From an uncultured Chloroflexia bacterium (GTDB lineage: Bacteria > Chloroflexota > Anaerolineae > Anaerolineales > Anaerolineaceae): DNA of 24,000 nt. The position numbers were made by a program, and so were the translations under genes. The notes beneath the pieces were generated by a model. It saw nothing but the letters and a program-made list of their open reading frames with translations, had not been told where the DNA came from and made no database searches. The stretch lies in the NCBI GenBank assembly GCA_963768585.1, contig CAVYIF010000015.1, positions 86,683-110,682 of the forward strand, read 5' to 3'. Positions 1 to 24,000 of this stretch are shown piece after piece (the first letter of the stretch is position 1; each line of letters starts with the position of its first letter).

Positions 1-68
1 AACCAGGCGCGGTACACCCGTTCCGGGGATACCGGCAGGTCGAACGAAAACTGCAGTGATTCAGACAT
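1..68 (-). CDS. SRPBCC/AHSA1-like protein; only the first 22 codons are present (gene runs off the left edge)
   Basis: ATG at 66-68 on the minus strand is preceded by GAGGT. It reads MSESLQFSFDLPVSPERVYRAW, a typical opening of Aha1/SRPBCC-fold proteins. The fragment is too short for a firm family call. Confidence 0.35.
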   Translation of the reverse strand, partial: MSESLQFSFDLPVSPERVYRAW

Positions 69-76
69 ATTTTACC

Positions 77-2213
77 TCATCCCGCCAGTACCACGATGCG
101 CCAGTGGAGCGGCGTAAGGACCGCCTCCTGCCCGTTGACGTTCTCCTGCAGCTCGATCACCCGTCCGGAAAGCAGGTCTTCAGCTTTGCCGCCGGCGAAG
201 AACCCTGAGGGGAAACGCAGGGTAGCCTGATCGCTGCCGGCGGGGAAAAAGACGAACACCAGGCGCTTGCCCAGGGCTGTACCGTACTTGATGTACAGGA
301 AAGCATCCCGGCTGCCACCCTGCATGTGCGGCGAAGCGCCGGGCTGCCGGGTCAATACCTCAATCTCCGGATGCCAGCCGGCAGAAAGCATGATTGTTTG
401 CAGGAAGCGCTCGAAACCGGGCGTCCAATCCTCAAAATAAGCTTCGCCCAGGTAGCTGCCGATCAGGATCACCCGACCCTGGCCGACCTTGATCTCGTTG
501 ACCAGGGCGCCATCGCGGGTGGACGACCAGATTTTGCCCTGCCCGGGCTGCCAGGGCGTCATCCACTGCGCCATGCCCATGGTAAGCTGTTCGCCGCCGG
601 TCTGCACGCTGAGCATCTCACCGGTCAGGTTGCGCCGCCCCACCTCATGCACGCCTGCCAGACGCGCGGTGAAGCGCTCCTCAGGATAGCGGTAGATCCC
701 GGCCGGGCTGAAGGCTCCGCACTCCGATTCGCACACCAGGGTGCCGCCCCGATGCACGAAAGCCGCCAGGGCGCGCTCGGTAGCCTCGCTGGTGACGACA
801 ACATGCGGCATAAAGAGCACTTTCAGGTCGTCAAGCACCTCCAGGTGCTCCTCTTCGACCACCATATAAGGGATCGAACGCCGCACCAGGGCGCGGGCAT
901 AGCCCTGCAGGGCGCCGGCCACACGCTTCGCGCTCCATTCCTGGGCCCAGTTCAGGTAGTAGGTCTGCGGGCTGAACAGCACCCCCACCGCAGGCTGCAC
1001 CGGCTGGTAAGCCTCGATCAGCGCCTGGTGGCGCTCGATCACTGCGGCGCTGGCGCCCATCGCCGCCAGGCGTTCCTCGGCCAGGCCGTCGTCGCCGGCG
1101 ATGCCAAAACCGCCCGAACTCGCGTCCAAAGATCTCATTGCGCCAGCACCAGAACAGGATCTTGTCCGCCCCACAGGCGATGCCGTTCCACACCCAGCGC
1201 TGCTGGGAAAAGGCGTCCACCGGCTTGTAGGCGGTAAAACCCACCGCCGAGCGCCCGCCCTGCACCTCGCTCAGCCAGACTTTCTTGCCGCGCGCCGCCG
1301 AACGCACAAACTCCACGCGCATGCCAAAGGCGGCCTCGTCGATATTCTCCCAGATGGGGAAGCTCGAGGTACCCACCCCGTCCAACTCGTCGGCGTAGAA
1401 CCAGTCGTTGCCGCGGTCGATGGCGTAGAAGAAGCGCTCCGGCTGGCCCACGTGCAGCGGGCTGGGCGCCGCGGCGTGTACCGTCACCGGGCGGTCCGGA
1501 TCGATGCCCTTGAGCAGGTCGTAGCGCGGTTTGCCGTGCTGGTTGGCGCGCCAGGTGAGGAAATGCTGCCAGGCCATCATATCGGTATAGGGCCGGTCGG
1601 GCGTCTTGCCGGGCATCACCTCCTGCCAGTCGCCGTAGCGCCGCTGCCAGGCGGCATTTAGCCCCTCCAGCCCACCGTATTTTGCCGAGAGCCACTCGCG
1701 GTAAGCCGCCAGGGTATGCGGGCAGAAGCACACCAGCCCGTCAGCCTGTACATTCCAGCGCAGTTCGTTCCAGGCATCCCAACCCACCAGGTTGGGCGCG
1801 CTGCGGTAGCGGGTGCCCGTCTGGCGCAGAAATTCGGCCATGCGCTCCCAGATCCCCGGGTGATCGAAACAGCCGCCGGGGGTGAGGCCAAAATGGATCT
1901 CGCCGCGGTTGGAGGAAATCACCTTGTGCCCCATGTGGTCGATCATTTCGCTATCGGGCACGGTATGGTGAATCCAGTAGGGGTGGATTTCGGCGATGGT
2001 GCTCAGCACCACGTTCAGGCCGTGTTTGCCGGCCAACTCCACCAGACGGTCGTAATCGTCATAATTAAACTGGCCCGGTTTGGACTCCACCCAGGCCCAT
2101 ACCACCCACAGCTGGACGGTATCCAGGCCGGACTGCTTGATTTTGGCGAAATCGGCTTCCCAATAGGTGTCAACCGGGAAAGGCGGACGGTAGTACTGCA
2201 CTCCGAGGTTCAT
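77..2213 (-). pseudogene. GH42-family beta-galactosidase, split by one frameshift
   Basis: Minus-strand ORFs 831..2225 and 77..1174 are two parts of one GH42-like enzyme. The first is the N-terminal TIM barrel (GVQYYRPPFP, WDAWNELRW, WLSEVQGG). The second is the middle and C-terminal domains. The frames join at ~1120-1130 (ILFWCWRNEIFG / DASSGGFGIAGDDG). Start placed at ATG 2213, with GAGGA 5 nt upstream. Confidence 0.8.
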
Positions 2214-2287
2214 AGGGGTCCTCAAATTTCTCCTTTCTTTATTCTAATGGGGAACCGGCAGGCGCTGCATGGCGGTTCCCCATGTGG

Positions 2288-4973
2288 TTAAATTTTTTCC
2301 AGATCGGCGGCGATGGCCTGCATGACCATTTGGTTAAACACGTTGGGCTCGAAGGCAGAAAGCTGGCGCAAGGTAAAACTCTGCGCCATTTCGGCCTGGA
2401 AGCTCTTAGCCGCCCCGGGGATGTGGCGTTCGACCACCGCTACGGCCGCTTCGCTGGCGAGCAGTTCTTTGACCGTGCTGTCCAGGGTCAGGCGCAGCGC
2501 AGTCTGAGGTTGACCGCCAAATATTACATCCGCGCTCAGAGTGAAGGCTGCCGCCGCGCGGATCTGCCGGGAGGAACTGCCCAACAGCCCCTCAAAAGCC
2601 CCGGCTTCCGCCATCCAGCAGTGCCGGCCTTCGTCAAAGAAAGCCAGCGCTTCCTGCCCGATCTGGAAGGTGACGGTGCGCGTCTCGTCGGGCAGGAGAT
2701 CGATCTTGGCAAAACCCTTGAGCTCTTTTTCGGGGCGCTGTACCTGGCTGCGCTCGTCGCGCACGTACAGTTGGACGACTTCCATCCCGGCCCGCGGACC
2801 GGCGTTGGTCACGTCCACGCTCACGGTGAGGGTTTCACCAGGGGCCATGACCGAACGATTCAAGCGAAGGTTGGTGTAGGCAAAGCTGGTGTAAGACAGC
2901 CCAAAACCAAAGGGGAACAGCGGGACAATGTTCTTCTTTTCGTAATAGCGGTAACCCACAAAGATGCCCTCGCCGTAATGCACTTTACCGTTTTCACCCG
3001 GGTAATTGATGTAGGCCGGGTTGTCTTCCAGACGCATCGGGAAGGTCTGCGACAGGCGCCCGCTGGCATCCTGTTTGCCAAAGACCACGTCGGCAATCGC
3101 GTTGCCGCATTCCTGTCCGGGGAACCAGGCCTGCAGCACTGCGCCGGCCCGCTCCAGCCAGGGCATGGCCACCGGCGAACCGGTCTGCAGCACGACCACC
3201 GTGTTGGGGTTGGCGGCAGTCACTGCTTCGATCAAAGCCGCCTGCGATCCAGGTAGCTCCAGATCGGGTTTGTCGGCGCCTTCGCTCTCCCATTCACCGT
3301 TGGTGCCCACAAACACCAGGGCCACCTCGGCCTGACCGGCCAGGGCTGCCGCCTGCTGCAGGCCATCATCCGGCGGCAGTAAGGTGCTGCCCAGGCGCAC
3401 CCCGGCAATTATCCCGGCCTCCTGCTTGCTGAATTCCATCACCAGGGCCAGGGGTGTGCCGGCGGTCACCTTCAGAACCACCGTCTGCTCGCTGCTGCCC
3501 ATGCCCATGAACGAGTCGCCTTTCTCCTGGTATGTCCAGTTATCGATGGCCAGCTTGCCATCCACCAGCAGCCGGCAGCGCCCGGAACTGGCCAGGCCCA
3601 GGACCATCTGCCCGCTTTCTGCGGGCGTGTAAATGCCGCTGATGCGCGCCGAAAAAGCCTGGGGATTAACGCCCGGCACGGCCTCGTTCATCCACACCTG
3701 TTCAGAGGTGGGCTGCGTGGTGGTATATACCGGCTCGCCGGACAGGTCCAGGTTGTTAAATATTCGGCGTGGAAGCCATGCTCCGCGCCGAGGGACTGGC
3801 GAAACCAGGGCAGATCCAGGCGCGGAGTGAATTTGTGGTTGACGCAGCCCAGGGCATAACTAACCTCAACCTCTTTTCCCAACTGGGCGGTGATCCCCTG
3901 GTAGGGGGTGACCGCATAGTGGGCATTGACCTGGGCGCTGCCGCCGCCCATGATCTGCGCCGTGCGCGCATTGGGGCCGATCAGGGCAATCATATTCAAT
4001 TTTTGCGGGTCGAGCGGCAGCAAACCCGCCCGGTTCTTAAGCAAAACGATGCCTTCGGCCGCCGCCTGACGGGCAACAGCACTGTGCTCGGGGCGGATCA
4101 CCGCTTTTTCGGCGAAATCGGGAGGTGTATCGAAGGCGCCCACTCGTTCGGATAAGGTTAACATGCGCGCCGCGGCGCATCACACCGCCTGGCTCACTTC
4201 CCCGGCCTGCACCGCCTGCACCAACCGCTCCCCGCGCCACATGGACGGCCCGGGCATTTCCAGATCCAACCCGGCATTGGCCGCGGTGGCTGTGCTATTG
4301 GTGCCGAACCAGTCCGAAATCACGATCCCGTCTAAGTCCCATTCCTCCGCAGAATTTCGCCAGTTCGGTGTGGTCGAAGCATAAGTGCTATTGATGCGGT
4401 TGTAGGAGGACATCAGGCACCACGTGCCGCCTTCTTTTACGGCAGCCTCGAAAGGCGCCAGGTAGATCTCGCGCAGGGGGCGTTCATTTACTTCCGAGCT
4501 GTTCGAATCGCGCTCAACCGGCATGTTCCAGACAAAGTGCATAGTGGCCGGCACACTGAGGCTCGCACCACGAATATAGGCCGCCGCCATGCGGGCCTAA
4601 AGGAAGGGGTCTCGTAATAGCACTCAAAGTTGCGCCCGTTGAGCGGCGAGCGGTGGATGTTGACGGTCGGGGCCAGCAGCACCCGGGCCCCCTTGGTATA
4701 GGCCTCCTCGCCCAGGGCCTGGCCCACCTGCTCCACCAGGGCCGTATTCCAGGTCGCCGCCAGGCCAATCCCGGCGGGGAAGCAGGCCGCGGTCTGCCCC
4801 ACGCCAAACAAATCGCCGCGCGAGCGTTCGGCCGTCGGTGACTTTGATCGCTGGGAAGCCCATACGTTCCACCCGGTTGGTCAGCCACATAGAGGCCCGG
4901 CCATCAGGGAAACTTTTTCCACGAGTGTCATGTCTTTGATCAATTTTTCGACACGATTACTGGGTTTGTTCAA
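2288..4973 (-). pseudogene. GH3 beta-glucosidase with PA14 insert and Fn3-like C-terminal domain, multiply disrupted
   Basis: Five minus-strand ORF pieces tile one GH3 protein: MTLVEKVSLMAG, RMGFPAIKVTDG, GVGQTAACFPAGIGLAATWN, LAPTVNIHRSPLNGRNFECY, GIVISDWFG (nucleophile Asp), then the C-terminal domain, a PA14 insert (ISGIYTPAESGQ...) and FGFGLSYTSF. Lesions: indels at ~4891-4900, ~4823-4834 and ~4608-4613; in-frame TAG at 4597-4599; in-frame TGA at 4180-4182; an indel in a T-run at 3758-3760. Start taken as TTG 4973 (AAGGA upstream). Confidence 0.85.
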
Positions 4974-4988
4974 TTTACTTTTATCCTT

Positions 4989-5088
4989 GTTGGGTCTCGG
5001 GCGGGCAGAACACTTTCAGCCGTAGGTTGAGTTGAGGGCGGGAAAACTTTCCATGATTATACGGCAAAAGCGTCCGCCCTAGACCCAA
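4989..5088. repeat. Three copies of a ~20-nt G-rich motif (GTTGGGTCTCGGGCGGG type): two direct and one inverted
   Basis: 4989-5005 gttgggtctcgggcggg. 5021-5042 cgtaggttgagttgagggcggg. 5074-5088 ccgccctagacccaa, which is the inverted copy. The outer pair can form a ~15-bp helix. A related pair is at 14710-14785. Confidence 0.4.
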
Positions 5089-5089
5089 T

Positions 5090-5812
5090 CTACGAGAAAA
5101 TCATCACCGCGCCCAGCGCCACCAGCACCAGGTAAACTACCCGCGAAAACACCTGGGCCGGGATGGCGTGGTGCACTTTCCCCCCGATCCACAGGGCCAG
5201 GAAGATCACCGGCAGCGATAGGGCATACAATTCCAGCACCGGCTGCGTCCACAAACCGGCCAGGGCATGCCCCAGGAGGATGAAAACGTTCAAAGGGGTA
5301 AAGCAGCCCTGCAGGGTGGCACGAAATTCTTCCGGCGGCAGACGGCGCAGCGTGCCGAAAATCACAATCGGCGGCCCGCCGGCGGTGACCGCGCCGCCCA
5401 TCAGCCCGGCAAACAGCCCAAACAGATACCCCCAACGCGGGCCCGGTATCCAACTCACCCTGGGGCGCGCCAGGTAGAACAGCCCGACCAGCACCAGGAC
5501 CACGCCCAGCGTCAGGGTGATCGCCTGCGCCGGCAGGCTGCGCAGGCCCCACACGCCAAAGGGAATGCCAATCACCGCCGCCACCATGACCCGCCAGGTG
5601 GCATGGAAATCGACGCGCTGCCAGGTTTGCAGCAGCAGAAACCCGGTCAGGGTGGTCATCATCAGGGCGGTAACCGGAGCAGCCATCTGCACTCCCAATA
5701 TCAGGGTCAACAGCGGCATGGCGATCAACGACTCACCGAATCCGAGGGTCGCTTTGGCCATACCCGCCAGAAATAAAACCGTTAAAGCCAGGGCAATCGT
5801 CAGGGGAAGCAT
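5090..5812 (-). CDS. TauE/SafE (DUF81) family sulfite/anion exporter-like permease
   Basis: Intact 240-aa polytopic membrane protein. It shows the internal duplication and Gly-rich helices typical of TauE/SafE (LAGMAKATLGFGESLI, FAGLMGGAVTAGGPPIVIF). Confidence 0.8.
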   Translation of the reverse strand: MLPLTIALALTVLFLAGMAKATLGFGESLIAMPLLTLILGVQMAAPVTALMMTTLTGFLLLQTWQRVDFHATWRVMVAAVIGIPFGVWGLRSLPAQAITLTLGVVLVLVGLFYLARPRVSWIPGPRWGYLFGLFAGLMGGAVTAGGPPIVIFGTLRRLPPEEFRATLQGCFTPLNVFILLGHALAGLWTQPVLELYALSLPVIFLALWIGGKVHHAIPAQVFSRVVYLVLVALGAVMIFS

Positions 5813-5875
5813 GGAATAATTATAGTGCAGCGAGACAGAGCTGTACCCTATCTCGCTGCTTTCATTTGTCGTTTT

Positions 5876-6643
5876 TTATAGACGGGCCAGCTCTTCCGGC
5901 AGGCGTTCATCGTTCGTCCAGGCGCGCAGCACCCGGCAAAACAGGTCCGGGGCCTGCAGGGGCCAGACATGGTTGAGACCGGGGACCAATGCCCCCGGGT
6001 GTTGGGCAGCGTGTCGCGCCAGCTTGCGCGCGGCACTTTTGGCGGTTGGCGTTTCTTTGCTCCCAACCATCGCCAGCAGCGGCCGGGGATTATTCATTGG
6101 AAGCTGCATATCCATCAGGGCCTGGATGGTGGTGCGGTTGAAAGCCTCGCTGGCGGTCGCCACCAGATCGGGGAAGACCAGATCGCGGTATTGGGCCGGG
6201 ATGCCCTGCTGTTTAAGGGTCATTTCAGCCAGGGTTTCGACCTTGTAAAGGCGCAGGATCCACAGCGAAGCCAGCGACAGGCGGCCCAGCCAGCGGTTCA
6301 GAACGGCGGCTGTGCCGGTCACCAGGGCGCGGTCGACCACTTCAGGCGCCAGGCGCAGCAGGGTAAGGACCACCGCCCCGCCCAACGACAGCCCTACCAC
6401 ATGCGCCTTCCCCCCCGGCACCCGCTGGCGGATCAACGCAGCCACCCGGCGCGCCGTATCGTCCAGCGTAAAGGGGGCGATACCCTCACTCTGACCCTGT
6501 TCGGGCAAATCCGGAGCCAGGATATGAAAATCCGGCAGCATTTCTATCGCCGGCTGCCACATTTTCGAACTCAAACCACCCCCATGCAGAAGCACCACCG
6601 CCGGCTGCCCCGGTTGTCCCGTTTCAAGTGTGTATAAATCCAT
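5876..6643 (-). CDS. alpha/beta-fold hydrolase
   Basis: 255 aa with the oxyanion HGGG (VVLLHGGGLSS) and the nucleophile elbow GLSLGG. GGAGG lies 6 nt upstream of ATG 6643. Confidence 0.85.
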   Translation of the reverse strand: MDLYTLETGQPGQPAVVLLHGGGLSSKMWQPAIEMLPDFHILAPDLPEQGQSEGIAPFTLDDTARRVAALIRQRVPGGKAHVVGLSLGGAVVLTLLRLAPEVVDRALVTGTAAVLNRWLGRLSLASLWILRLYKVETLAEMTLKQQGIPAQYRDLVFPDLVATASEAFNRTTIQALMDMQLPMNNPRPLLAMVGSKETPTAKSAARKLARHAAQHPGALVPGLNHVWPLQAPDLFCRVLRAWTNDERLPEELARL

Positions 6644-6841
6644 TTAAGCCTCCACCATCGATTCTAGTCCATTCTTGCAGGGAAACCCGGTCCTTGACGC
6701 CATTTTGACACGCCAACACAAGAAAGAGACGCCGGCGCCAGCAATCCTACGGCACGAATCCGCCTTCAAAATGAAGCACTGTGAAGTCATAAAAACAGCA
6801 TATTAATTTTTGGAGTCCAGCCTATTCCGCCTCCACAAAGC

Positions 6842-6870
6842 TTGAAATGACCGCCCGCCCGGCGTATATT
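6842..6870 (+). promoter_or_regulatory. candidate sigma70-type promoter for the methyltransferase/HgcA-like operon
   Basis: TTGAAA (6842-6847), a 17-nt spacer, then TATATT (6865-6870), in the lower-GC intergenic region upstream of 6900-8972. Confidence 0.35.
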
Positions 6871-6907
6871 ATGAGTAAGTTTTTTATTGGAGGCAACCAA
6901 TGCAAAT

Positions 6908-7030
6908 ATGAGCGGCTTGGCTTACGCCTTTGGTCAAGGCCAGTTGACCGTTTACCAGGCCCTGTTGGCCAAAACCGACGCGCAAGGCGCTTCCGGCCTG
7001 CCGCTGCTGCGCACGGACTGGTACGAATAA
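6908..7030 (+). CDS. small ORF (40 aa, MSGLAYAFGQGQLTVYQALLAKTDAQGASGLPLLRTDWYE), unknown function
   Basis: Third-position GC counted by hand is ~80% (31 of 39 codons), similar to neighbouring genes. GGAGG at 6889-6893 serves a 3-codon mini-ORF (ATG 6900, MQI, TGA 6909-6911). That stop overlaps the ATG at 6908. No homology recognised. Confidence 0.3.
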   Translation: MSGLAYAFGQGQLTVYQALLAKTDAQGASGLPLLRTDWYE

Positions 7031-7089
7031 AGGAGAAAAATTTTACAGAGCGGAAAGATCCAGGGAAGCACAAAGGAGTTTTATAACCC

Positions 7090-7784
7090 ATGGCAACCGT
7101 GTTTATGAAGTGGTTGGAAACCAGCCCAAAGGATTACGACCGCGGGATTCAACTGCTTACCCTGGGCAGAATCCAGCGCGTCAAAGAGAGAATCGCAAAC
7201 AGTTATGCGCATGAAGGGACGCGTATCCTGGAGATCGGCTGCGGCACGGGAACGCTCACCCTGCTGATGGCGCAGCGCGGCGCGACGGTCACCGGCATTG
7301 ACGCCTCGCCGCGCATGCTGGCCGAGGCCGAAAAGAAAGTCAAAGAGGCGCATCTCGAAGAAAACATATCCCTGAAATATATGGACGCCGCCCTGATCGG
7401 CGACCGCTTTCCCGCCGCATCCTTTGACCTGATTGTGTCTACACTGGTCTTCAGCGAACTTCCGCTGGATGACCAGCGTTTTGTTCTGGAAGCCTGCCAG
7501 AAACTGCTCACGCCGGACGGTCGCCTGCTGATCGCGGATGAGGTGATCCCTGCCAGGCTCATCCCGCGCCTGTTCTTTTATCTGGCGCGTTTGCCCCTGG
7601 TGCTGCTTACCTGGCTGCTCACGCGCACCAGCACCGCCTCCCTGCGCGATTTTGACGCGCTGCTGGCCCAGACCGGATTCCGTACGGAGGCTTTCCAATC
7701 GTATCTGGGGGGCAGCCTGGTTCTGTACGAATCGACGCTTGCCACGTGCCGGAGAAGACGCAACCGGCCTGCCGCCAGCAGTGA
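7090..7784 (+). CDS. class I SAM-dependent methyltransferase next to the HgcA-like corrinoid protein; 3' end uncertain (probable frameshift)
   Basis: ILEIGCGTG motif I at 7225-7251, DLIVSTLVFSE, LLTPDGRLLIADE, and a hydrophobic insertion RLIPRLFFYLARLPLVLLTWLL. As assembled, the frame runs without a stop to 8103, out of frame over the next gene. A 1-nt correction near 7740-7750 would end it at TGA 7782-7784. Confidence 0.7.
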
Positions 7785-8716
7785 CCGGCAGGCTGCGGCA
7801 TCGGGTCACGCTGCGCACGCTGCTGCTGGATCTTGGCTGTTATTTTTTCGCATTATCCCGCCCTTATCCCAAGGTGCGCACCGGGCTGTACGCGGTCGGG
7901 CACCCCAATTCGTCTTCGCCCGTGCTGGTGACCGGCAACTTCGACCTGACCGTACGCCGGCTGGTCCAGGCTATCGATGGAAAGGTCAACGTATGGGTGC
8001 TGGTGGCCGATTCGGCCGGGATCAACGTGTGGTGCGCGGCAGGCGGCGGCTACTTCACCGCCGAAAAAGTGATCGCGGCGGTAAAGTCGTCCCATCTGAA
8101 TGAAGTGGTCAGGCACCACGCCCTGATCCTGCCCCAGCTGTGCGCCAACGGCGTGGACGGCTGGCGCATACGCGAAGAAACCGGTTGGGGCGTGCATTGG
8201 GGGCCGGCCCGCGCGGCGGATATCCCGGCCTACCTGGCGGATAAGCGCAAGAAGACGGATGCGATGCGCTGGGTTCGTTTTCCGCTCAAAGACCGCCTGG
8301 AAATGGTTACGGTCACATTGGGATTTTATGCCCTGCTGATCTTACTGCCGGTGTTTATTTTCTGGCGGGATCTGTTCTGGCCGATCACGGCCAGCCTGTT
8401 GGGCTTATCGTATTTCTATGCCGTCGTTCATCCCTGGCTGCCCGGCCGCGACGGCCTCTACAAAAGCATCCCGCTCGCCGGCATCGCCCTGGCCGGGCTG
8501 TTTATCTACGCCGTCCTGTGGGGGCCGCTGCCGGCTCAGCAAATTTTTCATTGGGGGATCGGGTTGACGGCGCTGTCGGTTTTTTCCGCGGCCGAACTGC
8601 AAGGCATGTCGCCGCTGATGCGCGGCGAACAGGCCAATTGGGGCTATGAAGCGGTCATCGGTCTGGCACTGGGCGCGATTTATTGGTTGGTCCCGCTGGC
8701 TATTGGATGGAGGTAA
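7781..8716 (+). CDS. HgcA-like corrinoid-binding membrane protein (cap-helix NVWCAAGG, C-terminal TM domain)
   Basis: GLYAVGHPNSSSPVLVTGNFDLT, VLVADSAGINVWCAAGGGYF (8024-8047), ALILPQLCANGV and GPARAADIPAYL, followed by 4-5 hydrophobic helices. Start is uncertain: GTG 7781 (GTGA overlap), TTG 7739, or a fusion to the methyltransferase. ATG 7652 is rejected because it overlaps conserved methyltransferase sequence. Confidence 0.8.
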   Translation: MTGRLRHRVTLRTLLLDLGCYFFALSRPYPKVRTGLYAVGHPNSSSPVLVTGNFDLTVRRLVQAIDGKVNVWVLVADSAGINVWCAAGGGYFTAEKVIAAVKSSHLNEVVRHHALILPQLCANGVDGWRIREETGWGVHWGPARAADIPAYLADKRKKTDAMRWVRFPLKDRLEMVTVTLGFYALLILLPVFIFWRDLFWPITASLLGLSYFYAVVHPWLPGRDGLYKSIPLAGIALAGLFIYAVLWGPLPAQQIFHWGIGLTALSVFSAAELQGMSPLMRGEQANWGYEAVIGLALGAIYWLVPLAIGWR

Positions 8717-8720
8717 GCGA

Positions 8721-14842: not shown

Positions 14843-15295
14843 ATGACCACAAAAGCTGCCATTGATGAATTTATGGCTCAAAAGACGTTGGCCGTGGCCG
14901 GGGTGTCGCGCAACGTCAACAAATTTGGCTACCGGGTCTACAAGGAACTGAAGGATAAGGGCTACACGGTTTACCCGGTCAACCCCAATGCCGAGACGAT
15001 CGATGGGGAACCCTGCTACGCCTCGCTGGCGGCCCTGCCGGAGACCCCGAGCGGGCTGGTGATCATCACCCCGCCCGCCCAGAGCGAGCAGCTGGTGCGC
15101 GACGCAGCCAAAGCCGGCATCACGCACGTCTGGATGCAGCAGGGTGCCCAATCGGCTGCCGCGGTGCAGTTCTGCGAGGACAACGGCATCCATTATGTGG
15201 CCGGCGAGTGCATCTTCATGTTTTCCGAACCGGCGGCCTGGTTCCACCGCGCGCACCGTTTTGTCAACACCCTGGTGGGCAAAGCCCCAAAATGA
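14843..15295 (+). CDS. CoA-binding domain protein (YccU/YneT-like)
   Basis: 150 aa with LAVAGVSRNVNKFGYRVYKEL and VYPVNPN. GGGAG lies 6 nt upstream of the start. Confidence 0.8.
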   Translation: MTTKAAIDEFMAQKTLAVAGVSRNVNKFGYRVYKELKDKGYTVYPVNPNAETIDGEPCYASLAALPETPSGLVIITPPAQSEQLVRDAAKAGITHVWMQQGAQSAAAVQFCEDNGIHYVAGECIFMFSEPAAWFHRAHRFVNTLVGKAPK

Positions 15296-16143
15296 TCCTG
15301 CGGACTTTCGGCAGCGCTGCCGAATTTCTGCAGGCGGCACGTACATCCCTGGAGGCTCACGAAGCCGCCAACAGCCTGATGTACGGCCTGGCCCTGCGCC
15401 TGCAGCGCTACCCCCAGCGCATCAAAATTCCGCCTTATTTCGCTGTGGTTAACAGTGAACGTGGGCTGGAAGCGGCGGCTATGATGACCCCGCCGCACAA
15501 CCTGGTGGTGATGTCTGCGGAAGGCGGCCCGGCCGAGGGTGCATTCGATTCAATCGCACGCGATCTGCGCCGCGGCCGGTGGTCCGTGCCGGGGGTGATC
15601 GGGCCCAACCAACCCGCCCTGGGTTTTGCCAGAGTCTGGCAGCGCCTGACAACCCGGCGCTATACGCTGACCATTCACGAGCGCCTGTATGAACTGACCC
15701 GGGTGATTCCTCCCCCTCGCCCGCCCGGCAGGATGCGCCTGGCGCTGCCCGGCGAGGAGGATCTGGTTGCGGACTGGCTGTACGAATTCCATCTGGAAGC
15801 CCTGCCCAACGAACCCACCGCGTTGAACGACCACCGCGAAGCGGCGCGCATCCGCCTGGCCGACCAGGATCTATACCTGTGGGAGGACGGCCAGCCCGTG
15901 GCGCTGGCCGGGCGCAGCCGCCCCATACCCCACGGCTACACCATCGGGCCGGTCTACACCCCCGAGCGCTTTCGCCGCCAGGGTTACGCCACCGCCCTGA
16001 CCGCCGACCTCAGCCAGGCGCTGCTCAACTCGGGCAAGCGCTTTGTCACCCTGTTCACCAACCTGGCGAACCCGGTTTCCAACAGCATCTACCATAAAAA
16101 TCGGCTACCAGCCGGTGTGCGATTTCGACCAGTACCAGTTTAG
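15292..16143 (+). CDS. GNAT-family N-acetyltransferase; extreme C-terminus frameshifted at an A5 run
   Basis: ATG 15292 overlaps the upstream TGA (ATGA). Contains GNAT motif A (RRQGYATALTADL). Removing one A at 16096-16100 gives ...NSIYHKIGYQPVCDFDQYQFS, a typical GNAT end, with a stop at 16145-16147. Confidence 0.75.
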   Translation: MILRTFGSAAEFLQAARTSLEAHEAANSLMYGLALRLQRYPQRIKIPPYFAVVNSERGLEAAAMMTPPHNLVVMSAEGGPAEGAFDSIARDLRRGRWSVPGVIGPNQPALGFARVWQRLTTRRYTLTIHERLYELTRVIPPPRPPGRMRLALPGEEDLVADWLYEFHLEALPNEPTALNDHREAARIRLADQDLYLWEDGQPVALAGRSRPIPHGYTIGPVYTPERFRRQGYATALTADLSQALLNSGKRFVTLFTNLANPVSNSIYHKNRLPAGVRFRPVPV

Positions 16144-16182
16144 TTAAAACCGCCATTCAGCCTACCCTCCCTTCTCCTGCCC

Positions 16183-17496
16183 ATGCCTGACGTTTCGCCG
16201 AACTCCCGCCAGAAGACCACTTTATGGCACGATCGCGAATTCCTTAAGCTGTGGGCCGGGCAGGCCGTTTCGGAACTGGGCTCGACCGTTACCCGCGACG
16301 CCATGCCGCTGCTGGCCCTGCTGGTGCTGGGGGCCACGCCCCTCGAGATGGGCGTGCTTTCCGCCTTAAGCGGCCTGCCGGTGCTGCTCTTCGGGGTGGC
16401 AGCCGGGGTATGGGTCGACCGTTTGCGCCGCCGCCCGCTGATGATTGCCGCCGATCTGAGCCGGGCTGTACTGCTGGCGTTGATTCCGCTGGCAGCCGTG
16501 CTGGGCATGCTGCGCATCGAACTGCTGTACGGGATTGCCGTCCTGACCGGGCTGCTGGGGATATTCTTCAGCACGGCCTACCGGGCTTACCTGCCCGGCC
16601 TGGTGCAACGCGCTCACCTGGTCGAAGGCAACAGCAAGCTGGCCTTGAGCGAGGCGGCGGCCGAAATCGGCGGCTCGGGGCTGGCCGGGGTGCTGGTGCA
16701 GGTGATCGGCGCGCCGTTCGCCATGCTGCTGGATGCACTCACCTTCCTGGTCTCTGCCGGTTCGCTGGCGTTCATCCGCCGGCCCGAAGCACCGCCCGCG
16801 CCGGTTGCGGAACCCTCCTCAGGAGGGCGCGAAGCGTGGAGTGCATCGTTCGTGCGGGAAGCGCTGGAAGGGCTGCGCGCCACTGCCAGCCAGCCCATGC
16901 TGCGCGCCCTGGCGGGCGCGGCTGCCATTCAAAGCTTTTTAGGCAACATCTTTGCCCCGCTTTACAGCCTGTATGCCATCCGCGAGTTGGGGCTCGGTCC
17001 GGCGGCAGTCGGCCTGACCATCGCTCTGGGCGGGGTATCCAGCCTGACCGGCGCCCTGCTGGCCGAGCGCATCCTGCGCCGCTTCGGGCTGGGGCGCACG
17101 CTGATCGCTACCATGGGATTGAGTTCGCTGACCGCGCTGCTCATTCCCCTGGCGGCATTTTTCTCCCCGCACGCCGCAAGCGGCGCTTTTTTCAGCGTGG
17201 GGCTGCTCTTCCTGGGAACCGCCCAACTGCTGGGCGACGCGCTGGATACGGTCTACGCCATCCACGCCATCAGCCTGCGCCAGGCGATCACCCCCGACCG
17301 CCTGCTGGGGCGGGTCAATGCCAGCCTGGAGCTGGTGCAGGAAGGCATTGCGCCATTAGGCGCGCTGACCGGCGGCATCCTGGGCGGCGTGCTGGGCGTA
17401 CAGCCTGCGCTGTTCATCGCTTCCCTGGCCGGCATTCTCTCCGCGCTGTGGATCGCCGCTTCACCCATCCGGACGCTGCATAAAATGCCTGGATAG
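16183..17496 (+). CDS. MFS transporter (EntS/MFS_3-like)
   Basis: Intact 437-aa 12-TM protein with WAGQAVSELGSTVT and GVWVDRLRRRPLMI. Confidence 0.8.
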   Translation: MPDVSPNSRQKTTLWHDREFLKLWAGQAVSELGSTVTRDAMPLLALLVLGATPLEMGVLSALSGLPVLLFGVAAGVWVDRLRRRPLMIAADLSRAVLLALIPLAAVLGMLRIELLYGIAVLTGLLGIFFSTAYRAYLPGLVQRAHLVEGNSKLALSEAAAEIGGSGLAGVLVQVIGAPFAMLLDALTFLVSAGSLAFIRRPEAPPAPVAEPSSGGREAWSASFVREALEGLRATASQPMLRALAGAAAIQSFLGNIFAPLYSLYAIRELGLGPAAVGLTIALGGVSSLTGALLAERILRRFGLGRTLIATMGLSSLTALLIPLAAFFSPHAASGAFFSVGLLFLGTAQLLGDALDTVYAIHAISLRQAITPDRLLGRVNASLELVQEGIAPLGALTGGILGGVLGVQPALFIASLAGILSALWIAASPIRTLHKMPG

Positions 17497-17557
17497 CTTA
17501 AAATATGAACAGCAAAACGACCTGCTGATTTGTAAAGCAATCAAAGGGAGAGGAAAA

Positions 17558-17920
17558 ATGAAATTCTCGGGGATCTTTTCGATTGTGGTGGGGGCGCTGA
17601 TGCTGGCGCAGTGGGCCTTCTTCATCGCCGCCGGGCAGGTGCCTGAACTGCGGACCGAACCCTACCGCATCGGGTTTCACCTGGCCGCGGAAGCGGCGAC
17701 CGCCCTGGCTTTGATCGTCTCGGGCATCGGCCTGCTCAACCGGCGCGCCTGGGGGCGCACCCTTTCACTGGTTGCGCTGGGGATGCTGATCTATACGGCC
17801 ATTGTCAGTCCGGGGTATTTTGCCCAGCAGGGCGTCTGGCCGCTGGTGGGCATGTTTGCTGTGCTGCTGGGGCTGACCCTGGTCAGCCTGCGCCGGTTGA
17901 CCCGAGCGACGGCTAAATAA
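17558..17920 (+). CDS. small 4-TM membrane protein, unknown function
   Basis: 120 aa with four hydrophobic helices. GGGAGAGG lies upstream of the ATG. Confidence 0.6.
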   Translation: MKFSGIFSIVVGALMLAQWAFFIAAGQVPELRTEPYRIGFHLAAEAATALALIVSGIGLLNRRAWGRTLSLVALGMLIYTAIVSPGYFAQQGVWPLVGMFAVLLGLTLVSLRRLTRATAK

Positions 17921-18020
17921 AAGGAACCATCGCAGCACTGGGCCGTCGAGGGGTTAACCTGCGGTTTAGGATAAAGCCAATCCACCGGACAGGCCGGGAA
18001 AAATCTGGCCAGGTGTATTT

Positions 18021-18167
18021 TTATTTCTCGACCCGGCGTCCTTCCAAAAAGCGGGTTACATGCCGTTGCATATCCAGCGGCGGTAAATCCCCATTGGGAA
18101 GTGCGCTGCCCAGCATGGTCATATACATCAATGGTCCTAACAATGAAGCCACGGCATGCAGACGAAA
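18021..18167 (-). pseudogene. possible gene remnant (TetR-like C-terminal end?)
   Basis: A short stop-to-stop frame reads ...LHAVASLLGPLMYMTMLGSALPNGDLPPLDMQRHVTRFLEGRRVEK. It has no credible start or RBS, and the assignment is a guess. Confidence 0.2.
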
Positions 18168-18186
18168 TTAATTCCAGGAGAATCCA

Positions 18187-18834
18187 ATGACCATCATCGC
18201 GGAACTTTTAGGTGACGCTAAATTCATCATCCAATTCCGCCAGAGAATTATGAATCAGCAGAAAATCCTGGATCGACAGGCGCCCAGGGCCGGGGAAATG
18301 GCGCCCGATTTCACCCTTCAGGATGTTTCAGGGACAGAAACCGTCACCCTATCTGGCTTTCGCGGTAAAAAACCGGTGGCACTGGTCTTTGGGAGTTATA
18401 CCTGACCGCCTTATGTGAATGGGACCGTGCGTCTCCATGAGATCTATGAACAATATCACCAACAAGTTCAGTTCTTGAATATCTACATCCGAGAAGCCCA
18501 TCCCATCGATGGTTGGTGGCTGGGCCGGCGCCTGACAAGAAAAATCTTTAAGACCTTTTTCTCCAGGGCCTCGATGGATCATTACGACCCCAAGACCATC
18601 GAAGAACGCCGGGCGGTCGCCGGGGAATGCGAAACGGCGCTGCAATACGGCATACGAACCTACGTCGATGAAATGGATGACCACGTCAATCGCGCTTATG
18701 CCGCCTGGCCAACGCGGTTATATTTGATCGACCTGGATGGGAAGGTTGTATATGCCGGTGGGTTGGGACCCTATGATTTCAAACCCGCAAAATTAAACGC
18801 TGCCATTGATGATTTTCTGAATGATCTGGACTGA
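18187..18834 (+). CDS. iodothyronine-deiodinase-like thioredoxin-fold protein, probable selenoprotein (TGA 18403-18405 read as Sec)
   Basis: ORFs 18187..18405 and 18415..18834 are in the same frame, separated only by a TGA. The joined protein reads ALVFGSYT-U-PPYVNG...FLNIYIREAHPIDGWW. This matches the deiodinase FGS.T(U/C)PPF and Y(I/V).EAHP.DGW blocks. AGGAG lies 6 nt upstream of the start. Confidence 0.75.
18419..18438 (+). promoter_or_regulatory. candidate bacterial SECIS hairpin
   Basis: AUGGGAC-CGUGC-GUCUCCAU forms a 7-bp stem with one bulged U and a G/U-containing 5-nt loop. It starts 13 nt after the UGA. Confidence 0.5.
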
Positions 18835-18939
18835 AGGTTTGCCCATTTAACCGCGTGCCTTACCCCAGGCTCAAAGAAACTTTTTTGACAAACAACTCGC
18901 CGCATAAAACCACACACCAGCAGGCACTCGATCAGAAAA

Positions 18940-20340
18940 TCACGCTGATTGAGAAGCCGGTTTAGATTCCCGCTTCGACTCATCCTTTAGCGCCGAGGTC
19001 ACAATGCCCAGCACGGCCACGCCGGACGCCACCAGGAAGCCCTGATCAACCCCGCTGAACAGGGCAGCGGGCGTGTTTTCGGCCAGATGGGTGGTGAAAA
19101 TCGCCCCGGCCAAACCAATGCCCAACACCATGCCAAAATTGCGCGACACGGCCTGCACCCCCGAGGCGATGCCCTGGCGCGCGCGCGGTGCGGCGCCCAT
19201 CAAGGCGCTCGTATTGGGCGAGATAAATGCGCCTGTGCCAACCCCGGCCACAGCCAAACCGAGCACAGCCAGCCACAGCCCAGTCTCGGAACCCAGTCGC
19301 GAAAGCAAGAACAGGCCCACGGCCAACACGCCCATGCCCAGCATCCCCGGCAAACGCGAACCGACGCGATCCGAAAGCGCGCCGCTGATCGGCGCGACGA
19401 TCGCCATCAGGATCGGCTGGACGGTCAGAAACAACCCGGCCTGGGCGGGGTTCAACCCGCGGCCTTGAATCAGGTAGAAGGGCATCAAGAAGATAATGCT
19501 GTAAACGCAGATGTAATTCAGCACCGCGCTGCCTGCCGCGGTCGAAAACAGCGGGATGCGGAAGAGGCTCAAATCCAGCATGGGCGCCGGGGAACGGCGT
19601 TCGATCTGGATAAAAACGGCCAGCAGAACCAGCGCCCCGGCCAGCAGTCCCAACACCGCCAGGGAAGACCAGCCCCACGCTGCCCCTTTATTGAGCCCCA
19701 GCATGAAGGCCGTCAGTCCGGCCAGGAAAACCGCCGCCCCCGGCAGGTCGAAGCGCTGTCCACTTTCTGCAGGCGCATCCCTGGGGATGAAGCGCAGGCT
19801 GAGGGCCAGGGCCAGCGCCCCGACCGGCATGTTAATGTAGAATACCGCCCGCCAGTCAATCACATGGGTCAGCCAGCCGCCTAAAGATGGCCCAACGGTT
19901 AATCCCAGGTAGGTCATCGTCGAAACCAGGCCAAAAGCGCGCCCGCGCTGCTCGGGTGGGATGTTGCCGGTCACAATCGCGGGCGCATTGGAGGCCAGCA
20001 TGGCCCCGCCGATGGCCTGCAGCCCGCGGAAAACAACCAGTGCTGTCGCTGACCAGGCCAGGCCGCACAGCGCCGAACCGGCGACGAAGATGCCGAAGCC
20101 CCAGACGTAGATCGATTTATGCCCGCGCAGATCCCCCAGGCGGCCGAAGGTCAGCAGCAGCCCGGTCAGCACCAGCAGGTAAACGGTCACCACCCATTCG
20201 ATGGCGGCCACATCGCTGTCGAAAGCCGTGCGCAGGACGGGCAGGATAGTGTTGACCACGCTCGCGTCCAGGGCCGACATAAAAGAGCCCACGCCAATCA
20301 CGATGAGCACCCACCATTTACGATCGATGTTTTTTAGCAT
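18940..20340 (-). CDS. MFS transporter, DHA2 (EmrB/QacA, 14-TM) drug:H+ antiporter family
   Basis: Start at ATG 20340 (GAGGTGGA upstream). Contains MSALDASVVNTILP, GRLGDLRGHK and LQAIGGAM. Confidence 0.85.
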   Translation of the reverse strand: MLKNIDRKWWVLIVIGVGSFMSALDASVVNTILPVLRTAFDSDVAAIEWVVTVYLLVLTGLLLTFGRLGDLRGHKSIYVWGFGIFVAGSALCGLAWSATALVVFRGLQAIGGAMLASNAPAIVTGNIPPEQRGRAFGLVSTMTYLGLTVGPSLGGWLTHVIDWRAVFYINMPVGALALALSLRFIPRDAPAESGQRFDLPGAAVFLAGLTAFMLGLNKGAAWGWSSLAVLGLLAGALVLLAVFIQIERRSPAPMLDLSLFRIPLFSTAAGSAVLNYICVYSIIFLMPFYLIQGRGLNPAQAGLFLTVQPILMAIVAPISGALSDRVGSRLPGMLGMGVLAVGLFLLSRLGSETGLWLAVLGLAVAGVGTGAFISPNTSALMGAAPRARQGIASGVQAVSRNFGMVLGIGLAGAIFTTHLAENTPAALFSGVDQGFLVASGVAVLGIVTSALKDESKRESKPASQSA

Positions 20341-20557
20341 TCCACCTCGAATTGTGTGATTTCTTGAATAAATATGCGGGTGAATACAGGTTGCCTTCGA
20401 TCGGCACCCGTACGATGCTCGGGGCATCTTCGGTGGCAGAGATGCGGATCAGGATGAAAGAATTGGTCATATCATCAAATAACTGGTCGTCCAATGATCG
20501 AAGAGTGACTTTATCTTTGTCACGTTTATAAACAGCCAACATATATAATAAAGCTAA

Positions 20558-21052
20558 ATGGATCAACGAAAATCTTCAGCACACCATCGCCGGTCAATCC
20601 GGATAAAGGACTATGATTATGCCCAGGCCGGGGCTTATTTTGTAACTATCGTTACACAAAACCGGGCGTTCTTTTTCGGCAACATCACAGATGGTGAATT
20701 CCATGCGAATGAGGCCGGGGAAATGATCAAACATTGGTGGTATGAACTGGCCCATAAATTTCCCAATGTTGAAACCGACGAATTCGTCGTGATGCCCGAT
20801 CATTTTCATGGAATTATTATACTCACCCAGGGAACACACACAGGTGCGCCCCTATCGGAAATTGTGCAATGGTTTAAAACGATGACCACGAATGCCTATA
20901 TTCGCGGGGTAAAACTTGCGGGGTGGCTGCCCTTCGAAGGAAAATTGTGGCAGCGCAATTATTATGAGCATATCGTCCGAAATATGACTGATATGGAACG
21001 CATACAAAAATATATTCAAAATAACCCATCATCTTGGGAACATGACCGGTAA
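20558..21052 (+). CDS. REP-associated tyrosine transposase (RAYT; IS200/IS605 TnpA-like Y1 HUH enzyme)
   Basis: 164 aa with RRSIRIKDYDYAQAGAYFVTIVTQ, the HUH motif MPDHFHGII, and the Tyr motif LWQRNYYEHIVRN. Lies in a low-GC patch. Confidence 0.8.
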   Translation: MDQRKSSAHHRRSIRIKDYDYAQAGAYFVTIVTQNRAFFFGNITDGEFHANEAGEMIKHWWYELAHKFPNVETDEFVVMPDHFHGIIILTQGTHTGAPLSEIVQWFKTMTTNAYIRGVKLAGWLPFEGKLWQRNYYEHIVRNMTDMERIQKYIQNNPSSWEHDR

Positions 21053-21053
21053 G

Positions 21054-21163
21054 GGCAGACCTACGTGTCTGCCCGATTCCCCAGCAGACCTGCGTGTCTG
21101 CCCGATTCCCCCAGCAGACCTGCGTGTCTGCCCGATTCCCCCAGCAGACCTGCGTGTCTGCCC
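21054..21163 (+). repeat. tandem REP-like hairpin array (3.6 units of 29-30 nt)
   Basis: The unit GCAGACCTGCGTGTCTGCCCGATTCCCCCA starts at 21055, 21084, 21114 and 21144 (last one partial). Each unit contains the palindrome GCAGAC-ctgcgt-GTCTGC. The array begins 2 nt after the RAYT stop. Confidence 0.85.
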
Positions 21164-21190
21164 TCTTTATAGAATACAATGAGGCCCCTA

Positions 21191-22894
21191 ATGACCGACT
21201 CCCTTACCCGCTTCCAACAACTGCTGACCGACGCCTGGGATTCCCAGATGCAGCGCGACCCGCTCTACGCCACGCTGTGCGGCGACCGGCGCTACAACGA
21301 CCGCCTGCCCGCGGTGGGCGAAGAAGCAACCGAAGGCCAGCGCCAGGCCTACAGCGATTTCCTTTCCCGCCTGGCGGGCATCCCGCGCGGCGAACTGCCG
21401 CCTGCCGAGCAGGTTAACTACGATGTCTTTGGCCACGTGCTGCGCGGCGAACTGGCTGCCCTCGAGACCGGGCTGTACCGCATGAACTTCTCCAAGCACG
21501 CCGGCTTCCACACCCTGATGCTGGATGTGATCCAGGTGACCCCCTTCGACAACCAGGCCGATTACGAATCCTACCTGGCCCGGCTGCGCGCTTTTCAGTC
21601 CTTCACCCGCCAGCACATCGCCCTGCTGCGCGAGGGGCTGCGGTCCGGGTTCATCCCCGCGCGGGCGGCACTGAACGGCGCCCTGGATACGGTCGCCCCG
21701 CACATCGTGGCCGACCCGGCCGACAGCCTGTTCTACCAGCCGTTCACTAATTTTCCAGGCGCTACCCTTGAGACCGCCCGCGCCCGGCTGCAAGCGGAAG
21801 CCCGCCAGGCCATCCAAAGCAGCGTGCTGCCCGCCTTCCGCGAACTGCGCGCCTTCCTGGTGGACGAATACCTGCCGGGGGCCGGTGAAAGCATCGCCGC
21901 CAGCGCCCTGCCGGACGGCGCGCGCCTGTACGAGAGCATGGTGCGCTACCACACCACCACCGATCTCAGCCCGCGCCAGATCCACGAGACCGGGCTGGCG
22001 GAGGTGCAGCGCATCCGCGGCGAGATGCAGGTCCTGCTTAAGCGCTTGAATTTCAGCGGCAGCTTCGCCGAATTTGTCCAGTTCCTGCGCAGCGACCCGC
22101 GCTTTTACGTCGATACCCCGGCCCAACTGCTCAAAGAGACCGCCCTGGCGCTCAAGCGCATGGACGGCGAACTGCCGCGCCTGTTTGGGCGCCTGCCGCG
22201 CACGCCGTACGGCATTCGCGAAATCCCGGCTTACCTCGCGCCGGGCTCGACCACCGCTTATTACTTCCCTGCCCCGGGTGACGGCAGCCAGGCTGGTTTT
22301 TACTACGTCAACACCTACGACCTGAAGAGCCGCCCGCTGTACGAAATCGAGGCCCTCTCCCTGCACGAAGCCGTGCCGGGCCACCACCTGCAGATTGCCC
22401 TGCAGCAGGAATTGGAAAATATGCCCGCCTTCCGGCGCTACGCCATGTTCACCGCCTACGTGGAAGGCTGGGCGCTGTACGCCGAACGCCTGGGGCTGGA
22501 GGTCGGTTTCTACAGCGACCCTTACAGCGACTTCGGCCGCCTGACCTATGAAATGTGGCGCGCCTGCCGCCTGGTGGTCGACCCTGGAATGCACGCCCTG
22601 GGCTGGACTCGCCAGCAGGCGATCGACTTTATGGCCGAAAACTCGGCCCTGACCCTGCTCAATATCGCCAACGAGGTCGACCGCTACATCGCCTGGCCGG
22701 GCCAGGCCCTGGCATACAAGATCGGCGAGCTCAAGATCCGCGAACTGCGCGCCAGGGCAGAGGCTGCCCTGGGCAGCCGTTTCGACCGGCGCGCGTTCCA
22801 CGACCTGCTACTCGGCTCAGGTCCGGTGCCGCTATCCCTGCTCGAACAGTGGGTGGTAGAATGGATTAGCGCCCAGAAAGGACCGCCAGTATGA
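21191..22894 (+). CDS. DUF885-family protein (putative metallopeptidase-like)
   Basis: LSLHEAVPGHHLQ signature and WALYAERLG, in an intact ~567-aa protein. ATG 21191 is preferred (GAGG 6 nt upstream) over ATG 21179. Confidence 0.8.
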   Translation: MTDSLTRFQQLLTDAWDSQMQRDPLYATLCGDRRYNDRLPAVGEEATEGQRQAYSDFLSRLAGIPRGELPPAEQVNYDVFGHVLRGELAALETGLYRMNFSKHAGFHTLMLDVIQVTPFDNQADYESYLARLRAFQSFTRQHIALLREGLRSGFIPARAALNGALDTVAPHIVADPADSLFYQPFTNFPGATLETARARLQAEARQAIQSSVLPAFRELRAFLVDEYLPGAGESIAASALPDGARLYESMVRYHTTTDLSPRQIHETGLAEVQRIRGEMQVLLKRLNFSGSFAEFVQFLRSDPRFYVDTPAQLLKETALALKRMDGELPRLFGRLPRTPYGIREIPAYLAPGSTTAYYFPAPGDGSQAGFYYVNTYDLKSRPLYEIEALSLHEAVPGHHLQIALQQELENMPAFRRYAMFTAYVEGWALYAERLGLEVGFYSDPYSDFGRLTYEMWRACRLVVDPGMHALGWTRQQAIDFMAENSALTLLNIANEVDRYIAWPGQALAYKIGELKIRELRARAEAALGSRFDRRAFHDLLLGSGPVPLSLLEQWVVEWISAQKGPPV

Positions 22895-23346
22895 GCCAGG
22901 AATTTTCACCCCCACCTGAAGAGAAACACCCGCCGCCCGCTTCCCATTCGCCGCAGGAGATAGAGCCGGTGGAAGGGGAGATTATCAGCATCGAAGAACG
23001 CCGCCTACATCCGCCTCCTCCCCCACTGCACATCCTGTCCGCCCTGGCGACCATCGCCCTGGACTGGATCTGGTTTGCCATCGAACTGCCGGCCACAATC
23101 AGCCTGGCCTTCCTGCCCAGCCTGATCCCGCTCAGCCTGGGGCTGGGACTGTTAAATATGGCCGCGGTTACCCTGGTGCAGCACTTCCTGGCGGATGAAG
23201 CCTGGGGCAAAGCCCTGGCCAAGGGAGTGGTGATGGGCATCGTGGCGGGCGTGCCCTACCCGGTGTTTGGCACGGTGATCGGCGTGCCGCTGGCTACCTG
23301 GGCCGGAATCCGCGAGGTTCAGAAGATGCTCCCACCGAAAATATAA
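22891..23346 (+). CDS. small membrane protein with a Pro-rich N-terminus, unknown function
   Basis: ATG 22891 overlaps the DUF885 stop (ATGA). 151 aa with 3-4 hydrophobic helices. Confidence 0.55.
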   Translation: MSQEFSPPPEEKHPPPASHSPQEIEPVEGEIISIEERRLHPPPPPLHILSALATIALDWIWFAIELPATISLAFLPSLIPLSLGLGLLNMAAVTLVQHFLADEAWGKALAKGVVMGIVAGVPYPVFGTVIGVPLATWAGIREVQKMLPPKI

Positions 23347-23409
23347 ACATATCAGGTGTTTTTGGCATTATGCCCCACAAACACCTAATATGATAGGCAA
23401 AAGGAAAAG

Positions 23410-24000
23410 TTATTCTCGTTCGCGCAGCACCTGGTGGCAGGCATTGCAGGTGGCCTGGACATCCTGGTTGTTCATAAATCCAGTTTGGGCCGTGCCGCCC
23501 GTCGCGTGCCCGGAATGGCAGCTGGTGCACGTCCCGGCTGTGCCGGAAATGCCCTGCCAGCGCGCCAACAGTTCATGCCAGTGATTGCCGCCGCCTTCAC
23601 CCTCGCGACCGCCGCGAATCCCTGCACGGCGATTTGCGCTTTGGGCTGGTACCCGCGCGAGGTGATGTCCTGGTGGCACTTGAGACAGTTCGCATCGCTG
23701 ATTGGCGAGGTCAGCACAGCCGGTTGAACGGCGGTCCCCGTATACCAGGCCAGCGCGTTACGGGCGCCCAATAATTCGGCCTGAACCCGCCCGGTCACGC
23801 CGGGGCCGGAATGGCAGTCGATGCATTTTGTTTCCTGGGAAGTGTGATATGAGGCCAGGTCCACCGCCTGGGCGGCCTGAGAGCGCTCAAAAAAGGTCGA
23901 TTTAGGCTGCGTGTGGCAAGAGGCGCAGAAAGGGTCATGCGTCTCTTGAGTTGCAGCAAAGGCAAAACCACCGCCTGCCAGCAAAAGGCCTACTACCGCC
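23410..24000 (-). CDS. membrane-anchored multiheme c-type cytochrome (NapC/NirT/NrfH-like, 5 CXXCH); partial at the window edge and frameshifted
   Basis: An N-terminal TM segment (VVGLLLAGGGFAFAA) continues past 24000. CASCH, CIDCH and CLKCH are in one frame, and CTSCH and CNACH in another. The frames join at ~23611-23635. Stop is TAA at 23410-23412. Confidence 0.7.

What the first reader, a model, noticed from the sequence alone, without database searches (positions are those of the whole stretch)
18187..18834. In-frame TGA at the redox motif of a deiodinase-like thioredoxin-fold protein: probable selenocysteine
Seen:
- The two ORFs 18187..18405 and 18415..18834 share a frame. The only interruption is TGA 18403-18405.
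- Read through, the protein is ...KKPVALVFGSYT-TGA-PPYVNGTVRLHEIYEQYHQQVQFLNIYIREAHPIDGWW...
- Thirteen nt after the TGA lies a hairpin AUGGGAC-CGUGC-GUCUCCAU (18419-18438) with a bulged U and a G/U-containing loop.

Established:
- Iodothyronine deiodinases and their bacterial homologues have FGS.T(U/C)PPF with Sec or Cys at exactly this position, followed by a Y(I/V).EAHP.DGW block.
- Bacterial SECIS elements are hairpins starting ~11-20 nt after the UGA, with a bulged U and G in the apical loop.

Inference: this is a Sec-containing deiodinase-like (peroxiredoxin-like) protein that ordinary gene callers will split or truncate.

Caveat: the window has other in-frame stops that are clearly lesions. 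The motif position is what makes this one different.
Basis: partly seen in the sequence, partly recalled or inferred. Interest (0 to 1): 0.7.

Follow-up and report, generated by a model that had tools for sequence, protein, structure and literature searches.

The report
Selenocysteine-coding deiodinase-like gene, Chloroflexota

Summary
Window 18187-18834 (+) is one 215-codon gene, interrupted only by TGA 18403-18405. It belongs to the iodothyronine-deiodinase family: Pfam PF00837 at E 1.9e-25, with mouse Dio3 and Dio2 as the best sequence and fold matches.

The TGA aligns with the catalytic Sec of Dio3/Dio2 and with the Cys of 124 Cys-type bacterial homologues. The same codon is TGA in all 83 sequences examined (the window plus 82 loci, mostly Anaerolineales/Chloroflexota MAGs, 54-76% identical). 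Codons on both sides show free synonymous turnover, so this is not a lesion.

A 5-bp hairpin with a CGUGN loop (18421-18435) starts 15 nt after the TGA.
- It is 97.8% paired across the family.
- It has compensatory changes.
- It coincides with a local collapse of synonymous variation.

This fits a bacterial SECIS.

TGA is an ordinary stop elsewhere in the window. The Sec machinery could not be checked in this genome. However, three related contigs carry a second known selenoprotein gene (AhpD-like, CxxU) with a classical GGUC-loop SECIS.

Bacterial deiodinase-like selenoproteins were described in 2005, so this is a new member of a known kind. Its substrate is unknown.

The parts
18176..18180 (+). 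Shine-Dalgarno-like AGGAG, 6 nt upstream of the ATG
   Evidence: Read directly from the sequence. Not tested further.
18187..18834 (+). Complete coding sequence of the 215-residue deiodinase-like selenoprotein: ATG 18187, Sec codon 73, true stop TGA 18832-18834
   Evidence: The translation is uninterrupted apart from one TGA. Pfam PF00837 scores E 1.9e-25, 90 bits against a cut-off of 27. The gene aligns end to end with 82 homologous loci. The AF2 model has pLDDT 82, and its best PDB matches are Dio3 (4tr3) and Dio2 (9h48).
18403..18405 (+). UGA codon 73, read as selenocysteine, in the motif F68-G-S70-Y-T72-U73-P-P-Y76
   Evidence: The codon is TGA in 83 of 83 sequences. It aligns with the Sec->Cys residue of mouse Dio3 and Dio2 and with Cys in 124 domains of cluster representatives.
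18421..18435 (+). Core SECIS-like hairpin: stem GGGAC (18421-18425) with GUCUC (18431-18435), apical loop CGUGC (18426-18430). It encodes G79-T80-V81-R82-L83.
   Evidence: RNAalifold predicts exactly this helix. It is 97.8% paired. Pair 21:31 occurs as GC 64, UA 13, AU 1 and CG 1. No shuffle out of 500 reaches the observed covariation score. Loop G (18427) is invariant and the following U is at least 90% conserved. Synonymous-codon entropy is 0.29-1.01 bits here, against 1.5-2.5 bits for 4- to 6-fold codons in the flanking regions.
18419..18438 (+).
   Evidence: It folds this way in the window. The outer pairs are not conserved in the family.
18484..18516 (+). Deiodinase signature Y100-I-R-E103-A-H105-P-I-D-G-W110, the edge of the Dio-type insertion
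   Evidence: These columns are invariant in alignment A1. They align with VYIEEAHPSDGW of Dio3 and VYIDEAHPSDGW of Dio2. The corresponding Dio2 residues Tyr157, Glu160 and His162 have been proposed as a proton relay, and Trp167 as a stacking partner (PMC11592359).
18628..18630 (+). Cys148 (TGC), the only other Cys in the protein; candidate resolving thiol
   Evidence: Cys148 is invariant in A1 and A3 and is present in the consensus of the wider family. Its role is inferred. Its distance to Sec73 could not be measured.

Best explanation
Window 18187-18834 is a single gene for a soluble, 215-residue thioredoxin-fold protein of the iodothyronine-deiodinase family.

During translation, UGA at codon 73 is recoded as selenocysteine. 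A small mRNA hairpin lies inside the coding sequence, with a 5-bp stem starting 15 nt after the UGA and an apical loop C-G-U-G-N. By inference it acts as a bacterial SECIS that recruits SelB-GTP-Sec-tRNASec to the ribosome. The later UGA at 18832-18834 has no such element and terminates translation.

Sec73 sits where the catalytic Sec of animal deiodinases and the catalytic Cys of bacterial Cys-type homologues sit, after strand beta1 in F-G-S-x-T-U-P-P. The same Ser/Thr/Tyr/Glu/His network as in Dio2 and Dio3 surrounds it.

By inference, the selenolate attacks an oxidising or halogenated substrate, such as a peroxide (as in peroxiredoxins) or a carbon-bound iodine or bromine (as in deiodinases). 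The resulting Se-OH or Se-X intermediate would be reduced back by the invariant Cys148 and/or an external thiol system.

Shown here: gene integrity, family membership, the position of the TGA, conservation of the TGA, and conservation and covariation of the hairpin. Inferred: actual Sec insertion, SelB dependence, the substrate, and the role of Cys148.
For: - **Single TGA.** The frame is interrupted by one TGA only.
- **Family.** PF00837 scores 90 bits, E 1.9e-25. phmmer against the PDB gives Dio3 4tr3 at E 1.7e-16 and Dio2 9h48 at 7e-14, with the TGA column on the Sec->Cys residue and EAHPxDGW aligned. The AF2 model has pLDDT 82 and pTM 0.81. Its top Foldseek hits are 4tr3 (TM 0.77, rmsd 2.7 A) and 9h48, ahead of ResA and Prx proteins.
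- **Conservation of the TGA.** It is TGA in 83 of 83 sequences (window plus 82 loci, 54-76% amino-acid identity), never TGC, TGT or TGG. Neighbouring conserved residues use 4-6 synonymous codons on both sides of the TGA, so both halves are translated in this frame under purifying selection.
- **Cys homologues.** Among 50%-identity cluster representatives, the site is Cys in 124 domains. It is 'W' in 3; one of these was read as DNA and is TGA. Another 29 hit rows do not cover the site, many of them short proteins that begin just after it.
- **Hairpin.** RNAalifold finds it de novo. It is 97.8% paired, against 52-57% when the partner is slid by 1-2 nt. Four standard pair types occur at one position plus a GC variant at another. 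The loop G is invariant. Synonymous entropy collapses over exactly codons +6 to +10. A Cys-type homologue (TGT) has no comparable hairpin. A distant marine Sec-type homologue has a different, stronger hairpin at the same place.
- **TGA is a normal stop in this genome.** The gene itself, the DUF885 gene (full-length Pfam match) and the MFS gene all end in TGA.
- **Sec use in the lineage.** AhpD-like CxxU genes (TIGR01926, 88.9 bits, above the cut-off) with an in-frame TGA followed by a hairpin (GCCGC-GGUC-GCGGC in L010, a near-identical GGUC-loop hairpin in L016, a different hairpin in L005) lie on three of the same contigs. Five MAGs carry two TGA-containing paralogues each. The literature reports selenoproteins and tRNASec in Chloroflexi (PMC1794560, PMC5389517, PMC5736913).
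Against: - No selA, selB, selD or tRNA-Sec lies in the 24-kb window or in 1.26 Mb of homologous flanks. The rest of this genome could not be reached.
- The hairpin is short (5 bp, about -4 kcal/mol consensus). In the window alone it is not distinguishable from shuffled sequence. It matches no Rfam model.
- The 13 U-A variants at pair 21:31 may descend from a single event, so the number of independent compensatory changes is small, about four.
- Part of the hairpin's conservation could reflect the conserved peptide G-T-V-x-L, although that would not explain the loss of synonymous variation.
- The window contains genuinely broken genes, so sequence quality or pseudogenisation is an issue locally.
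- No experimental evidence exists for Se incorporation or for any activity.
Confidence: 0.93

Rival explanations
1. The TGA is a lesion: a nonsense mutation (for example TGC/TGT or TGG to TGA) or a sequencing error in a decaying gene, like the other broken genes in the window.
For: The window has fragmented GH3 and GH42 genes. TGG to TGA or TGC to TGA is a single substitution.
Against: The same codon is TGA in 83 of 83 independent sequences from different MAGs and samples, at 54-76% protein identity. Both halves remain under purifying selection with abundant synonymous change. No frameshift or second stop occurs in the gene.
Confidence: 0.02
2. The UGA is read through or recoded without selenium, with insertion of Trp, Cys, Gly or Arg by a near-cognate or suppressor tRNA. 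The conserved hairpin stimulates read-through and is not a SelB-binding SECIS.
For: The Sec machinery was not found in any sequence available here. The hairpin is small and matches no curated SECIS model. The UGA-C context (TGACC is invariant) is known to terminate weakly (own knowledge).
Against: The site is the catalytic Sec/Cys column of a redox family. A Cys outcome would be far more simply encoded by TGY, which never occurs in this clade. A Trp or Gly there would destroy the active site. Related contigs carry a second gene of a known Sec family with a classical GGUC-loop SECIS. The loop shares the N-G-U-N motif at nearly the same distance from the UGA (loop G at +24 here, against +21 in the AhpD-like gene of L010).
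Confidence: 0.04
3. Two separate small proteins are made: a 72-residue product (18187-18405) and a 139-residue product (18415-18834), as gene callers annotate.
For: A GTG at 18415 could serve as a start. Databases hold about 100 such 132-147-residue calls.
Against: The putative downstream start is not conserved. Codon +4 is GTC, GTT, GTA or ATC in most relatives, and callers choose different starts. The two halves together form one thioredoxin fold, and neither half contains a complete fold. The frame is always preserved across the TGA.
Confidence: 0.01

Closest known systems
Bacterial 'deiodinase-like protein' selenoprotein family (Zhang, Fomenko & Gladyshev 2005, Sargasso Sea selenoproteome, PMC1088965; listed in reviews PMC9312934 and PMC13188914)
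   Same: It has the Pfam PF00837 domain. Sec is encoded by an in-frame UGA at the thioredoxin-fold redox position. Cys-containing homologues exist. A bacterial-type SECIS hairpin with a G in a small apical loop lies directly downstream. The function is unknown and presumed to be redox.
   Different: The reviews give the family's redox motif as UxxC. This clade has T-U-P-P-Y/F with no Cys at +3, which is the animal-type motif. It comes from Anaerolineales/Chloroflexota MAGs and not from marine surface plankton. Within the clade sampled here (83 sequences) it is exclusively the Sec form.
Animal iodothyronine deiodinases Dio1-3 (structures 4tr3 Dio3 and 9h48 Dio2)
   Same: They are the best sequence and fold matches (about 26% identity, TM 0.74-0.77). 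Sec lies at the same column in F-G-S-x-T-U-P-P-F/Y. Y..E-A-H-P-x-D-G-W and the Dio-type insertion after it are conserved.
   Different: There is no N-terminal membrane anchor; residues 3-31 are predicted as a soluble helix. Sec is inserted through an in-ORF bacterial hairpin and not a 3'-UTR eukaryotic SECIS. There is no Cys at -2 (Dio3 Cys168). The insertion is about 10 residues longer. The relay His (Dio3 His219) is present in the window (H132) but is Ile or Val in many clade members. Thyroid hormones are not expected substrates.
NCBIfam NF038285 'deiodinase_rel' (347-residue bacterial deiodinase family protein)
   Same: The C-terminal catalytic half matches (model positions 174-340, 181.6 bits).
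   Different: The score is below the family cut-off of 250 bits. The roughly 170-residue N-terminal part of that model is absent here.
Peroxiredoxin and ResA-type thioredoxin-fold oxidoreductases (PF08534 Redoxin, PF00578 AhpC-TSA)
   Same: The fold is the same, and the nucleophile sits at the same position after beta1. Weak Pfam matches lie above cut-off (34 and 30 bits). Structural hits have TM about 0.5 normalised to the query.
   Different: The scores are far weaker than for PF00837. The EAHPxDGW insertion is absent from Prx and ResA proteins. There is no CxxC.

Membership tests
Iodothyronine deiodinase family (Pfam PF00837) | Profile score above the curated gathering threshold | tested here: met
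   90 bits against a cut-off of 27, E 1.9e-25, covering residues 30-206.
Iodothyronine deiodinase family (Pfam PF00837) | Active-site motif F-G-S-x-T-(U/C)-P-P-(F/Y), with Sec or Cys after strand beta1 | tested here: met
   The window has FGSYT-TGA-PPY. It aligns residue for residue with FGSCTCPPF of 4tr3 and FGSATCPPF of 9h48, where the aligned C is the Sec->Cys mutation. The model places strand E64-70 just before the motif.
Iodothyronine deiodinase family (Pfam PF00837) | Y-x-x-E-A-H-P-x-D-G-W signature and the Dio-type insertion that follows it | tested here: met
   Y100, E103, A104, H105, P106, G109 and W110 are invariant in A1. They align with Dio3 and Dio2.
Iodothyronine deiodinase family (Pfam PF00837) | Thioredoxin fold closest to solved deiodinase catalytic cores | tested here: met
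   Foldseek ranks 1-2 are 4tr3 and 9h48, with E 5e-11 and 2e-10 and target-normalised TM 0.77 and 0.74.
Iodothyronine deiodinase family (Pfam PF00837) | N-terminal transmembrane anchor (a feature of the animal enzymes) | tested here: not met
   The N-terminus MTIIAELLGDAKFIIQFRQRIMNQQKILDRQ is charged and amphipathic. It is predicted as a soluble helix spanning residues 3-31. This was judged by inspection only.
Iodothyronine deiodinase family (Pfam PF00837) | Reductive deiodination activity | not testable with these tools
   This needs enzymology.
Bacterial selenoprotein gene (Sec decoding) | In-frame UGA conserved among orthologues, with coding conservation on both sides | tested here: met
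   TGA is present in 83 of 83 sequences. Conserved amino acids with synonymous turnover occur at codons -34 to +40.
Bacterial selenoprotein gene (Sec decoding) | Homologues with Cys aligned to the UGA | tested here: met
   124 Cys-type domains are found among 150 cluster representatives. The DNA of one of them (L083) reads TGT.
Bacterial selenoprotein gene (Sec decoding) | SECIS hairpin immediately downstream of the UGA, with a G in a small apical loop | tested here: met
   The stem starts 15 nt after the UGA. The loop is CGUGN with an invariant G, and the stem covaries. Synonymous variation is suppressed. Caveats: the stem has only 5 bp, the window sequence alone is not significant, and there is no Rfam hit.
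Bacterial selenoprotein gene (Sec decoding) | selA, selB, selC (tRNA-Sec) and selD in the same genome | not testable with these tools
   Only 24 kb of this genome is available, and it holds none of these genes. The source contig was not retrievable. As a proxy, AhpD-like CxxU selenoprotein genes lie on three related contigs.
Bacterial selenoprotein gene (Sec decoding) | Selenium actually incorporated at the UGA | not testable with these tools
   This needs 75Se labelling or mass spectrometry.
NCBIfam NF038285 deiodinase_rel | Whole-protein score above the curated cut-off, with full-length architecture | tested here: not met
   The score is 181.6 bits against a cut-off of 250. Only model positions 174-340 of 347 are matched.

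The most novel reading that the evidence does not exclude
This Sec-only Anaerolineales clade keeps the animal-type deiodinase catalytic constellation: S-x-T-U-P-P, Y..E-A-H-P-x-D-G-W and the insertion loop. It could therefore be a genuine selenium-dependent reductive dehalogenase acting on iodinated or brominated aromatic compounds in sediments and soils. That would be a corrinoid-independent route of organohalide reduction in Chloroflexota and a plausible bacterial ancestor of thyroid-hormone deiodination. The alternative is a generic peroxidase or thiol oxidoreductase.
Probability: 0.12. Interest if true: 0.75.

Novelty: new member of a known kind. Interest (0 to 1): 0.3.

Why it matters
- **Annotation.** In public protein collections this gene family is almost always stored wrongly. 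It appears either as a 132-147-residue fragment lacking the active site or as a full-length product with a spurious Trp from genetic code 4. Knowing that the TGA is Sec restores a complete redox enzyme that is widespread in Anaerolineales, often in two copies per genome.
- **Biology.** It adds a well-sampled, Sec-only clade with a defined mini-SECIS to a family whose function in bacteria is still unknown. It also shows that the animal-type T-U-P-P motif exists in bacteria.
- **Limits.** It does not open a new question. Bacterial deiodinase-like selenoproteins have been known for two decades.

Tried and rejected
- **Rfam.** A scan of 18380-18480 at E<=10 gave no family. The whole-window scan found only three riboswitches elsewhere.
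- **tRNA-Sec.** ARAGORN found none in the window or in the 80 genome-scan loci L003-L082. ARAGORN may miss the 8/4-type tRNASec reported for Chloroflexi (PMC5389517).
- **SelD and SelB probes.** This is uninformative about the genomes as a whole.
- **Source contig.** Looking up the window's DUF885 protein to find the source contig returned 'not on record'.
- **Gene neighbourhood.** Across 83 loci no neighbouring gene family is conserved. The only frequent 'neighbour' is the antisense ORF overlapping the gene itself. No operon partner therefore hints at function.
The outer two pairs were rejected as a family feature.
- **Alternative fold.** The minimum-energy pairing of the 60-nt window sequence (18431-18435 with 18439-18443) is not conserved and scores below shuffles.
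- **Single-sequence thermodynamics.** This was rejected as evidence, with z-scores of -0.61 and +0.47.
- **Second Cys-type control.** The DNA of P0134 was not available.
- **Literature.** A search for experimentally characterised bacterial thioredoxin-fold deiodinase homologues found none in the library.

Full report
**Observation**

An ATG at 18187 is preceded by AGGAG at 18176-18180. It opens a frame that runs to TGA 18832-18834, and TGA 18403-18405 is the only interruption. Read through, the product has 215 residues with ...KKPVALVFGSYT-U-PPYVNGTVRLHEIYEQYHQQVQFLNIYIREAHPIDGWW..., as quoted.

The hairpin AUGGGAC-CGUGC-GUCUCCAU occupies 18419-18438. A 28-nt excerpt folds exactly that way with one bulged U. 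Taken alone, this hairpin is not remarkable. It folds at -6.6 kcal/mol with z = -0.61 against dinucleotide shuffles. In a 60-nt context the minimum-energy structure uses another pairing. That alternative pairing is not conserved in relatives.

**What the protein is**

- Pfam assigns the read-through product to the iodothyronine deiodinase family, PF00837 (90 bits, cut-off 27, E 1.9e-25). Secondary matches to Redoxin and AhpC-TSA are much weaker.
- Against solved structures, the best sequence matches are mouse Dio3 (4tr3, E 1.7e-16) and Dio2 (9h48, E 7e-14).
- The printed alignments put the TGA column on the Cys that replaces the catalytic Sec in those crystal constructs (FGSCT-C-PPF and FGSAT-C-PPF). 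They also align IYIREAHPIDGW with IYIEEAHPSDGW and VYIDEAHPSDGW.
- An AlphaFold2 model built on 23 sequences has pLDDT 82 and pTM 0.81. In Foldseek it finds 4tr3 and 9h48 first (target-normalised TM 0.77 and 0.74), ahead of ResA and peroxiredoxin-type proteins.
- Ser70, Thr72, Tyr100, Glu103, His105 and Trp110 correspond to Dio2 Ser127, Thr129, Tyr157, Glu160, His162 and Trp167. In Dio2 these have been proposed as a proton relay and loop anchor (PMC11592359).
- The protein lacks the membrane anchor of animal deiodinases.
- It scores below cut-off for the longer bacterial NCBIfam model NF038285 (181.6 against 250 bits, C-terminal half only).

**Is the TGA a lesion or a codon?**

This was the central question, because the window does contain broken genes. 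A GH3 gene lies in at least four pieces between 2291 and 4880, and a GH42 gene lies in two overlapping frames between 80 and 2243.

The protein search gave 1828 homologues. Of the best 120, about 100 are 132-147-residue products that begin just after the TGA position. The 15 near-full-length hits that were aligned all carry 'W' at the site. The DNA of two of the 'W' proteins shows an in-frame stop there, so 'W' is a genetic-code-4 miscall and not a TGG codon.

A scan of one genome per species returned 80 further loci. Nearly all are Anaerolineales or other Chloroflexota MAGs, 54-76% identical at the protein level. In all 83 sequences (window plus 82 loci) the codon between FGS[FY]T and PP[YF] is TGA.

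Conserved residues on both sides use their synonymous codons freely. Examples are Ala -34 with 4 codons, Leu -29 with 6, Arg +29 with 5 and Gly +40 with 4. Both halves are therefore translated in this frame and are under purifying selection. A nonsense lesion cannot be maintained like this.

TGA is otherwise a normal stop in this genome. The gene itself, the DUF885 gene (whose Pfam match is full-length) and the MFS gene all end in TGA. That rules out wholesale reassignment of the codon.

**Cys homologues**

A profile search of 1.84 billion cluster representatives found 6753 relatives. Among the best 150, the aligned site is Cys in 124 domains, typically in GS[YF]TCPPF or GNFTCGPF. It is 'W' in 3, and 29 hit rows do not cover the site, many of them short proteins that start just after it.

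The DNA of one Cys form reads TGT. The DNA of one 'W' form, from a Tara Oceans contig, reads TGA. The UGA therefore aligns with a catalytic Cys, which is the classical signature of a selenoprotein.

**The RNA element**

Sixty nucleotides from the TGA align without gaps in all 83 sequences. RNAalifold predicts a single helix, columns 19-23 with 29-33, enclosing a 5-nt loop. In the window these are 18421-18425 with 18431-18435, and the loop is 18426-18430.

- The helix is 97.8% paired, against 52-57% when the 3' partner is slid by one or two columns.
- No shuffle out of 500 reaches its covariation score.
- Pair 21:31 occurs as G-C (64), U-A (13), A-U (1) and C-G (1). The U-A form couples a synonymous GGG to GGU change with a Leu to Ile change.
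- Pair 22:30 is once G-C instead of A-U.
- The 13 U-A sequences may share one origin, so there are roughly four independent compensatory events.
- The second loop base (G) is invariant and the third (U) is at least 90% conserved.

The strongest single piece of evidence for an RNA-level constraint is codon usage. Within the majority amino acid, synonymous-codon entropy at codons +6 to +10 (G-T-V-S/R-L) is 1.01, 0.62, 0.84, 0.29 and 0.41 bits. For 4- to 6-fold degenerate codons in the flanking regions examined it is 1.5-2.5 bits.

The bulged U is one of two registers compatible with the data. The Cys-type homologue has no comparable hairpin. The distant marine Sec-type homologue has a different, stronger hairpin at the same position. 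No Rfam model matches.

**Sec machinery**

This part could not be closed. The window holds no tRNA, and none of its genes is selA, selB or selD. None of the 80 genome-scan loci (L003-L082) holds a tRNA-Sec detectable by ARAGORN. Recalled E. coli SelD and SelB probes hit nothing in the window or any locus (1.26 Mb). The source contig could not be retrieved.

Indirect support is good.
- A de novo scan of the loci for conserved TGA-bridged ORFs recovered the deiodinase-like family. It also recovered one other convincing family with ...N-x-C-x-F-U-(M/L)-x-x-H..., present in L005 (two copies, one about 300 nt downstream of the deiodinase-like gene), L010 and L016.
- That family matches TIGR01926, 'peroxidase-related enzyme' (88.9 bits, cut-off 81.8, for the L010 protein). 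It is the AhpD-like CxxU selenoprotein family listed in PMC13188914.
- Fifteen nucleotides after the TGA, the L010 gene carries GCCGC-GGUC-GCGGC and the L016 gene a near-identical GGUC-loop hairpin, a classical bacterial SECIS; the L005 copies have a different hairpin. Its loop G-U lies 3 nt closer to the UGA than in the deiodinase-like hairpin.
- Five MAGs carry two TGA-containing deiodinase-like paralogues each.
- The literature records selenoproteins and tRNASec in Chloroflexi.

**Mechanism**

Shown: one gene, a deiodinase-family fold, UGA at the catalytic position, and a conserved SECIS-like hairpin.

Inferred: SelB-dependent insertion of Sec73. Also inferred is a selenolate that attacks a peroxide or a carbon-bound halogen, followed by reduction of the oxidised selenium. 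The reductant would be Cys148, which is the only other Cys, is invariant in the clade, and is present in the wider family consensus, and/or an external thiol system.

No conserved neighbouring gene points to a substrate. No experimentally characterised bacterial homologue was found in the literature library.

**Comparison with what is known, and novelty**

Bacterial Sec- and Cys-containing deiodinase-like proteins with bacterial SECIS elements were described from the Sargasso Sea metagenome in 2005 (PMC1088965). They are listed in current reviews.

This gene meets every testable criterion of that family. It differs only in detail:
- The motif is T-U-P-P-Y/F, not the UxxC given in the reviews.
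- The lineage is Anaerolineales.
- The sampled clade is Sec-only.
- The SECIS is very small.

It is a new member of a known kind. Interest is modest (0.3) and lies mainly in annotation and in the comparative definition of the SECIS. The most novel reading that remains open is that the clade is a true selenium-dependent dehalogenase (probability about 0.12).

Noticed in passing
window 13462-13550, 14090-14178, 14381-14469 (minus strand); ORFs 12954-13364 (-) and 13832-14116 (-); 12347-12883 (-); 11254-12402 (-): There are three Rfam RF03167 c-di-GMP-I-GGC riboswitch aptamers (79, 69 and 61 bits, all above the gathering score). At least two precede paralogous small ORFs that begin MLRNVKFLFVILAVLVIAGSAYAFAAANTV..., which looks like a signal peptide; the second copy appears disrupted. 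Downstream on the same strand lie an S24/S26 signal-peptidase-like gene and a DUF5305 gene. This may be a riboswitch-controlled secreted-protein/signal-peptidase cassette.
   Followed up: partly
window 80-2243 (-) and 2291-4880 (-): A GH42 beta-galactosidase is split over two overlapping frames. A GH3 glycosidase is split into at least four pieces.
   Followed up: partly
L005 TGA at 10931 and 15250 (+); L010 TGA at 2150 (+); L016 TGA at 20106 (-): A second selenoprotein gene family lies on contigs that also carry the deiodinase-like gene. It is AhpD-like (TIGR01926) with a C-x-x-U motif (NDCSFU, NACRFU, NQCMFU). A GGUC-loop SECIS hairpin lies 15 nt after the TGA in L010 and L016, and a different hairpin follows in L005.
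   Followed up: yes
database proteins P0001-P0007, P0009-P0011, P0013, P0015, P0027, P0032, P0035, P0126; loci L001, L002, L084: Public metagenome gene calls translate the Sec codon as Trp, because short contigs were called with genetic code 4. 'FGSFTWPPYV' in the databases is therefore an artefact. About 100 other entries are truncated to the C-terminal 132-147 residues.
   Followed up: yes
loci pairs L006/L017, L012/L030, L013/L031, L014/L035, L010/L039: Five MAGs carry two deiodinase-like paralogues on different contigs, and each has the TGA.
   Followed up: no
window 18001-19000 and 20001-21000; 20558-21052 (+): The deiodinase-like gene region has 50% G+C (GC3 0.58), whereas its neighbours have about 64% (GC3 0.75-0.83). 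An IS200-like Y1 transposase ORF lies 1.7 kb downstream, in another low-GC stretch. This may indicate horizontal acquisition. It was not tested.
   Followed up: no
window 7090-8100 (+) and 7652-8713 (+): A SAM-methyltransferase ORF overlaps, in a different frame, an ORF with a CdhD (CO dehydrogenase/acetyl-CoA synthase delta) C-terminal match. A small 4Fe-4S ferredoxin ORF follows at 8646-8972. This could be a frameshifted fusion or genuinely overlapping genes.
   Followed up: no
L084 193-864 (+): A distant marine (Tara Oceans) Sec-type relative has TGA at the same site but a different, 8-bp hairpin (GUCUCCAA-GUU-UUGGGGAC-like, about -10 kcal/mol) downstream. The SECIS sequence is therefore clade-specific, while its position is kept.
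   Followed up: partly
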